DNA of 63,845 bases, the filler included, from Octopus bimaculoides (lineage: Eukaryota): NCBI RefSeq assembly GCF_001194135.2. It is 7 parts of 7 records of this genome, joined end to end, with 100 filler letters (N's around TTAATTAATTAA, not from the genome) between each part and the next. Parts side by side here need not be neighbours in the genome. Positions count along the whole stretch, not along the records: positions 21,740 to 47,610 come from NC_068981.1; 6 more parts are not named here. One strand, written 5' to 3'. Below, piece by piece: positions 1-63,845 of the stretch. Numbering within the stretch: position 1 is the first letter of the stretch; each line of letters opens with the position of its first letter. A program made the translations under genes and the position numbers. Below the pieces are notes generated by a model. It saw only the letters and a list, made by a program, of their open reading frames with translations, was not told the DNA's origin and ran no database searches.

Positions 1-153
1 CTTCCTGTTTGTCTTCCAAATTCCGCACACAAGACTTTTGTCGGCCCGAGGCTATAGCAGAAGACACTTGTCTGAAATGCCATGCTGTGAGACTGAGCCC
101 GGAACCATGTGGTTGGGAAGCAAACTTCTTATGACACACCACGCATGCCTGCG
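1..153 (-). mobile_element. SINE family A (tRNA-derived head), 5' part
   Basis: Reverse complement of the family-A head seen at 30491-30600 and 43950-44100 (GGTTCCGGG..CAGT B-box region; CAAGTGTCTTCT.CTATAGCCTCGGGCCGAC). Confidence 0.85.
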
Positions 154-400
154 CCACCCGATCCACTATATAACTAGATATACATTACTAATCAAAACTC
201 CATTCCCCCCACATTCTAGACGCCAGGCTCCCGTCAAATTCTGTTGCCCATCCAACCAGTTCTTGTAAAACAAAATGAGAAAAACACCGAAGGGTTCATT
301 CGGTACGGAAATGGAAGATGAGAAGGTTTGCGGGAGGCGGAGTTTTTGCACGTGTTCTATATTGTGTATTGTGAATGGGTGTGCATGTGTATGTTTCCGT

Positions 401-437
<37 letters not shown>

Positions 438-824
438 CGGTAATTTGTGTATGGGAAGGTCAGTCGAATATCATGTGTTTGGCATATATATATATACACA
501 CACATATATGTATATATATATATATATATCTATACATATATATATATATATACATACATACATACATACATACATACATACATGCACACACACACCCACA
601 CACATATTTACATACATACATAATGTTAAGTTTTTTTTAATATATAACTTGACACATCATTGAGAAAATCAATTCATTGTAAAGATAGCATACGTATATA
701 CTCATCTTGATTCATGTTACAGTATCAACAATGTTTCACCTCTGATGACATTGTAATAACAGAGAGAAACAGCTACCGATTTGTAAGCTCCGAATGCAAA
801 TCACTCATTTTATGGTGTTAATAT

Positions 825-913
<89 letters not shown>

Positions 914-2346
914 CGCTGAATGCTGTTCATTTAATAGACAGTGATTTCGTGTATTGGCAAAGCGCAATGAAGAACGGCAATCATATGATCAGACTTCAGC
1001 AGATCTTATATATTCAACGGGAAATTATTGATAATGTTCTGCGGTTTTGAATTCTCCTTTTAAACAATTGCAGCTAACCTGAAGGTAAAGTCTACATCAT
1101 AAGCTTCATTTTAAGGCAGAAAAGCAAAAAGTAGTCAAGTCGTGTCACCTGGATCTTCTCTCGTTTTGCAATTTGATCGTTATAATGTCTGATATGAATA
1201 TTATATGTTAGAGAAAGCTTAGAAATATGGATAAGGTGAATATGGATAATCTTTAGTCTGAGTTACTTTTACTAAGACGGAAAGCATATCAGAATCATTT
1301 AAATTGTTAAAGTTTGTGTTTATATAATTAACGCATGAAACGGTTAATACAGATAGCTAACTAGAAGTAATTGTGGTGCAAAAATAGAACAAAATATACA
1401 CTAACAACAGCAAACAGATGCAGACATATTTCTGCCTTATTTGAATTCATCTGCGAAGCATGGCGTCACTCCATTTATCAAAATTGGAGAGTGATGTAAA
1501 AAGTAAGTGTATGTGCATGATGCTGCATTGGCTAATGCTGGGGAATAGAATTGCTTAGAGAATAAATGGTTGAGCGACACCATATGGATGCAAAAATGAT
1601 AGCTGAATTATTTAAATTAGAAGAATACGTTAAAAATGATGAAAATGACAATACTCCGAACGATGGAAGCAAAATGAAAGAAATATGTAAATGAAACTGA
1701 TGGGAAATTTATGCCAGAGAAATGCTAATCCTAAAAGAATGCAATCTAATTTATGTTTCAGAATCTTCGACTTGAAGAGATAATTAATTTGGTGTTGTTG
1801 TTGTTGTTTTGAGAAATTGAAGAAAAAACGTCATTTATTATCTGTAAAATGGTAAATTGAAAGAATTTCATGAAAGGATATCAACTGAACTGAAGAAACA
1901 TAGATCTACAAAATGCCTTTATAAAATTCCTTCCACAAATTATATTTTAGCATTCGAAGAAAGGAAAGTTTGTTGGCGTTGGGGTTTGTTGGTTATGTTG
2001 AAATATATATTCTTAAAAATAAATAACTAAAAATTATACAAATGTATAAAATATAAAATTCTATGTGGAATTGATGAAAATCGATGAAGCAAACGGCATG
2101 AAATTAGTGTTTTGGCATTCTTGAAGGAAAGAAAATATCGAGAGTTTGGGGAAAACTCATTTGTTTTGAGTTTTTCTTTTCTTTTGTTTTCTATTTCTTT
2201 ATGAACCATTCTTAAAAAGTGAATGATCCCATCAGAAATAAGGCACAATAAATTAGGAAAACATTGTAAATGGTCTGCACTGGTTCTTTGCCATTCTACG
2301 AGGAATCAAAACGTTAAGGAAAGAAGTGCAACTTCGTCTTTCATAT

Positions 2347-2524
2347 CTCTTACTGGTTTCAGTATTCAGACTGCGGCCATGCTGGAGGAATTTTGGTTGA
2401 ATGAATCGACCCTAGCACTTATTTTTTTCAGCCTGGTATTTATACTATCGGTTACGTTTTGCCGAACTGCTAGATAACGGCGACGTTAACACACCGACAC
2501 CGGTTGCCAAGCGGTGGTCGGGGA

Positions 2525-2615
<91 letters not shown>

Positions 2616-2769
2616 AAAACGTGCTTCTTTCAGTTCCAATCCAGTCACAGGCTTTGGTAGGCCCGAGGCTATAATGGGAGACACTTGTACAGGGTATCAC
2701 GCAATGGGACTGAACACTCTACCGTGCGGTTAGGAAGCAAACTTCTTGCTACTCAACCACATCTGCGCC
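2347..2769 (-). mobile_element. SINE family A, near full length, internal (CA)n/(TG)n
   Basis: Family-A 3' end (TTACTGGTTTCAGT..CTGCGGCCATGCTGGAG), internal microsatellite slot and tRNA-like head are all present. Confidence 0.9.
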
Positions 2770-2862
2770 CGATGACCGATAATTTTAAAGAAAACATTAC
2801 AGACTCATAAACGTCTGGTTTCCTTTTTTTTGTCTTGATTTACTTTTGTGTTGTTTTGGCAG

Positions 2863-3082
2863 TGTTTCATTTTCGATTTTCGAGTTTCGAGGAAAGGGCA
2901 GAACCCATGCGCCTTGCGCGCCTTCATTGATGGGTGAGATTCATGGCGTTAATGTTCTGTTTAAAATTTCTTGCAGGTTAACATTTATAGGAAAAATATA
3001 AACGGGGAGGATATTCCAGAGGGATAATGTGCCAGGGATGAAGGATTGTGCTTAGTTATTGGTAAAAAGACAGGAATCGCAG
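2863..3082 (+). other. Candidate non-coding exon(s)
   Basis: Long pyrimidine tract + AG at 2861-2862; GG|gtgaga donor at 2934; ttcttgcag| at 2976; CAG|gtacga donor at 3083. No sustained ORF. No transcript evidence. Confidence 0.2.
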
Positions 3083-3811
3083 GTACGACCAGTTTCTGGC
3101 AAGGACAATGTGCAACGAGAAACCTATATTATGTGTGAGAAGCTCATCGACGTTTCAGATTATTCATACGTATGNNNNNNNNNNNNNNNNNNNNNNNNNN
3201 NNNNNNNNNNNNNNNNNNNNNNNNNNNNNNNNNNNNNNNNNNNNNNNNNNNNNNNNNNNNNNNNNNNNNNNNNNNNNNNNNNNNNNNNNNNNNNNNNNNN
3301 NNNNNNNNNNNNNNNNNNNNNNNNNNNNNNNNNNNNNNNNNNNNNNNNNNNNNNNNNNNNNNNNNNNNNNNNNNNNNNNNNNNNNNNNNNNNNNNNNNNN
3401 NNNNNNNNNNNNNNNNNNNNNNNNNNNNNNNNNNNNNNNNNNNNNNNNNNNNNNNNNNNNNNNNNNNNNNNNNNNNNNNNNNNNNNNNNNNNNNNNNNNN
3501 NNNNNNNNNNNNNNNNNNNNNNNNNNNNNNNNNNNNNNNNNNNNNNNNNNNNNNNNNNNNNNNNNNNNNNNNNNNNNNNNNNNNNNNNNNNNNNNNNNNN
3601 NNNNNNNNNNNNNNNNNNNNNNNNNNNNNNNNNNNNNNNNNNNNNNNNNNNNNNNNNNNNNNNNNNNNNNNNNNNNNNNNNNNNNNNNNNNNNNNNNNNN
3701 NNNNNNNNNNNNNNNNNNNNNNNNNNNNNNNNNNNNNNNNNNNNNNNNNNNNNNNNNNNNNNNNNNNNNNNNNNNNNNNNNNNNNNNNNNNNNNNNNNNN
3801 NNNNNNNNNNN

Positions 3812-3851
<40 letters not shown>

Positions 3852-4228
3852 GAACACGCGCACTCATACACAAATGCAAACACACATGTTATCTAATTGA
3901 AACAAAGACGCACAGTTCTATATAAATATAAAACTTACATATTTTAAAGCATCTTGTTCATATATTAACCTAGCATGTTGGGAAACACTATCAGATCAGG
4001 GAGTATATATCGGGAGGATTTATATCAATTATTGAAAATCAAAGATTAGACAGAAAAACAAACATAAAACATATGAAAAAAAAAAGCATTAAAGAATACA
4101 AATGGATATAATGAATGTTAATTGTATCACTGGCGGTCGTTTCTTTAACTTGCATCTGTCGTGTTTATTTATGTCATGTAAATAACAACGTTTCGCATTG
4201 ACTTTAATCCTCTTTTGTATTTCTGTAG

Positions 4229-4422
4229 AGTCTACGAACAAGCCACGTGTTCTGAAGGGAAGGCCATTGTTCTTATACAGTCTTCGTTGCCCGGTTTCCG
4301 TCTGTTGGATGTATGAGCTATGATGTTATTACGAGAGAGGGGGTCTTTGAAACTCATTCGTACGAAGAACCACAGTGAAGATCAATCTGATGGCTTAATA
4401 TATTGTCTCAATTCTGGCAAAG
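4229..4422 (+). other. Candidate exon with possible start codon (MMLLRERGSLKLIRTKNHSEDQSDGLIYCLNSGK)
   Basis: Acceptor tcttttgtatttctgtag| and consensus donor AAG|gtaagt. ATG at 4320 is open for 34 codons to the donor. No recognisable domain. Confidence 0.3.
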
Positions 4423-4507
4423 GTAAGTCACGAGGAAAATATGAAACGTGGTGTTGGGTCGAAACATCAAAGGACTTCTTTAACCTTTGACTGGCTACTC
4501 CACTTTT

Positions 4508-4560
<53 letters not shown>

Positions 4561-5502
4561 NNNNNNNNNNNNNNNNNNNNNNNNNNNNNNNNNNNNNNNN
4601 NNNNNNNNNNNNNNNNNNNNNNNNNNNNNNNNNNNNNNNNNNNNNNNNNNNNNNNNNNNNNNNNNNNNNNNNNNNNNNNNNNNNNNNNNNNNNNNNNNNN
4701 NNNNNNNNNNNNNNNNNNNNNNNNNNNNNNNNNNNNNNNNNNNNNNNNNNNNNNNNNNNNNNNNNNNNNNNNNNNNNNNNNNNNNNNNNNNNNNNNNNNN
4801 NNNNNNNNNNNNNNNNNNNNNNNNNNNNNNNNNNNNNNNNNNNNNNNNNNNNNNNNNNNNNNNNNNNNNNNNNNNNNNNNNNNNNNNNNNNNNNNNNNNN
4901 NNNNNNNNNNNNNNNNNNNNNNNNNNNNNNNNNNNNNNNNNNNNNNNNNNNNNNNNNNNNNNNNNNNNNNNNNNNNNNNNNNNNNNNNNNNNNNNNNNNN
5001 NNNNNNNNNNNNNNNNNNNNNNNNNNNNNNNNNNNNNNNNNNNNNNNNNNNNNNNNNNNNNNNNNNNNNNNNNNNNNNNNNNNNNNNNNNNNNNNNNNNN
5101 NNNNNNNNNNNNNNNNNNNNNNNNNNNNNNNNNNNNNNNNNNNNNNNNNNNNNNNNNNNNNNNNNNNNNNNNNNNNNNNNNNNNNNNNNNNNNNNNNNNN
5201 NNNNNNNNNNNNNNNNNNNNNNNNNNNNNNNNNNNNNNNNNNNNNNNNNNNNNNNNNNNNNNNNNNNNNNNNNNNNNNNNNNNNNNNNNNNNNNNNNNNN
5301 NNNNNNNNNNNNNNNNNNNNNNNNNNNNNNNNNNNNNNNNNNNNNNNNNNNNNNNNNNNNNNNNNNNNNNNNNNNNNNNNNNNNNNNNNNNNNNNNNNNN
5401 NNNNNNNNNNNNNNNNNNNNNNNNNNNNNNNNNNNNNNNNNNNNNNNNNNNNNNNNNNNNNNNNNNNNNNNNNNNNNNNNNNNNNNNNNNNNNNNNNNNN
5501 NN

Positions 5503-5855
5503 GGTTCCGGGTTCAGCATTGCGTGGCACTTTCGGCAAGTGTCTTCTACTATAGCTTTGGGCCAGCAAAAACACTGTAAGGGGATTTGGTAGATGGAAAC
5601 TGAAAGAATTCCGTCGTATATATGTGTGTGTGTGTGTGTGTGTGTGGCTGTGTTTCTCCCTTACCACCACTTCATACCCGGTGTTGGTTTGTTTACGACC
5701 CCGTAACTTAGCGGTTATACAAAAGGATCCCGATAGAATAAGTAGCAGACTTTGAAAAAAGTCCTGGGATCGATTCGTTCGACTAAAATTTTTACCAGAC
5801 AGTGCCCCAGTATGGCCGCTGTCAAATGACTGAAACAAGTAAGAGATAAAAGATA
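5503..5855 (+). mobile_element. SINE family A, 5' end lost in gap
   Basis: GGTTCCGGGTTCAG..CAAGTGTCTTCTACTATAGC..(TG)n..GGCCGCTGTCAAATGACTGAAACAAGTAAGAG. Confidence 0.9.
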
Positions 5856-5962
5856 ACGGTGCCGAATGCCATTTTAGATCTGGAACTCAAAGGAAACGTT
5901 TACATCACAGTACTGTTTCGAAATTGCGATACGATTTGTTATTTTTTTATCGCCTGCCTTTA

Positions 5963-6125
5963 CCGTATTTTAAAGTGTATAAAGAACCCTTTTTCGACAA
6001 AAATTAGGTTTAAAAAATATGGGAATTCCTTATACATGAATAGAATTATATTCCCTTACAAAACCCTTTTTCCAAATTTTAAGCCCCTAAGGGTTAGGGG
6101 GTCCCTTATACACGTTAAAATACGG
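5963..6125. mobile_element. Tc1/mariner(pogo)-type MITE
   Basis: 27-bp TIRs, 24/27 matching (CCGTATTTTAAAGTGTATAAAGAACCC vs rc CCGTATTTTAACGTGTATAAGGGACCC), with TA on both sides (5961-5962, 6126-6127). Confidence 0.8.
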
Positions 6126-6397
6126 TAATTATTGTAATGACAGAAAGAAGAGAGAAAGGAAAGAGGAAGAAAAGATTAAATATGATTTTTATATCATTTT
6201 ATAGGAAGAGTGAGTAATGAATAGTTTTTTAATTGAGATTAGAAACCGTTTCGCTGTCTCACCTTGTTGGAAGTTTCTTTTACTGTACAGTATTCTCCCC
6301 AACCTTCAATAATAAACAATATAAAAATATATATTAAAACAACAGTAGACAGATAAAAATAGTTAAGGAAGGGTCGGCTGTAGTTAAGATAAATTGG

Positions 6398-6603
6398 TCT
6401 CAAATTTTGGCACAAGGCTAGCAATTTCGGGGGAGTGGATGAGTCGATTACGTCGGCTCCCAGTGCACAACTGGTACTACTGAACTCGAATGGATGAAAA
6501 GAAAATTCCACTCTGGCAGCCTTAATGAACTAAGAACGTATAGATAGACGAAATGCCGCAAAGCATTTCGTCCGGCGTGCTACCGATTCTGTCCGCTTTC
6601 TGC
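6398..6603 (-). mobile_element. SINE family B, diverged
   Basis: rc of family-B body (GCAGAATCGGTAGCACGCCGGACGAAATGC...; 3' CCTTGTGCCAAAATTTGA). Confidence 0.8.
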
Positions 6604-6625
6604 CATTGAAGCTTCCAAGTAATTC

Positions 6626-6803
6626 TTTTACTTGTTTCAGTAATCCGATTGCGACCATGCTGGAGCACCGCCTTTAGTCGAACAAATCGACCCCAGGACT
6701 TACTCTTTGTAAGCCTAGCACTTATTCTATCAGTTTCTTTTGCAAAACCGCTAAGTAACGGGGGACGTAAATGCACCAGCATCGGTTGTCAAGTGATGTT
6801 GGG

Positions 6804-6848
<45 letters not shown>

Positions 6849-6969
6849 TTCCGTCTACCAAATCCACTCAGAAGGCTTTGGTCGGCACGAGGCTATAGTA
6901 GAAGACTCTTGCCCAAGGGTCCACGCGGTGGGACTGAACCTGGAACCATATGGTTGGTAAGCAAGCTTG
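6626..6969 (-). mobile_element. SINE family A
   Basis: Family-A 3' end, (CA)n slot and head to GGTTGGTAAGCAAGC. Confidence 0.9.
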
Positions 6970-7004
6970 TTTTTTAAGGCAAGCACAAGACCTCAAATAT
7001 GTTT

Positions 7005-7325
7005 AAAGGGCTACAGTCGATTAAATCTACCCTAGTACTTGACAGGTACGTTATTTTATCGACCTCTGATGCAGAAGGGTCGAAGTTAACTTCGGCGGGG
7101 TTCGAACTCAAAACGTAAAGTCACACCCCAAGACCTTATTAATTATTGCTTTCAAGTTTGGAGCCAAGGCCAGCAATTACGGGGAAGAGGAGAAGTCGAT
7201 TACATCGAGCTCAGTGCTCAATTGGTAATTAATGTACTTAGCCAGAAAGGATGAAAGGCAAAGTCGACCTCCGTGGAATTTGAACACAGAACGGCGTGCT
7301 AACGATTCTGACAGCTTACCGCCTT
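7005..7325 (-). mobile_element. Two partial SINE family B copies
   Basis: TTTTATCGACC..GAACTCAAAACGTAAAG (7005-7117) and GTCGATTACATCG..GGATGAAAGGCAAAGTCGACCTC (7150-7325). Confidence 0.75.
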
Positions 7326-7439
7326 GGACCTTATTAATTATTAAGAGCGATTTTATATGGCTTTCTGTCATTACTAACAACTCTCCCAACACCCTGCTGC
7401 TGCATATTAAATTAATTTCTTAAATTGTTTCATATGTCC

Positions 7440-7501
7440 CCTCTCACTCACTCACGCTCTCTCTCTCTCTCCCTCTCTCTCTCTCCCTCTCTCTTTCTCT
7501 C

Positions 7502-7574
<73 letters not shown>

Positions 7575-7959
7575 GTGTTCTTGATTTCATGGAATACAGA
7601 CACGGCATCAATCACCCGGGTTCTGTTTAATGGCCCGAAGAAAGTCCTTATGTTAAGCTGGGTGGTGAAACTATCGAGTTACCCCCAAATTAATGAACTT
7701 GAAATCACTTAAGAGACAAAATTGGATCGACCACTCACACACATATACACGCTCGTACTAGCACACACGCACGCACGAGCGCGAACGCTGTGTATTTACA
7801 TTTATATAAATATGTGTGTGTGTGTGTGTATGTGTATATATATGTGTGTATATATATAAATATATATACACGAGAAGGAGAGAGATACGATTGTGCATAT
7901 AAAGATAGATAAACAGATAGAACGAGGGAGATATATAGATAGGCTGACAGACAGACAGT

Positions 7960-8026
<67 letters not shown>

Positions 8027-8328
8027 GCGGATAGATAGATAGATAGATAGAGAAGAGAGAGAGGGGAGCATAAAATGCATACACGAGCATTCATGCATTC
8101 ATATATAAGCATACACACACATACATGTTTGTTTGCTTGTGTGTGTGTGTGTGTGTGTGTGTGTCTGTCTGTCTGTCTGTGTCTGTGTCTGTGTCTGTGT
8201 CTGTGTCTGTGTGCAGACGTCTGTCTCTCAAGAGACAAGCAAAACAGACATACAGGCAGATAGGAAGATATTGGTAGTCAGATTCATGGATTGATGGATA
8301 AATAGACAGATGTACAGACCTGGATAAT

Positions 8329-8411
<83 letters not shown>

Positions 8412-8578
8412 GATAGATAGAATGAGAGAGAGAGAGAGAGAGAGAGATACACAGACAGACAAACAGACAGACACACAGACACACACAGACACACACACAG
8501 ACACACACACAGACACACAAGCAGACAAACAGATAGATAGACAGGCAGACAGACAGACAAACAGACAGATGAATGGAC

Positions 8579-8630
<52 letters not shown>
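7440..8630. repeat. Compound microsatellite block: (CT)n, (GACA)n, (TG)n, (GATA)n
   Basis: Directly visible tandem di-, tetra- and hexanucleotide runs, with a short unique spacer at about 7570-7730. Confidence 0.95.
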
Positions 8631-8631
<1 letters not shown>

Positions 8632-8680
8632 TCAAACATGTTTGGCATATGTCTTGTCAAATGAATGCTAACGAGAGTGC

Positions 8681-8920
8681 CGCACGAATGCCACACGGGT
8701 GGCACACGGGTTTCACACGGATGTGACACGTGTAATACAAGCTATCATATCTGTGTACGCACGTGTACAGTTGTGCCGCAGTGGACCAGAAGTGTTGGCA
8801 GCGGAGATGGATGCGGCAGAGGAGGAGCGGCAGTGCTACAAGCAATAAATAAACAGACTAACTATATGCTAAATGCAGGCCTTTGCACTCTGGCGCTGCT
8901 GACTCCGTCTGCATTTGCAT
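8681..8920. promoter_or_regulatory. GC-richer unique island with 11-bp-phased CACG array, two E-boxes and an octamer
   Basis: CACG at 8683, 8694, 8705, 8716, 8727 and 8760; CACGTG at 8727 and 8760; ATTTGCAT at 8913-8920. Regulatory role is inference. Confidence 0.3.
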
Positions 8921-9308
8921 AGATGCCGATGACGTAGCAGACAAATCTGGTGCATGAAAATTATACAAAAATGCACACATGAGGACCACTCACACTAAAG
9001 CAGAAAATAGAAACCTATACACACGTATATACATATATATATATACAGAGAGAGAGAGAGCGAGAGAGAGAGAGAGAGAGNNNNNNNNNNNNNNNNNNNN
9101 NNNNNNNNNNNNNNNNNNNNNNNNNNNNNNNNNNNNNNNNNNNNNNNNNNNNNNNNNNNNNNNNNNNNNNNNNNNNNNNNNNNNNNNNNNNNNNNNNNNN
9201 NNNNNNNNNNNNNNNNNNNNNNNNNNNNNNNNNNNNNNNNNNNNNNNNNNNNNNNNNNNNNNNNNNNNNNNNNNNNNNNNNNNNNNNNNNNNNNNNNNNN
9301 NNNNNNNN

Positions 9309-9348
<40 letters not shown>

Positions 9349-9361
9349 CAGAGAGAGAGAG

Positions 9362-9407
<46 letters not shown>

Positions 9408-9637
9408 GCAGACAGACAGACAGACAGAGACAGACAGACATAGACAGACAGACAGAGACAGACAGACAGCTGGAGAAAGAAAGAAATGGATAGATAGATA
9501 GATAGATATACATATACACACACAGGTATACATACATGTAAATATAATCTCTATAAATGTATATAGGTGTGTGTGTGTGCACGCGTCTTTTGCGTATGTG
9601 TCTCTCTCTCTCTCTCTCTCATTGTGTGTGTGTGTGT

Positions 9638-9688
<51 letters not shown>

Positions 9689-10199
9689 GTAGTAGAAGGG
9701 ATTAAGAAATTCAGGCAGATATTTATAATGCACGCAGTGTTAAGCGAATTTTGTTTCGTTTAACACAAAGGTAATTGCTTTTCCTATAATCTAATATGCA
9801 TAATTTTTTCTACTATTTTTTTCAGCATATTTAATAAATAGATAACTAATTGCCGTGACTTAAAGTTTCTATATTTATTTTTCATTCTTTTATCAACAAA
9901 CGACAGCATCAAAAATTAAATCTAATACTAAACTCGCTTTTCTTAATGTTATTTTTGCACGCTCTCATGTTATTGGATATATTTTCACTGTACTCTTGAA
10001 TCTAACTCATTTAGGATTGCCTTGGTAACGTTTCGTTAACACATATTTTCGAATATATTAATTAGCCTAGTATTTTAGACCTTTTTTCTGTATCTAAATA
10101 TGCTGGCACAATAGAAACGATCGGCGGTAATGTATGGTGTAATAACTAATTAAAGGACATTCACGTTTTTGTTATATCTATTTCTATATGTGTGCAGTC

Positions 10200-10560
10200 G
10201 AGGCGCAATGGCCCAGTGGTTAGAGCAGCGGACATACGATCGCGGTTTCGATTCCCAGACTGGGCGTTGTGAGAGTTTGAGCGAAAACACCTAAATTTCC
10301 ACGAGGCTCCTGCAGCGGGTAGTGGCGAACCCTGCTGTACTCTTTCACCGCAACTTTCTCTGGCTCTTTCTTCCTGTTTCTGTTGTACCTGTATTTCAAA
10401 GGGCAAACCTTGTCACACTCTGTGTCACGCTGAATATCCCCGAGAACTACGTTAAGGGTACACGTGTCTGTGGAGTGCTCAGCCACTTGCACATTAATTT
10501 CATGAGCAGGCTGTTCCGCTGATCGGATGAACTGGAACCCTCCTCGTCGCAACCGACGGA
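10200..10560 (+). mobile_element. SINE family C (tRNA-derived)
   Basis: A-box TGGCCCAGTGG, B-box GGTTTCGATTCC; body matches the copies at 22188, 48778 and 49894. Confidence 0.9.
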
Positions 10561-10966
10561 GAATGGAGCGGGTAGTGCTGTCCTCGAGTGTGCTTATTGA
10601 AAGGGAGGTGACAGTTGGGAAAATGGCAAGAGTGAATGGTACCTCTCTAAGTGCAGTCGGAGAGAAGGAATTGGAGTGAGCACTTGCTCTTGGGGTATCA
10701 GGGAAATCTCGGGTTCCTCGGTTATCCCTAGAGGTCTTCCTGTATCAGGAGGGTCACATCTCCATCATCCTCCCCGCCACTTCCTTTAACCCCTGTATGC
10801 TATGCATATGTCCCTTCTTTTTCAGTGTATACCGTTTATACTTTCTTTTTTTTTTATCATTTCATTATTATATGTAACCCCTCACACTTTATGTCTGTCT
10901 TTGTATTGTCCCCTCATCTTTCGCCCTTGTGGAAAATAAAGGAAATCATCATCATCATCATCATCA
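10561..10966 (+). mobile_element. 3' end of a non-LTR retrotransposon (clade uncertain, possibly L1/Tx1-type)
   Basis: Short frame ending ..VTVGKMARVNGTSLS.., then a UTR, AATAAA and an (ATC)n tail. Its peptide end resembles that of the element at 24656-25015. Confidence 0.5.
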
Positions 10967-10971
10967 ACATT

Positions 10972-11167
10972 AGGGCAGCGACCTGGTTGAATCGTTAGCA
11001 AGTCGGGCAAAATGCTCAGCGGCATTTGGTCCATCTTTACGTTCTGAGTTCGAATTCTGCCGAGGTCGACTTTGCCTTTCATCCATTCGGGGTCGATAAA
11101 TTAAGTACCAGTGAAACATTGGGGTCGATGTAATCGACTAGTCCCTTACCAACAAATTTCAGGCTTT
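10972..11167 (+). mobile_element. SINE family B
   Basis: GAATCGTTAGC..CTGAGTTCGAATTCTGCCGAGGTCGACTTTGCCTTTCATCC..GGGGTCGATAAATTAAGTACC, followed by an (ATT)n/(GTT)n tail. Confidence 0.9.
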
Positions 11168-11189
11168 TATTATTATTATTAATATTATT

Positions 11190-11227
<38 letters not shown>

Positions 11228-11962
11228 CGTTGTTGTTAGTAGTAGTAGTAGTAGACCGTGGGTATATGAAACCAAGTTTTGCTTAACCAATACCCTGTAG
11301 AGATTGGGATTGTCAGGTACAGCGAAATCGATTTCTTGTTACCAGAAAGGACGTGTATCTTAAAATGGCGAGGAGAGGGTTGTTTGAAATACTTAAAAAC
11401 ACCGTCAGCTTGATCAGTGGTAGTCTTCGATCTATCCTGTGTTCTTTGGACAATTGTGACTGGGCCTGTATCTTCTCTTCCATCGAGTGACTTAGGCCTT
11501 ATTTTGCCTGTACCTCGGTGGAACGTTTTTCAAGGGTACTATGGTGTCATTTGAAACAGAATACCTCACTTCATGACTGGCGTGTTATTTTAGCTGATCT
11601 GGATTAGTGGAGAGATCAAACCTAAATTGAAATATCCTGTTGTACCGTTTGATGCTGATCGATAATAATCGAGAAGCTGCAAGATATTTGATGATACATA
11701 CATATATATTTGTATGTGTGCGCCTCTGTGTGTGTGTGTGTATATCTGTGTGTGTGCACGTGTAGGTGAGTGATTGGTGTTAGTCAGAAAGGTGTGTGGT
11801 GACTTAACTAGCCTTAAACCTTCGTACGTAACGTTGCATCATACAGGCAGCCCTGTGAGGATGGGCAGTTATATTCAACGAGTGGAAAAGGGAAAAGATG
11901 ACATCATGTAACCACATACATATGCGGATATAAGCTTGCATCTTTACAAGCATTCATTCATA

Positions 11963-12003
<41 letters not shown>

Positions 12004-12030
12004 GACAAGTTACCTAACTGTCGGTCGAGT

Positions 12031-12210
12031 CCCAACGTTCGAAACGCGGAGTAGATAAAGCAGGGTACAACTGATGATGGGAATGTTCTTTATGTTGCCG
12101 GTCTCGTTTCTCTATTTGTTTCTTTCGTTGCTCGAAAAGAAGTTCGTTTTCCATGTTTTTTTTTTATGTTCTCGTTTTTCATTTTGCTCACGATTTTTGA
12201 CGTCCTGTAC
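12031..12210 (+). mobile_element. Dispersed repeat F (possibly Penelope-like terminus)
   Basis: Homologous to 40540-40720 (TTCGAAACG..GTAGATAAA..CAACTGATGA..TTTGACGTCCTGTAC). Confidence 0.6.
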
Positions 12211-12271
12211 ATGCATATATGTATATATATACATATATATATAGGTATGTACGTATATGTATATATGCATT

Positions 12272-12332
<61 letters not shown>

Positions 12333-12432
12333 NNNNNNNNNNNNNNNNNNNNNNNNNNNNNNNNNNNNNNNNNNNNTTAATTAATTAANNNNNNNNNNNN
12401 NNNNNNNNNNNNNNNNNNNNNNNNNNNNNNNN
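12333..12432. other. Assembly spacer N44-TTAATTAATTAA-N44 (also at 21640, 47611, 50792, 58583, 60866)
   Basis: Identical 100-bp structure six times; the 12-mer gives stops in all six frames. Confidence 0.95.
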
Positions 12433-13165
12433 TTTTTATAACCCAGGCTTCTTTGTCTGCTCTCTCCCTCACATATGATTGTTGCAGCCTTTTTTCGATC
12501 TCCATCAGTGTCGTTTTTAGGCGGGACCTTTGGCCATTCTTGGGATGCTGGTTGAGTCGATTTGCAACGTTTGTCCGACGTCTCATGAGGATCTTCCTCT
12601 CCCTTGGAATCTTGTTCCTATTTGTTTTGGCCTTGTGCTCTGGGATATATTTCTGGCTTATGGCTTGCACAATAGACATGAAACATTCTAGTTTCATGTC
12701 AATGTCTGGTGTGGAGAGACATTTTGGCCAATCCTCTCTGAGGATCTCTTTCTGAATTGATTTCCAGTCCGCTTTGTGGAAGTTCAGATTGGAGAGATTG
12801 TGGGTGCTTCCTTTAGGCTGTATGTCTCAGGTTTCTTTTGGCCCATACATAGACAGTTCTATTATGTTGTGATCCGAAACTAATGTCGGTGTCACTTTCA
12901 CATCATGAATGATGTCCGTGTTGTTCGTGAAGCAGAGGTCTAGAATGTTATTCGCTCTAGTTGGTCTGAGAACAGTTTGCTCCATGAATAGGGCATTGGT
13001 GAGGTTGAGCAGGCATTCCACCTGTGCTTGCTTGCGATAAGTCATTCCTGAGAGTATGAGACCTTCGGGCCATTTGACGTTGGGGAAGTTGAAATCACCC
13101 ATAAGAAATATGGTCACATGGTGTTCCAGTTTCATGAGGATTTCTTTAATTCTAGTGAGGCAATC
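12433..13165 (-). mobile_element. CR1/L2-group LINE ORF2 fragment: APE endonuclease plus linker
   Basis: Translation has the APE motifs GDFN, PTR..NILDL and SDHN, continuing after a break into NFHKADW..; both ends run into N gaps. Confidence 0.9.
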
Positions 13166-13603
13166 NNNNNNNNNNNNNNNNNNNNNNNNNNNNNNNNNNN
13201 NNNNNNNNNNNNNNNNNNNNNNNNNNNNNNNNNNNNNNNNNNNNNNNNNNNNNNNNNNNNNNNNNNNNNNNNNNNNNNNNNNNNNNNNNNNNNNNNNNNN
13301 NNNNNNNNNNNNNNNNNNNNNNNNNNNNNNNNNNNNNNNNNNNNNNNNNNNNNNNNNNNNNNNNNNNNNNNNNNNNNNNNNNNNNNNNNNNNNNNNNNNN
13401 NNNNNNNNNNNNNNNNNNNNNNNNNNNNNNNNNNNNNNNNNNNNNNNNNNNNNNNNNNNNNNNNNNNNNNNNNNNNNNNNNNNNNNNNNNNNNNNNNNNN
13501 NNNNNNNNNNNNNNNNNNNNNNNNNNNNNNNNNNNNNNNNNNNNNNNNNNNNNNNNNNNNNNNNNNNNNNNNNNNTATATATATATATATATATATATAT
13601 AAA

Positions 13604-13790
13604 GGAGCACTCCATCGGTTACGACGACGAGGACCCCAGCTGATAAGATCTACGGAAAAGCGTGTTCGTTAAATTTGCCCGCAATTGGCTGAGCACTCCA
13701 TAATGTCATGTACCCTTATTGTCGTTCTCAAGAAGATTCAGCGCCACACAGTCTGTGACAAGACTGGCCCCTTGAAATACAGGTACTACT
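13604..13790 (-). mobile_element. SINE fragment sharing the family-C 3' region
   Basis: GCACTCCATCGGTTACGACGACGAGG..GGCTGAGCACTCCA..GTACCCTTA..TTGAAATACAGGTAC. Confidence 0.7.
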
Positions 13791-14204
13791 CATTTACGTC
13801 CAATAAGTGCACTGACAGGTGTGTCATGTGTCTCTCACAAGAGCCACTGTTATCATGGAATCCTTTAAAACCTGTTGCGTAGTTGGGTTGTCGGCGACTA
13901 AACCCGTGCACCGACCTAGTGAGGAGGGTTGCTAGAAAACCGGCAGGATGAAAAACAATCGTGTTGAAGGTAGGATAAAGCTACTGGAGTCTTAACGGTT
14001 ATCTAGGAATAGCACGAGTACGCAGATATTCCGGGATGGTGTCCGGCGTGCTAGAAGACATCTGGGAGTGAGGCACCCCTCCGCTTCTGTGGAAGCATGT
14101 CTGTAGGAGATGGTCACTCTGATATAAAACCAGATATGCAGGGAATGGCATTAGATATTTTAGGGATATTTGGTTTATGTTAGAGATCATGGCGCTCCCA
14201 CACT

Positions 14205-14310
14205 CCTGAGCCTGCAACTCTCGGAAATGAAAAAAGTCTTTAACGTTTTGAGCCTACGCTCTTCCACTGAAAGGAACACAGAAAGAAACACTGACAGAAA
14301 ATAATTATAT
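14205..14310 (-). mobile_element. Repeat H with degenerate minimal hammerhead-like motif
   Basis: rc of 14238-14273 = CTTT CAGTGGA A GAGC GTAG GCTC AAAA CGTT AAAG; homologous to 52688-52723. Confidence 0.55.
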
Positions 14311-16969
14311 ATAACCGTGGACGACACAAGGTAGGTGAAACTGTGAGCGTGCTTTGCTAAACACACAAATTGACATATACACATTGTGGATTGGTACTCA
14401 TCAATCCCCAAAATTACATACACGCAGAAACACACATCACATCACACAAACACACACTTATAGATAAATAAATATAAGTTTACTTCATAGTTTTCAGGCT
14501 TTAAGATTTTCATAACATACAGTTTTTTTATAGAAGAACGTGAGATGAACGTCATATGATTCGAATTATGATAGCCTTGAGAGCAATGAACTAAAGTGGA
14601 TGGAGATTTTACTTACAAAATTTTAAATGCTACTGTAAGATGACTAATAATTTATGTATGGAAATTCAGATGTTAATTGAAACAATGGCGAAACATACTA
14701 TGACCGAGCACATACCAATGCTTCAGTAAACTATATTTTAGTTGAGATTTTCCTTTTTTTAATGTGATGGTTCACTTACCGGGAGCTCTGGTTGCTATAT
14801 CGAAATGCTCCTCCTAGCTCCAAAAATAATCATTGTTTTCTGCAAGATATCCTCAAATGAAGAAACGTCAGTGAAGTATATGGTGTATTATGTTTAACAT
14901 TTTAATGTGTCACAGTTAATTTCTTCATGTAAAAGAGAAAAAAAAAAGGTTTATCTGTCATTTGTCAAAGACACGTAAAATATTTGCCTAGCAACCATCA
15001 CCAAAAATTTCACCTTTTACAGTTTATGTAAATTTTGCATCGTAATTAAACGATTGAATAGTAGGCACTATGTTGTTACAATATTACCTCAATATAGATT
15101 TCTTTTATTGATTGACCTGGTAACATTGTAGGACATCTATGATCTACAGGGTCAAATACACAGTAAGTAATTGACAAAACAAGATATTCACATTTATTTG
15201 ATATCTACCTTTCATTAAACTTATAAATAAAGTGTTCACTTGAAGTGATTGACTGGTTTCAGATAAACTGTCGTTGATAAATTACTATTCAGGCGCTTCG
15301 TCGGTAATAAAAAATGATCTCTAGTAGGTTTTATCGAGTATCATCACAAATTGAGTGTGCATGACATATTAGAAACAATGTATATAATAATTTCCCTTAT
15401 TAAAACGCATAGGACGCCAATTTTAAGAACACTGATGGCATGCATAATATAATTTACATCCATGTATCGGGAGGTTGCCACATGCTGTTAAAAATGGAGT
15501 TAATACAATAAATAATCAGAAAATATACCTTGAGGTTTTTGATGCTATGTATTTATTAATGTTAATTCTTATTTTACTATATTGACACTTAACATCTCAA
15601 TCATTTATACAGCAAGGAAAGTAATTAAATAATTGTGCTCCCTTTGATACAAAAAGCAAATAATAAGCAGAAATGTGAACCAACAATCTTAAAAATGCTT
15701 GATTTTGCTGCATTGCTTATTCTTGAATATAGCAGCATTGTTTAGAAGTCGATATACTGGAAAATAAGTTTATGAGTAAATGTAACTGAATAGGTATATG
15801 AAAGAAGTTATATAACGTAACACGAAATCTAAACGTTTATATAAAATTTGATTACTTCGTTCAGAAATCAGGCGAGCACAGGTGTGTTATGCACGAAGAT
15901 AGTGTACTGTCTTTCCGAAATCACTAGCATAGACTTTTCCTTCGATCCAACCATAAATAGATACTAATTATTGTTTGAAAAGCAGAATATCTTCGATTCA
16001 CATAATATTAAATTAATAAACCATTAGATCAATTTTCATTCAAAACTATTTTTTGTATCCATGCGAACATTTCTTTGGGTTATCATGATCAGAATTTTGC
16101 TCATAGAAAATACACAATGTGAATTATATGGTGTAAGAAATATTGACCAATTGAAGAAAAGTTTCTGACAATTTGAACACGGCTATTTCAGAAGCAAACT
16201 AGCTTAGCCATTTATATTTTCCAAAGTATCTACAAAGTAAAGAAGGAAGCGACAGTGTTATGCTCTCTCATGTGGTCTATGTTTGAAGCTTAAAGTATTG
16301 AGGACTCGTTAAAGTGCAAAACAAGTTAATGGAATGGATGTTAAAACTTGTGATGAACAATGTTACCCATCCAGGATAACGAACCGTACAGTAGAAAACT
16401 TCGAATACTATGTGTCCACTATATGCGACTCACATGTGTTCATTCAGCCCCATTTAGGGAGTAGTTTGCAAGCAAATCTATTGTCATTGCTAAAGAATTG
16501 TATAAACACATACAGTAGCTTATGCAACGGTCAGGTTTTGTTATTCTCGTATAATTATAAATCCTTTTCCAAAGGATTAAATTCGAAGAAATAGGTGCAT
16601 CAATCCAGTCACATTAACAGTGCAATATTATATTGATCCAGAAACAAATAATCGCAGTGTCTCCCCTTACGGAAAAATTTAATCGTGGAACGTAAATGGC
16701 CGAGACAATGGAAAAGGAAATTTTAGATGCAAGAATGAATCTGACAATTCACAAACCTAAGATGATGATTATTAACACCGTTTATTATCTGTAAGACCTT
16801 CATTATTAAAGGTATGTGATAATTTTGTCAAGGGCATTTTAGTAATTTCCATGCTTATTTCATTTGTACATCAACATTTCTTAAAGCAAACTACTTGTTA
16901 TAAAGAAACTGAATGAACATCTGCTTTAACTAAGTAATTGTACTGATTATGCTTAATATTAAAACAATG

Positions 16970-17180
16970 TAAGTTGACGAAGTGGCACAATAGTTACACG
17001 ACCAGGCAAAAATGCTTTGCTGCATTTTACCGGCTTTACGTTTTGGGTTCCAGTTCCGACGAGGTCAAATTTGCTATTCACTTTTTTCCGGGGTCGATAA
17101 AAAGAGTACCAGTCTAGCGCCAGTTTCGCTATAATCGATTTACTCACTCACCCAAACTTTCTGGCCTTGTGCCAACATTT
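16970..17180 (+). mobile_element. SINE family B, diverged
   Basis: GGCAAAAATGCTT..CGAGGTCAAATTTGC..CGGGGTCGATAAAAAGAGTACCAG. Confidence 0.7.
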
Positions 17181-18410
17181 CAAATCAATATTACGAAAAT
17201 GTAAATTATATTTGGATCGTTGCGTAAAGGGCATTCATGCTTAATTCAAATCATTTTGTGAGAGATGTGAAACTTTTAAACACCTACTTCCTGTGATATT
17301 GTATATATTGCGGTACATGGCCACGATGATTGAGATGAATTGGATGATAATATGTCCAGCCATGATATCATGTCACTCTCTCGCCAATTTTACAATGAAC
17401 GCTGCATTTTTGAATACTCACTCCGCTTTTAAACTTAATACGGCATTCTAAGAGCATGAGTGTGTGTGTGTGTGTGTGTGTTTCAGTGTCAGTGTATGTG
17501 TGTGTGAACACGTGCATGTGCGTTCGTGTGTGTGTTTGCGTGTGTATGTTTGTGTGTGTGATAATTCTAGTTTTACATTTTTCAACGCAAGAGGTCCGCA
17601 TAGGACGTATTCAATAGCAATCTAAGGAATCGGCATTCGACCTACGACATTACTTTCCATATGTATGTTATTATATTCTCTTCAAAAATATCATTAACGA
17701 AAGTCGAAATGACAAAGTGACAGAAGATATTTACTTGTTCAGAGAAAGCGATGTTTGGTGAAAAGACTACGATTTCATGCACATGTAAAGTATTTTATTT
17801 CGAAATCCAGAAGATGAGTATATTATAGTGTCTATGAAGTACATGATCATTCGTAAATAGAGTAAATTCCATATATTAGAAGGAACATGACACCTGGTGA
17901 ATATATGTACAACTTGATGCACCAAGTATAATGGGAAAACTCTCATTAGAAGTGATTTGTATTTTGTTTTAATTAATCGTACTGCTGAAAGAAAGCAATA
18001 TAGAATAAAGCATTTATAAACCATTATGTAGTCTTGACAAATATAAGTACTTGAAATTATATCATTAACTAATTATAATGTCTAGTTTGTTCTCATAGAA
18101 GTTTCGACAACATCACCGTTAATGATATTAATATATAAAAAGGACAAAAATCTCTCAAAACTAAAGTACAAGTTAATATCGCAGATGAGATCCTATATTA
18201 AAATTGTGTATCAATGCAAATTAATTTGACGCAAAATCTAAATATTCTCTTTCGGCATAGCACCCAAATGGACTCTGTAGGAAGCAATACATAATTTGTG
18301 CATTAACACTCCCTAACGTCTCTCCATTCCTATAGTAAATACATTATGCATGCACACACATACACACACATACATATACATACGTTTACATAGATGTACA
18401 TACATGCGTG

Positions 18411-18476
<66 letters not shown>

Positions 18477-19168
18477 TAATTGTATCTATGTTTAAGCCTT
18501 TCGGATGCAGGAAAGAGCAAATAAATTCAAACTGCTTCATACATCCTCAAAATGACACTTCAGTTGCAAATCTGCTGTTCAATTTTTAATATTTCATTCA
18601 AATATTCGTTATTGAGAATCCGGAAGCTTGTAGCTCTTCTTCAAATATCTTATTACATTGTTTAACAGAAATTATAATTGAGTTACCATCGCCACGAGCA
18701 AATTCAAAATAATATCAACACATAGCTGCATTCTTTAAAAGTGTATGGACTAACATTTGAAACAAGAAGTGGGAACTATGTGCTCAGAAATGGTTTCCTT
18801 GGCTTTAAGGTCTAATGATAAGAGGAAACAAAATAAATATATAATTTTAAATCTCGTGAGTAATGTGAATATTTCAAACCAAATGCTCTTCTAATGTGAA
18901 GTGGTTTAATAATGTTTTAGGTATTTAAAAATATCGTAGAGAAAAATAATTAAACGTAGTTAATGATATCTAAAGCAAATCACGTGTAGCACACCAAAGA
19001 AAGAAATTCGAGAGATTTTCATCAGTCAGAGGACTTGCTAAAGATGGCAGCAATATGAAGCTTAATCGTTTTCTACCGTTTTACAAAATGAGCGGGTTTT
19101 GAATATATTAGAATCTAACAGAAGAGTTCATAACTTGCCTTCGTTATATCTCAGATGTCCTCTCTTAC

Positions 19169-19350
19169 CTGAGTCAGTGGTCGAGTCACTATTCCTGAAC
19201 TGGGATGTCGAAGAAGCGTGTCAACTTGTGTGGAAGGCATCTGAGTTATAGAATGGACATAAAACACATCGCAGTGATGGGCACTGTTACCAGGTGGTAT
19301 TGACTGGCTATAGAAGCAAAACGATCAAAAAGGGTCCTGCGCTTCGGCAC
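19169..19350 (-). other. Candidate non-coding exon (182 nt)
   Basis: Acceptor gaattttcag|G and donor CAG|gtaaga; GC-richer than flanks; stops in all frames from the acceptor. Confidence 0.25.
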
Positions 19351-19541
19351 CTGAAAATTCAAATATTTGCCTAGTGATATTACCGTGGTGCACTAGAGGT
19401 GTCATGCCACTAAATCAAGCTCACGGGCAGAACAATCTCATCCAGATGTGAACCGAAACAAGGAGCGAAAGAGAGAGAGAGAATGAGAGAGAGATATATA
19501 GAGAGGGAAACAGAGACAGAGACAGAGAGAGACAGAGAGAA

Positions 19542-19602
<61 letters not shown>

Positions 19603-21739
19603 ACTATCCCTGAAAGTTAAGGTGGACAGTTGATGTTGCTTACACGTCATGTTCTGCTCCACGTCCTGGCTAGAAAGACTCGAGAACTTGTAATTTAGCA
19701 TTATCCGAAAAGGACAGGAAGTGTTGAGCAAATGCATGTTTTGGTGTCATTATCTTCTGCGTGGAGGACTGAGGATGCCTAGGCTAACAAAACGCAGAAT
19801 TCGTTGGGGCGACAGCATTTACAGCACTTCTGTTACAGTGAATCTGTGAGGTGAATCAAAATCTACAATATAAACAACGGAGATCTGAGAATCGACGAAA
19901 GTCAACTAACTGGGTTGCTCCGGAGAGCTTTTCAACGAAAACCAATGTAAAATCCTGACCAGGGAGTGCTATCGGCGTGTATTGCTAGTTTTGGAGAAAC
20001 TATACTAGTATAAGAGTAGCCTTGGTTGGTAATATCTGCAATGCCTGCTGAACAATGAAGTATTGCTGCCTGCATAATATTGTGTAAAATGATGTACCTT
20101 TTATATTACATGCATAATCTAAACGAAGGTATTTATATAGTGTTTTTAACGCCCCTATTTCACTTAAAATTATATATGTGGTCCAGTCTATAGTCAATTA
20201 AATTCTTCTCAATGGGATAGAAACCCTGATGTCATCATGTAACGAATTTATCATTTTCAGACATACACTAACATATTCATAGGTATATAAATGCAATTCT
20301 TTGTATGAATTTATGGACGTACATGTACACACATACCCATTTATGCAATTATGAATAATGCCTGTATAGATGTATGAACAGAGTGACGCCAGAGACAAGT
20401 GAGTGTGAATCATGAGATTGTAGCAATAACATTCCTATGTCTATCAAATTTCCCAGATCTTCAGGATGTTAAATTCAGGCCTAAATGTTTCATCCTGCCT
20501 TTTATTACACTCAGATTTTAGTAGAAATTTCATATGATGATGTTCCTGATAAAACGAGCATATATGACTGTAAAACGCGTTAAACTAATCTTACTTTTAG
20601 CAAAGCTGTATTGTTCTAAATTTATTATCAAGTTGCTGTATTTCAGTACCTGAAATATTTCTACCTCCGGATATTTTTTTCCTTTTGCTTTCGATTTTTT
20701 TTTTACTGCTTGTTCAGCATTGTTCTGTACATAAATGATTTTATGCTGTAAAAGCATAGCTGACCGCTAAGGAATTTCCATATTCATGTACACGTATTAA
20801 CAGTTTGAAACAGATAGTTTACAACTTTTATATTAATATCAACGTTTGCGTGCTATAAAGCAAGTGCAATTCGGAGGATTGCAGATTTGTAGTTTTGTTC
20901 TTCATGATATTATTTTATATTTTGATGGTTCTATTATACGTTCCCTTTTATTATGTTGTATACACTGTTTTGGTAGTATACAATAAGGAACAACTATATA
21001 ACTAGATGTGCTTTCATGAATGTGGTAATGAATTTCTTCTAAAATGGAACTGCGATTTAAAATAATTCGTAGATGCTTTGACTTCGGACAATACAGAAAG
21101 TACATTCAATAGCTATCACCGAATACACCTAACTGAGTATTATGAAGAATATATTTAAGAAGCATTTACACAGAGACACACACACACACACACACATACA
21201 CACACACACACCCACACATTTGCACTCTTTCACTCATGCACTCAGTAATGCACACACATATATGTGCTTCTTTTGCGTGTGCCTGTGTTTATGCTTAAGT
21301 ATTCGTGCTTGTGTGTGTTTGCTTGTGAATTACGTTCATATAACACTCTCTTCCGATCACGCAATCTCAGCAGCGTGGATACTAGTTTTAAATGGCTATT
21401 TGAGAAACTTAGGAATTCTAAGCATCACTCTCCGAGGAGCCTTCCAGTCTCAGTCTAACGGGTTCACTCGCCGGGCTTTAGTTGACCTAGAGATAGAGTT
21501 GAAGACAACAATTGCCTGAGGCGCCAAGGCGTCGTACTGAAACAGGAACCATATGTTTCGGCAGAAGACATACATGTAAGCATACAAACATATATAGATA
21601 GATATACACACTTGTGTATATATATATATATATATATATNNNNNNNNNNNNNNNNNNNNNNNNNNNNNNNNNNNNNNNNNNNNTTAATTAATTAANNNNN
21701 NNNNNNNNNNNNNNNNNNNNNNNNNNNNNNNNNNNNNNN

Positions 21740-21788
<49 letters not shown>

Positions 21789-22187
21789 CACATGCATAAC
21801 AATGCACACTCTCACACACACAGACGCAGACGCAGTGTATAAGACTACGCGAAAAGGCATAAAATAGATACAGGTTAATGCACCGATGATCCCAAATGCC
21901 TAACACCTAACGTCAAATCTTGAGAGACACATTCTAGGTAAACTATAATTAACTGTAAGAAACACATCGTCCGAGCTAATTAATGTTTATAGTGAAAACA
22001 AAAGATGGACAAGCATAAAACATATATAATTAGTTATACATATGTGTTATGTTGTCTTCTATGCTTATAACTTGTTTCAGTCATTGGAATGCAGCCATAC
22101 AAAAAAACCATTGTGAAGGATTTTAGTGAAGTAAGTTGACTACGGTACTCATTTTTAAAACCTGGTGCGTATTTTATCAGTTCCTTT

Positions 22188-22571
22188 GTTGTTGACACTC
22201 CGTCGCTAACGACGTCGAGGGTTCCAGTTGATCTGATCAACGGTACAGCCTGCTCGTGAAATTAACGTGCAAGTGGCTGAGCACTCCAGAGACACGTGTA
22301 CCCTTAACGTAGTTCTCGGGAATATTCAGCGTGACACAGTGTGACAAGGCTGGCCCTTTGAATTACAGGCACAACAGAAACAGGAAGTAAGAGTGAGAGA
22401 AAGTTGTGGTGAAAGAGTACAGCAGGGTTCGTCACCATCACCTGCCGGAGCCTCGTGGAACTTTAGGTGTTTTCGCTCAATAAACACTCACAACGCCCGG
22501 TCTGAGAATCGAAACCGCGATCCTATGACCGCGAGTCCGTTGCCCTAACCACTGGGCCATTGCGCCTCCAC
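22188..22571 (-). mobile_element. SINE family C with 12-bp TSD, inserted in a family-A fragment
   Basis: ATCAGTTCCTTT at 22176-22187 and 22572-22583; (CAA)n tail; intact A/B boxes. Left flank (about 22070-22187) is a family-A 3' segment. Confidence 0.92.
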
Positions 22572-22595
22572 ATCAGTTCCTTTAAATAGCATATA

Positions 22596-22773
22596 AATAT
22601 TCTTTTCTACACTAGGCACGAGGCCCGAAATTTTGGGGGAGGGGGCGAGTCGATTAGATCGACCCCAATACGCAACTGGTACTTAATTTATCGACCCCGA
22701 AAGGATAAAAGGCAAAGTCGACCTCGGCGGAATTTGAACTCAGTATGTAAAGACAGACGAAATACCGCTAAGC
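22596..22773 (-). mobile_element. SINE family B
   Basis: TTTATCGACCCCGAAAGGATAAAAGGCAAAGTCGACCTCGGCGGAATTTGAACTCAG. Confidence 0.9.
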
Positions 22774-23153
22774 TCGTCTCCATGTAGCATGTAAATATTA
22801 TATTGAAAGGTGTTTTCAATCCAATATTTGCATGTTATATTTGTAGATTAACTTCCTCTAAGATTCAACGTTACAATAAGAAATTATTTCATGTCCTCTC
22901 GAAAGAAAGTTTATAAATTTTGTGATGCCAACAATATTTGTGTGCGTGTGCGTGTGCGTGTGTTTGTCTGTGTGTGTGTGTTAGTAAGGAGAAATTAAAA
23001 AGTGAGCGATCAATAGCACATTGGTGAATGAATTTCTTTTAATATTACAGTACTGAAAATATGGTGTTTCATGCGAATATGTTCGCAATTATTCGATGAT
23101 AGTTGAGTGATAGTGGTAACTCAACCATTTTATGAGCCTAAATTACACACACA

Positions 23154-23195
<42 letters not shown>

Positions 23196-23282
23196 NNNNN
23201 NNNNNNNNNNNNNNNNNNNNNNNNNNNNNNNNNNNNNNNNNNNNNNNNNNNNNNNNNNNNNNNNNNNNNNNNNNNNNNNNNN

Positions 23283-23327
<45 letters not shown>

Positions 23328-23705
23328 GGGGGAGAGGAAGAGGGTGAATGAGGGAGAGAATGTGATTCGTAACTTCCTCGTCGTGACGTGTAGTCGGCTC
23401 TTCAGAAAGGGAACATAGAATTGGATGTGTGTGTATCTGTTAGTTTGCGTGTGTGTGTGCATATGTGTTAACAAACCCAATACTAAAGTTCACATAAAAA
23501 CATATGAAGGAAAAATTGATTAATACGGCATACAACCAGGAGAATCAAAGGGGGAAAAAAAGAAACGGACACAGACAGGATTATTGACATCTTACAGGTT
23601 GTTGCGGATAGCTCTTCTTAAAAAGAACTAACCATGGGCTAAATAAAAACAACCTCGACAATAGCGACCAGTATGAACTCGTATATAAACATAAGTTATA
23701 TTTAC

Positions 23706-23905
23706 CAATGGAAGAAAGTTGTCGCCACCTCCAACACTAAGCCCGTTACGGTTCGATATGCTTGGGATAGAACACTTAATCTGTTGCCTGGTTTAACAAC
23801 AATGTCCTCTGGAGTCTTTAGCAAAGCTCACGCTACTTCAATTATTTGGGCCAGGTTTCCAGTTATAAGAGTCAACCTCCCTTGTTCTTACAAGTCTTGG
23901 AGACT
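23706..23905 (-). other. Candidate non-coding or pseudo exon (200 nt)
   Basis: Acceptor actttacactttcag| and donor TTG|gtaaat; GC-richer island; all three frames contain stops. Confidence 0.2.
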
Positions 23906-24000
23906 CTGAAAGTGTAAAGTGCCAAAGAGATTTCCATTGCCACCCTTTTTAAGTTGTTAAAAATAAATGTTTTTCTGTCTTTGAATGAATTATTTCCGCC

Positions 24001-24200
24001 TAAGGCGGTGAGCTGGCGGAGTTATAAGCAGGTAGAATTTCTTTCGGACTAACATTCTGAGTTAAAATTCCGTGGATGTCCCCTTTGTATACCATATTTT
24101 TTGGTCGATAAAATGAGTTACAGTTAAGCACTGGGGGGTCGATGTAATCGGCTAGCCCCCGCCACCAAATTTTCTGTTCTTGGGTCTATAGTGAGAAAAA
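24001..24200 (+). mobile_element. SINE family B, diverged
   Basis: TAAGGCGGTGAGCTGGCG..TTCTGAGTTAAAATTCCG..GGTCGATAAAATGAG. Confidence 0.75.
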
Positions 24201-24655
24201 TACTTTTTTCCCCTATCGACGCAGCAAGCATTCCATATTTCAACTTCTTTAAAAAATGAAGATATAAACCATCGCAAATGATATTCATCATTGTCTTAAA
24301 AATAAAATAGCACGTTGGATGATGCAGCCATAGATATAGAAAAAGACGGGAAGGTCACATTTAGAATACTTTCCAGCGTAGCATGTTTTCCATTGTTTAA
24401 GGACAACTTGTGATTAAATAACAACGTCAGTAAGAGTTGTAGAGAAACTATAACTATTTTAATTATTATTTATGCATATAAATGCAGTGGAAGTTGCTTA
24501 TTATATTCGGAATAATTTTATCAACACCTTATTTCTATCAGTCAGTTATTGTGATCGAAAAGTCTTCGTCCCAAAGTGATCACAATAAATGGTTTCTATC
24601 GTATACATACAGGCCTAGAAACAGACGGATAGACAGGCATTGAGATAGATAGATA

Positions 24656-25015
24656 TGTTTTTATTATAGCCACACAGGGCTGAACACAGAGACTGGACGA
24701 AATACAAGCGTAGAGTTTTTCATTTTCGAGGTGGGCTGGGTGGGACACACAAAGAAAAGTCAAATCAATAGGGATTGTAATCGTTGGGGTGTGTGGTGTA
24801 CAAAAATTATAAATCTTCCCAAAAACGGGAATAAATATTGTTTACAATTTAGGTGTACCCTTGGAGAGAAAAACCTACAAAAAAGCACCAGGCAGTTCAA
24901 AATGTACATAAAAGTAAGTACCTTTTCTCTCGTTTTCTCTTTTTGTTACAAATTAATGCTTAAAATGGTGTCGTCTTTCATACTCACCATTCTTGCCACA
25001 TTTACCTATTTTTTA
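24656..25015 (-). mobile_element. 5'-truncated non-LTR retrotransposon 3' end with 16-bp TSD in (GATA)n
   Basis: TTGAGATAGATAGATA at 24640-24655 and 25016-25031. Minus strand encodes KK*VNVARMVSMKDDTILSINL*, then a UTR and AATAAA near the 3' end. Confidence 0.7.
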
Positions 25016-25147
25016 TTGAGATAGATAGATAAATAGATAGATATGTGAGTGTAGATATATACTAATTTCAAGTGTACATATTGAAAACTACGTTTCAGTT
25101 GAACTCACAACACTCACACACAACAATGCCTACACGCGTACACACGC

Positions 25148-25198
<51 letters not shown>

Positions 25199-26774
25199 AA
25201 CGCTTACACGCGTGCACACGCACATACACACACACATATATGTCAGTCTATCTTCTGGTGTGAGCTGTCAATTATCCTATGCAAAATGTGTTTGCGTAGG
25301 TCTGCACGTGTTTAACAGTACTAAATTCAAATGTTAGTTAGTGTTACGGTCTTTCACAGCAGAAAATGTGATGTCCTTTTTGTAGTTATTGATGTTTGTG
25401 TTTTATGTATTATTTTATGTCATTGTCCTGTTTCCAAATCTTTTTACTCTTAGCCAACTCTAGATAGATATTCCACATCTTAGGGACTCGGACTCCCTGC
25501 ATAAAATTATTAATCGTTTTATTTTTCTTTCATAAAATTAAATCACTTAAGGATTTAAGCAAATCACAAAACTATCTTTGAAAGATTTGACGGTACTTAA
25601 TCCATCAAGCATCACTAAAAGTTTTCAGATTTTTACTTTTACCTAAAACATTGTTCAGACCAAATTCTTCTATAATTCTTTATTAGGAGGCCATTTCTCT
25701 CGTATGGCTCCCTTACTAATGGCAGGTGCCAAGGTTCCTCTACCATAGGGAATATACCTTGCGTTTATAATAACACTACAAATATAGAATTAAACACAAA
25801 AATAGTTCAAAAATACATTTGAATATAATTAACTTAGACCAATTTCTTGCGGAACTCCTACCATACTCTCGCAGAATCTTGGCATTTTAGTGAGCTTCTG
25901 ATAGAAAACGCAGCTTTATATTAATGAATGTGTTGCTGAGGAGGTCCAAATCGAATTCCTAATGATCCTATTGATTTCAAAGATAATAAACAAGGCTACT
26001 TCCTTTATTTCCGAACACAGGAATATAGGACGATTTGAATTCATGACTGCAACGCAATGATCAGTGTGCACCTATGTTAACCCTTTCGAAAGTTGAAATT
26101 CTTAAATGCGTAGCTTTTCTGCGGTTAGGTCACTAAAATAAATCGCTAAACTATCTCAAATAGATTTTAGTCTTGTAAAATAGAAATCCACTTTACAAGT
26201 GCCTCTGTGTAAATCTTCACCCACAAATATATAGCAAATTTCCAAGTCAGGCCACACCTTCTTAGAATAAGATACTGTATAATGTAGATCTGTGTTCCCT
26301 GAACATAGGATAGTATGGGGAGATCATGGCTTGGAAAGCTTTTAACTGTTGGTATGCTCATTCAGGAATGACCGGGGCTAAAAACATCAGCAAAAAGAAC
26401 AAGTAACACAAGTAAAATGAATAGCCTTACTGCTTGAAGTTACGAGAACATTGAACCACAAACCTTTAGGATTGTTTTCCTTATGTTATCCGTACACCTA
26501 ACTATCTGTACTTATGCGTTACTTAGTTGACTGTATGTTACATTAAGACGCAACTCTAATCTAAGAATTTATTTATTGTTTTTTGTCTTTGATAAGATGC
26601 AAAAAAATTTCAAGGGTTACACAATGGGAGATTGTAACCTTAATGTCTTTTCCTTAATGCTCAATAGCGTAAAGTCAATTAGCCCCAATGGCCAGCGTAC
26701 TGTAGTACTAGCTGCCACAGTAATTGTCTAAGCTCTGTTACATCGTAATGGAATGCTGTTATTTAGTTACACTT

Positions 26775-26982
26775 TAAGGTAGCGGGTTGGCAGCGTCATT
26801 ATTGCACTGGATAACATTAATAACGGTATTTCTTCCGGCATTCCGTTCCGAATTCAAACTCCGCAAAGTTCGACTTTGTCTTTTATCTTTTCGGGCTCTA
26901 TAAAATAAATACCATTCGAAAACTGGGGTCGATGTAATCGATTATCCCCCACCCACCAAAAAATTTCAAGCCTTGTGTCAAT
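26775..26982 (+). mobile_element. SINE family B, diverged
   Basis: CGAATTCAAACTCCGC..TTCGACTTTGTCTTTTATC..GGGGTCGATGTAATCGA. Confidence 0.75.
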
Positions 26983-27337
26983 ATTTAAAGTAATTTAGCT
27001 ACACTCTAATCAGTGCATTTAAGATTTGGCATTTGTAAACGCCAACCTCTTCAGTTTCATCCATCGAAAAGGTTTCCTCCAGTCTGTAAATCTTCTCATT
27101 CCTACAGTCAAGAATCGCAACATCTTTCAACTTCGTAACTGATATCATATCACTCGCGCTTCCGAAAACAGTTATATCAATTCATTGATTCTGCTTCCTT
27201 TGTTACATTAGTACCATTTCTATACAGACAGATCTACTGAAAACTTACTATCTTTGGTCGCATACTAAAATGGTCCTTTCTTACCCCTCTTGATATCATC
27301 GGTAACATTTTTTTTTTTTTTACGCTTTTCACGGAAA

Positions 27338-27845
27338 TTATCTATATTTAATAACAACGCAACCTACCCTACTTAATAAAACGAAAGAAACAAACAAAAA
27401 CTGAAATTTTTTGTTGTTAAATATTTTGGTTGTTCCTATGAATTGAAAGAACTTATTAATGGTCGGCAGATCCTTGGAAATGAATTGTATCTTTAACATT
27501 GGTAATCTTTTGAAAACTGGCTTTAAAATTTTATCTCTCTCAATCTGATAATTTTTACATTGAACTATATAATGCCATAAACTTTCTGAATAGTCTCGGT
27601 AAAAACATAAAGGTGATTCCATACGACCTGTTTGCGATAGTATATAATATGACCCGTACGTAGTCAACAAAATCTTTGATTATTTGTATTGTTCAGTGAT
27701 CGATAAGTTTTATAAGATGATAAATCTGCTTGAGATAATGGCGGATTAAAGTTTGATATTTTATCTATTGATTCTTCCAAATATTTTCTCGACTCTTAAC
27801 TGATTACGTTTTTACAAAATGGTCTTGGGATAGATTTAAATGTAA

Positions 27846-27902
<57 letters not shown>

Positions 27903-28326
27903 CTTCCTGTTGTCTTATTTTTTGGGAAGACCCTGTTTGTTTGTTTGTTTTGTTGTTTTTTTTATCTTGTTTTGCTGATACTTCTTTTGTTTTCCGTAAT
28001 ATTTGTATGAGCTACCATCTAAATTATTGTTATCTTTCTATTGCTTTTAGCGGTATAATTTCGATTTTTTTTTTTTCATAACACAACCACTTCTTGATTG
28101 AAATAAATCTAGATTAGATAAACTAGCAGCAAAAAAAACAAAAAAACCCTTTCCCCATGCCATTTCTTTAGCAAAATCTGAAATTATTATTCCGAACCAC
28201 TCTGCGTCACTTATAAAATCACCAGGTAATTTTGAGCTGATATTTTTATCAATATATTGATAATTTCAAGTACCTCCACGCCTAGCCCATAGTCTGAATT
28301 TGACCCATCTATATAACTAACCAAGA
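27338..28326 (-). mobile_element. Degraded RNase H-bearing LINE (I-group-like) 3' region
   Basis: RNase H-like YIDGSNSDYGLG (about 28270-28316) and DAEWFGII; then LRTGH and a degenerate CCHC knuckle SPLCFYRDYSESLWHYIVQCKNYQIER. Frameshifted and interrupted by microsatellites. Confidence 0.65.
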
Positions 28327-29289
28327 TATCAAGTTTCATTGGATATNNNNNNNNNNNNNNNNNNNNNNNNNNNNNNNNNNNNNNNNNNNNNNNNNNNNNN
28401 NNNNNNNNNNNNNNNNNNNNNNNNNNNNNNNNNNNNNNNNNNNNNNNNNNNNNNNNNNNNNNNNNNNNNNNNNNNNNNNNNNNNNNNNNNNNNNNNNNNN
28501 NNNNNNNNNNNNNNNNNNNNNNNNNNNNNNNNNNNNNNNNNNNNNNNNNNNNNNNNNNNNNNNNNNNNNNNNNNNNNNNNNNNNNNNNNNNNNNNNNNNN
28601 NNNNNNNNNNNNNNNNNNNNNNNNNNNNNNNNNNNNNNNNNNNNNNNNNNNNNNNNNNNNNNNNNNNNNNNNNNNNNNNNNNNNNNNNNNNNNNNNNNNN
28701 NNNNNNCCCCCCCCCCATACCTATAGGAGAAAGGATAATTATTAGTAGTATCAATAGTGCTACTTCAGGTATTATTAATGGCTTAATTTCATATTTCATC
28801 TGTGCCTGTAGCAGAATATTCGTCTAATGCATTTTTAGTAGAGATATTAACAATGTTAAGTGTTTAATGAATGCTAAGTGGAGATACTGCAATCTTTGGA
28901 GTGAGAGGAGCAAATGATATATTTTTTAACTTGTTTGTTTAAAAAGAAATTTCGCAAAATATTTTAAGTGTTACTTATGATCATTAGTAAAGCATATATA
29001 ACGTTTTTTGAAAACTAATCGCCCTATGATGCCAATTTTCTTTCAGAAACTTGAAAGAAGGTTTGATATTAAGAGTTCATTTGTTCAATTCCAGCGAATC
29101 ACTGGTATTGCCAACACAGGAAAGTCGAAATTACTGTTGACATCAAAGTAAAATAATAAAATATTCTAGTAAGTACGTAAAAAGTATAACATATAACATT
29201 GTACTAATAAGGACTGTACAGATATAGCATTTTACTAATAGGGATTTCGAATATTGACACAATGTCATACATTTTAGAAGTTTCTAGAT

Positions 29290-29438
29290 CAGATACGGGC
29301 GCTTTCGAGAAACGGGCCGCATGAGACACGGCTCATCATGCTTTTAGTGACACTGCACTACTGAAAACAACCTCTGTAGTTTTTCATTAAGCACGTTGTT
29401 CCGTGGGCTGCGTGCGGTCCGCAGTTTGCTTATGACAG
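29290..29438. mobile_element. Degenerate hAT-Charlie-type MITE
   Basis: Flanked by TTCTAGAT and GTCTAGAT (7/8; nTCTAGAn Charlie target). Starts CAG; subterminal GGGCCGCATG / GCGTGCGGTCCGCAGTTTG. Confidence 0.5.
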
Positions 29439-30357
29439 GTCTAGATTAACCCCAGTTCTTAACTGGGACTTTGATTTATTGGACCACAGAAGTATGGATG
29501 GTAAAGTTGACCCATGCAAGGTCAACTGGAACGTAAAAGAAGTAGTTAGTATTGATTTCTGACATGGTACAATATCAGTATTTGACTGATAGTTTCTTTA
29601 TCGACCTGGAAGAATGAAGAACAAACTCAGGACGTAATATCACGCATAAAACATATACCATGAGGGTTTTTATACCATCACTCTAATGATTCTGTTATTC
29701 ATGCCTTGTGACATTTTGTAGAGGTGTGTGTGTGTGTGTGATTTTAACTGGGAATTACGTTAAAGCTACGCGTTTCTGTGAAATATTCAGTCACTTAATT
29801 CAATGAGCAGGTAATTCATTTGATCAAGCAACTGAATCGTTATCGTAGAGACCGACGGAGAGCCTTCTGGTATAGTATACATATATATACATGCGCACCA
29901 CACGCACATACATACACACAGACATGCGCACACACAGACACACACACATATGTATACAGAGAGAGAGAGAGAGAGAGTGACAGAGAGAGAAAGTGAGAAA
30001 GAGAGACAGTGATAGAGGGAAAGAAATAGATCAAACAAAAGAAAGGGAAGAAAGAAAAAAAATGAAAAGCAACGAAAACAACAAACATTAATAAGACCAT
30101 AATAAAGATGATTAATTATTAAAATATGCGGGGTGAGAAAGGAGGGCAGCCCAGCATAAAAGAGGACAGCCATAGTGTTTAGCAATTTCCGCGAGAATGT
30201 GTGTACATTAGATTGTGTGTGTGGTTAGATATAGCCATAGATATACAAAATTAGGGAAGTAATTATTAATTAGCAGAACGTAAGTGTTTGTCATTTTATA
30301 TGTAAAGTTAATGTATGGAGGGGCGTGGGGGATAAAAAAAATAATAAATGGTGTGCG

Positions 30358-30488
30358 GAAATTATGAAATGTTTTAAGGATTTCGTCAAAAGCTTCGTGA
30401 AATTTGACTAGTGTTTTCCAACAATTTGTAAAATGTCGTCAAATTCCATACAGCATTTGACAAATCCCATAAAACGTTTAATCATTTC
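30358..30488. mobile_element. Palindromic MITE-like element
   Basis: Imperfect arms 30358-30390 and 30456-30488 (GAAAT.AT.AAA.GTTTTA..GATTT.GTCAAA), with an inner GAAATTTGAC/GTCAAATTCC pair. Confidence 0.55.
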
Positions 30489-30490
30489 TC

Positions 30491-30646
30491 AACGGCTGTG
30501 TGGTAAGTAGCTTGCTTACCAACCACATGGTTCCGGGTTCAGTCCCACCACATGGCATCTTGGGCAAGTGTGTGCTACTATACCCACGAGCCGACCAAAG
30601 TCTTGTGAGTGGATTTGGTAGACCGAAATTGAAAAAAAGCCCGTCG

Positions 30647-30723
<77 letters not shown>

Positions 30724-30905
30724 CCAACATCGCTTGACAACCGACGCTGGTGTGTTTACGTCCCCGTAACTTAGTGGTTCGGCAAAAGAGACCGATAGAA
30801 TAAGTACTAGGCTTCCAAAGAATAAGTCCCGGGGTCGATTTGCTCGACTAAAGGCGGTGCTCCAGCATGGCCACAGTCAAAAGTCTGAAACAAGTAAGAG
30901 TAAGT
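30491..30905 (+). mobile_element. SINE family A, full length
   Basis: Head GGCTGTGTGGTAAGTAGC..GGTTCAGTCCC, (TA)/(TG) slot, 3' end GAAACAAGTAAGAG. Confidence 0.92.
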
Positions 30906-30943
30906 AAGAGCATTAAAATTTTATCATTATAATTCACACTACA

Positions 30944-31147
30944 AAGGTGACGAGCTGGTAAAATCGTTTCCCCGCCGGGAAAAATGCTCAGCGGCATTTC
31001 GTCCGTCCTGAGTTCAAATTCCGCCGAGGTCGAGTTTTGCCTTTCATCTATTCGAACAAAACAAGTACCAGTTGAACAGTGGGGTCGATGTAATCGATTC
31101 ACCCTCTCCCCTGAAATTGCTGGCCTTGATCCAGAATTTGAAATCAT
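30944..31147 (+). mobile_element. SINE family B
   Basis: AAGGTGACGAGCTGG..CTGAGTTCAAATTCCGCCGAGGTCGAG..CCAGAATTTGAAATCATT. Confidence 0.88.
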
Positions 31148-31439
31148 TATCATTATTATTAAGGCAGAGAACAGGGGGAGAATATTTAGAATAAGCACAT
31201 GTAAAAAGTCTGATTCAAACCACTCGATTATGATCTTTCAATGATAATATATCAATAAAGGAAGTTACCCGGTGAAAAAAGCTTAAGAAAGGATCTGCTC
31301 CAAACAGAAACTGTAAGGAAAACGTAAAGATAGTTCAAGTATATAAGAGTTTTACCTGTCTACTTCGACAGAATATATATATACATACACAATACCTAAC
31401 AGGGGATAGTGGAGATCAAATAAGTCTTCACCTGCAATA

Positions 31440-31985
31440 AAGGATTCCATCTATCTTGTCACGTTTGACACATCTATTCTGAGGTGGTCTCAGCTCTCAT
31501 GGCTACCGCTCAAGCGACTTTCTTCTGCAATAGATAACGCACTAGTTTTGCTGGCAAATTCCAGAAGCCATTTTCCACGAGGAGTGAGTCAGCATGCTAC
31601 CTTTTCACAAGAGCTTCGTGTGTCAAATTCTGGTATTTTGTTTTCTTCGGTTGGTGAAAGATGCCAAGTTCTGTCCTTCCACAGTACTGTTAATTCAGTT
31701 ACTAAAGCGGTTTTTAATGTTCCTGAATAACAAAACTTGGTCGGCTCGTGGGTATAGTAGCACACACTTGCCCAAGATGCCATGTGGTGGGACTGAACCC
31801 GGAACCATGTGGTTGGTAAGCAAGCTACTTACCACACAGCCGTTGAGAAATGATTAAACGTTTTGTTATTCAGGTTTGATCGGATCAATGTTAGTACTGA
31901 TCTTCAAGGAAGACGAATCTCTTCATAACGTCTGTTCCTCTCAGTCAGAAGCACGCTGCAGAATGCTTTTGGCCTTAGAAGGTTT
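31440..31985 (-). mobile_element. Hero/R2-group (REL endonuclease) retrotransposon fragment, split by an insertion at 31737-31870
   Basis: Minus-strand peptide pieces SILQRASD*, KRFVF, IRSNL|VL-YSGTLKTALVTELTV, KKTKYQNL and AETTSE* follow the order of the PD..D/ELT..K REL domain. Confidence 0.7.
31737..31864 (-). repeat. Perfect 128-bp inverted duplication of 30471-30598
   Basis: Base-by-base reverse complement identical, including non-SINE flank and copy-private variants. Confidence 0.95.
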
Positions 31986-32999
31986 ATAACCTTCGATAAA
32001 AATACCACTAAGTAACATTTATCTTCGACAGTAGATTATGATGGTTTGAGTTACTAAAATATTAACTCCTATATTGAATAACAAGTCAATATACAAACAG
32101 GTCTAGCTATGTGTTCAGCTCTATGTAATTTATTTATTATTGCAGTCGGAACGTAAAGCCTACGTTAAAAGGTGTTCAGCTGTGTTAATGGTGTTATTTA
32201 GTTATTTATAGATGTTATGTTGTTATACATATGTCATTGTGAGACACTACAACATTTGTGATGTTCAATGAAAACGCTTGTTAATTGAGTGTGAAATGTG
32301 AATTGTGAAACTGGTGAATTATAAATGGAATTTTATATATATAATACACATATATTCACACTCATATATAGACATATATACATGCATACTTACATTTGCA
32401 TCTGTGTAGGGATGGGACGTACTTACGTGTGTGCGTGCGTGAGCGCGCGCGTGTGTATGTATGTGTGCGTGTGCGTGTGTGTGTGTAAATACTAGCAGTA
32501 AGTCAACCACTATAGCTTTGGTTCATAAATTAAGCTTAACAAATTACCGCTATGAATAAATAAATAATCTACTTTCCCTCTTCTATGAATCTGATTGACA
32601 CTATGATTAAAGGAGATATATGTAATATCTGACGATATATTTCAATCGAAACTGCGCTCGGAAAGCGTTGAAAATCGTGGTTGACTGAACAACAAGAGTT
32701 AAAAGCAATGAAAATTCGCATATATAACACTAATTGTGAACCTATGTTACTTTTGTTGGTGTTGTTGTTGTGTTGTTAGTAACCTGTCAAACGTCTACTT
32801 TTGTCATGCAGTGTCGCTGTCTCAGAAAGTCACATTTTACTTACTGTACAGTTGTTTTTATAAATGTTTAACTCTATATCAGCAGTACTCAATATCAGCA
32901 ATAGTTTTTCAGAGGCATGACCAGAGATGTATTCTTGACCATGATGTCTTTTGCATACATCAAAGAATAATAATAATAATTATTATTATTATTATCATT

Positions 33000-33410
33000 G
33001 CGGCGAGCTTGAAAAGAATGCTTAGCGGTATTTCGTCCCTCGCTACGGACGAAATACCGCTGGGTTCAAATTCCATCGAGGTCGACTTTGCCATTCATCC
33101 TTTCGGTGTCGATTAAATAAGTACCAGTTACGTACTGAGGTCGATGTAATCGACTTACCTCACTTCCCGCAAATTTCACGCCTTGTGCTTATAATAGAAG
33201 GGATTATTATTATAATTATGGCGGCGAGCTAGACAAAATGCTTAACGTTATTTCGTCCGTCGCTACGTTCTGAGTTCAAATTCCACCGAAGTCGACTTTG
33301 TCTTTCATCCTTTCGAGGTCGATGAATTTAGTACCAGTTGAACACTGGCGTCGATGTAATCGACTCATCCCCACCTCTTCCAAGCTGCCCTTAAGGCAAA
33401 AATTTGAAAT
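33000..33410 (+). mobile_element. Two tandem SINE family B copies separated by (ATT)n
   Basis: GCGGCGAGCT heads at 33000 and 33221; each has the B-box and the CCTTTCGG.GTCGAT segment. Confidence 0.9.
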
Positions 33411-33493
33411 AATAATAATAATTATTATATGGCAGCGAAAATATTATTATTATAATAATAATAATAATAATTATTATTATTATTATTATTATT

Positions 33494-33757
33494 GCCTTTG
33501 CACAACTTCTAACGCTGGAGATGTACTACAGTTTCAGCTGTTCACTACCAGTGAACTAAGGTAACACCTTTTATTTTTCGAGCGCCTTCCAGAGTATTCG
33601 AGCGGTTCCAAGCAGTGCTGTTTACTGCAAGTGCTCCACCTTTATTGCAGCCCCTATTTGTTTCACGTACTTCTTGAGATTTTTGCTCACTGTTCCAGAG
33701 GGTTCCGACAATTATTGGTACTACTGCTACCTTTTTCATTGACCACAACTGCTGATT
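33494..33757 (-). mobile_element. 5'-truncated REL-type (R4/Dong-like) retrotransposon in (TAA)n
   Basis: Translation with one frameshift: WSMKKVAVVPIIVGTL / GTVSKNLKKYVKQIG..LQ*TALLGTARILWKALEK*. (AAT)n at both ends. Confidence 0.8.
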
Positions 33758-34017
33758 GTTATTATTATTATTATTTCAAGAATAACAGTATCTAATTTGA
33801 GCAGTATTTCGTTGGTATTTTGAACTATTTAAGGGATCACCCAGACATTTTCGCGTTGTTGGTGGTATTGTTGTCTAACCTAAACCAACATTGATTCAGA
33901 GACCTTTGATTCAAAGGATTTTATAAATGGAGGAGATACAATTTAAAAAAAAAATTTAAGAATGCTGTACGAGATGTAGATATACCTTGGTGTTTGAGGG
34001 TATTGTAATTATATTGG

Positions 34018-34186
34018 TTTCAAATTTTGGCACAAGGCCAGCAATTTAGAGCAAGTGGGAAAGACGATCGAAGCGACTGGTAGTTATTTTCTCGACCCGG
34101 CATTTGAATTCAGGGCGGAAAGACGGACGAAATACTGCTAAGCTTTTCACTCAGTATGCTAACAATTCTGCCAACACCGCCGCCTT
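34018..34186 (-). mobile_element. SINE family B, partial
   Basis: CAAATTTTGGCACAAGGCC..GACGGACGAAATACTGCTAAGC..CAATTCTGCCAAC.CCGCCGCCTT. Confidence 0.8.
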
Positions 34187-34642
34187 CGTATTGAACTTAT
34201 ATTGACAGAAACTGTGGGATTAGGGTTTGATACTGAAACTGCGGGGATGTCTGAGGTTTGTATAAACACTGAACTTTTGAAGCAATCGCAACCAAGTAAA
34301 AGCAACCCGTAATTAGAATGTACGCGGAAAGCCTTTTGCTTTTCATTTACGTATCGTTTTTCAACACAGCGTTGTTTATATACAAGACTACTGAGCATGA
34401 TATGCGGGTGTGCCTCTCTGAAACTGTGTCTCTAATTGTGTTACCTGTTAAAAAAAAATTAAGGTCATCCATCTCATTAAAAATCTATCATTAAATTAAA
34501 CGGAATTGATTTGTTATAGAGGCACAGGGTCAGAAATTTTGGTAGGAGAATCAGCTTATGATACGTCATCAAAATGATGAAAGTTAAATTTGAACACAGT
34601 GGGATTTGAAATTATATCAAATTAATAGTAAATAATACTTAC

Positions 34643-34855
34643 TTGCTGTCCGTTCCACAGCATCTGTTTTACACTGTATTCTACACACAGGCTATGCCAT
34701 TGCCAGGCATTATTAAGTGGAATGGAAGAAGAAAATGTTTGAACACCTGTACTTAAATCACTGACGTTGTTATTGTTGTTGCTGTTGATTAAGTCAATTA
34801 CAAGGTTGAGCCAGCAGGTGTGTATGTATAAGTCTATATTTTCTAATACTGTGTT
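34643..34855 (-). CDS. Candidate phase-0/0 coding exon (71 aa, ..NAWQWHSLCVEYSVKQMLWNGQQ)
   Basis: Acceptor atcactttcag|, donor CAA|gtaagta, 213 nt open in frame 0. Weak resemblance to the LamG/pentraxin WH..C..(Y/W)..NG pattern. Unconfirmed. Confidence 0.3.
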
Positions 34856-34869
34856 CTGAAAGTGATATA

Positions 34870-35069
34870 CACAGACATGACAGGAGTAAATAGACACCCC
34901 ATAAAACATGGTTTTATGCTTATTTTAACATGAAAAATGTAAAGGACATGTCTTCTAAATATTAGATATTCACATTATAATAATTAATAAATAATCTGAA
35001 TGTATGATTACAGATTTAAATTAATTTTAATGAATATAAGGGTGTCTGTTTACTTCTATCATGTCTGTA
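34870..35069. mobile_element. Tc1-like MITE
   Basis: 30-bp TIRs, 26/30 matching (CACAGACATGACAGGAGTAAATAGACACCC), TA on both sides. Confidence 0.8.
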
Positions 35070-35104
35070 TATATCAGACCTACCGTACAAATATATATAT
35101 ATAT

Positions 35105-35228
35105 AAACTGAAAGACGTTTGCAATAAGTGTGTGAATCTGAGAGGGGAACATGTTGAATAAAATCGCAATTAACTGATCCTCGTATATTTTCCTTTACAC
35201 AAAACTAGGAACTCTTCAGCAGCCCCTC

Positions 35229-35230
<2 letters not shown>
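35105..35230 (+). mobile_element. Mariner 3' end fragment
   Basis: KLKDVCNKCVNLRGEHVE* resembles the mariner C-terminus (KC...GDY.E*), followed by a TIR-like AGGAACTCTTCAGCAGCCCCTCATA. Confidence 0.6.
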
Positions 35231-35290
<60 letters not shown>

Positions 35291-35369
35291 ATATATATGT
35301 ATATATATGTATATATGTATATATATNNNNNNNNNNNNNNNNNNNNNNNNNNNNNNNNNNNNNNNNNNN

Positions 35370-35401
<32 letters not shown>

Positions 35402-36314
35402 ATATATATATATGACGGTTTATATAATGGGTGACGCGAAACGAATGATAGAACATTTACACTCAAAACTGGCTGGAACTGAACTAAATGTAATAATGCT
35501 GGATCGTCTATTCTAGCTTTCTACGCTTAGTAAGATTCTGTTTTGTTTTTGCAAACCAGAAGCTGATATTGTGCTCATTGATTACATAATTAACATCAAC
35601 TCAAAGATGCATTAAGAAATTATTCTACTGGTTTCATTATAATGCTACGAGAGACACAACCGTATAACAAAAACTGAATATTTTTATTATGAAATTCTTG
35701 TACGATATCATTTCGCTATCATGATGTATAAAAACGGTTGTATCTTTTTCATGGAGATACATTTTCATATATCAAAAAAATAAATATTATAATCAGGAAA
35801 CTCGTTTAAAGTTGCAGTGTATGACAATTTTCTTCTGGTCTTCGACATTTTCTCGATCGATGATAGATAAATACAAGTGTGTTAACGTGATGTCGACAAT
35901 AAGGTTTCATTGCTAATACCAAATTTCGGCTGTAGGGACAGAGATATTTCAGAATAAAGAATCAATAAATTATGCTGAAATGTTTGAGGATGTGTGTAAG
36001 GTGAGAAGGAAACAGCTCCGATTCAGTGGAAAGTTGAGGAAGGAAGGAGAAAGTGGGACGTAGCAAAGGATCATGCAGGAAGACTTTGCCGTGATGGATG
36101 TCACCTGGGAAGTAGGGTGCAGTTTTATAAGTACTACTTGGAGAACTCTCATCATCGGATGTTATTTGAATGGACGGAGAAAACGTCATAATATGATCAC
36201 TACGCCATTAATAAACGCATAAATTAGTCTTACTATTAGTGTTAACGCCTAAATAGTGCTTTATTTTTATAGCAATTTACTATAAGTTCTTTCGTGGACA
36301 GGAAAATATTGCCG

Positions 36315-36787
36315 GGTGCCACTTTGGCGTATGATCTACTACTTAAGGGCGATTGCTCTAGGTTAATTTTTAGTTTACTTTTCAATTACTAAAGGCCCTT
36401 AAGATGTTGGTTTAAAATTTTTACAATGTGATCAGCCACGAGACGAAGGCAGTTGCATTTTTACGGAGAAATGACCTTTTAAATGACAAGGAAAATGCTG
36501 CACTGTCATCGCTGTGGTGGAGAAATGAAAGAAGTTCGAAGAAAAAGGGGAAAACGGTGAAATTTTGCCAACTTTACGTTGCAAAACTCTCCAAACTTAT
36601 CAGTCTATCCGCACTGGAAATTTTTCTTATATACCGCAACCTTTCTCTTATGATAAGGTACATCAGTTAACTGGTAAAGATACGGGATCAAATTTGACCA
36701 TTTTTCTTGTAGTAATTGAAAAGTAAACTAAAAAGTAACCTAAAGCAATCACCCTTTAAGTTGTAGATCACACACCAAGGTAGCACC
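36315..36787 (+). mobile_element. Internally deleted Merlin (IS1595/ISXO2-like) DNA transposon
   Basis: TIRs 36315-36391 and 36710-36787 (8 mismatches + 1 indel, starting GG); 8-bp TSD TATTGCCG/GATTGCCG; frameshifted FLRRNDLL..HCHRCGGEMKEV..LRCKT..SIRTG zinc ribbon. Confidence 0.8.
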
Positions 36788-37917
36788 GATTGCCGGAGCA
36801 CTATTCTTCTGTTATGTGGGGGCAGTCTCCATTTTTTTTATTTGCTTTTGTTTTTGTTTTTGCGTTTTTTGCCTGTGAAAGAGGAGAATGTCTTCACTTT
36901 TTTCCACAATGAAACGCTTACAATTTGCAGTTGATGTACTTAAAATCTTTAAATATATGCATACATTCATACATATAAGGAGAGAGAGAGTGTGTGTAGG
37001 AAGGAAGAAGAGAGTAGAGAGACGGGAGAAAAGGGTTAGTCTGTATTTGTATCTGTGTTTAGGCTTTCGGTGTTATTTACGTTGTGTCCCTTTATGCTCT
37101 ATAACGTAGCACTTTGACAAAAGGATCGATAACAAAAAGTACCAGACTAACTAAAATCGATACTTGAAGGTGGTCCTCTGAAACCAGTAAGAGGGAGAGA
37201 GAGAGCGAGAAAAAGAGGCAGAGAGAGAGAGAGAGAGAGAGAGTGTTGTGTATCTATAAGTATGTATGTTTATATGCACGTATGCATGCGTACATGTATA
37301 TGCAAATGTATGTATATACGTATGTACACATACCTTAATAATATGTGTCAAATTTACAAAAGGACTCTTGGTTTTCATGCTAAAAGTTTGATAAATAGTT
37401 GTTGAACATATTTTGACATATCTCGTGAAAAGTGTGTTTTTTTATATATCAAAATGAACTTTCTTTTGTTGAGATGTCAATACTGAAGGAGGTTTATGTC
37501 TGTCATCAACATTATCATGTAAAGTGGCTCATTAACTCTCCTGTTTCTTGTTTTTATTTTTTACTTTACCTTTCAAAAGGTTTCTTTTTTTTTTGTTATT
37601 CTTTTCATTATTTTTGTTGCCTGTTTGTTAGTTATTTTTAAAAAATTTGATTTATATATCTAATCAAATATTCCAATATTAGTATTTTGGATTCACTTTT
37701 TGAACTCTTACACCTTATAGCTCGCAAAGGAGAAACATCGTAGATAAACGAGCTCCACTATGCATTATATGTCAGTGTAAAACACGCAAACTGTTTTCCC
37801 GATAAAGCCACTACAAAAAACAAAAACACTAAAATTTCTTTAAAAAAAAAACAAAAGGAAACTCTCTGTCTAAGAATTTACCGAGCCACAATTTTCAGGT
37901 ATTTATTATTCCTTCTT

Positions 37918-38137
37918 AAGAGGCAGCGAGATAGCAGAATCGTTTGGACGCCGGGCAAAATGTTTAACGGTATTTCGTCCGTCTTCACGTTCTGAGTTCA
38001 AATTCCACCGAGGTCGACTTTGTCTTTCATCCTTTCGGGATCGATGAAATAAGTACTAGTTGAGCATTAGGATCGATGTAATCGGCTTGCCCCCTCCCAC
38101 GAAATTGCTGGCCCCTGTGCCAAAATTTGAAACCTAT
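37918..38137 (+). mobile_element. SINE family B, full length
   Basis: GCAGAATCGTT..CGCCGGGCAAAATG..GAGTTCAAATTCCACCGAGGTCGAC..GTGCCAAAATTTGAAACC. Confidence 0.92.
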
Positions 38138-39825
38138 GTTATTCCTTCTTGTCTGAATTTTTTCTACTTTTCACCCATTTATGGATATTTGAAATTCGAA
38201 ATTCATAAATCCGTTGCTACTTTCACTTAAATTGAATTCTATATTTTCAGACAAGATGGCGAATTAACCCTTCTTATATTGGAACAGTTCATATTATATA
38301 GCCAGTGGTTTGTTGTTGTTATTATTCTAAGTAGTCGGCAGTACATAAACAACTGATGCTATGTAAGAGCCTGGGTTACTTAAAGTGAATTTAAAGTATA
38401 CATAAGCCGAATAATGTGCCTGGGTAATACGCCATATCAAAATATTATCTTCGTGAGAAAAATCAATAAACTCGTCTAATTATCCATTGAGTAACATATG
38501 CTGTAGAGTGCTATAGCTGTGCACGAGTTCTAAACCCCGTAAAGATGACTTATATCGTAATATGTGCTGCAACATTTATCTTCCGTCTAACTTGTGTAAA
38601 TCATAGAATTATATCCACATCAAGCATCTGTTTGTATTATGCGAATGTCATGTAGTAGTGAGCCCAAGAAGCTAAAGTAAATATTAAACTAGAAATAGAA
38701 AGAGAGATAGAGAATGAGAAGTGAAGGAGAGAGAAAGTTGGAGGGAGAGAGAGTGACAGAAAGAGAAAGAGGGGGAAAAGTAATGCGTAGATAAGATTAT
38801 TATACTTATGCACAGATATTAGCGAATAGGTCCCTTTATTGAGTGATATAGGCAATATTTGAATTCAGTTAAGATAAATTTGAATAAAGTTTCCATGAAA
38901 TAAATTGTGAAGAGGTATATAATTAGTTATATTGGCAATTTCAAATACACTAGGCAGTTATACGCACATTTTAATGTTATTTTTCGGTATAATATGTTAT
39001 TATTTATTAAATTCGTTCGTCTTAGATTCACTGTGCAGTGATGTAGAGATTTAATGAACAGTTTGTAAATGAAAGATGAAAGATTTAGATACATATTAAC
39101 AACGTATACTGTTGAAAAATAGTAAATCAAAACGAATTATGATACTGTATGTGCATATTTTAAATGGCCAATATTACTCTTCTCTGAAGCAACTGTTTTA
39201 GTATCCAGTTAAATCGTCTAACAGACGAATACAACAAACGAATCTATGAAATAAAATCCAGCAAAATATATAGTGAAATCACTGAAAGTGTGAGTAATGT
39301 CTCATTATCAGCGACATAACATTTTATTTTAACATTGCTATAGTTTTATTATTCTAGACATATGAAATAGTAATTCAAATTAGAAGTCATTAATGCGGTT
39401 CTGAACGTATTCTCGGCCTTTATAACACGAGGGATAATTACCGTAGAATTGTCACAACATAACGTGCGTTGGAATTGAAAGATTTATTTTTATCCAAGTT
39501 GAATTTCTTAGATTTGAACTTACAAAACATTGTTTGTCGTTAGTTATATTCCGACATCGGATAGGTATAACATATTGTTTAAACGTAGCAATATTTGCCG
39601 TCTGAATATTTTCTGTAGCATTCCTTTGATAACATAGTATATATAGCAGAAATGTGAGAAAATTTCATATATTGAACTGAACCATAGTTCTATAAAGATA
39701 TATCTATAAAGAATATGTGTATGATTGTTTGAAAGGTTTCTCGTTGTTAAGAAATACTCAGAAATGCTCATCTAAATTAGTCGTCAGTTTAGAAATCCCA
39801 ATAATTCAATTAATTTTTTTCGTTT

Positions 39826-39960
39826 GTTCCAGTCATTAAACTGTAGCTCTGTTGGAGCACCGCCCTTGAGAACTTTTTGTCGAACAAATTGACCGCAGTA
39901 CTTTTTTCCCCCGCTGAAATACGGGGACATCAACAAACACAAAGACACACACACACACAC
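39826..39960 (-). mobile_element. SINE family A 3' part, diverged
   Basis: CAGTCATT..TGGAGCACCGCCCTTGA..GTCGAACAAATTGACC. Confidence 0.7.
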
Positions 39961-40469
39961 TTGACGTCCTGTACACACATATATATATGCAAGAATATAT
40001 ACATATATATGTAGGCATATACATGAATGTGTCTATATATGCATATATTTTATTCATATTATTATATGATCGAACGCCACGCATCCATTTCCAAGTAAGT
40101 TTTATCTTAATAATTCCGATGCGCACTCTACAACCTGTCTCTATTCTATCTCCCTCTCTTCATTTTCTTCCTTTCTTTTTTCTCTTCCAGCCTTTCTCTA
40201 ATTCTTCTCCTCTCCCCTTCACCGTCCCACCCCTCTCTCTCTCTCTCTCACTCTTCCTCCTTGACTCTGTCGTTGCTCACACGTGACCAACGGCTATCTA
40301 TCTTTCTTCCACTTCCTTCATAAAGACAAAACGTGCTTTTGCCTGTCTCTTCTCAAAGCTGGTTTTTCCAGCGTTCACAACTTCACCTCGTTATGGCTTA
40401 ACAGCCCTCACCGTCTGTTTTTACTGTTTTGTTCATACTGTCCTGCTTTTGTTACCACTTTAACCCTCC

Positions 40470-40720
40470 GCAAAAAATCCCAAATTTTATTTAATTTGCA
40501 TTGCGGGAAGGACTGTTTTAGCGAAGTCGCGTCTTGTCCCTACCTTCGAAACGTCGAGTAGATAAAACAGGGGACAACTGATGAAGGGATTGTTCTTTAC
40601 GTTGCCTGTCTCATTTCTCTATTTGTTTCTTTCGTTGTTCCAAAATAAGTTCGTTTGCATGCTTTTGTTTTTTATGTTCTCGTTTCTCATTTTGTTCATG
40701 TTTTTTGACGTCCTGTACCC
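40470..40720 (+). mobile_element. Dispersed repeat F (possibly Penelope-like terminus)
   Basis: Homologous to 12031-12210; contains CGAAACGTC and CTGATGA. Confidence 0.6.
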
Positions 40721-40731
40721 AAATATGCATG

Positions 40732-40840
<109 letters not shown>

Positions 40841-40974
40841 TCACTCACACACACACATATTATTTGTATTATATATGTATATATGTAAATATATATACAT
40901 GTACACACACACATGCACACCCACACACACACACACGCACACACACACATATATATATATATAACGAACTTCTT

Positions 40975-41128
40975 TTATTTTCCGTCAAGTAAATCCACTC
41001 ACAGTGATTTGGTTGATCTAGGGCTACATTAAAAGTCATCGGGCTGATGTGCCACGAAGTGGGACTGAACGTGGAACCCATATGGTTGGGAAACAAGTTT
41101 CTTATCACACACCTACACCTGCGCCCAT
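40975..41128 (-). mobile_element. SINE family A head
   Basis: AAATCCACTCAC..GTGGGACTGAAC..TGGTTGGGAAACAAG..CCTGCGCC. Confidence 0.8.
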
Positions 41129-41190
<62 letters not shown>

Positions 41191-42942
41191 CCATATACTT
41201 ATTTAGGACACTCAAATGTTGAGATGGTGACGCTCCTTAAAGAAAATTTTGGGGGTAAAATGGCTGCACTGTGTATGCTATCAGCACTGCAATGGATACT
41301 TGTCTGCAACAGTTGGTAGAGAAATTGACAGGAAAATTAAACCATTAAGATTATCAAGATTGCTTTATTTCAATTTTTTTCTTGCAAATCCAGAACATAT
41401 GACTTAAAAGATTCACTTTGCGAAGGATATATCTAAACTTACAGATATATTTAAATGAGTCATTGAGGATATATAATAATTTTTGTCTTCGTTTCATAGT
41501 AATAACTGCACGATATCTGAGAATATGTATCGCTTCATATGTACTGGGTGCAAATGCGTTGAATGTAGGCCAAAATAGAGCGCCTACACAAGTTCAAAAG
41601 ATTAACAATATTGCATTAATAAAATTCTATAGGATAATTTTGAAGTAATAAAACGAGTGATTTTACCAACTGTTAAAGAAAGCTGTGCTTGTTTAAACGG
41701 TCTTTGTATAAGATTTGAGACAGATGTAAGTCATTAAATATCCCGAGAGCTGTATGCTGCATATACTTGCTGTGTGTAGGTGCTATGTGTTTATGCTGTT
41801 TGTAAATGTTGATTTAATGATGCAAGTTTATATTATTAAATAGTAACACCCACACTATACTTTGATAAATACATACGTACATACATGCATACACACATAG
41901 AGACACACAGACATGTATATACACATACATACACATATATGTATGTATATATGGGCGTGTATGTATAATAGATAGCACAGAAAGAGAAGCAGAAGCAAAG
42001 AATAAAGATGGGAAGAAAAGCAGAATTAAAATGAAACATAAATGAAAGTAAAATGAAAGAGAGAGACTGCGAGAAAGAGTGTGATTGTGTGTACGTGAGA
42101 GGGAGAGAGAGAGAGAGAGAGAGAGAGTCTCTGTGTGTGTGTGTGTGTGTATGAGAGAGATAGAGAGAGACAGAGACACAGAGACACAGAGACACAGAGA
42201 GACAGAGACACAGAGAGACAGACAGAGAAAGATACAGAGATACAGACATACAGACAGTCAGGCAGTCAGGCTGTGAACACAAGAGAAACAGAAATTTTTA
42301 GACAAAACAGAACCCCATGACAGAATGACCACCTGGAGAGGGAGCGTAAAAATATCTTAAAATGAGAACTTGACAACCTAACCTTGCTTGACGGTAACAA
42401 AACAGACATTATACATTATAAGGAACAGACATATCGCGACGTTACTCACTTATAAACAAACTAACCCTATTCAAAATATTCCACCACCGTACCACCATTT
42501 GATTTTCCACACTAAACATTTTAATCATTCCTTCTATTTTTTCTTCATTCGTTCGATGCTTTCTTATTAGCATTTGCTCGTTATTTCCAAATCTCCGTCA
42601 CCCCTGTTATAACCCACTTGAACTCCCTTGAGGACCATGCGTTGTATTCATCGAACGATAGCCAATGATACAAAAAAATAAATGATATTCGACAGAAAAG
42701 CTCTAACGGCATTCGGTTTGTTCCGTCATCAGTTAGACGAATCACTAGAGATCCGGATAAAACAATTTGCTGTATTTGTTCCGGCTGTTTTGCTTTCTGA
42801 GTTCGCATTGCGCCCATGTCCACTTTGCTTTTAGTCTCTCCAGGGTCCTCGAAATGAAGTACCAGTGAAGCAATGAGGACGTTGGTATCGACTAACCCTT
42901 CACGCAAGATTGCTTTCTTTGTACTTTGATTAAAGACAATTT

Positions 42943-42982
<40 letters not shown>

Positions 42983-43693
42983 GCTGCTGATGATGATGAT
43001 GATGATGATGATGATGTTGATGGTGGTGGTGGTGGTGGTNNNNNNNNNNNNNNNNNNNNNNNNNNNNNNNNNNNNNNNNNNNNNNNNNNNNNNNNNNNNN
43101 NNNNNNNNNNNNNNNNNNNNNNNNNNNNNNNNNNNNNNNNNNNNNNNNNNNNNNNNNNNNNNNNNNNNNNNNNNNNNNNNNNNNNNNNNNNNNNNNNNNN
43201 NNNNNNNNNNNNNNNNNNNNNNNNNNNNNNNNNNNNNNNNNNNNNNNNNNNNNNNNNNNNNNNNNNNNNNNNNNNNNNNNNNNNNNNNNNNNNNNNNNNN
43301 NNNNNNNNNNNNNNNNNNNNNNNNNNNNNNNNNNNNNNNNNNNNNNNNNNNNNNNNNNNNNNNNNNNNNNNNNNNNNNNNNNNNNNNNNNNNNNNNNNNN
43401 NNNNNNNNNNNNNNNNNNNNNNNNGGGGAGGGGGAGGGGGAGGAGGAGACTGCTGCTGTCTTTGGCCCTGATTCTTTTATAAGTGTAGTATTCCATTTTG
43501 GGTGTCACCTGACGTTTGGGAAATGTTGGCAGTTCTTAGAGACACAAGTATTCTCTGGCTCCGAAGAGCAAAACCAGTTTGTGTGAAGCCGGTTTTGCTA
43601 TCTTAGAGATGTGCGTTCTCAAGTAGAAATCCTAAGTTACGGTGAGATGGCCTTTGATGGATGTAATCTTAATATTTCAATTTTTGTGTTACT

Positions 43694-44100
43694 CTTTTAT
43701 TCTTTTACTTGTTTCAGTCATTTCACTGTGGCCATGCTGGAGCACCACCTTTAGTCGAGCAAATCGACCCCAGGACTTATTCTTTGTAAACCTGGTACTT
43801 ATTCTATCGGTCTCTTTTGCCGAATCGCTATGTTACGGGGACGTAAACGCACCAGCATCGGTTGTCAAGCGATGATGGGGGGACAAACACGGACATACAA
43901 ACATATGCACACACAAATACGTACATATATATACATATATACGACGGGCTTCTTTCAGTTTCCGACTACCAAATCCACTCACAAGGCTTTGGTCGGCCCG
44001 AGGCTATAGTAGAAGACACTTGCCCAAGGTGCCACGCAGTGGAACTGAACCCGGAACCATGTGGTTGGTAAGCAAGCTACTTACCACACAGCCACTCCTA
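43694..44100 (-). mobile_element. SINE family A, full length, well preserved
   Basis: Complete 3' end, microsatellite slot and tRNA-like head to CACAGCCACTCCTA. Confidence 0.95.
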
Positions 44101-44583
44101 CGCGTTGTTTATGTTTATGTGGTAAGAGATTCAATACTTTCATAACGTGTAGTGATTGTTTTGTTTTATTTTTAATTTGCCGGTGAAGGAAAAAAATATT
44201 GGTGTAACTCCATTGGAAGACGTCTTCGAAGTTTCCCTTTATTCTTCCAAAGATTTAGTGCAAGATATCTATGGCGCTTGGGTACGGAAATTTAAGTAGG
44301 AATGAAGGTTAATATCTTCTGCGTAAGACGTGACGGCATATAGTTAATTGATCAATAAAAGGGAGAGTTTGAGAGGACAAAATTAAAACCTGGCATACAC
44401 CAGAAACCTATTATAGAGGGAACTCCATCTTTATAGATTCGATATTTCGGTCTAGAGCCGATAAATGGATGGGGTTCGGTAAGGGCAACTGTTTGACGGG
44501 ATATTTCTTCGATAATATTCTCAGTTCGTTGAAAATTATTTCTTTTTTTTCTTTTATGTTCATTCTTAAACCCACTGACTTAC

Positions 44584-44647
44584 TCCTGCATGCAGTTATT
44601 CGATCATAATATGAACTTGGAACAGATATCCTGGCAGGGAACTTCGC
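44584..44647 (-). CDS. Candidate 64-nt coding exon (AKFPARISVPSSYYDRITACR)
   Basis: Acceptor ttcctgttttatacctaag|, donor GGA|gtaagt, open in phase 0. Confidence 0.25.
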
Positions 44648-45931
44648 CTTAGGTATAAAACAGGAATTACAGATTTTCCTATGATATCCATCACTAATTT
44701 GAAATGTCAAGAGTAAAATGAACCTCTTATAAATGGGAAACGAAACTGGATAACAAACGCTTCAATTTGTATAGGACTGCAACAAACGTCAGAATTTGTA
44801 TAGGGTGGAGACTATGACATTCAAACACTTTCCAAAGATGTTAGTAACACAAATGATGTAGCTTGAATCGACTGATTTAGAAGGTGGCGTAGTTTCACAT
44901 TTAAGGTTAACGTCCTCTTCCTCTGTAGCTTGGACTATTTTCTCGGTGTCTTTTTTATTTTGTGTGTGGATGGTCTGTTTATATGTACCTGTGATTATAG
45001 CGGTCTAAAAACTGTTGCTTTTTGTCCTTTTATGATCAAATCTTAACGGTTCGCTGAGAGGAAGTAGCTAAAATGGCTACCAAAGTGAAAGAAATGGATT
45101 CTATATGATTGATTAAACTCTTAAAAGTGGGGCACTAGAATGACTGCTGACCAATTATTGAAATTAGTGAAAGTATAAAAGTATATGTGGAATGATTTTC
45201 ACACGGTTATATGCATGTCTAGATTCGCTGACACGCACATATCTTTCTTTAGATTTAGCCACGTGTTTATGGCTATCGCTATCGAAATGTGGGTCTGGCA
45301 AGAAAACGTCAAGGAGTGATGCGATCTATAACGAAAGGAACAGCATAGCTACAGTAACAATACTTGATTCTATAGATAAAACGAAAACATTTTCTAACTT
45401 TTACTATAAACTCACAGCGTGTCATTCTTACTGTCAAATATGTAACAACTAACATAAGACATTTGTTGTTAATTTCTTTTTAAATATCATAGAAATAAAT
45501 TGAATCTAAATGTAAGGACACCTTTCTTTTCTGGAAGGTCTTGGACATCATTTTAGTTACAGGCAGCGAGACGAATTTATCACCACCTAGAGAGATCTAA
45601 TTAGGTGTTTCACTTGAGGAGCCAGACACACGTTTAGACAACGATTATCCAGCATAGTCATAAACATGTGATTTAACCTAGCACGGTGTGTGTCCAAGAA
45701 TCGAGGTGTGTGTATGTCACCGTGTGAAAATCATTTTGTATATACTTTTATATATACAGTTATTTCGGTAATTGGGTTGCGATCATGCTGGGACCTCGCC
45801 TTCGTGGGCTTAGTCAGTCCTATAGATACAAGTTCTTTCGTTTTCGTAAATATTTTATCCACTCCATCATCGAACCTGTTGGTTTGGAGACATAAAGAGA
45901 CACATCATAAACAACACTAGAGCAGACTTAC

Positions 45932-46085
45932 CCGTGTCGTTAAGAAGTTCGCTTCGCAAGCACTTTGTTCTGATTGCAACCCCGGTGCCTGATAGTGGTT
46001 GTGTATGTGTAGAGGGAGTGCAAGGGTGTCTGCTTCTGATAGCATCGTGCGATTGTTGTCTGCCACCAGCCCTTCATTGCATTCT
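45932..46085 (-). CDS. Candidate 154-nt coding exon (ECNEGLVADNNRT..CEANFLTTR)
   Basis: Acceptor aaatcatgtcag| (weak), donor CGG|gtaagtc. Open phase 2 to 0, in frame with 44584-44647. GC-richer island. Confidence 0.28.
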
Positions 46086-46266
46086 CTGACATGATTTAAA
46101 TAAACAACTTTGCACTGATATTTCACTGCTTCACAGAGATTACCTGATATATTTTCAATGATCGACACAAGTGAAAATGATTGCATTCACCAAATTACTA
46201 TTAATAAACTTATCCAAATTTTACATATTAGCTATTTTGATATTTTATCATAGTAATTAAAACTGG

Positions 46267-46477
46267 TTTCCAACTGTGACACAAGTCCAATACTTTACGG
46301 GTAGGAGGTAATCGATTACATCGACCCCAGTGCTCAACTAGTACTTTATTTTATCAAACTCGAAAGGATAAGGGGTAAAGTTGTCCTCGGCAGAATTTGA
46401 ACTCAGCTGCAATGACGGACGAAATGTCGCTAAGCATTTTGCCCGGCGAGCTACCGATTCTGCCAGCTCACCGCCTT
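46267..46477 (-). mobile_element. SINE family B
   Basis: CGGCAGAATTTGAACTCAG..CGCTAAGCATTTTGCCCGGCG..GATTCTGCCAGCTCACCGCCTT. Confidence 0.88.
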
Positions 46478-47111
46478 AGTCACAGTAATTCATATTGATA
46501 TCAGTATATAGCAGAAGACTGCCCAAATGCGTTATCATAATGGTAACATTGATACACCAGTAGTTCGTGCTCGTACGAAGAAATATAAGATTCGTAATAA
46601 ACCGCTTAATTTAAGGGCGATAACCTACAGTTTTATTATAAATTTTGCAGAAATATTATATTAATAAAAACCACTCAACTTCACTTGATAGTATTTCTGT
46701 TGTCAGAGAATCCTTAGAAAGACAACAGAATTGAATTTGAATTTCACTTGATATACAAAGTAGTGATGTGAGTCGTTTTGTTGAACATTTGTTATACAAA
46801 TACACATACAGCAGAAACTCAAACATTACTCGATATTAAGAAAACAAATTAATTTATTGATGCTGAAATCTACAATGTGTTCGTAATTTGGAACGCCTTG
46901 GTGTGGAAGAGGCAATGAAGAAAGGAAGTGCGGTGTTAAATGTCATTAAACAACTACTATGATGGAATAAAATGAAGTAACACAATGCAAAAGATTATAA
47001 ATGAATTAACAGAATATCAGAAAGAAATTCAAGGTTGGGTATAAAACAATGAGAACTTTCAGTTGCATTTTTGAGGATGTTTCACTAAACAGAAATATAG
47101 CGCAGAGCAAT

Positions 47112-47148
<37 letters not shown>

Positions 47149-47710
47149 CAAGTCTGTCTGAACAAAACTGATCATATCAGGCTACATCGGAATATTTTCT
47201 CTAGATTGTTATAACTAAAATATTTTAGATCTAAAACGTAGTTACTACTTGACTAAATTGGTGTATTTAGTGCTGTGCTATATTCAACGTTCATTTAATG
47301 TACTTTTCTTCTGGCAAAATCATTTCATTCTTTTACGTTACTGTCGTTTGACACAAATTGCAACAATACAATCATTTGACTATTTCTATTAGTTTCAAGT
47401 GACACATACACACACTCATGCAAATGCACTTACACCCGCAATTACATATGCATGTGTGGTGTGTGTGTGTATGTGTGTGTAAGTATGTATATATATATTT
47501 ATATGTACATATATATATACATACATATACATACACAAATATATATGTATGTATGTATCTATCTATCTATCTATGTATCTATGTATCTCTCTCTCTCTCT
47601 CTCTCTCTCTNNNNNNNNNNNNNNNNNNNNNNNNNNNNNNNNNNNNNNNNNNNNTTAATTAATTAANNNNNNNNNNNNNNNNNNNNNNNNNNNNNNNNNN
47701 NNNNNNNNNN

Positions 47711-47997
47711 AGTTCCAGTGATGGATTGGATCTGTAGTCTTCGAATTTTCTCCTTTCTGGTTTTGAGAAGCCTAATTTCTCTCGATTGGTATTTTGGCAG
47801 TATGTTAATATCCCTGGGCTACAGGTATAAACCTGAATTTGTAATCTGGATAGAGTAACTGCAGATTTCTCAATAGTTCGGCGTAGGTATTATCTTTAAC
47901 ATCCGCTGGGCATCTAATTTCCACAGCTGTACAGTTTCTCTTCTCTATCCCTAATCATTATATCAGGTCTGTTGTGCTTACATTTTATTGAGGTCTT
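47711..47997 (-). mobile_element. REL-endonuclease retrotransposon C-terminal fragment
   Basis: Frameshifted translation NVPVKTSIKCKHNRPDIMIRD..AVEIRCPADV..YAELLRNLQLLYPDYKFRFIPV: PD..E motif of R2-group endonucleases. Confidence 0.75.
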
Positions 47998-48675
47998 CAC
48001 TGGGACATTGCACTAGTAATCCTTTTTATTATGAGTGGCTATGTATGTATGTATGTATGTATGTATGTATGTATGCGTTTAATTCTATCCAAACAAATAC
48101 TGTTTTCTTATATTTAAAACACTTGAAAACTATAGTAAAAAAATTTTTCATTTTTGATTGTCAAAATATACAAAAGTTTGGGAGAATATATTACAATTTT
48201 CGTTTAAATATTCTTACTATTTCTCTCAAACAAGTGACTGCGTGTATGTGCCTTGTTATAAGCGTGTATATGCTTACATGTGTGTGTGTGTGCGTACGCG
48301 CGCGCGCGCGTGTGTACACATGTACGTTTTATTATCAGCCGACATAGCCAGACACAAATGGAACGACCAGACGATATTAAATAAATTGCGCTTACTTCAT
48401 CATATACTCTTTACACGTCTACTTTGTTTCAAACCCATTCCGATCACATTTACGACAAAAATAATACAATATGATATGATACGATGTATATATAGACAAC
48501 TATTTCTTTCCCATTCGCAAGAATAATGAAAGTAGAAACAGCGTATATTTTTATTGTTCCAAATTTTTCAAGCCTTTTAGTTTATATTTCATACGCTTTT
48601 ATTCCGTCTATCGTCGAGAACATTCATTGAAGTTTGAAAAATCTAAAGCATTATAACTGTTAGTCTACCTTCTAT

Positions 48676-49427
48676 TCTTTTTATCTTTTACTTGTTTCAG
48701 TCATTCGACTGCGGCCATGCTGGGGCACCGTCTCGAATAAATCGGTTTATCCTTTTCAGCCTGGTACTTATTCTATCGGAGGTGCAATGGCCCAGTGGTT
48801 AGGGCAGCGGACTCGCTGTCATAGGATCGCGGTTTCGATTCTCAGACCAGGCGTTGTAAATGTTTATTGAGCGAAAACACCTAAAGCTCCACGAGGCTCT
48901 GGCAGGGGATGGTGGCGAACCCTGCTGTACTCTTTCACCACAACTTTCTTCCTGTTTCTGTTGTGCCTGTAGTTCAAAGGGTCAGCCTTGTCACACTGTG
49001 TCACGCTGAATATCCCCAAGAACTACGTTAAGGGTACACGTGTCTGTGGAGTGCTCAGCCACTTGCACGTTAATTTCACGAGCATGCTGTTCCGTTGATC
49101 GGATCAACTGGAACCCTCGACGTCGTAAGCGATGGAGTGCCAACAACAACATTATTCTATCATTTTCTGTTGCTCAACTGCTAAGTTATGGAGACGTAAA
49201 CCCACTGACACCGGTTGTCAAGCGGAAGAGGAGGACAAACACAAAGACATACACACACACACATATGTATATAGGTATGTATACGACGGGCTTCGTTCAG
49301 TTTCCAAATCCAATCACAAGGCTGTAGACATTCGAGGCCATAATAGAGGTCACTTATCCAAGTGGGACTGAAACCGGAACCATTTGGCTGGGAAGCAAGC
49401 TTCTTAACTACAAAGATGCCTGCGCCT
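48676..49427 (-). mobile_element. SINE family A interrupted by family C
   Basis: Family-A 3' half ends at ..TACTTATTCTATC (48777) and resumes after 49161 through slot and head. Confidence 0.85.
48778..49151 (+). mobile_element. SINE family C with 10-bp TSD
   Basis: TTATTCTATC at 48768-48777 and 49152-49161; (CAA)n tail; A/B boxes. Confidence 0.93.
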
Positions 49428-49435
49428 TTTCACAT

Positions 49436-49832
49436 TTTTAATTGTTTTAGTCATTGGACTGCTGCCATACTGGAGCACCAACTTAAAGAGTTTTTATAGT
49501 GGAACAAATGAAACCCTGTAGTTTCTTTGGTCCTAGTACTTATCGTATGGCCCTTTTTTACCGATTCACTAGTTTATGTGGACGTAAACAAATGGGTTGG
49601 GGAGCTGTAAGAGGGACGAACACGGATACAAAGACATATACAACACCATCCACCCATGCAAATACACACGCATACTCTCACCCATATATACACAGAATAG
49701 GATTCCACATAGTTTCTACCGAATTCACTTACAACACCATGGTAGGGACTGAGGTTTATAGAAGGTACCGCACAGCAGAACTGAACCAGAAACAATTTGG
49801 TTAAAAAGCGAGCTCCTTAACCACACAGCTAT
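49436..49832 (-). mobile_element. SINE family A, diverged
   Basis: AGTCATTGGACTGCTGCCATACTGGAGCACC..TTAACCACACAGC. Confidence 0.75.
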
Positions 49833-49893
49833 GCAAATGGCAGCCATTAATATGTCTTCGCTACACACACAAACATACATAGACATACATTCG

Positions 49894-50258
49894 TGGCACT
49901 CCGTTGGTTACGACGACGAGGGTTCCAGTTGATGCTATCAAACGGAACAGCCTACTCGTAAAATCAATGTGCAAGTGGCTGAGCACTCCACAGACACATG
50001 TACCCTTAACACAGTTCTCGGGGAGGTTCAGCGTAACACAAAGTGTGACAAGGCTGGCCCTTTGAAATACAGGAAGAAAGAATGAGAGAAAGTTGTGGTG
50101 ACAGAGTACAGCAGGGTATGCCACCATCCCCTGCCGGAGCCTCGTGGAGCGTTTAGGCGTTTTTGCTCAATAAACACTTACAACGCCCGGTCTGGGAATC
50201 GAAACCGAGATCCTATGACTGCGAGTCCGCCGTTCTAACCACTGGGCCATTGCGCCTC
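49894..50258 (-). mobile_element. SINE family C
   Basis: TGGCACTCCGTTGGTTACGACG..CTAACCACTGGGCCATTGCGCCTC. Confidence 0.92.
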
Positions 50259-50397
50259 TACATATTCATACACATACATACGCATACACACACATAGGAA
50301 TAATAGGACAAAAGTATAAAAAAAGTCAAATATCAGATATTAAAGCGGTATATAACGTGTGTGTGTATCTGCACGCGTGTGTGTAATAATGTATGTT

Positions 50398-50453
<56 letters not shown>

Positions 50454-51289
50454 CATACATGTTTATGTGTGTGTGTGTGTGTGTGTGTATGTGTGTGTGC
50501 GTGTCTGTCCAAGATTATTATTTCTTTCAACCTAAAACTATGATAATGTGTATTTAGTGCAACTAATTCTACTAGAGTCAACATATTTAGTTTCCAGCTG
50601 GTAGAATCGTTACCATGAGTCTATCAATTTATCTGTTTATCTATCAATCGATCACTCTACGTATCTGTCTGTCCATCCAGTTACCTATCTATATCTCTGT
50701 CTATCTATCTATTCATCCATTTATCTCTCTTTCTATCTGTCTATCTTTCTATTCATCTATCCATTTATTTGCATATATATATATATATATANNNNNNNNN
50801 NNNNNNNNNNNNNNNNNNNNNNNNNNNNNNNNNNNTTAATTAATTAANNNNNNNNNNNNNNNNNNNNNNNNNNNNNNNNNNNNNNNNNNNNATATATATA
50901 TATATATATATAGGAAATTGGAAATGATTTGGTATAATTTATTTGCCATTACACATGTTTCATTTACTAATAGGAATTACAGAGTTAAAAATCATACATT
51001 ATTATTGCCTAATTTCTCTGTCTAATTAGAAATTCCTTATATGTCTATCTAACAGGAAAAACTCCATAATTCCTATTAGCAGATGAAACATGTGTAATGG
51101 TGAATAAATAATACCAATAAATTTCTCAACTTGTTGTTCCGTTATACAATAACTTCTGCCAATAATATTTTCAGAATTCTCAATTTTAATAAAATATTTT
51201 TGGACAAACAAACAACAGCAACAAAGATTTAACATATGTTAGATTAGCTTTAAGGGGAAACAGGTGTAAGTTACTCTAACTACTTACAT

Positions 51290-51330
<41 letters not shown>

Positions 51331-51710
51331 ATGTATACACACACATAGATGTATGTATATATACATAGACACACATATATACATACACATATATATATGT
51401 GTGTATGTATATATAGACACACACACACACATATATATGTATATATATATATATAGACATGCCCACACACTCACATTCATATATATAAAGAGAGAGGGAG
51501 AGATAAACATACAATGTGTGTGTGTGTGTGTGTGTGTATGTGTGTGTGGTTATGTGCAAGTGTTTTAAGAGTTCTTTCTCAGAAGGCCAGTTCTTATCTC
51601 ATTTTCTGAATTATTAAATGACTAAATGTCTAAGACTGCTTCTTCTTCTTAGACAAAACACTAGTCTGGAGCTTGTACTGTGTTTCAGCTGACAAGATAG
51701 CAGACACACG

Positions 51711-51750
<40 letters not shown>

Positions 51751-52281
51751 CACATACACAAACACTCACACACATACACATGCACACTCATATATATACA
51801 TATATACATATATATNNNNNNNNNNNNNNNNNNNNNNNNNNNNNNNNNNNNNNNNNNNNNNNNNNNNNNNNNNNNNNNNNNNNNNNNNNNNNNNNNNNNN
51901 NNNNNNNNNNNNNNNNNNNNNNNNNNNNNNNNNNNNNNNNNNNNNNNNNNNNNNNNNNNNNNNNNNNNNNNNNNNNNNNNNNNNNNNNNNNNNNNNNNNN
52001 NNNNNNNNNNNNNNNNNNNNNNNNNNNNNNNNNNNNNNNNNNNNNNNNNNNNNNNNNNNNNNNNNNNNNNNNNNNNNNNNNNNNNNNNNNNNNNNNNNNN
52101 NNNNNNNNNNNNNNNNNNNNNNNNNNNNNNNNNNNNNNNNNNNNNNNNNNNNNNNNNNNNNNNNNNNNNNNNNNNNNNNNNNNNNNNNNNNNNNNNNNNN
52201 NNNNNNNNNNNNNNNNNNNNNNNNNNNNNNNNNNNNNNNNNNNNNNNNNNNNNNNNNNNNNNNNNNNNNNNNNNNNNNNNN

Positions 52282-52337
<56 letters not shown>

Positions 52338-52624
52338 TACATTCACATACACACACATGTACACATACACACACATATGAATATTTGTTTTTATGTTTAA
52401 TCATAATAAAAACAATTTTACATTAATCTGATGCGTTGCTCTATATTTTCGTAGAGGACAAGTTTATTCTTAAGTAAAAATTGTTCACAGTGACTTTGAA
52501 GTCTTGACTAGTTAAATCATCGGCAGACTGCCAAAGCATCAAAGTCACCGTCAACAATATTCTTGTTTAAAAAGAAACATATATACATATATATCTATAT
52601 ATATATATATGTATATATACATAC

Positions 52625-52800
52625 ATGATTGAATGCTAAATCCACAAGTTTTTTTTATTCTTTCTCTCTGTTTATTTTCTCATGTTCCTTTCTGCTGAAG
52701 AGCAGAGGCTCAAAACGTAAAAGACTTTCTCACTTTCCCGAGTGTCAAACTAACACACCTGCTTGCTGTTCATACAACTGTCTTCGTCTTTCGTTTTATA
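52625..52800 (+). mobile_element. Repeat H with degenerate minimal hammerhead-like motif
   Basis: 52688-52723 = CTTT CTGCTGA A GAGC AGAG GCTC AAAA CGTA AAAG; homologous to the inverted copy at 14238-14273. Confidence 0.55.
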
Positions 52801-52933
52801 CACACACACACACACGTACATATTGCATGCTTAAGACCATTTTTAAAGGTGTATCCTGTAACTAGTTTTGATTAAATCATCATTTCTGTTCCGTTTTAAC
52901 AAAACCGTCCGACGAACAGGAATGTGAAACAAC

Positions 52934-53090
52934 GGGCTTCTTTCAGTTTCCGTCTACCAAATCACCTAACAAGGTTTTGGTTGGCCCAAGGCTACAGTAG
53001 AAGACACTTGCCCAAGGTGCTACACAGTGGGACTGAACCCGGAACCATGTGGTTAGTAAGCAAGCTACTTACCACAAGCCACTCCTACAC
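52934..53090 (-). mobile_element. SINE family A head
   Basis: ACGGGCTTCTTTCAGTTTCCGTCTACCAAATC..GCTACTTACCAC.AGCCACTCCTA. Confidence 0.9.
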
Positions 53091-53193
53091 CTATATATAC
53101 ATATATATATATATATATGTACATACATATATATATACATATGTATATATATGTATATATACATACATACGCACCTATATATGTATATTCAAT

Positions 53194-53240
<47 letters not shown>

Positions 53241-53262
53241 CATACGTACATACATACATGTT

Positions 53263-53305
<43 letters not shown>

Positions 53306-54118
53306 NNNNNNNNNNNNNNNNNNNNNNNNNNNNNNNNNNNNNNNNNNNNNNNNNNNNNNNNNNNNNNNNNNNNNNNNNNNNNNNNNNNNNNNNNNNNNNN
53401 NNNNNNNNNNNNNNNNNNNNNNNNNNNNNNNNNNNNNNNNNNNNNNNNNNNNNNNNNNNNNNNNNNNNNNNNNNNNNNNNNNNNNNNNNNNNNNNNNNNN
53501 NNNNNNNNNNNNNNNNNNNNNNNNNNNNNNNNNNNNNNNNNNNNNNNNNNNNNNNNNNNNNNNNNNNNNNNNNNNNNNNNNNNNNNNNNNNNNNNNNNNN
53601 NNNNNNNNNNNNNNNNNNNNNNNNNNNNNNNNNNNNNNNNNNNNNNNNNNNNNNNNNNNNNNNNNNNNNNNNNNNNNNNNNNNNNNNNNNNNNNNNNNNN
53701 NNNNNNNNNNNNNNNNNNNNNNNNNNNNNNNNNNNNNNNNNNNNNNNNNNNNNNNNNNNNNNNNNNNNNNNNNNNNNNNNNNNNNNNNNNNNNNNNNNNN
53801 NNNNNNNNNNNNNNNNNNNNNNNNNNNNNNNNNNNNNNNNNNNNNNNNNNNNNNNNNNNNNNNNAGTGTGCCCCTGTGAAGTGGCTGGTGCACACACACA
53901 CACGCGCACGCATGCACACACGCAAAAACACATACATGCACACACACATTTCTTTTACTTGCAGTTGCTGCTACTACTGCTGCTACACAAACTGCTCATC
54001 CATTGTATTTGTGTATGTGAGTTAGTGTGTGTGTGTGTGTGTTTGTGTATGTGTTTGCATATATCTGTGCATGTGTGTACGTACTTGTGCATGTATGTGT
54101 CTGTATATGTTTATACAT

Positions 54119-54250
54119 CAGCTGTAGAAACTCTGCCAAATCAGACTGGAGCCTGGTGTTGCCATCCGGTTTCACCAGTCCTCAGTCAAATCGTCCAACC
54201 CATGCTAGCATGGAAAGCGGACGTTAAACGATGATGATGATGATGATGAT
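54119..54250 (+). mobile_element. Repeat E 3' end (RTE-type tail) with (GAT)n
   Basis: CAGCTGTAGAAACTCTGCC..CCAACCCATGCTAGCATGGAAAGCGGACGTTAAACGATGATG; matches 59636-59752. Confidence 0.8.
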
Positions 54251-54522
54251 GTATGTATGTGTGTGTGTGTGTATGTGTGTTTATGTGTTTGTATGTGTGT
54301 ATGTTTGTCCTTCTCATAAGATGAGAGGATAGTTGTAAACAAGTATCCTCGCCATACAAGTGCTGAACTTCCTTTCCAACCTTCCTCAAAAAATCTGCCT
54401 GTCCAAGGGTTGGTGGAGGTGGGGGGAAGAGGGATAGATTACGATTATCTCATTTGGGAACAGGCTGGTGAGGTGGTGGTGGTGGTAACAGAAAAGGATC
54501 TGACCAACATCCTCAACACATT

Positions 54523-54700
54523 CTGGCAGAAACGTTAGCACGTCAGGCGAAATGCTTAGCGGTATTTCGTCTGTCTTTACGTTCTGAGTTCAAATTCCGC
54601 AGAGGTCGACTTTGCTTTTCATCCTTTCAAAGTCGATAAATTAAGTACCAGTTGCGTACTAGGATCAATCTAAGCGACTGCCCCCTCCCACTCCCAATAA
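54523..54700 (+). mobile_element. SINE family B
   Basis: CTGGCAGAAACGTTAGCACG..GAGTTCAAATTCCGCAGAGGTCGAC; CpGs largely retained. Confidence 0.9.
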
Positions 54701-55000
54701 TTTACATTTACAATCCCAAAACCTGTTATGTTGAAACAATCATTATGAAAGAACAAATATAATAGCATGACCTTCCTTGGATTAACTGCACAATATTTTG
54801 CGACAAATAAGTTATCCTTGGAATTTCAGTTTGTATGGAACGGTTTCCTTTAAGGAAATCGGTCCATTTCACAACAGTCTCTATTCTGGCATTTGCAGGA
54901 GTGTTCGTTCATAAAGCTGCCATTTATAAATCTTCTTTAATCTGATCTTTATTTCTTGGCATATGGATGTATATATTCATATATATAAATATATATATAA

Positions 55001-55037
<37 letters not shown>

Positions 55038-55048
55038 CATCATGTTTA

Positions 55049-55084
<36 letters not shown>

Positions 55085-55166
55085 CACATCATGTTTGTGC
55101 ATTATATATATATATATATATATATATAAGCATATACATACATGCAACCCCCCCACCTCATTTATT

Positions 55167-55218
<52 letters not shown>

Positions 55219-55539
55219 AGCATACATATATGTATACGCACATACATTTCCACGTATGTAAAAAAATATTGATAAACTGTAATTAAGTCCCCACCTGTGT
55301 GACATAGAATCTTAGTTAATTTATGTAAATGTATGTAAATTAATGACGGCACATAAGTGTCTAACTCTGAACCTAATTGTCATTGTCATCTACACAGAGA
55401 CCCATATGTTACAACACTGTCTCAATCAAATGGTTGTTCCCCTGGAACATAATTCCTTTTTAGCTTTGTCATGAATTAACATATATTAGAGTGGGCTGTG
55501 TACATGACCAACATAAAGTGATGTTGAGCACGATTTATA

Positions 55540-56300
55540 TTGGGTCATCCCATAAATAATGTAGTTGTTTTATACTTCTTTTTATTTTTCAAAATTAGGA
55601 TAAACAAAGTTCTTTTTTTTAAAACTAAAATATACTCTCCTTCAATGGTCTTCCATCTATCTGCTAAACCTGCAAGGCCCCTCTTCCAAATTTCACTTGT
55701 CCATGATGAAATATAATCCTCCAGTTCTGTTCTGACCTCGTCTACAGAATTCCTATTTTTCCCATCCAAATGATTTTGAAGACTGTGGAATAAATAATAA
55801 TCAGAGGGGTCAATGTCCGGCAAATGTGGTGGGTGGGGCATCATTTCCCACTGAAACTGCTCCAGCCATTGGAATGTCACCCTCACTGTATGTGGTTGAG
55901 CATTATCCTGATGGAAGAGCACTTTTCATCTTGAAACCGAAGATGGTCGTTTTTCTTGTAGTGCTGACCTAAATGACAGGTTGAATGACCAAATCCAAGC
56001 TTCTCTGCCAGTTTCTCAATAGTTAAGATGGGATTTTGTGTCGCCGAGGTTTGCAGGACGTCCTTGTTGAACTCGTTGAACTCTACAGATCTTCCAGCAT
56101 GAGGCTCGTCATCTAGGCTGTAGCTTCCAGCTCGGAATTTCTGGAACCACTGTTGACACTGGCTTATGCTTATTGTCCAATCCCCATAGACTGCATTAAT
56201 ATTCCTCGCACTTTCTGTTGTGTTGTGGCCTTTATTGAACTCAAAAAGCAAAATATGCCGATTATGCTCCTTTGTCATTTCCCTTTGAAAAAAACAACTA
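55540..56300 (-). mobile_element. Mariner transposon with internal deletion
   Basis: ATG at 56278: RHILLFEF..WFQKFRAG..L.DEP..GR (HTH), joined to HQDNA..H..PHPP..PDIDPSDYYLF..LQNHLDG. One TIR (TTGGGTCATCCCATAAA) after TA at 55538-55539. Confidence 0.92.
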
Positions 56301-56566
56301 TTAAAATCGAAGTGCACTCTTACACACATGCATGCACACACACACACACACTGGTGGGAATTCAGACATATGCAAATTTTGTTAAGTTTCAATCAAGAAA
56401 CAACAAAAAATAGTTTCAGTGAGAAATGAATAAATTTCCAACAAAATTCTTTATAGAATCAATAATTTATTGATTAGATATATTACAGGTGTCCCAGGTT
56501 GTTTGAAGCTGCCCCTTGCCACCAAACGACACACCTCATTACCTTAACAGTTAATCAGTACAAGTT

Positions 56567-56685
56567 GGTGTTGTTTAGCCCCAGGTCTGTCCTGAACCAG
56601 TAGGCCAGACCTATAACCAAAGCTATTCCAATGGTGATCATCCTGTCTTTTCTTCAGGCATAGTGTATCTGGGACTACATCATCA
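56567..56685 (+). mobile_element. Dispersed repeat D
   Basis: GTTTAGCCCCAGGTC..GACCTATAACCAAAG.ATTCCA..GTGTATCTGGGACTACAT; inverted homologues at about 57800-58030. Confidence 0.55.
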
Positions 56686-56760
56686 CATGCATTCTGCTCT
56701 GTTGCTGTTACTTAGAACACTTTTAATCATGGGTTGACTGGATCAGTACTACCTCTAGAG

Positions 56761-56799
56761 ACCACCAGGGGTCCATGGACGCCAGTTTGGGAACCCCTG
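56761..56799 (-). mobile_element. hAT-Charlie terminal remnant
   Basis: rc begins CAGGGGTTCCCAAACT; bracketed by CTCTAGAG (56753-56760) and TCCTAGAG (56800-56807). Confidence 0.45.
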
Positions 56800-57054
56800 T
56801 CCTAGAGGAGTGCCTTCTCAAAGACCACTCCCAGTAGGCTCACTGCATCCTCAGACACCAACCTGACTATTTCTACATGCCAGCAGTCATATACTACTGA
56901 AAGCAGACTAAGACCCTGACAGGTGCTCTGAGTCTGGATCAGAGGAGACCTGGGGAACAATTGTGGTTAAGGGGTGGATCCACCCTCCTTAAGACTCTGG
57001 AACTCTTCAACCAGAACGCTTGAACATACACATGCGCACGCACACACACACACA

Positions 57055-57207
57055 TGAAAGGCTTCCACATAGTTTCCATCAATGAACTTCACTTGCAAGG
57101 CCACTATAAGCAGAAGACACTTGTCCAAAGTGCTGTGCAGTGGGATTGAACTAGCAACCATGTGGCTGTGAAACGGGCTTCTTATCCTCACAGCCACGCC
57201 TTTACCT
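57055..57207 (-). mobile_element. SINE family A head, CpG-decayed
   Basis: GCAGAAGACACTTGTCCAAAGTGCTGTGCAGTGGGATTGAACTAGCAACCATGTGG versus the family pattern GTGCCACGCAGTGG.ACTGAACCCGGAACCATGTGG. Confidence 0.8.
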
Positions 57208-57799
57208 GCACGTGATTTGAGGGAGATTTCACTACTATTTCTAACAGGCCAATACAACTGCTACCGCACCCTGCCCCTCCCCTTTAAATGGCCCTCAAAC
57301 AAACGCTTTTATTATCATTTAATCTCAAATGCAGAATTGCTTTCTTCTTTATCAACCTGTTTTTTTTTTCTCTTTTTGCTTCGATTTTTTTCCTGTTATT
57401 TGTTTCTTTAAAAAAAAATTTTTTTTTATTGTTATTCTTTTTATTTTAGTTTTAGTCATGCATGGATTGGGTGGGGGTTACANNNNNNNNNNNNNNNNNN
57501 NNNNNNNNNNNNNNNNNNNNNNNNNNNNNNNNNNNNNNNNNNNNNNNNNNNNNNNNNNNNNNNNNNNNNNNNNNNNNNNNNNNNNNNNNNNNNNNNNNNN
57601 NNNNNNNNNNNNNNNNNNNNNNNNNNNNNNNNNNNNNNNNNNNNNNNNNNNGGTGGTGGTGGTCATTTTGTGTATAGATGTTATTGCTTCATAGCAACAG
57701 ATCGTATTAGATAATGTAATCTTAGATAGACGGTGCCTACATAGCTTTGATGCTGGGGGCTGCGGGGTCAGGCCTGACCTACAACAAGAAAGGTCACAG

Positions 57800-58030
57800 C
57801 AGATAATGTAGCCCGAGATACACAGTGTCTTTATAAAAGGCATGATGTTCACAACTGGAACGGCTTTGGTCATAGGGCTGCTGGATCAGAGCTGAATTAG
57901 AGCTAAAGAAGGGCACATGACACAATGAAGTCCAAGATACACCATGTTTGAATAAGAGACATGATGGTCACAGCTTGAATGCCTTTGATCACAGGTCTGT
58001 CTCATCAAGGTAGACCTTGGGCTAAACAGT
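57800..58030 (-). mobile_element. Dispersed repeat D, two sub-units
   Basis: GATAATGTAGCCCGAGATACAC..; GAATGCCTTTGATCACAGGTCTG..GGGCTAAAC. Confidence 0.55.
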
Positions 58031-58166
58031 AACAAGGTAGGACACATTAGATTTTGTAGTTCTTGGTATATTCTGTCATCAGAACAAAAAGGCATGAAGG
58101 CCACAGTTGGAACGTCTCTGATCATAATTCTGTAGGATCAAGACTGAGCTGAAGTTAAACATCACC

Positions 58167-58200
<34 letters not shown>

Positions 58201-58491
58201 TCATCATCACCATCAATAACAACATCTGTTAATTACCCAGAAATATTGACAAATATTGACTTATATGTACTACCTACATATCTGTGGAATTAGATTCTTA
58301 AACCACCACCACCACCACTCCAACCCTACTTTAATCCCCACTCCCTTGGACCAAATGCTACCTTAATCCCCCTCCCCCTGCCTGTCACATCTGTCTCAGA
58401 GTTAAGGAGAAACAAACATCTGTGACAAAGTATTTAATATTTATTTTATACTGTGTGTGTGTGTGTATGTGTGTGTGTGTGTGTGTGTGTT

Positions 58492-58528
<37 letters not shown>

Positions 58529-58686
58529 CCTCATCAATTGAGCAGTATTAACATATTTGTCAGCCTGCAACATTTGGTAATGNNNNNNNNNNNNNNNNNN
58601 NNNNNNNNNNNNNNNNNNNNNNNNNNTTAATTAATTAANNNNNNNNNNNNNNNNNNNNNNNNNNNNNNNNNNNNNNNNNNNNATTA

Positions 58687-58725
<39 letters not shown>

Positions 58726-58975
58726 TTATTATTATTATCTTTGTTAATATTCATCTTTATTGTCACTTACTAATTATTAGTATTGTAATATATCATTACA
58801 TCACCACCATCACCATCACCACTATTATTATCATCATCATCATCATCATCATGATCACCATCACCAACAACAACACCATCATCAACACCATCATTATGAT
58901 CAGCACCATTACCACCACCACCACCACCACCACCATAGTAGTCATCATCTTCATTTAGTCATTATTCTTATTATT

Positions 58976-59340
58976 CCGGCTTTCTGTTCTCTGAGTTCAA
59001 ATTCTGCCAGAGTCAACTTTGACTTTTAACCTTTTGGGGCCGATAAAATAAACACCAGTTGACCATTGGAGGGGTTGATGTAAATAACTTGCCCCCACCT
59101 GACAAATGTTTCAGGTCTTATGCTTATAGTAGAAAGAACCATTATTATTATCATTATTATTATCATAGAAGAATCGTTAGCGCTCTGGGCAAAATGACTT
59201 GCAGCATTTTGCTGTCTTAATGTCCTGAGTTCAAATTCTACCGAGGTTGACTTTTGCCTTTCATCCTTTCAGGGTCCACTAATTAAGTACCATTGAAACA
59301 CTCTCCACGAATTTCAAGCCATGTACCTTTAGTAGAAAGG

Positions 59341-59387
<47 letters not shown>

Positions 59388-60127
59388 GTAAATAGCACCA
59401 TTTGAGTGTGATCATTACCAGCGTCGTCTTACTGGCACTTGTGCCAGTAGCACATTAGAAAATCATTTGAGCGAGGTCATTGCCAGTGCCCCTGGACTGG
59501 CTCCTGAGCAGGTGACACGTAAAAAACACCATTTTGAGTATGGCCGTTGCCAGTACCGCCTGACTGGCCCTCATGCTGGTGGCACGTAAAAGCGCCCACT
59601 ACACTTTCGGAGTGGTTGGCGTTAGGAAGGGCATCCAGCTGTAGAAACTCTGCCAGATCAGATTGGAGCCTGGGCAGCCATCCGGTTCACCAGTCCTCAG
59701 TCAAATCGTCCAACCCATGCTAGTATGGAAAGCGGACGTTAAACGACGATGATTATTATTATTCTTATTCTTATTCTTATTATTAAGCTGGCAGAATTAT
59801 TAGCATGCTGGGCAAAATGCTTAGCGGCATTTCATCTGTTTTTATGTTCTGAGTTCAAATTCCACCGAGGTCATGGCTAATGAATTAAGTACCAGTTGAA
59901 CATTGGTGTTGATGCAATCGACTCATCCCTTTTCTGAAATTGCTGGCCTTGTGGCAAAATTTGAAACCATTATTATTATTATTATTATTATCATTATTAT
60001 TATTATTATTATAAGGCAGTGAGCTAGCAGAATCATTAGCGCTGCAGGCAAAATGCTTCGTGGCATTTTGTCCATCTTAACATTCTGAGTTCAAATTCCG
60101 CTGAGGTCGGCTTTGCTTTTCATTCTT
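58976..60127 (+). mobile_element. Array of four SINE family B copies plus one repeat E, separated by (ATT)n
   Basis: B at about 58976-59140, 59168-59342, 59785-59968 and 60013-60127; E at 59389-59752. Confidence 0.88.
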
Positions 60128-60129
60128 TC

Positions 60130-60428
60130 AGGAAGACCCCCAACCTCTCTGAGACCGAAAAAAGCACAAATGAGTCAAAGCAATGTGAAGACACTTGTCG
60201 ACCGTTTTCTTCAACTACAAGGGAATTGTTCATGATGAGTTTGCTCCACCTGGTCAGACAGTAAAGCGGGAGTACTACTGTGACATTTTGCGGCATTTGC
60301 GGGATGCTATTTGCCAGAAAAGGCCACAACTGCATGCATCCAGTGAGTAGCAATTGCACCAAGACAATGCACCTGCCCATCAGCGCAGCCTGTGCAGCAG
60401 TTTTTGGTTAGGCACAGCATTCCACAAG
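60130..60428 (+). mobile_element. Mariner transposase fragment (catalytic region)
   Basis: Frameshifted PKKAQMSQSNVKTL..VFFNYKGIVHDEFAPPGQTVKREYY..LRDAI..KRP..LHQDNAPAH..QFL..HSIPQ. Confidence 0.9.
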
Positions 60429-61374
60429 GTTAAAAACAGTAGTATATTTTGGTTAGGCACAGCATTCCTGGGGTTAAAACAGTAGTAATGTCCGTTTGTA
60501 CAGAACAGCCATATTGATGGGACAATAACCATTACCTCTCTGTATAGTTACTACTTTCATCTCTGATACAGATTTTCTAACTACTTTGCTTGTTGTATGT
60601 GTATATCTTTAATTCGGTTTAAGAATTTTATTTTAATTTTCAACTATATTTTATTTTTATCCAATTCGTGACATTACCATTATATTATTCCATTAAAACT
60701 TTTCCCTTACACACCTAGTAACCCTATCTCCTCTCTCTTTTCCCACTACACCCATCTGTTTCCTTTCCTTTCATCTTTTTCTTCTTTGCTTTCTTCTTCT
60801 TCTAATTCTTCTTTTTCTTCTTCTTCTTCCAATTCTTCTTCTTCTCATTATTATTATTATTATTANNNNNNNNNNNNNNNNNNNNNNNNNNNNNNNNNNN
60901 NNNNNNNNNTTAATTAATTAANNNNNNNNNNNNNNNNNNNNNNNNNNNNNNNNNNNNNNNNNNNNGTGTGTGTGTGCGTGCGTGTGTGTGTGTGTGTGCG
61001 TGTTTATTCCCTCCTCTTTTTCTTAAATTTACATTCCCATCGGTGTTAATTGTTTGATCGAATTATTTTTAATCTCTAATTTACTGACTACAACGTTTTT
61101 TTCCCTTTTCGGTTTCTGAAGAGATCCTAAAACAACAGCCAACCAGCATACACACCCTTATGTTACATCAGCCATGCTACCTTACTTCTCTCTCTTTCTG
61201 GTTTTCTCTCTCTCTTATGCTTATCACCCCTCTCTCTCTCTTTCTCTCCCTACCTTCTATCTCTCTCTTTCTCTCGATCCTTCTATGCCTTGTGCATATG
61301 AATGTATACAGACATACATACACACACACACATAGATTGATTGCTAGACAAATATATATATACATAGGTATTTG

Positions 61375-61405
<31 letters not shown>

Positions 61406-61727
61406 NNNNNNNNNNNNNNNNNNNNNNNNNNNNNNNNNNNNNNNNNNNNNNNNNNNNNNNNNNNNNNNNNNNNNNNNNNNNNNNNNNNNNNNNNNNNNNN
61501 NNNNNNNNNNNNNNNNNNNNNNNNNNNNNNNNNNNNNNNNNNNNNNNNNNNNNNNNNNNNNNNNNNNNNNNNNNNNNNNNNNNNNNNNNNNNNNNNNNNN
61601 NNNNNNNNNNNNNNNNNNNNNNNNNNNNNNNNNNNNNNNNNNNNNNNNNNNNNNNNNNNNNNNNNNNNNNNNNNNNNNNNNNNNNNNNNNNNNNNNNNNN
61701 NNNNNNNNNNNNNNNNNNNNNNNNNNN

Positions 61728-61762
<35 letters not shown>

Positions 61763-62821
61763 ATGTCTATATATATATAATAAATATATATCCGTACAAC
61801 TGTGCGTATGCAAAGACGTGTGTGAGTGCGTGCGTGTGTGTGTGTCTGTTTATCCATGTGTGCGCGTGTCTATCTGTGTACGTGTATGTTAACACGTTTA
61901 AACACATGCGCTAATGCATGTCTGCAGATAAATCTGATAAGAAAATGAAAAGCTTTCGTGAAAAGATCTTGTCTTGACATTGCTTTATATTAATTGAACA
62001 CTCTTTTAAAACACCTCACGATACATAACGTTCAATCAACTCATAATAGAATCCTTTCTAGAGGGCGCTGCATTCGCAGAATCGGTAGAGCTACGGAATA
62101 TATTTGCGTCTGCTTATTCCGACGTCAGGTAAATTCATTCTTTTTTTTTTGTTATTTGTTCTCCAATTATTTTAATTTCTCTCAATGTTATTTAAATTAA
62201 AACGAAAAGTAATTTTATCGTAGTGTATTACGGATTTTGTAGTTCTTTTCTCCTTATACAACTTTTGTTTATCGTTCTTGAAATTTGAATAAATTCTTCC
62301 CTTTTTTTCAGTCATATGACGATAGAGTGCCCGGGTTCATCTTCTTTGTTCACCTTGCCGGGGTCGATGAAGAAAGTACCTCTCAGTTGTGAGAGGTACT
62401 CTCAACAGTAAGACACTAGCAGCTAAGCCCGGTTTCACCCGGTCGGTTTGGATGATGTGGCTGAAAAACCTGCTCTGTGTAAGCATTCGACATATTTGGG
62501 CACGCTTACGTTAAAAAAACATTTTAGAATGACTTTTTTCTGTCAAACGCTAAAAATAACTGACCAACAAAAAACAAAAAAACCAACCAAGATTCAACCA
62601 AATCAAAAAATAAACTCAAATACTAAGCGATCAAAGATGAACCATCCCACGTCCATTGCGCGCACACAAACACACACCCCACCTTTTACATACACGCACA
62701 TATATTTACACATAGTTGAAATGCTGTTTGATTTATTTTTTCAGCGTACCCCTCGCAAATGAAGTGTTTCTGCACCCTTTTGATGACTTGCATGTCTTGT
62801 ATTTTGAAAACGTTGAAACGG

Positions 62822-62893
62822 GGGCACGTTGCCAAGTGGTTAGGGTATTCTACATACAATTGTAATATCATGGTTTCGATTCCTGGACAAGGC
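62822..62893 (+). mobile_element. Degenerate tRNA-like SINE head
   Basis: A-box-like TTGCCAAGTGG and B-box GGTTTCGATTCC; cannot form a full cloverleaf. Confidence 0.5.
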
Positions 62894-62969
62894 ACAGAGA
62901 CAGAAAGTGAGTGAGAGAAAGAGAGAGAAAGAGACAGAGAGAGTGAGAGAAATGGAAAGATAATTAGAT

Positions 62970-63013
<44 letters not shown>

Positions 63014-63113
63014 TGAGAGAAATGGAAAGGTAATTAGATACAGAGAGAGAGAGAAAGAGAGAGAGAGAGAAAGAGATAGAGAGAAAGAGAGAGAGAGAAA
63101 GAGAGAGAGAGAA

Positions 63114-63144
<31 letters not shown>

Positions 63145-63297
63145 AATAGAGAGATTGAGAGGAGAGAGCGAAAGACTAGTGGAGATGGAGCCAGGGTGAG
63201 AGAGAGAACGATAGATACAGTGTGAGTGAGTGGGAGGGAGATAAAGTGAGGGAGAAAAAATCGAGAGATAGACAGACAGACAGACAGATAGATAGAC

Positions 63298-63360
<63 letters not shown>

Positions 63361-63440
63361 TATGGAGAGAGGGTGAGATAAATATGCAGGGAGTGAGGGC
63401 ATGAGTACGTGTATGAGTGAGTGAGAGGGAGACGCAGAGA
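62894..63440. repeat. Purine-rich (GA)n/(GATA)n tract with a 70-bp tandem duplication
   Basis: GAGTGAGAGAAATGGAAAG.TAATTAGATACAG at 62941 and 63011. Confidence 0.9.
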
Positions 63441-63559
63441 GACGGAGGAGGATCCAAGATGGTGTGACGCACTGGACTTGGGGGAAAATGTGTTAGTGCA
63501 ACTATAATTATCTTTGATGGTAGACAAATTCAATAAAGAACGAAACGGCTCTAAACAAC

Positions 63560-63593
<34 letters not shown>

Positions 63594-63609
63594 ACAACGA
63601 CAACAACAA

Positions 63610-63800
63610 CAAGTGAAGACGGAGCAGTAGGTTCGAAACGTAATTTGGCCATGATCGACTCGGACTAAGAGTTTATTGCATGTTTCTCGCTGTTCGTGAT
63701 TAGCTGATCGGAAGTAGTCGAAGTCCCGGAAATGGTGGAAGTGACGTATGGGTTACACACGCATGCATCCCACGTGATTCAGATCACTTTTTTGTGCTTT
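63610..63800. promoter_or_regulatory. CpG-rich promoter-like segment with ETS, ETS-CRE and E-box motifs
   Basis: CGGAAGT 63709-63715, CCGGAAAT 63726-63733, GGAAGTGACGT 63737-63747, CACGTG 63771-63776, in unique CpG-dense DNA. Confidence 0.5.
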
Positions 63801-63845
63801 AATTATCAGACATTGTCTTTCAGTGTGAACGGAGACACACAATAA

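What the first reader, a model, noticed from the sequence alone, without database searches (positions are those of the whole stretch)
30471..31874. Three-step templated inverted insertion: perfect 128-bp inverted repeat splitting a retroelement motif
31737-31864 is the exact reverse complement of 30471-30598, including 20 bp of non-SINE flank and copy-private SINE variants, so it was copied locally rather than retrotransposed. It is bracketed by a perfect 15-bp inverted repeat (CCTGAATAACAAAAC 31722-31736; GTTTTGTTATTCAGG 31860-31874). Removing 31737-31870 restores the Hero-like reading ..RSNL|VL-YSGT... The junctions fit serial template switches: fold-back at CCTG/CAGG, jump to the donor via AAAAC, return via imperfect AAGT(C/T)TT. 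This is the signature of polymerase-theta-type end joining or replication template switching (inference). If transcribed, the arms would form perfect dsRNA with a 1.1-kb loop, an ideal ADAR substrate in a lineage known for heavy A-to-I editing.
Basis: partly seen in the sequence, partly recalled or inferred. Interest (0 to 1): 0.75.

Follow-up and report, generated by a model that had tools for sequence, protein, structure and literature searches.

The report
Inverted templated insertion copying nearby SINE
A roughly 135-bp patch in non-coding, repeat-rich DNA is an exact upside-down copy of the start of a SINE repeat (plus its private flank) 1.1 kb away, followed by a 10-bp upside-down copy of the insertion site; it looks like a scar of polymerase template switching, a known kind of mutation, and no reads could be used to confirm it.

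Summary
31737-31864 is the perfect reverse complement of 30471-30598, and it is bracketed by a perfect 15-nt inverted repeat (31722-31736 / 31860-31874). The donor is a full-length SINE (30494-30900) plus 23 nt of private flank. The inverted copy carries that flank and all 10 donor-private variants, and it lacks the SINE's 3' part. It was therefore copied locally at the DNA level, not retrotransposed. Both junctions show non-random homology: 5 nt (AAAAC), and 6 of 7 nt with a 1-nt slip. The joint chance is about 1e-4. This fits microhomology-primed serial template switching, either snap-back synthesis on a resected 3' tail or a fork switch. Which polymerase acted cannot be told, and the ancestral state and order of steps are unresolved. 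The "Hero-like retroelement" reading has no support: no Pfam hit and no homologue among 1.84 billion proteins. The ADAR idea is untested; the 128-bp stem is predicted, but transcription is unknown. Read mapping was closed, and no independent assembly was found, so an artefact is not excluded, though I judge it unlikely. A second, small template-switch-like hairpin lies at 33024-33061. Verdict: probably real, a large and tidy new example of a known kind of mutation. Interest is modest.

The parts
30471..30493 (+). Donor, part 1: 23 nt of non-SINE flank immediately upstream of the donor SINE. Its first 5 nt (AAAAC, 30471-30475) are the microhomology with the target.
   Evidence: Alignment A1: the other two SINE copies have unrelated sequence here, and only the inverted copy shares it.
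30494..30598 (+). Donor, part 2: the first 105 nt (tRNA-like head) of the donor SINE, which were copied.
   Evidence: It has 10 differences from the copy at 43989-44093, and the inverted copy shares all of them.
30494..30900 (+). Full-length donor SINE: head, internal (TA)n(TG)n microsatellite at about 30640-30725, and a 3' region. This shows that this copy is the original and the inverted one is derived.
   Evidence: 85% identity over 409 nt to 44093-43702.
30600..30606 (+). GTCTTGT just beyond the copied segment. It is an imperfect (6 of 7) complement of the target's ACAAAAC and a candidate priming site for the first switch. One A of the AAA run at 30597-30599 is missing in the copy.
   Evidence: BLAST extends the match to 30471-30606 / 31864-31730, 136 columns with 1 gap and 1 mismatch. 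The chance of 6 of 7 or better, allowing a 1-nt slip, is 0.009.
31722..31736 (+). Left arm of the 15-nt bracket, CCTGAATAACAAAAC. It is either the ancestral target sequence (H1) or the newly made copy (H2).
31737..31864 (-). Inverted templated copy of 30471-30598. Its last 5 nt (31860-31864, GTTTT) can be assigned either to the donor or to the local bracket, so they are junction microhomology.
   Evidence: 100% reverse complement. The chance of 5 nt or more of overlap with a random donor is 0.002.
31865..31874 (-). Second, short templated segment: GTTATTCAGG, the reverse complement of 31722-31731. Up to 4 nt (CAGG) could be ancestral right flank.
   Evidence: The motif is unique to these two sites in the window.
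31876..31888 (.). Small palindrome TTGATC-G-GATCAA, starting 2 nt to the right of the insertion. It is a possible local hairpin or stalling site; this is inference only.
   Evidence: Read directly from the sequence.

Best explanation
This is a genuine and evolutionarily recent DNA-templated insertion, made by microhomology-primed template switching. In the simplest reading, a 3' end finishing in ...CCTGAATAACAAAAC (top strand, 31736) came off its template. This happened either at a double-strand break after resection of more than 1.3 kb, or at a stalled fork.

Step 1: the end paired imperfectly (6 of 7 nt) with GTCTTGT at 30600-30606 on the same strand, 1.13 kb upstream. It then copied 123-128 nt leftwards, through the SINE head and into its flank.

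Step 2: the new end ...GTTTT re-paired with AAAAC at 31732-31736 and copied 6-10 more nt (GTTATT[CAGG]).

Step 3: it rejoined the right-hand side.

All templates lie on one strand to the left of the site. Snap-back synthesis in cis on a resected tail, or a switch from the leading strand to the lagging-strand template, would each give exactly this product.

Shown here: the copies, their orientation, which copy is the donor, and the junction homologies. Inferred: the break or stall, the order of steps, the enzyme (Pol theta, Pol delta or a replicative polymerase), and that one event rather than two made the structure. The by-product is a perfect 128-bp inverted repeat with a 1.1-kb spacer. No function is indicated.
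For: The repeats are exact.

The donor direction is fixed: 30494-30900 is a complete SINE, while the inverted copy has only the head.

The copy shares the donor's private 23-nt flank and its 10 private variants.

The copy is truncated at the 3' end and has no tail, which excludes ordinary SINE retrotransposition.

Junction homologies are rare with random donors: P about 0.002 and 0.009, jointly about 1e-4.

There are zero differences in 128 nt, while other SINE pairs differ by 10-30%, so the copy is recent.

The feature lies 3 kb or more from any N gap, inside one 6.6-kb contig.

A second, smaller inverted templated patch sits in the same piece at 33024-33061.

Precedents exist: snap-back SD-MMEJ with iterative re-annealing (PMC5728401); yeast foldback insertions of 2 to about 150 bp primed at imperfect inverted microhomology (PMC11724301); germline multi-template MMB-TI with 'microhomeology' (PMC8421209); and template-switch mutations of up to 128 nt in great apes (PMC7954356).
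Against: No reads, no second assembly and no empty allele could be examined.

The donor distance (1.13 kb) and tract length (128 nt) are well beyond the usual range of TMEJ/SD-MMEJ: primers within about 30 bp and inserts of about 2-35 bp (PMC5728401, PMC11724301). They are also beyond the 100-bp window used to define MMB-TI (PMC8421209).

The first junction needs both a mismatch and a 1-nt slip.

The ancestral sequence is unknown, so the third microhomology (CCTG/CAGG) is an assumption.
Confidence: 0.62

Rival explanations
1. Two separate events. A 15-nt perfect inverted repeat, CCTGAATAACAAAAC...GTTTTGTTATTCAGG, already existed, for instance from an earlier short template-switch mutation. It formed a hairpin and broke at its centre. 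A single snap-back or foldback round then inserted the 123-nt donor copy. This gives two junctions, not three steps.
For: The same piece holds another 15-nt perfect hairpin that looks like a short template-switch product (33024-33061), so such repeats do arise here. With a pre-existing repeat, both junctions are explained by the observed 6-of-7 and 5-nt homologies, and no third junction has to be assumed.
Against: It needs two rare events at one spot. Inverted repeats of 12 nt or more are expected only 0.25 times per 26 kb by chance. No trace of a former spacer remains between the bracket arms.
Confidence: 0.12
2. Assembly, gap-filling or library artefact. In this view the inverted patch is not present in the organism's genome.
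For: The piece looks like a scaffolded short-read assembly, with N gaps of 43-385 nt. Nothing independent could be obtained to confirm the junctions. Polymerases also make microhomology-mediated inverted chimeras in vitro; this is my own knowledge of MDA and PCR chimeras.
Against: The patch is 3 kb or more from any gap. The host sequence is colinear on both sides. Graph or overlap joins need k-mer-length overlaps, not 5 nt, and missed-adapter long-read chimeras fold back the whole read rather than a 128-nt piece from 1.1 kb away; both points are inference. Rare chimeric molecules should not reach the consensus.
Confidence: 0.13
3. An RNA template. A Pol III transcript of the neighbouring donor SINE was reverse-transcribed from the broken DNA end, primed internally at GUCUUGU, and ran off at the RNA's 5' end. 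The cDNA end then re-paired at AAAAC. This would be a twin-priming-like or RNA-templated repair event.
For: The copy ends at 30471-30475, which is 19-23 nt upstream of the A-box-like GGCTGTGTGG at 30494. That is near where Pol III would be expected to start (my own knowledge, not tested). Run-off would explain why copying stopped there.
Against: In a genome this rich in SINEs (several copies of two families within this 26-kb piece), an RNA acting in trans would rarely come from the copy only 1.1 kb away. A DNA snap-back in cis explains the proximity directly. No RNA-specific mark is present, such as an extra 5' G, edited bases or a tail. ARAGORN and Rfam do not recognise the head as a tRNA.
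Confidence: 0.07
4. A small DNA transposon (MITE) of 153 bp with 15-nt terminal inverted repeats that captured a SINE fragment.
For: There are perfect 15-nt terminal inverted repeats. The flanking bases are TT on both sides, a possible 2-bp duplication.
Against: The interior is 100% identical to a unique flank-plus-SINE segment 1.1 kb away, and it overlaps the terminal repeat by 5 nt, which is junction-like. The repeat's 10-mer occurs nowhere else in the piece. TT/TT is weak evidence in DNA that is 62% A+T.
Confidence: 0.02
5. An independent, oppositely oriented SINE insertion that was later homogenised with the neighbouring copy by gene conversion.
For: Inverted SINE pairs are common in such genomes, and conversion can make arms identical; this is general knowledge.
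Against: The copy includes 23 nt of the donor's non-SINE flank. It lacks the SINE's whole 3' part and tail. It ends in microhomology with the target.
Confidence: 0.01

Closest known systems
Snap-back SD-MMEJ and Pol-theta-mediated end joining with templated insertions (PMC5728401, PMC2943611, PMC4912351, PMC4032859)
   Same: A 3' end folds back on its own strand at a short inverted 'primer repeat' and copies it. It then dissociates, can re-anneal for further rounds, and finally joins the other end at microhomology. The products are inverted copies of nearby sequence, as seen here.
   Different: Reported primer repeats lie within about 10-30 bp of the break, and inserts are mostly under 35 nt. 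Here the template is 1.13 kb away and the tract is 123-128 nt. Pol theta dependence cannot be tested from sequence.
Pol-delta-dependent foldback insertions at double-strand breaks in yeast (PMC11724301)
   Same: Imperfect inverted microhomology primes foldback synthesis of 2 to about 150 bp. The nascent strand unwinds and is captured by the other end, leaving a longer inverted repeat. The size range covers the 128-nt tract.
   Different: The loop in yeast was 41 nt, against about 1.13 kb here. The present case has a second nested foldback of 10 nt.
MMBIR / FoSTeS templated insertions (MMB-TI; PMC8421209, PMC2621351)
   Same: These are inverted templated insertions flanked by microhomology or 'microhomeology' (one mismatch or gap). 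Complex germline events with up to three templates have been described.
   Different: The MMB-TI search definition requires the template within 100 bp. The first junction here needs both a mismatch and a gap.
Short template-switch mutations, four-point model (PMC5453318, PMC7954356), and hairpin or miRNA birth by template switching (PMC8794818, 10.1101/2023.04.19.537475)
   Same: Replication briefly copies the opposite strand and creates perfect inverted repeats de novo. The small event at 33024-33061 fits this model directly. The 128-nt tract equals the longest 'gold-standard' event reported in great apes.
   Different: The model explicitly leaves out long-range and multiple successive switches. 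The present event has a 1.1-kb jump and two inverted segments.
L1 twin priming / 5' inversion (my own knowledge; Ostertag and Kazazian 2001)
   Same: A second 3' end primes internally on the template and yields an inverted segment that ends at the template's 5' end, with microhomology at the junctions.
   Different: Twin priming leaves a directly oriented, 3' tailed part and target-site duplications. None is present here.

Membership tests
Microhomology-mediated templated insertion (SD-MMEJ / foldback / MMB-TI class) | The inserted sequence is an exact copy of a sequence nearby on the same chromosome. | tested here: met
   128 of 128 nt are identical to 30471-30598, and 10 of 10 nt to 31722-31731.
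Microhomology-mediated templated insertion (SD-MMEJ / foldback / MMB-TI class) | The copy is in inverted orientation relative to its template (snap-back or foldback subtype). | tested here: met
   Both templated segments are reverse complements of templates on the same strand.
Microhomology-mediated templated insertion (SD-MMEJ / foldback / MMB-TI class) | Microhomology or microhomeology at the switch junctions, beyond chance. | tested here: met
   5 nt of AAAAC (P 0.002), and 6 of 7 nt with a 1-nt slip (P 0.009), jointly about 1e-4 in 200,000 random donors. The third junction cannot be assessed.
Microhomology-mediated templated insertion (SD-MMEJ / foldback / MMB-TI class) | The template lies close to the insertion: within 100 bp in the MMBSearch definition, or about 30 bp in SD-MMEJ assays. 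| tested here: not met
   There are 1138 nt between the arms. The definitions are in PMC8421209 and PMC5728401.
Microhomology-mediated templated insertion (SD-MMEJ / foldback / MMB-TI class) | Derived state shown by an empty allele or orthologue, and dependence on a polymerase (Pol theta or Pol delta). | not testable with these tools
Retrotransposed SINE copy | A complete 3' end and tail, truncation (if any) at the 5' end, target-site duplication, and no carry-over of the source locus flank. | tested here: not met
   Only the 5' 105 nt of the 409-nt SINE are present. The donor's 23-nt upstream flank is carried along. The copy is bracketed by an inverted repeat, not a direct one.
Hero-like / restriction-enzyme-like-endonuclease non-LTR retroelement as the host sequence | A recognisable reverse transcriptase or endonuclease reading frame, or homologues of the translated host sequence. 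| tested here: not met
   There is no Pfam family at E up to 10 apart from one chance 10-residue match. There were 0 hits at E 0.01 or better and 0 hits at E 0.001 or better in 1.84 billion representatives. Stops occur in all frames. A very decayed remnant cannot be excluded.
MITE / small terminal-inverted-repeat transposon | Terminal inverted repeats, a target-site duplication, and multiple dispersed copies. | tested here: inconclusive
   The terminal repeats are present. Only TT/TT flanks them. No other copy is in the piece, and the whole genome could not be searched.
ADAR / long-hairpin dsRNA substrate | A long, near-perfect intramolecular duplex in a transcript, and A-to-G clusters in RNA reads. 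| tested here: inconclusive
   A 128-bp perfect stem dominates the predicted fold of 30440-31900. The lineage was not identified.

The most novel reading that the evidence does not exclude
In one step, the event created a perfect 128-bp long-hairpin locus from a SINE head. If the region lies in a transcribed intron or UTR, this would be the birth of a long dsRNA element, either an ADAR hyper-editing site or an endo-siRNA source. It would have arisen by kilobase-range, multi-switch template switching, about ten times the scale so far described for hairpin or miRNA birth. It would also be a route to inverted SINE pairs that needs no second retrotransposition.
Probability: 0.06. Interest if true: 0.55.

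Novelty: new member of a known kind. Interest (0 to 1): 0.27.

Why it matters
If real, this is an unusually clean natural example of a multi-step templated insertion. The tract is long (128 nt) and the template is 1.1 kb away, at or beyond the upper edge of what assays and comparative screens have catalogued.

It shows that SINE fragments and perfect inverted SINE pairs can arise by repair or replication errors rather than by retrotransposition. That matters for repeat annotation, for dating of SINE copies, and for counts of dsRNA-forming inverted repeats.

It does not open a new question. The mechanism class is well established in yeast, flies, worms and humans.

Tried and rejected

**Independent assemblies through exact ORF look-ups.** Five ORFs in or near the junction were looked up, and none is on record.

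**Homology search with the junction-spanning 87-aa ORF.** The aim was to catch filled or empty alleles. No candidate was found.

**Scan of metagenome contigs.** A 24-nt unique left-flank pattern gave 0 matches.

**'Hero-like' reading.** Pfam, the word-indexed search and an exhaustive phmmer search were all negative. Pfam on eight other ORFs of the piece was also negative.

**RNA searches.** Rfam and ARAGORN on the piece found nothing.

**Reading frame as a guide to the ancestral state.** With no evidence that the frame is coding, this carries no weight (a 1-in-3 coincidence).

**Explanations considered and set aside.** These were an independent SINE insertion followed by gene conversion, and a MITE (see the rival explanations).

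**Lineage.** The third protein-database search was not spent on identifying the lineage, because it would not bear on the main question.

Full report
**1. Observation**

31737-31864 is the exact reverse complement of 30471-30598: 128 nt, 100% identity, 1138 nt between the arms. CCTGAATAACAAAAC at 31722-31736 and GTTTTGTTATTCAGG at 31860-31874 are exact reverse complements. The five bases at 31860-31864 belong to both the long arm and the short bracket.

The 10-mer GTTATTCAGG occurs only at these two places in the window. The expectation is 0.07, and none of 100 shuffles gave two matches.

Perfect non-low-complexity inverted repeats of 12 nt or more with a spacer of 200 nt or less are expected 0.25 times in this 25.9-kb piece.

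In a self-comparison of the piece, every other SINE pair is at most 90% identical. The 100% pair is an outlier.

**2. What the two copies are**

30494-30900 is a complete SINE of about 409 nt. It has a tRNA-like head, an internal (TA)n(TG)n microsatellite and a 3' region, and it matches 44093-43702 at 85% over its whole length. A third, more diverged copy lies at 41111-40947.

The alignment shows that the family consensus starts a few bases upstream of GGCTGTGTGG (30494). The 23 nt at 30471-30493 are unrelated to what precedes the other two copies.

The inverted copy has these features:
- It contains those 23 flank nucleotides.
- It shares all 10 positions at which the donor differs from the 44-kb copy. 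It is 100% identical to the donor and 90.5% to 43989-44093.
- It stops in the middle of the SINE at position 105, with no 3' region or tail.

Retrotransposition truncates 5' ends and does not carry upstream flank.

Zero differences in 128 nt, against 10-30% between other copies, make the copy recent. The upper bound is roughly 2% divergence (3/128; my inference).

**3. Junctions**

*Right junction.* The donor begins with AAAAC (30471-30475). The same AAAAC ends the left bracket (31732-36), so 5 nt are shared.

*Left junction.* Perfect identity stops at 31737. The donor then continues A-GTCTTGT (30599-30606), and the target reads, in reverse complement, GTTTTGT. That is 6 of 7 nt after dropping one A of an AAA run. 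BLAST accordingly extends the match to 136 columns with one gap and one mismatch.

With 200,000 random donor positions in the same contig, such homologies occur with P about 0.002 and 0.009, and together with P about 1e-4. The junctions therefore carry the microhomology/'microhomeology' signature of polymerase template switching (terms as in PMC8421209).

**4. Mechanism**

Both templated segments are reverse complements of sequence on the same (top) strand to the left of the site. The most economical path runs as follows:
- A top-strand 3' end finishing in ...ACAAAAC pairs with GTCTTGT 1.13 kb upstream on its own strand.
- It copies 123-128 nt and dissociates.
- It re-pairs through GTTTT/AAAAC at the insertion site and copies 6-10 nt more.
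- It is then joined to the right-hand side, possibly through CAGG/CCTG.

After a double-strand break with more than 1.3 kb of resection, all of this is snap-back synthesis in cis. At a fork, it is a switch from the leading strand to the lagging-strand template.

What cannot be settled without the empty site is which 15-mer is ancestral:
- **H1:** the left arm is ancestral.
- **H2:** the right arm is ancestral. The removed block is 31722-31859, which is 138 nt, a multiple of three. The junction homologies would be 0, 6 of 7, and 5.
- **H3:** both arms pre-existed as a hairpin-forming repeat, and only the 123-nt block was inserted.

In a break-repair model H1 is the natural reading, because everything happens in cis. 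In a fork model H1 and H2 are equally possible.

The enzyme is not identifiable from sequence. A 128-nt tract and a 1.1-kb reach are atypical for Pol theta/SD-MMEJ, where primers lie within about 30 bp and inserts are mostly under 35 nt (PMC5728401, PMC11724301). They are within reach of Pol-delta foldback synthesis (2 to about 150 bp; PMC11724301) or MMBIR-type switching (PMC8421209, PMC2621351).

**5. The 'retroelement motif'**

- No Pfam family matches.
- No hit was found in the word-indexed protein search.
- No hit at E 0.001 or better was found in an exhaustive phmmer search of 1.84 billion representatives.
- All six frames of 31150-32520 are broken by many stops.
- The host sequence is not repeated elsewhere in the piece.

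The frame is somewhat more open than expected for DNA that is 62% A+T, so a very decayed coding remnant cannot be excluded. Nothing identifies it as Hero-like.

**6. The dsRNA/ADAR idea**

If 30440-31900 were transcribed as one RNA, the 128-bp perfect stem would dominate its fold. That follows trivially from the repeat. Rfam and ARAGORN found nothing, and no ORF of the piece has a Pfam domain. Clustered editing in repeat-derived dsRNA is widespread in Metazoa (PMC5625713), so the idea is reasonable but unsupported here.

**7. Artefact?**

The piece looks like a scaffolded short-read assembly, with N runs of 43-385 nt. The feature sits inside a 6.6-kb gap-free stretch, at least 3 kb from any gap.

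The host sequence is colinear on both sides. The joins rest on 5-7 nt of homology, far too short for graph or overlap joins. The patch is not a whole-read fold-back. On these grounds (inference) I put an artefact at about 13%.

Nothing independent could be obtained:
- Five exact ORF look-ups failed.
- A homology search with the junction-spanning ORF found no candidate.
- A metagenome scan for the unique flank found nothing.

**8. Other rivals**

- *RNA template.* A Pol III transcript of the donor SINE could have served as template. This is suggested only by the copy ending 19-23 nt upstream of the A-box-like motif, and it explains the 1.1-kb proximity poorly.
- *MITE.* A 153-bp element with 15-nt termini does not explain the 100% identity of its interior to a unique neighbouring segment or the 5-nt overlap. 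The termini occur nowhere else in the piece.
- *Independent SINE insertion plus gene conversion.* This is contradicted by the shared flank and the 3' truncation.

**9. A second small event**

AGCGGTATTTCGTCC (33024-33038) and GGACGAAATACCGCT (33047-33061) form a perfect 15-nt hairpin with an 8-nt loop. It lies inside one copy of a second SINE family.

Five other copies of that family lack the 10-12 nt GACGAAATACCG. Those bases are the reverse complement of the sequence just upstream. This is what a short template-switch mutation of the four-point type looks like (PMC5453318). It shows the same class of error, at its usual scale, 1.2 kb from the finding.

**10. Verdict**

The finding is a new, large and tidy member of a known kind of mutation. 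It matches templated, foldback or template-switch insertions in orientation and junction signature. It fails only the proximity criterion that some operational definitions use. Interest is modest (0.27).

Noticed in passing
window 33024-33061: A perfect 15-nt inverted repeat (AGCGGTATTTCGTCC / GGACGAAATACCGCT, 8-nt loop) lies inside one copy of a second SINE family. Five paralogous copies lack the 10-12 nt GACGAAATACCG, which are the reverse complement of the adjacent upstream bases. It looks like a short template-switch mutation.
   Followed up: partly
window 31876-31888: A small palindrome, TTGATC-G-GATCAA, starts 2 nt to the right of the inserted block. It could form a hairpin and stall replication or be cut; this is pure inference.
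   Followed up: no
As the frame has no homologue, this is probably a 1-in-3 coincidence.
   Followed up: yes
window 30471-30494: The copied segment ends 19-23 nt upstream of the A-box-like GGCTGTGTGG of the donor SINE, about where a Pol III start might lie (my own knowledge). This prompted the RNA-template rival, which was not testable here.
   Followed up: partly
window 32982-33375 (also 30951-31143, 37921-38134, 46265-46476, 22596-22773, 26821-26960): A second SINE family (...GAGTTCAAATTCC..GGTCGATGTAATCGACT...) occurs at least seven times in the piece. Two copies lie head to tail, about 210 nt apart, at 33017-33170 and 33234-33375.
   Followed up: no
window 27338-27670 (minus strand): A 110-aa ORF contains CFYRDYSESLWHYIVQC, which from memory resembles the cysteine/histidine motif at the C-terminus of some LINE ORF2 proteins. 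It has no Pfam hit, and upstream the frame is broken. It may be the retroelement remnant nearest to the finding, but it lies 4 kb away.
   Followed up: partly
window 23196-23282, 28347-28706, 35327-35369, 43040-43424: All four N gaps are flanked by microsatellites or homopolymer-rich low-complexity sequence, typical of short-read contig breaks. The finding lies in the 6.6-kb gap-free stretch 28707-35326.
   Followed up: no
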